From: Candidatus Caldarchaeum sp.
GTDB lineage: Archaea; Thermoproteota; Nitrososphaeria_A; Caldarchaeales; Caldarchaeaceae
NCBI GenBank assembly: GCA_038844785.1
Contig: JAWBRA010000041.1
Span: 1 to 11,465, forward strand
Length of the DNA: 11,465 nucleotides
Direction: 5' to 3'
The stretch's first letter is position 1. Every line of letters begins with the position of its first letter. A program made the position numbers and the translations under genes. The notes under the pieces are model-generated. The model was given only the letters and a program-made list of their open reading frames with translations. It did not search any database and had not been told where the DNA came from. Shown here piece after piece: positions 1-11,465 of the stretch.

Positions 1-656
1 GTCGGGCTGTTGGGCAGGAAAAGCTTGTTGAACATCAGCCTGCTGAAGTCGTCGAACGTCTTCGCAACCTTTTCAGGAATAGCGTTGTCTACGAAGTCCT
101 GTGGTCTCCCACATCTCTCCAGAAGCCGCCTCAAATCGCGTAGGATGTATTCGTTTTTGAGGAAGTTTTGCGGTAGTGGGACGAGCCTGCTGTCGTATTG
201 AGCTTCGGCCACGGCTATCGCCGAAGCAACCCTGTAAACCATGCCTTCAGGGGTTTCTGCAAGACCTTTCTCGTCTCGTAGAAGGTATCTTGAAGCTAGA
301 AGCCTTACAGCGTTGACTGAAAGGGATTTCTTCGTCCACCTGCTAGGCTCTGTTCCAAGAAGAAGAGCTTTTTTCTCAGTCCTTTCCTCCTCCCTACGCT
401 TTCTATACGTGATGTAAGCCTTGGCGACGTCGTAAAGGCCGTGTCTCATAAGCGACAGCTCCACCAAGTCCTGTATATCTTCGACATGAGGTGTCTCGAC
501 GCCTTTCTCCGCCAGAATGCTGACGACCTCGTTTGTTATTTTCTTGGCTGCCTCTGTGTCCGGCCTGCCCAGCTCCCTCATAGCCCCTAGAACTGCGTTG
601 TATATCCGTCTGTCATCAAAACCCTCTAGAGAACCGTCTCTCTTGATAACCCTCAT
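1..656 (-). CDS. nrdJ: Ribonucleotide reductase large subunit with N-terminal ATP cone, probably class II (adenosylcobalamin-dependent); 5' part only, runs off the window
   Basis: Not in the ORF track. Manual translation from ATG 656 gives MRVIKRDGSLEGFDDRRIYNAV...VEDIQDLVELSLMRHGLYDVAKAYITYRKRRE (ATP cone), then NAVRALASRYLLRDEKGLAETPEGMVYRVA and FLPNSP (RNR N-terminal motifs). Class II is inferred from the archaeal context and architecture. An in-frame ATG exists at 677, but promoter spacing favours 656. Confidence 0.9.
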   Translation of the reverse strand, partial: MRVIKRDGSLEGFDDRRIYNAVLGAMRELGRPDTEAAKKITNEVVSILAEKGVETPHVEDIQDLVELSLMRHGLYDVAKAYITYRKRREEERTEKKALLLGTEPSRWTKKSLSVNAVRLLASRYLLRDEKGLAETPEGMVYRVASAIAVAEAQYDSRLVPLPQNFLKNEYILRDLRRLLERCGRPQDFVDNAIPEKVAKTFDDFSRLMFNKLFLPNSP

Positions 657-673
657 AGCTGGATGTATGGCGG

Positions 674-697
674 TCATGGCTTTAAGCTGATGGGGCC
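674..697 (-). promoter_or_regulatory. 24-bp conserved promoter element (RNR gene)
   Basis: Reverse complement GGCCCCATCAGCTTAAAGCCATGA matches the 4237-4260 copy at 20/24; ATG 656 lies 18 nt downstream. Confidence 0.8.
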
Positions 698-758
698 TGA
701 ACCCCGTCCACCCGCTGGGAAAAACTGCTTCGAAACGGGACATTGTTTAACGTCAATT

Positions 759-1532
759 TTATGACGAGACGCATTCTATGGCTATTCTCAGGGGGTCCAC
801 ATGGTTTATGGGGAGGTCTACGACGGCGGCGAACTTTGTGGCGTGGACGAATTTCTTGGGGTAGGATGTTGCGGCAGGGTTGAAGAACGGGCTGTCGCGT
901 ACCTTGGCGAGAAGCGTCCCCCCATCCCGCGACGGCATGATGACGCCGATAATGGACTTGTCTGGATGTGCGTCTTCGATAAGAGCTATGCTGAGCGGTG
1001 TCTCGGTCACGGCTATGAAGCCGAGCGGGGTCTCGATGAAGCGGGTTTTTTTCGCCTGCTGGTATTCATCGAGTATCGCAAGGATGTTTTTCCCTACGGC
1101 CTTCATAACCTCGTGGAGGGGGTCTTGTGGTTTTATCGTGGTGTGGGACATGAAAACTTTGAGCAGGGCTTTCTCGGCTAGGCTTCTTCTAGCCTGTCCG
1201 ACTGTGGCGGCGGCGTGTCTGTGCCCCATGCGGTCGGCAACATCCACGTATACGAAATCCGACGGAAGGTCTTCGAGAGATATTCCGTAAACGTCTCTGA
1301 GAACCAGAAAAAAGCTGGAGGGGATGTCTATGTCCTGATGGTGGTCGAAGAACCTTACTCCGTCGTATCTTCGCCCAATGTCCACGACTATTGTGTCCTC
1401 GTCAACTTCGTCGGCGGATAGTTCGGGAACACGCTCCACCACCGCTTGGGGATGTTTCAGCAGAAGAAGCGATACGGCGAGAAACTCGTCACAGTGGGCA
1501 GGTCCCGAATGTGTTAGAATCCTCCGAATCAT
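759..1532 (-). CDS. MYG1/UPF0160-family metal-dependent hydrolase (DHH superfamily, putative exonuclease), 257 aa
   Basis: Motifs ILTHSGPAHCDEF, VVDIGRRYDG..FFDHHQ and C-terminal FVHATKF match the MYG1 pattern (THxGxFHxDE, DVGxxYD, FDHHQ, FVHxxGF). Start moved from 1640 to ATG 1532, 19 nt below the promoter element. Confidence 0.85.
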   Translation of the reverse strand: MIRRILTHSGPAHCDEFLAVSLLLLKHPQAVVERVPELSADEVDEDTIVVDIGRRYDGVRFFDHHQDIDIPSSFFLVLRDVYGISLEDLPSDFVYVDVADRMGHRHAAATVGQARRSLAEKALLKVFMSHTTIKPQDPLHEVMKAVGKNILAILDEYQQAKKTRFIETPLGFIAVTETPLSIALIEDAHPDKSIIGVIMPSRDGGTLLAKVRDSPFFNPAATSYPKKFVHATKFAAVVDLPINHVDPLRIAIECVSS

Positions 1533-1550
1533 GGATGGACTACACGGGTT

Positions 1551-1574
1551 TGATGGATTTAAGGAGGTGAGGCC
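1551..1574 (-). promoter_or_regulatory. 24-bp conserved promoter element (MYG1-like gene)
   Basis: Reverse complement GGCCTCACCTCCTTAAATCCATCA, 21/24 identical to 4237-4260; overlaps the stop codon of the upstream gene. Confidence 0.85.
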
Positions 1575-1828
1575 TTGCGTGATGACTGAGCGGCGACATG
1601 AACTCCCACAGCTGTGGATAATGGTCTGTCCTCGAAACATATCTTTGTCACAAGCTTCAGCCTGCCGTCGCTGAGGCGGTAGACTTTGACGATGTCTCCC
1701 TCACGGCATGACCTCAGGCACTCCAAGTATTCGGCTAGATGTGTTCCGCAAAGGTATAGAGTGGTCTGGGTCTTCAGGTTGACCGCCTTGAACCTGTACC
1801 GCCTCCCACAGCGGTAACCGCACTCCAT
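1559..1828 (-). CDS. Small Cys/His-rich putative zinc-binding protein, 89 aa
   Basis: CGYRC...LCGTH ligand pattern; ATG 13 nt after the stop of the wHTH gene with a GAGGGG SD-like sequence. Confidence 0.6.
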   Translation of the reverse strand: MECGYRCGRRYRFKAVNLKTQTTLYLCGTHLAEYLECLRSCREGDIVKVYRLSDGRLKLVTKICFEDRPLSTAVGVHVAAQSSRKASPP

Positions 1829-1840
1829 GGTCGAAACCCC

Positions 1841-2317
1841 TCAAGAGGTCTGACGCGGCTCCACCTGCTCGGAGAAAACCCTGTGAAAGCTGGTGAAAGT
1901 CTCCAGCATTGACTTGATTTCCAGCAGACAGTTGCCGCAGAGGTACCAGCCGTTGTAGTAGACGAGCATGCCGTAGGAGTGGCATAGGCTGCAGAATGGT
2001 TTTTTCACCCCACTCTGCACTATCTCGTTCCCAGTTTTATTCTGTTTTTCCCTGTTTTCAGCCCTCGGTGGAGAGGTTTTTATCTGCTCAACCTTTTGGA
2101 GAAGGGTGTTTGGGTCGATGACTGTATAGACGTATGTGTTGTCGTCTGTCAGCCTTTTTTCAACAATACCGTTCTCCGCAAACCTTTCAAGATAATGCCA
2201 CGCCGTTTGTCTCGGAACTCCGACATCTCTGGCTATCTGGGAGAGTGTTGCGGGACCCTGTAAAAGCCTCTCGGCAACCCTGAACTTTGTTTTCACATAG
2301 CTGGCGGCAACTTCCAC
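1841..2317 (-). CDS. Winged-helix HTH transcription regulator with C-terminal C4 zinc finger, 158 aa
   Basis: LLQGPATLSQIARDVGVPRQTAWHYLERFAENGIVEK is a typical wHTH; C-terminal CSLC-x14-CGNC. Confidence 0.85.
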   Translation of the reverse strand: MEVAASYVKTKFRVAERLLQGPATLSQIARDVGVPRQTAWHYLERFAENGIVEKRLTDDNTYVYTVIDPNTLLQKVEQIKTSPPRAENREKQNKTGNEIVQSGVKKPFCSLCHSYGMLVYYNGWYLCGNCLLEIKSMLETFTSFHRVFSEQVEPRQTS

Positions 2318-2334
2318 GGGTCTGTACTGGTGTC

Positions 2335-2378
2335 TGATGGATAAATTCGTATGATGTGGCCTTTTACGTATTTATATA
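2335..2378. promoter_or_regulatory. Divergent promoter region between the wHTH gene and the metallopeptidase gene
   Basis: TTTATATA at 2371-2378 lies 22-29 nt before ATG 2400. On the minus strand a 27-nt variant of the conserved element (GGCCACATCATACGAATTTATCCATCA, 2335-2361) ends 18 nt before GTG 2317. Confidence 0.7.
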
Positions 2379-2399
2379 TGGCGGTAAACTCATCGCCTA

Positions 2400-3569
2400 A
2401 TGAGCGTCGCAGGCCTTCTGTTAATGCTCGTGCTTACCCTGCCCCAGATACCTGTTGAGCCTCCTCTGCTGGCAATAGACGTGACATGGGTGAAGTTGCC
2501 TGTAATGGTTTATGCCGACTATCAAGGCTCCAAATGCTCTCCAGAGGAGAACAGGGCCATCCTAGACATAGTACCCATGGCTCTGGAGATACATTACCAG
2601 TCAAACATAAGATACATTGCGGAGTTCGTCAGAGAAAGCTACATCATAGAGGTAAAGCAGACCTCTAACCCGTCTCAGGCGCAGGTTACTCTCACCGCTG
2701 AGAAGCTCGACAGGTTTGCGGGCATAGCGACAGCCACTACGTGGGACCCCATAACCTCTACTTGGAAGGATGTAAGGATTAAGTTGGACTGCATGATGGC
2801 TAGGGCGATTCCGGAAGCCCGTATAACGGTTTTCCTGCATGAGCTGTATCACACGCTCGGCGTCGGACATCCCGACGAGGGAAACATGTATGAGCTTATG
2901 GGAGGCGCTGCATGGAATATGACGGTCTACCCCTCAACGCTGGATTTCTACGCCTTATACGCCGTCCGCAGGACAATGACCAAGACGTATGTAAGGCTTC
3001 CAAGCAACATACCGTACGTCATGCTTGAGCCCTACAACGTAACGTTGTCGAAGCTCGCTGGTAGGGTGGGGGAGCTTGAAACACGCCTCAACCAGACAAC
3101 CCTTCAGCTGAGGCTTTCGGAGCAGGAGGTGGAAGCCCTTAGAAAAACACTTGAAAACGACGTAGCTGTACTTGACAGCAGGGTGGACGTCATCGAGGGC
3201 AGGCTGGAGAATGTGGAGGCCACGCTGTATAACGTGAGAGAGGACAACAGCATGTTCAAACAACAGTTTCAAACGGTTGATAAGGAGCTGAAATCTCAGG
3301 CCTCTAGGCTGGACTCCATAGCCGCCGAGGTGGGGGGTTTGAGGGGTTCTTACGAGCCGCTGTCTTCACGGGTCTCGGGAATAATCAACGCCATCGACGA
3401 GTTGAGGACACAGCTTGAAAGGCTGACGGAGGAGAACCGCAGGCTGACACTGCTGTCGATTACATCCTGTATGCTTGCGGCCTCTGCCGTGGTAGCCACA
3501 GCCGCGCTGGCAGCCAAAGCCGTAAGAAAGACCGGACATGCAGATGAAGCGTCGAAGACAACCGGCTGA
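2400..3569 (+). CDS. Secreted, C-terminally membrane-anchored zinc metallopeptidase (metzincin/matrixin-like) with long coiled-coil stalk, 389 aa
   Basis: Hydrophobic N-terminal signal; HELYHTLGVGH (HExxHxxGxxH, 2838-2870) followed by a Met-turn-like ELM; heptad-rich region of roughly 130 aa; C-terminal hydrophobic helix and charged tail. Confidence 0.85.
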   Translation: MSVAGLLLMLVLTLPQIPVEPPLLAIDVTWVKLPVMVYADYQGSKCSPEENRAILDIVPMALEIHYQSNIRYIAEFVRESYIIEVKQTSNPSQAQVTLTAEKLDRFAGIATATTWDPITSTWKDVRIKLDCMMARAIPEARITVFLHELYHTLGVGHPDEGNMYELMGGAAWNMTVYPSTLDFYALYAVRRTMTKTYVRLPSNIPYVMLEPYNVTLSKLAGRVGELETRLNQTTLQLRLSEQEVEALRKTLENDVAVLDSRVDVIEGRLENVEATLYNVREDNSMFKQQFQTVDKELKSQASRLDSIAAEVGGLRGSYEPLSSRVSGIINAIDELRTQLERLTEENRRLTLLSITSCMLAASAVVATAALAAKAVRKTGHADEASKTTG

Positions 3570-3590
3570 AGGATGGACCCCATATTTAAT

Positions 3591-3677
3591 GTCAAATATT
3601 TGACTCGACGACCGTCTAACCATAGTCATGAAATATACAACAATCGTCTAAAACTATATAAATGTCAAATGATTGAC
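3591..3677. promoter_or_regulatory. Pair of GTCAA-N4-TTGAC palindromic operator-like sites in an AT-rich intergenic region
   Basis: GTCAAATATTTGAC (3591-3604, perfect palindrome) and GTCAAATGATTGAC (3664-3677), both preceded by AAT, 73 bp apart. Confidence 0.65.
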
Positions 3678-3740
3678 GGAAGGCTCCAAGGCTTGCTGAT
3701 ATTATCGTTTTAATCCATCTCCTTAACCATAGGATGTAGA

Positions 3741-3965
3741 TTGGCCAACGACGGGGCTAAGCTTTATGTGAGAGTCTTCAGGGTGGCGAGGGGTAGACAA
3801 AAGAGCGTGTTCAACAAAACCTACACCATCTCCGAGTATGTTGATTATCTCAGGATGATGGGTGAGCTGAGGACGATGCTGTGGGGTGAGTATCTCAGAG
3901 GCAGGCATGTCAAACAAATGATGCTGCGGCCGTCGAAGTTGAAACCTGTTCCACGCCTTTTTTGA
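3741..3965 (+). CDS. Small basic hypothetical protein, 74 aa
   Basis: TTG start 21 nt below a partial promoter element (CGTTTTAATCCATC, 3706-3719); fills the gap between flanking genes; no recognised family. Confidence 0.6.
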   Translation: MANDGAKLYVRVFRVARGRQKSVFNKTYTISEYVDYLRMMGELRTMLWGEYLRGRHVKQMMLRPSKLKPVPRLF

Positions 3966-3969
3966 CGAA

Positions 3970-3993
3970 GGCGTCATCAAGCTATAGCCATGC
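3970..3993 (+). promoter_or_regulatory. Degenerate copy of the 24-bp promoter element
   Basis: GGCGTCATCAAGCTATAGCCATGC, 17/24 identical to the RNR-gene copy; ATG 4017 lies 24 nt downstream. Confidence 0.5.
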
Positions 3994-4016
3994 TTTCCAT
4001 CTTCGTATGTCGGGGG

Positions 4017-4223
4017 ATGAAGGAGGAAGTAGTGGTCAGGTTAAACCACAGACGCTCCTACGCCAACGGCTACAGATACTGTTCACATTGTCGGAGATTC
4101 CTGCTTGTAGAGGGGCTGCGGTGTCCTTTCTGCGGAAGGCAGATGAGGTGGCGTCCGAGAAAAAGTAAACATAAACAGGGCAGGGTTCACGTCGAGCTAA
4201 ACCCTGAGGACTTGGGCGTTTAG
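4017..4223 (+). CDS. Small basic C4 zinc-finger protein (paralog A), 68 aa
   Basis: YANGYRYCSHCRRF...LRCPFCGRQMRWRPRK; ATG 4017 is preferred over 3990 because 3990 falls inside the promoter element. Confidence 0.8.
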   Translation: MKEEVVVRLNHRRSYANGYRYCSHCRRFLLVEGLRCPFCGRQMRWRPRKSKHKQGRVHVELNPEDLGV

Positions 4224-4236
4224 AGTGTCGGTCGAT

Positions 4237-4260
4237 GGCCTCATCCGCTTAAATCCATCA
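4237..4260 (+). promoter_or_regulatory. 24-bp conserved promoter element (reference copy)
   Basis: GGCCTCATCCGCTTAAATCCATCA; exact reverse complement of 4996-5019; ATG 4279 lies 19 nt downstream. Confidence 0.85.
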
Positions 4261-4278
4261 TACATCGAAGATGATACC

Positions 4279-4434
4279 ATGTTGCTGGTGCTGGTTCTGG
4301 CGATAGGTTTCACCGTTGCGTTGATGGTTAGCCCCAAGCTTAGGTTCGCCACAGCCCTAATCCTGAGGAGAGCTCTTTTCCTGAACGGCAGGAGAAACAA
4401 CAGGCAGGCGAGCAACGTCTATGCAAGGGGATGA
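4279..4434 (+). CDS. Small membrane-associated protein, 51 aa
   Basis: MLLVLVLAIGFTVALMVSP hydrophobic N-terminus and basic tail; start set by promoter spacing; ATGA overlap with the next gene. Confidence 0.6.
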   Translation: MLLVLVLAIGFTVALMVSPKLRFATALILRRALFLNGRRNNRQASNVYARG

Positions 4435-4712
4435 AGACGACTGTGGAGAGGGAGCTACATGGTGGAGGACTGTATGAGAGGGGCTTCAAATACTGTTCAA
4501 GATGCCGCAAATACTTCTTGACCGGGAGCCTGAGATGCCCCAGATGTGGAAGAAGAATGAGATACAGGCCGAGGCGCAAACACCCATACAGTAAACATAG
4601 TTATGGGTTTTTCTCCAGAAGCTCCTTAGCCCTTTTGGCAATCTCAACCTTTTTTGAAGTCTTGTCGCATATCTTAACTAGCTTGAAACGTGCTGGACGG
4701 CCAGCAACATAG
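4431..4712 (+). CDS. Small basic C4 zinc-finger protein (paralog B), 93 aa
   Basis: YERGFKYCSRCRKYF...LRCPRCGRRMRYRPRRK, clearly paralogous to 4017-4223; the last 112 nt overlap the convergent gene. Confidence 0.75.
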   Translation: MKTTVERELHGGGLYERGFKYCSRCRKYFLTGSLRCPRCGRRMRYRPRRKHPYSKHSYGFFSRSSLALLAISTFFEVLSHILTSLKRAGRPAT

Positions 4713-4978
4713 TCTATGCTCTCTATAGCGGCAGCCAATAAAGCTGCCTCAGCAGGGCTCGCAGACATAGGAACAGTTAGAATATGTTTTTCACCGTTCC
4801 TGTCGAGGATGCATTTTCCAGCCTTCCCCTCCTTCTGAAGGTTCGACAGGCTGTATGACTCTATCACTTCTGTCTGGCCGTACAGGGCTCCGAAAACATC
4901 ACGTATGGAAACACCATCAGCCTCAACTTCGAACACAAGCTCGAACTCGTGTCCGAACGGCTTTGACACAGACTTCAT
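4601..4978 (-). CDS. Stand-alone homolog of the N-terminal (RNA-binding) domain of archaeal DnaG, no TOPRIM domain, 125 aa
   Basis: ADGV..RDVFGALYGQTE, LSNLQKEGKAGK, EAALLAAAIESIDYV and KRAKELL track the archaeal DnaG N-terminal pattern as I recall it (DGVV..PDVxGAIFGQTEG, LRELQKTGRIGR, ETAILAAALETIDRV, ERAKELL); the stop falls immediately after the domain. Confidence 0.8.
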   Translation of the reverse strand: MKSVSKPFGHEFELVFEVEADGVSIRDVFGALYGQTEVIESYSLSNLQKEGKAGKCILDRNGEKHILTVPMSASPAEAALLAAAIESIDYVAGRPARFKLVKICDKTSKKVEIAKRAKELLEKNP

Positions 4979-4995
4979 GGCTGCTGATACAACGC

Positions 4996-5019
4996 TGATG
5001 GATTTAAGCGGATGAGGCC
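4996..5019 (-). promoter_or_regulatory. 24-bp conserved promoter element (DnaG-NTD gene)
   Basis: TGATGGATTTAAGCGGATGAGGCC, 24/24 inverted copy of 4237-4260; ATG 4978 lies 18 nt downstream. Confidence 0.85.
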
Positions 5020-5033
5020 TTCACACGGCCGTT

Positions 5034-5354
5034 CTATATCTCCAGCTCTTCTTCACCACTACCCTCGGTTTTTGGGTTAACTTTCTCTAAAGCATCCATC
5101 AGAGCGTCAAGCTTCTTGTTTGACAGGAGCTGTCTGAAAGCCTCAAGCTCACTCCTACTCCTCAGCATAAGCCCCCTCCTCTTGGTGGGTGCTCCATCCT
5201 CGCCTACGGGGTTTATCTCGACGATGAGCGACGCAGGCCTACCCCTATAGGCCGGTGCTTTAACAACAAACAGTCCGGGAGAGTCCTTGACGGGCGCTCT
5301 CTGCCAGTCTCTCCCCGCTTGCAGCAGCCTCCTCAACCCATCCTCCAAGGACAT
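5034..5354 (-). CDS. Conserved-looking archaeal protein, putative PC4-like ssDNA-binding protein with acidic tail, 106 aa
   Basis: LIVEINPVGEDGAPTKRRGLMLRSRSELEAF resembles the PC4 strand-hairpin-KG(I/L)xL-helix pattern; ends GSGEEELEI. ATG 5354 chosen over 5384. The CDS is solid; the fold call is tentative. Confidence 0.55.
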   Translation of the reverse strand: MSLEDGLRRLLQAGRDWQRAPVKDSPGLFVVKAPAYRGRPASLIVEINPVGEDGAPTKRRGLMLRSRSELEAFRQLLSNKKLDALMDALEKVNPKTEGSGEEELEI

Positions 5355-5437
5355 GCTACAACAACCTCTGCATAGGCTGAACAAATACTTTCAAGGCCGA
5401 TGCTTAGACTGTCTTGGGAAAAGCGGTAGCTAGTGGC

Positions 5438-5716
5438 TTACGGCGGTATAAGCTCTCTGCGGGTGAGCTGTTTATGGATTGGTTTCCTTCGGTTTTGTCC
5501 GAGAATCAAGGCGATAATGGTTGCTGTGGTTGAGAGGATGATTGCGGAGATTATGATGGCTGCTCCTTTTTCACCTGCCAGCAGACGGAAGAAAATGAGC
5601 CCTACCAAGATGAAGAATACGATGAAGGGTAGGATTAGGGGTAGTATGGTGATTGTAGCCGTGATTAGAAGCGCTGTTACAACGGCTCTGGAGATTAGCT
5701 TAGCGATTTCTTTCAA
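5438..5716 (-). CDS. Small integral membrane protein (2-3 TM, basic C-terminus), 92 aa
   Basis: Long Ile/Leu-rich stretches; TTG start preceded by GAAGGTGA SD (5723-5730); partial promoter element CCGCTTAAATACAT at 5774-5787. Confidence 0.7.
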   Translation of the reverse strand: MKEIAKLISRAVVTALLITATITILPLILPFIVFFILVGLIFFRLLAGEKGAAIIISAIILSTTATIIALILGQNRRKPIHKQLTRRELIPP

Positions 5717-5900
5717 GGTGTTTCACCTTCTACCGTTAGGCTGAGGTATTTTCTCTGTGACGATGAAGTTCACATGTATTTAAGCGGTTTTTCGCGGCAC
5801 GCATCGCCTCATATCGGTAGCGTGGTGGCCTTAAACGGGTTACATCCTGTCTCTTCAGATGTCCCCACACCTCATGTAGGGCAGGCTTTATTCCAAAACA

Positions 5901-6278
5901 TCATAGACTGTAGCTGGACAGTTTCTTGATACGGTTTAGCATGTACCATACCAGCCTCACACCCTCGATTCTTTTCCTAACCTCCTCTAGGGCTTTTCCG
6001 GCTGTGTTGCTGTCTTTTTTCATGAGGGTTTCAAGGGTTTTTACACGATGTTGTAAGACCTCTTTCATCGTGCAGTACTCCAGCTCAAGTTCCCCCCTCA
6101 ACTGTTCCATCCCGTCTACATTGAACGGGTCTCTCAGCCTTTCCAAGGCTTGGTTATAGCAGACAACAGCTTTCTCGGTCATTATCAAGCGTATTTCCTT
6201 ATCTGCTGTAGCCTGAAGATGCTGAGGTATGTCCGTCTCATGAACGGCTGGAGGAGCTGTCAAACGTTTGTCATCCAT
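5901..6278 (-). CDS. Alpha-helical/coiled-coil hypothetical protein downstream of the tubulin-like gene, 125 aa
   Basis: ATG 6278 with GGAGGTG SD; overlaps the stop of the tubulin-like gene; E/K/L/R-rich helical composition. Confidence 0.7.
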   Translation of the reverse strand: MDDKRLTAPPAVHETDIPQHLQATADKEIRLIMTEKAVVCYNQALERLRDPFNVDGMEQLRGELELEYCTMKEVLQHRVKTLETLMKKDSNTAGKALEEVRKRIEGVRLVWYMLNRIKKLSSYSL

Positions 6279-7281
6279 GTAGCTCCACACCTCCCACCAG
6301 TATGCTTACGTACGTTTTCTCCGACTCAGGTCTTCGGGCTAGGAGTGTTTTCACCTCTATGGGCTGTGAGCCCAGCACGTCTCTAAGCTGTTCCGGTAGG
6401 GCCTCCACGTGCTGCGGCGTCAGCTGACCTCTGCCAGCCTCCATCACAGCTAGGCACGATATTTTGTTTAATCCTTTGGCTATGGGTGACAGCATGCTGG
6501 AGTCGTGCTGGGAGAGGTTTTGTATTTCGGCGGGTGTTGGGAGAGTGTAGGTCATGGCTATTACGGGGGCTGGCTTGAGGATTCTTCTCAGGTCGCTGCT
6601 GTCTATGACTGTTATCGCTTTTGGGTTCGACATGGCTCTGAGAACCGTGTTGAGAGGTTTCACTATTCTTTCGTTGGCTGTGTTGAGGGCTTTGGTGAAA
6701 TCGGTATCCATAAAGTCTCTTATCAGGTATGAGTTGCTGGCCGGTATGACTGGGGCGTGTTTACATGCCTGCTGGAGGGCTTTGACGGCTCTCCTCCGTG
6801 TCTCATCACCCTCCCAAGCAAACGGCAGGGTGAATATCCCAAGCACGCAGGAGTTTGGATACTTTTTCACGAGGTCTTCTAGGAGGGCTGGCCCTGCTCC
6901 GGAACCGCAGCCAAAACCCAGAGTAGCTATGACCGGTACGAGGTCTATCCTGTCGTAGCCTTTCTCCTCAGCTATTTTTTTAGGAAGCTCCAATATCTCC
7001 TGTCTGGAGGGGCTTTCCAGATAGTCTCTCCTGCCTTTCTCAGGGTTCATGCCGCTTCCTGTCCCATCCCCTATTACATACAGGCCTCTCTGCTGGTAGC
7101 CTTTGAGCTGCTCGATGTCCATCCTGCTGCTGCTTATGCATACCGCTTCAACGCCTGAAAGCCTCTGAGCAATCCACCTTCCTCCCGGCCCTCTTCCGTG
7201 GACTAGGGTTGCGGCGAGACGGCTTCCGCCGCTTCCAACCCCGTATACCACGGGTATCGTTATGGTTGGCTGGCCTGACAT
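6271..7281 (-). CDS. Divergent tubulin/FtsZ-superfamily GTPase (FtsZ/CetZ/TubZ-like), 336 aa
   Basis: GVGSGGSRLA (T1), GTGSGMNPEKG (T3), TLGFGCGSGAGP (T4 signature variant, 6898-6918), TLPFAWEG..RRRA and VIDSSDLRRIL (T7); strong GGAGGTGA SD. Confidence 0.9.
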   Translation of the reverse strand: MSGQPTITIPVVYGVGSGGSRLAATLVHGRGPGGRWIAQRLSGVEAVCISSSRMDIEQLKGYQQRGLYVIGDGTGSGMNPEKGRRDYLESPSRQEILELPKKIAEEKGYDRIDLVPVIATLGFGCGSGAGPALLEDLVKKYPNSCVLGIFTLPFAWEGDETRRRAVKALQQACKHAPVIPASNSYLIRDFMDTDFTKALNTANERIVKPLNTVLRAMSNPKAITVIDSSDLRRILKPAPVIAMTYTLPTPAEIQNLSQHDSSMLSPIAKGLNKISCLAVMEAGRGQLTPQHVEALPEQLRDVLGSQPIEVKTLLARRPESEKTYVSILVGGVELHG

Positions 7282-7550
7282 GTGTTCACCTCCTCCATAA
7301 GCTTGAGCAGTCTTACCTGCCAGTCTTCCCCAAGCATCTTCAAAGACAGGTTGACTATGCGTGAGAGTAAAATATGGCTGGCGAGAGGGTCTTCAGCGTC
7401 TTCGAAGAACCGTTTCAGCCTCGAAACTACCTCCTCAGGCGGAAGGGTGCTGTCCAAGCCCAGCATTTCAGGAAGCTTGACGTAAACTTTCTGAGCAGCC
7501 GAAACTAAGGCGTTGGACAGCGTCCACTCCTCCCAAGGTTTTGTGAGCAT
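7260..7550 (-). CDS. Small alpha-helical hypothetical protein, first gene of the tubulin-like operon, 96 aa
   Basis: ATG 7550 (TTG 7556 alternative) lies 20 nt below a partial promoter element (GTTAAATCCATAA, 7570-7582); overlaps the tubulin-like start by 22 nt. Confidence 0.7.
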   Translation of the reverse strand: MLTKPWEEWTLSNALVSAAQKVYVKLPEMLGLDSTLPPEEVVSRLKRFFEDAEDPLASHILLSRIVNLSLKMLGEDWQVRLLKLMEEVNTCQASQP

Positions 7551-7669
7551 CTGCAAGCTGTGCGGCAGCTTATGGATTTAACCATATGGACATGTCTGAG
7601 CCGTTCCTGTGAGTTTTTCAGCGCTGTTAGCCGTTGACAGGAAGGCTTCACCCCCTCAAGCGTGGGAAT

Positions 7670-7866
7670 CGTCAATTGTCTAAAGCCTTCAGAAAGACCT
7701 GATTCCCCGAAGTTTCGGCTTTCTGGACGGGGGTTTATCCGCATGCTACGGTAATACGTTTCGGAGAATTTTTGACACATTGAAAGTGGGCCTAAATCCC
7801 TGAAGTTTCGCCTCTCCACAGAGGTGGGGTGTAAAAATAATGACGCTTTACGTCAAACGTCTAAAG
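7670..7866. repeat. Two pairs of imperfect direct repeats in the long intergenic region upstream of the tubulin-like operon
   Basis: CCTGATTCCCCGAAGTTTCGGCTTTC (7698-7723) vs CCTAAATCCCTGAAGTTTCGCCTCTC (7791-7816), 21/26; CGTCAATTGTCTAAAG (7670-7685) vs CGTCAAACGTCTAAAG (7851-7866), 14/16. Confidence 0.6.
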
Positions 7867-7912
7867 AAGGGTTGTGTGTCAATATGTTGAAGGGGTTGTC
7901 TCTTTGGCGGTT

Positions 7913-9268
7913 TCATGAGAACACGTCGTCCAAATCCTCAGGCTTAACTCCTAACCTTTCTCTGGGAACCGCCTTAGCATTTACATGTCTGTGTCTCGAG
8001 CTGACGTAGTAGGCTGTGGAGAGGGCGGCCGCAGCCAAGCCGGCAACACCTATCGTCGGCAGGTCTGGCTCGAGAACGTATACCGCCTCGACGGTCTTCG
8101 GCGAGTCTATTCTCAGCGTCAGCGGGCCTTTAACCGAGCATAGGTCGCCGCAGTCGCCTGAAAAACCCTTGAAGCTCCTCTTCACGAAGAGAAGGGCTTG
8201 AACCTCGTTCGGCACCCTCACCACAGCAGCGGAGCCCTCCTCATACCATCCAGCCCCAGAGCTGCCGGCGGGAGATTTAACATCGACACGGTACTCGGTC
8301 ACGTAAACAGCCTTTACGTTCAAAGGCCTTTTCACAACGACGTTGAACGTGTTAGTATTGCTGCTCAGGTCTCCGCTCCAGCGTTTGAACGCCAGCCTCA
8401 CTGAATCTGGCTTGATGTCGATGTAAGCTGGGGTGGAAATCTGTAGCAGTTCTCCTTCACGGAACCATCCGGCCAGCACAACTCCCTGAGGACCTGTTGC
8501 GTTCACGAGGAAATACCTGTCGTACACGGCCTTGATTACGTGAGGCGCTCTAACCTCAACAGCCGTGACGGGGCTGGGAGCGTTGTGTACAATGACGGGG
8601 CTTGCCCCTATCGAGACCCATTCCCTGAACACAAGCTTCTCACCCTCCGACAACCAAACCTCTTTAGGGGCGGAAATCACCGCAACCTCTCCCTCACGAT
8701 ACCAGCCTGTCCCGTTCACCACAGCGCCGGAGGAAACCACCTGCAACAATACCTCTTTCCTAAACCTCAGCTCTACGTAGAGAGGCTCTAACACGACTAT
8801 GGTGTTGGTTGTGTTGAAAGGCGTCTCACCCCTACTCCACCTCTCGAAGACGTACCTGTAGCCTGCTTCAACGGTTTCGCGTTGGGCCTCCAGCAAAACC
8901 CTCTCACCCCTCACAGCCCAGAAGCTTCTCCTAAAACGTTCGTAGTTAGAGTCCACAACCACGAGAAGCTCCTCCGCATACACCGCCTCATACGTTCCGG
9001 GACGGTCTACTTTGATGCAGGGCTCCGTCCCCCCGCCCAGCCAGCCCCGGAAGACAAGCCTCTTTTCAGGCGTGACGTAATGCACCAGCTCTCGGACGCA
9101 GGCCGTCGAGCCTACTGAAACTGTTGCAGGTGTTTTCTCTACAACCTGTCCCTCAACAACCATGGGGAGGCCGTGCCTGTTCCACACGACGGCCTCGGCA
9201 GCCTCAACCGTACGAGTCAGGGAAAACAGGACCAAGAAAGCGGCTACTAGAAACAGTCCAGCCCTCAA
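7913..9268 (-). CDS. Cell-surface protein with about five tandem ~75-aa beta-rich repeats (divergent InlB B-repeat-like) and C-terminal TM anchor, 451 aa
   Basis: Signal peptide RAGLFLVAAFLVLFSLTRTVEA. Repeated GWYREG/GWFREG/GWYEEG, (L/Y)(V/A)FxxW and (V/I/Y)xAVY motifs. TM TIGVAGLAAAALSTAYYV plus charged tail. Start placed at TTG 9268 (TTGA overlap, GAGGGGTG SD). Confidence 0.8.
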   Translation of the reverse strand: MRAGLFLVAAFLVLFSLTRTVEAAEAVVWNRHGLPMVVEGQVVEKTPATVSVGSTACVRELVHYVTPEKRLVFRGWLGGGTEPCIKVDRPGTYEAVYAEELLVVVDSNYERFRRSFWAVRGERVLLEAQRETVEAGYRYVFERWSRGETPFNTTNTIVVLEPLYVELRFRKEVLLQVVSSGAVVNGTGWYREGEVAVISAPKEVWLSEGEKLVFREWVSIGASPVIVHNAPSPVTAVEVRAPHVIKAVYDRYFLVNATGPQGVVLAGWFREGELLQISTPAYIDIKPDSVRLAFKRWSGDLSSNTNTFNVVVKRPLNVKAVYVTEYRVDVKSPAGSSGAGWYEEGSAAVVRVPNEVQALLFVKRSFKGFSGDCGDLCSVKGPLTLRIDSPKTVEAVYVLEPDLPTIGVAGLAAAALSTAYYVSSRHRHVNAKAVPRERLGVKPEDLDDVFS

Positions 9269-9927
9269 AGCCCGACACCCCTCAGTATAGCCTGCCGGGA
9301 GATGGAGGAAAGACATGCCACCATCAGCAACGCATAGCATAGCTGAACAAGTCTACGGGTTCTCCCGTCAGACGTTTCGAGAGCTCTACAGCCTACAGCT
9401 GTAGCGGACGCTAGAAAGGTTGCTGCATACCTTCCCAAGGAGACGAGGCCTGTGTCGCCAGCCACCGCCATAGCAACGACGGAGAATGCGGAAGGCCAGA
9501 AGAGGCTGACATCCCTGCCGCCCGTGGGTAGGAGAAGCAGGATAAGCGTCAAGAATGCTAACGGTATAACGGCTGAGCCCATGTAGAGAAAGCCGAGAAA
9601 CGGTATGGCTAGAACAACCTTTCCCTGAACCCTCTCCCAGCCAACATGCTCCACATACCCCGGCTGGGCGTCAGCAGTAACGAGCAAACCGTCAACCCCA
9701 ACCTCCACAACCCTGTGCATCAGCTTATAACCCGAGCCGGCCATAGCGTACACCACAACATCCCCTTGGTAGAACCGTTCATCCCTGACGGCCACGACCA
9801 AAGAGCCTGCCGGAATGCTCGGCTCCATGCTTCCAGTAGCAACATAATGTATGGAGACCGTTCCCGTCGCGATAGCGTAAGCCGCCAGCAACACGGAGGC
9901 CGTCAGTATGGGGGTGGAAAGCCTCAA
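9265..9927 (-). CDS. Signal peptidase I, S26B (Sec11/SipW type), with extra C-terminal TM helices, 220 aa
   Basis: VATGSMEPSI (catalytic Ser), GDVVVY, LMHRVV (catalytic His), VQGKVVLAIPFLG; TTGA overlap with the upstream gene. Confidence 0.9.
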   Translation of the reverse strand: MRLSTPILTASVLLAAYAIATGTVSIHYVATGSMEPSIPAGSLVVAVRDERFYQGDVVVYAMAGSGYKLMHRVVEVGVDGLLVTADAQPGYVEHVGWERVQGKVVLAIPFLGFLYMGSAVIPLAFLTLILLLLPTGGRDVSLFWPSAFSVVAMAVAGDTGLVSLGRYAATFLASATAVGCRALETSDGRTRRLVQLCYALLMVACLSSISRQAILRGVGL

Positions 9928-10298
9928 GGCTGGGTCACCCTAACCCTAACCTGAGCAGGATAGTCATAAGGACATGAAGGGTTTAATTGGATGGCGAGCT
10001 GTGTGGGTGCGCTGCTGAGAAAGGCTGATGTGGAGCCGTAGGAGCTGCACCCACCCACAGTTACGAAAACCTCCACAAGATACGTTCCAGACACGGAGCT
10101 GGAGACGGTTACGGTCGCAGAATTGATGGTGTTCGCCGCGACGCTCACCCTTAAAACCCTGACATCTACTTTCTTCACATCGACAATCCCTGAACCGCCC
10201 GCCTGAGAAACAGAACCCGTCGAAACTGCTAAAGAATAGACCGCCATGGAGACGGACGTTAAAAGCAAAACAACTATCAGAAGATTTTTACGTCCCAT
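9924..10298 (-). CDS. Secreted beta-rich protein, paralog 3 (putative minor fibre subunit), ~124 aa
   Basis: Signal peptide MGRKNLLIVVLLLTSVSMAVYS; QAGGSGIVDV matches QLGGTGLVDV of paralog 1; two Cys; alternative ATG at 10310. Confidence 0.75.
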   Translation of the reverse strand: MGRKNLLIVVLLLTSVSMAVYSLAVSTGSVSQAGGSGIVDVKKVDVRVLRVSVAANTINSATVTVSSSVSGTYLVEVFVTVGGCSSYGSTSAFLSSAPTQLAIQLNPSCPYDYPAQVRVRVTQP

Positions 10299-10300
10299 AA

Positions 10301-10741
10301 CTATATACATGTTGGCATTTCCAGACAGTTGATGACGTGGAACACGCGAACTATGCAGGTCCGAACAGCAGCTACGCTGTCAGCAGGCACTGGAGTCGAA
10401 AAAGGAAGTGTCTCGGTATGTGTGCCGGAGCTCCGAAAACCGCAGACAGCTGTGCTTGCTGCAAGCAGGTTTCCGTTAGAATCGTACAACCCCGCCTGCC
10501 TCACGTAGGCTGACCCGGTTGTAACAATGAAGGTGACTCTCACGCGGTTTACATTCTGTCCCGTCAAAAGCAATTGAGCCGCGGTCATCCTGCTACCGGT
10601 TATAAAGTCTCTACCCAGCTCGTAAGTTGTGTCAGGCCTGTTCGGAAGGACGGACACTTGGCTAACTGTTAAAACTACTGACAGAGCCAGCGAGGAGACA
10701 AAAAATAAAAAGGTTGCTGCGACCAGCAGGCTAGTTCTCAA
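10301..10741 (-). CDS. Secreted beta-rich protein, paralog 2 (putative minor or tip fibre subunit), 146 aa
   Basis: Signal peptide; LTGQNVNRVRV..TGSAY..LYDSNGNLLA aligns with LTG..VDRVNV..TGATY..LYDSANTVIS of paralog 1; overlaps the upstream stop. Confidence 0.75.
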   Translation of the reverse strand: MRTSLLVAATFLFFVSSLALSVVLTVSQVSVLPNRPDTTYELGRDFITGSRMTAAQLLLTGQNVNRVRVTFIVTTGSAYVRQAGLYDSNGNLLAASTAVCGFRSSGTHTETLPFSTPVPADSVAAVRTCIVRVFHVINCLEMPTCI

Positions 10742-11138
10742 CGATTACTACCTCAACCCTGTAGACATCCCTCGGGTCTACGTTCGGGTTTACGTCCACC
10801 ACCGTGGTCACCTGACTGCTGCTGGCAGGCTGGTTTGCCGAGCCAGAGCTGATGACTGTGTTGGCGCTGTCGTAGAGCGTAACGTAGACCGTGTACGTTG
10901 CGCCAGTGGTCTTGGCCGTGGTCCACTGAACGTTGACACGGTCAACCCGGAATGGCGCTGTACCTGTGAGAGTCCATGAAACCTTTGAGACTTGACAAGG
11001 GTTGGCTGGACAGTTTACGTCAACCAGCCCTGTTCCACCAAGCTGTGCCACTTCGCTGCTGGTCAACGCTATGGCCACCGCATAGACCGTCGTCACCAGA
11101 AGAACGGGCAAGAGGCCTGCAACTAAAAGCAGCCTCAT
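10731..11138 (-). CDS. Secreted beta-rich protein, paralog 1 (putative major fibre subunit), 135 aa
   Basis: Class I signal peptide ending VYA; Thr/Val/Ser-rich beta pattern; CPANPC; no membrane anchor; TATA-like AATAAATA (11161-11168, minus strand) 23-30 nt upstream. Confidence 0.8.
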   Translation of the reverse strand: MRLLLVAGLLPVLLVTTVYAVAIALTSSEVAQLGGTGLVDVNCPANPCQVSKVSWTLTGTAPFRVDRVNVQWTTAKTTGATYTVYVTLYDSANTVISSGSANQPASSSQVTTVVDVNPNVDPRDVYRVEVVIVEN

Positions 11139-11211
11139 GTCGTTTGCTTATACGAAGATGTATTTATTCTGATAATATGTCTCAGGCCGCTCCTGTACGT
11201 ACATGCACCTC

Positions 11212-11225
11212 GTCATTGTTTTGAC
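11212..11225. promoter_or_regulatory. GTCA-N6-TGAC palindromic operator-like site between divergent promoters
   Basis: cGTCATTGTTTTGACg; same 14-bp span as the sites at 3591 and 3664. Confidence 0.5.
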
Positions 11226-11260
11226 GGTGGGGTTAGGACTGTCATTTTGATTCAAGTGAT

Positions 11261-11284
11261 GGCCGCATCAGCTAATATACTTGG
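11261..11284 (+). promoter_or_regulatory. Degenerate copy of the 24-bp promoter element
   Basis: GGCCGCATCAGCTAATATACTTGG, 17/24 identical to the RNR-gene copy; in-frame GTG 11303 lies 19 nt downstream. Confidence 0.55.
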
Positions 11285-11302
11285 AAGATTAGGTGGTTTG
11301 TG

Positions 11303-11465
11303 GTGGACATGGAGCGTGGACAGCTTCTGTTCAGCGGCAGGGGTTTCAGGACGCTGGGACAGCTGATACTGGAGTGGATTGTAGGGCTTATAGCCGTCTT
11401 CTCGCTTTTTATGGCCGTTTTCAACCCGTTAATGCTGCTTGTGGCCCTAGCCTTCGGATACCTTC
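11303..11465 (+). CDS. Membrane protein, 5' part only (runs off the window)
   Basis: Not in the ORF track. Open from GTG 11303/ATG 11309: MERGQLLFSGRGFRTLGQLILEWIVGLIAVFSLFMAVFNPLMLLVALAFGYL..., with two hydrophobic segments. Confidence 0.65.
   Translation, partial: MDMERGQLLFSGRGFRTLGQLILEWIVGLIAVFSLFMAVFNPLMLLVALAFGYL

Follow-up and report, generated by a model that had tools for sequence, protein, structure and literature searches.

A repeated 24-bp element and the genes around it

The stretch of DNA analysed here (the window; 11,465 nt) is one contig of the 1.74-Mb Ca. Caldarchaeum genome G000. It carries a minus-strand class II ribonucleotide reductase (RNR) gene that starts at ATG 656 and is interrupted by the contig end, a MYG1-like exonuclease gene (759-1532), a minus-strand gene (1841-2317) for a 158-residue winged-helix (wHTH) protein with a C-terminal four-cysteine motif (Pfam TrmB, E 1.3e-7), a small zinc-ribbon gene (ATG 4017), a DnaG N-terminal-domain gene (4601-4978), a conserved 106-residue gene (ATG 5354), an FtsZ-like gene pair and a pilin-like/signal-peptidase cassette (ATG 11138). 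The small zinc-ribbon ORFs were considered as Rpo12 and rejected, as none has a PF03604 match, and the window has no Rfam match.

An earlier note on this DNA had described a 24-bp element in front of several of these genes, and the matches and strands of its four best copies were confirmed. Two copies are perfect, at 4237-4260 on the plus strand and at 4996-5019 on the minus strand (30.9 bits each), and two further minus-strand copies lie at 1551-1574 (21/24, 22.7 bits) and 674-697 (20/24, four mismatches, 17.8 bits). Three matches to the 24-mer, with zero, zero and three mismatches, were reached by none of 200 shuffles, and the four sites with at most five mismatches in the 1.74-Mb genome are all on this contig. 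The copies are followed after 18, 17, 18 and 17 nt by ATG 4279, the DnaG N-terminal-domain start (4978), the MYG1-like start (1532) and the RNR start (656), respectively, which sets TTAAA at -30/-29 to -26/-25 and GGCC at -42/-41; the proposed location before the RNR, MYG1 and DnaG genes at leaderless spacing thus holds. The CATC said to bracket the TATA on both sides is confined to the best copies; in the consensus of the family, YAWC precedes the TATA and CWT follows it.

With a matrix trained on the island of genome G008 and seeded from the window's own 24-mer, the four top-scoring sites of G000 are all on the window contig, and none of at least 20 bits lies outside the three contigs that belong to the element in this genome. 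The other G000 contigs hold 50 sites of at least 12 bits and 277 of at least 8 bits, and a single site below about 12 bits is therefore not distinguishable from the genome background. Among the degenerate copies listed earlier, those at 11261-11284 (plus, 14.8 bits, 15-18 nt before GTG 11300/11303) and 2335-2358 (minus, 12.0 bits, GGCC not in register, 17 nt before GTG 2317 of the wHTH gene) reach that level, while four others are background-like: 3970-3993 (plus, 10.0 bits, 23 nt before the zinc-ribbon ATG 4017), the TATA-half copies at 5772-5795 (minus, 9.2 bits) and 7570-7593 (minus, 6.1 bits, 19 nt before ATG 7550 and upstream of the FtsZ-like gene pair), and the isolated 3′ half at 3697-3720 (plus, 2.4 bits, 20 nt before TTG 3741). 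At 5772-5795 a start codon is absent within 30 nt, and its role as a leaderless promoter is not supported. A copy overlooked earlier is found at 2358-2381 (plus, 20.1 bits), 18 nt before ATG 2400. A GGCCT-led variant at 5375-5398 (minus, 3.9 bits) ends 20 nt before ATG 5354 of the 106-residue gene, many orthologs of which keep a GGCC-like start of the upstream element, and a weak copy at 11156-11179 (minus, 7.8 bits) ends 17 nt before ATG 11138, its orthologous promoters scoring 16.4 and 29.7 bits. Homology to contig C27 and to genome G002 starts 20 nt upstream of the 11261-11284 copy.

The island and its probable promoters

The window genes have homologs in a conjugative-type island of about 116 kb that is complete in the relatives G008 and G012. 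In G008 it occupies approximately 347.0-462.9 kb of contig C2, adjoining a tRNA-like sequence, and encodes VirB4-like and VirD4-like ATPases, ParB, a type IV pilus ATPase/TadC, a primase, DprA, Hjc and HerA/NurA. The VirB4-like and VirD4-like ATPases are present in both complete islands, every match scoring under the family cut-off; a VirB4-like gene was not found in the G000 assembly, where the island site beside the tRNA-like sequence is nearly empty. A PF00589 integrase was found in none of four genomes, nor were island end repeats. On the available sequences, the element carrying the motif is a conjugative-type, putatively mobile island and not a virus. A viral origin was rejected as the degenerate motif pattern has no match in viral contigs, the 106-residue marker obtains only six marginal viral matches (E 6e-4 over 32 residues), and no PHROG was assigned among the seven window proteins tested. 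In a separate conjugation remnant, in genome G031, the GGCC-TATA promoter was not found in the 100 kb listed.

The consensus GGCC-TYAWCCGN-TTAWAT-NCWT has 38 sites of at least 13 bits in the G008 island, 26 of which are followed by an ATG after 16-21 nt, compared with 10.4% by chance. At a threshold of 11 bits, 41 sites extend over 348-444 kb, ParB and pilin-locus genes included, and the start of the VirB4-side operon and the replication arm (447-467 kb) have none. This spread, on an element of conjugative type, does not agree with the small viral-type temporal promoter class envisaged in the earlier note. Among 39 sites, information is absent upstream of column 0, and the site is not palindromic, only its 4-6-base GGCC core being symmetric. 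In 24 score-filtered pairs of orthologous promoters, columns 1-7 and 13-17 are conserved with identities of 0.62-1.00, while the flanks mostly range from 0.2 to 0.5, and GGCC and TATA are retained upstream of six of the seven distinct RNR orthologs.

The motif is specific to the element and does not represent a host-wide promoter consensus. First, a TATA-anchored test blind to the motif placed GGCCT 12 nt upstream in 13/29 island promoters versus 12/320 host promoters (Fisher p 1.4e-9), 16/29 of the island promoters being without GGCCT in register. Next, the A-rich host BRE is depleted: the mean A count at the BRE columns is 0.79 in the island versus 1.49 in the host, and in columns 8-10, where 281 host promoters have A at 0.50/0.56/0.40, the motif has T/C/C. 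The island motif is therefore not a host-type core promoter at the BRE, although its TTAWAT at -30/-29 coincides with the host AT peak at -30 to -25. Finally, GGCC occurs at -46 to -36 before the first genes of seven island sets in 8/26, 15/61, 8/40, 7/21, 3/14, 22/46 and 17/60 cases, compared with 33/1170 host genes, with a GGCC-TATA spacing of 12 as the mode in most of them. The GGCC is the part common to all clades; the spacer differs, and the downstream part of the motif fades in more distant islands. At clade A loci GGCC is no more frequent at -46 to -36 (24/222) than at -70 to -60 (25/222), and related islands in other hosts are without it (2/82). Genome-wide, GGCC has an observed/expected ratio of 0.77, that is, no special depletion. 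Singleton pattern matches in G018, G060, G061 and G067, which sit amid ordinary host genes, were dropped as chance.

It seems very improbable that the island took over its motif from a host regulon for stress or DNA damage, in the way that SXT elements make use of the SOS response, with a host protein as the reader. On contig C11 of G000 a radA paralog does have GGCCT 12 nt before its TATA box (15.6 bits), and an upstream hexamer occupies the same position in Sulfolobus UV-inducible promoters (PMC5817253), but GGCC precedes only 8/17 copies of the radA paralog and is absent from those of G008 and G012, whose complete islands are rich in the motif. In host genes GGCC at -46 to -36 (33/1170) is also no commoner than at control positions (42 and 39/1170).

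A single-strand (Frpo-type) hairpin promoter was rejected by local folding of 43 sites, with mean z-scores of -0.08 and -0.23 versus -0.18 in 30 control windows and motif bases paired at 0.59 versus 0.61 in controls. A sigma-70 scan was near chance (11 versus 7.2), and a terminator scan likewise (14 versus 10.1).

Candidate readers of the motif and probable exchange between its copies

The reading that we favour, at about even confidence and from sequence comparison, is that the repeat is a private core promoter of the Ca. Caldarchaeum conjugative-type island, read by an island-encoded activator. Such an activator would bind the GGCC block 12 bases upstream of the TATA-type hexamer and recruit the host TFB and TBP, making up for the depleted A-rich BRE, so that the DNA-metabolism, defence-evasion and pilus genes of the island would be switched on together from likely leaderless starts. 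Near-identical copies would also serve as crossover points, between which cargo could be inverted or swapped and still remain under island control. Promoter activity and the start sites are here inferred from the geometry of the sites, and the need for an activator, as well as its origin in the island, are likewise presumed.

The crossover step may have its counterpart in the window. The two perfect copies form the left and right ends of a 783-bp segment (4237-5019) that contains a 51-residue ORF, a zinc-ribbon ORF and the DnaG N-terminal-domain gene and is oppositely oriented in G002, in L085/L086 and in one contig of run X8, with both breakpoints inside the motif. The opposite orientation is confined to variants of 72-89% identity, and inversion between island variants may account for the 24/24 identity of the two copies. 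Near-identical contigs are unbroken across 4237-4260 in runs X1, X3, X8 and X13, and across both copies in X1; active flipping, as by a site-specific shufflon-type switch, was rejected, since both orientations of the same sequence were not seen in contigs, which drop rare variants. Of 62 homology-block ends, 14 lie within 15 nt of a motif site versus 5.5 expected for intergenic ends, although these collapse to about four independent junctions and the other 48 lie elsewhere. Judging by the inverted segment, the motif promoters likely double as points of module exchange.

The same observations could be taken to mean that the motif acts chiefly as a cassette for recombination, a short promoter that travels with modules, is spread and homogenised by exchange, and is read by the ordinary basal machinery without a dedicated factor, much as the promoter cassettes of T4-type phages behave (PMC2839356). 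We regard this as unlikely, given the few independent junctions and the many ends elsewhere: most copies share just GGCC, TATA and their spacing, which is too little for homologous exchange, yet these parts are kept in diverged orthologs, and the host BRE depletion would be left unexplained without a compensating factor.

For an island-encoded activator, there are two candidates. The wHTH-zinc-finger protein of the window (1841-2317), with a predicted structure matching the MarR/ArsR-type wHTH, is a candidate reader or repressor. It has a longer relative of 220 residues, likewise a candidate, and its relatives occur in 5/76 genomes, all of them island-bearing, a count that is circular as the query was built from those same genes. 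The frameshift of its gene in G008 and the identity of just 25-28% between its two subfamilies speak against it. An unannotated 106-residue coiled-coil protein, encoded directly after RNR in relatives, is a further candidate, for which the Atlas gave no usable match.

If the wHTH protein were instead a repressor, the site could be its operator, covering the BRE and silencing the integrated island until induction. The overlap of the site with the BRE position, the MarR/ArsR-like modelled fold and the divergent placement of the gene from the cargo genes are consistent with this. RNA-library contigs cover the gene in both RNA runs, which is a weak hint; such contigs cannot reveal transcript starts, and uncovered parts are uninformative. 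The operator reading nevertheless appears improbable, as repression does not need the loss of an A-rich BRE, yet the BRE is depleted, and in G008 the site is not palindromic and the wHTH gene is frameshifted.

The motif runs through the BRE position and three bases beyond the TATA (column 22 T 0.82, column 20 C 0.67), and this extension, together with the lack of a palindrome, fits a reader of TFB type no less than an activator. An alternative TFB might thus read both sides of the TATA in the manner of a sigma factor, be it a TFB core, a divergent island TFB or the host TFB2, the recognition helix of which is also altered. A zinc-ribbon-less TFB core of 204-205 residues with a changed C-terminal helix is indeed encoded by the island of G008 and by the remnant in G009, and all thaumarchaeal integrative and conjugative elements (ICEs) described in PMC6563490 encode TFIIB homologues. 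The distribution of the core, however, does not follow that of the motif. Its close homologs are found in 2/76 genomes and form two protein clusters among 944 candidates; in G012 a pilin cassette takes its position, and at the syntenic site of G000 and G002 the core is missing, yet all three have strong motif sites, while G009 carries the core but has no site of at least 15 bits in 160 kb. The zinc-ribbon-less TFB and the spare TBPs are sporadic island cargo.

At the Pfam level no island TFB was found in the complete G012 island or in the assemblies of G000 and G002, hence none common to the complete islands G008 and G012, and the best match to a TFB3-like zinc-ribbon partner in the island has an E-value of only 0.026. 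The TFB/TBP paralog expected in the earlier note on the same contig was likewise not found, the G000 matches being two host TFB genes and one host TBP gene. The GGCC, 8-11 bases ahead of the TATA octamer, is also further upstream than the usual BRE extends, and the host TFB2 should have host targets, yet the host promoters are near chance (12/320). A TFB as the reader is thus doubtful.

A more specific form of the activator reading can be put forward tentatively: a new specificity factor encoded by the island, distinct from both TFB and TBP, would read the GGCC one helical turn upstream of the TATA in replacement of the BRE, and the promoters would act as plug-in sockets, where inverted or exchanged cargo such as a spare TBP, a truncated TFB or DnaG modules would join the regulon automatically.

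Relation to known systems

No description of the motif was found in literature searches, which do not query the motif sequence itself. Simultaneous switching-on of genes by archaeal mobile elements is largely untested; TFB homologues have been noted on archaeal ICEs, and the word "promoter" is absent from the main text of that report (PMC6563490). In the present case the cis side is resolved to single bases: each island has about 40 sites of fixed geometry that contrast cleanly with the host, and along with the short list of candidates this makes the system amenable to standard archaeal in vitro transcription. The motif is also usable as a marker for island fragments in fragmented genomes.

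The island resembles thaumarchaeal ICEs and type IV pilus loci in its VirB4/VirD4-like ATPases, TadC, pilins and ParB, to which some copies add a TFB homologue (PMC6563490, PMC4858521). In the ICEs so described TFIIB is mostly located beside ParB, whereas the island TFB consists of the core alone, occurs sporadically and lies at a distance from ParB. With the promoter-stem-loop (PeSL) cassettes of T4-type phages (PMC2839356) the island may share repeated promoter cassettes in variable regions where modules swap, but those are reported as strong host-type promoters with terminator hairpins, while the island sites depart from the host type and have no excess of local hairpins.

Regarding promoter layout, the Thermococcales promoters of TFB-RF1 (PF1088), as presented in PMC5937170, similarly have a weak BRE next to the TATA box and, at a constant distance upstream, a conserved element; TFB recruitment would be a common feature if it occurs in the island. 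Their TRBM differs in being a palindrome (13 nt) that serves two host operons, whereas the non-palindromic GGCC-led block precedes dozens of units of the island. The ANTTTC hexamer at about -44 to -39 in Sulfolobus UV-inducible promoters (ups, tfb3), as given in PMC5817253, is likewise a short non-palindromic element at the same position before pilus and DNA-transfer genes; it is of unrelated sequence, however, and marks a host-wide DNA-damage regulon, whereas the island motif is island-restricted and reaches through the BRE.

A parallel in logic is offered by the SetCD/AcaCD regulons of SXT/R391 ICEs and IncA/C plasmids, in the account of PMC4542580 governed by an element-encoded FlhCD-like activator. 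In both cases the promoters of a conjugative element are without the host core element and have a private upstream motif that also includes variable cargo, the activator being putative in the island. Those regulons differ in using the bacterial sigma-70 and in that their activator drives the transfer operons, whereas the VirB4-side operon start and the replication arm of the island are without a site. Should an island activator prove to be the reader, the island would show in an archaeon the kind of master-switch logic represented by SetCD/AcaCD.

A probable promoter class restricted to the island

Comparative sequence evidence strongly supports the 24-bp motif as a real, island-restricted and non-canonical promoter class. 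The earlier note placed its four best copies correctly, at 4237-4260 (+), 4996-5019 (-), 1551-1574 (-) and 674-697 (-), with a gap of 17-18 nt to the ATG, but it overlooked a strong copy at 2358-2381 (+), and several of its partial copies score as background. In the source genome (G000; 1.74 Mb in 57 contigs, the window being one entire contig, C41), sites with up to five mismatches to the 24-mer all lie on C41 and none on other contigs. A matrix seeded with nine similar sites from G008, a genome with a complete island, converged there on 38 sites of at least 13 bits with the consensus GGCC-TYAWCCGN-TTAWAT-NCWT, and an ATG follows 16-21 nt 3′ of the motif at 26 of them, against 10.4% at random. 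Its top four matches in G000 all fall on C41; outside the element contigs, it finds 13 matches of at least 15 bits, compared with 3-17 for column-shuffled matrices, and none of at least 20 bits. Counted per 20-kb block of G008 from 347 kb onwards, sites of at least 11 bits number 17, 7, 5, 7 and 5 up to 447 kb; the next block, 447-467 kb, has 0 and contains the conjugation operon start and the primase-helicase arm. With a stricter pattern, 76 genomes were scanned, giving nine matches in G008, eight inside the island and the ninth adjoining island-type genes, and eight in G012, the second genome with a complete island.

The proposal that the motif is element-specific stands, the general host consensus having been checked and ruled out. 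In promoters anchored by TATA alone, blind to the motif, GGCCT (at most one mismatch, ±1 position) is present in 13/29 island versus 12/320 host promoters (p 1.4e-9), and the A count at the BRE columns is 0.79 versus 1.49. Among host first genes, 281/809 have a TATA-like hexamer at -36 to -24, with columns 8-10 before it A-rich; gene starts were called by a simple caller, and some are wrong. The layout was also followed in loci retrieved with a conserved 106-aa island gene (74 from metagenomes and 14 from genomes, some duplicating regions of the compared genomes). In seven island sets, 20-48% of first genes have GGCC starting at -46 to -36, versus 3% of host genes; in one clade it is found in 24/222 versus 25/222 in a control window, and in loci of other hosts, Bathyarchaeia and Conexivisphaera among them, it is essentially lacking (2/82). 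GGCC, the TATA hexamer and their spacing of 12 are invariant, and the spacer and the CAT after the TATA vary from clade to clade. Among seven distinct RNR orthologs, six have retained GGCC and a TATA-type hexamer, with the start 16-19 nt further on and unrelated flanks. No prior description of the motif was found in literature searches, which could not query the motif sequence itself.

A second recurrent word at promoter position, TTAAGTAA or TAAAGTAAC, has raw counts of 12/137 and 4/74 first genes in two locus groups and also precedes the marker gene in TBP-adjacent loci (loci L112, L113, L121, L124, L132, L137, L138, L147, L157 and L099-L103). It may represent a further promoter class, with the spare TBP as its possible reader.

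The ICE-like island and its rearrangements

The window genes include the start of a class II RNR, a MYG1-like exonuclease, a wHTH protein, a lone DnaG N-terminal domain, an FtsZ-like GTPase and a signal peptidase, and runs containing this stretch are metagenomes from hot springs and sediment. The 24-mer at up to three mismatches is found in 5/41 genomes, all of the same genus (reversed-pattern controls 0). In G008 and G012, homologs of the window genes are gathered in a single island, which in G008 spans from a tRNA-like sequence at ~347.0 kb to ~462.9 kb; the corresponding site in G000 is only ~1.5 kb. The G008 island encodes RNR, DprA, MYG1, a PLD nuclease, helicases, Hjc, HerA/NurA and the primase large subunit, as well as Alba, ParB, a type IV pilus ATPase with TadC, pilin-like genes and VirB4- and VirD4-like ATPases. 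The G012 island is syntenic with it (aligned blocks 66-99.9% identical), and remnants are present in G006 and G009. A VirB4-like gene occurs in 4/76 genomes and was not found in the G000 assembly; a PF00589 integrase was found in none of the four genomes searched. The window is thus a fragment of an ICE-like island, the mobility of the G000 copy being putative.

Within G000, two copies exist of the FtsZ-like gene with its upstream partner (window 6271-7556 and C27:15223-16490, 90% DNA identity), and the assembly therefore contains parts of two or more island variants. A broken RNR copy at C2:80063-80704, 78% identical to the window RNR and surrounded by small island-like genes and weak motif sites, is an older island remnant. 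In G008, the conjugation operon is separated from the replication arm by a GC-rich, mostly non-coding stretch of ~3 kb (L026:2175-5239, G008 449-452 kb), conserved at 77% in G012 and a candidate origin of transfer or replication.

G000 also carries eight copies of a non-coding dispersed repeat of ~300 bp (C9:12087-12398, C12:41088-41393, C15:852-1168, C20:350-690, C29:586-855, C35:58-387, C37:12832-13170 and C40:13-207), with one copy each in 2/12 other genomes of the genus. Seven copies open with two-thirds of the promoter motif (its 3′ part), after which come short inverted repeats and a convergent motif-like sequence; three copies searched gave no Rfam match. The repeat is possibly a small non-autonomous element or an RNA with the island promoter type. 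Window segments 3586-3677 and 7698-7864, over which read depth peaks, are likewise non-coding and multi-copy in G000, their copies often lying close to contig ends and adjoining the ~300-bp repeat.

The 783-bp segment flanked by the two perfect inverted motif copies is turned around in G002 and loci L085/L086 and runs the same way in L087, and both breakpoints fall within the motif; in sequencing run X8 a contig joins 4137 to 5019 on opposite strands. The variants with the inverted form share 72-89% identity, and contigs nearly identical to the window pass through the motif unbroken; the sequences therefore point to evolutionary shuffling and not to an observed switch. Of 62 ends of homology blocks across 18 loci, 14 are no more than 15 nt from a motif site, versus 5.5 expected, and represent ~4 independent junctions. 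Such sites recall the module-boundary shuffling at promoters described for T4 PeSL cassettes (PMC2839356), although, unlike these, they form no local hairpins. At window 4601-4978 (-), the stand-alone archaeal DnaG N-terminal domain (NCBIfam E 4.7e-16, profile 6-121 of 419), found in 13 loci, could, as a speculation, interfere with the host exosome or primase. For the conserved 106-aa island protein at window 5034-5354 (-), a model of low confidence (pLDDT 60) repeatedly matches PC4/Sub1/Pur-alpha single-strand binders, though weakly (best E 0.17; Z 4.2), and the Atlas points to DUF3276 at 0.81; these matches are leads only.

Candidate readers of the motif

The earlier note had proposed a dedicated TFB paralog or an activator as the reader. 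An alternative TFB keeps a lesser probability than an island-encoded activator, because motif conservation continues past the TATA and TFIIB homologues are present in all thaumarchaeal ICEs (PMC6563490, PMC4858521). The two TFBs and the single TBP of G000 all lie in a host context. The G008 island and the G009 remnant encode a TFB core (L012:8222-8836 and L062:5339-5956) with two cyclin repeats, an altered recognition helix and no zinc ribbon, which could be a dominant-negative or partner-dependent TFB. Its close homologs are limited to 2/76 genomes; G012 has in its place a pilin/signal-peptidase cassette, the same as in the window, and G009 has no motif site of at least 15 bits. A second TBP, found in the G002 island fragment and 10/88 related loci, three of these ten with sites of at least 15 bits, is absent from G008 and G012. 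Neither basal paralog can therefore be the common reader. The island TBP paralogs (L075:7250-7807, L091:7776-8324, L093:7736-8287, L096:793-1341, L112:15937-17017 and those in L099, L100, L101, L102, L103 and L111) are ~32-44% identical to the host TBP; some are truncated or fused, and L112 has two in tandem.

A host regulon is also an unlikely source of the motif, because the only striking example in the host, a radA paralog, has GGCC patchily, in 8/17 copies, with none in G008 or G012. In many Caldarchaeales radA is present as two genes (G000 C11:26616-27700, orthologs L225-L238); a conserved C-rich tract lies upstream of the TATA box of the second, and within the genus a conserved CTATTAG precedes a T-tract at the first.

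Among island proteins, the wHTH candidate combines a four-cysteine motif with a predicted MarR/ArsR regulator-like fold and has relatives in 5/76 genomes, all island-bearing, with a query built from those same genes; its gene is frameshifted in G008. An unannotated 106-aa coiled-coil protein is encoded directly after RNR in G008, and in G000 its gene would fall past the contig end. All nine loci of at least 9 kb with this gene have at least two GGCC-TATA promoters, versus 7/31 loci without it.

Parallels with known activators

If the host A peak is BRE position -3, the TATA octamer occupies columns 12-19 and GGCC lies at -11 to -8 from it, with pyrimidines at key BRE positions. An island-encoded activator would read the motif promoters, as at weak-BRE promoters with an upstream element, a reading with roughly even chances that is favoured because of its parallels with known systems. 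TFB-RF1 promoters, which have the same layout as the motif promoters, combine a fixed-distance upstream element with a weak BRE, and the activator recruits TFB (PMC5937170). The position of the Sulfolobus UV hexamer equals that of the GGCC element (PMC5817253), and on bacterial conjugative elements SetCD and AcaCD are described as making up for missing -35 boxes (PMC4542580).
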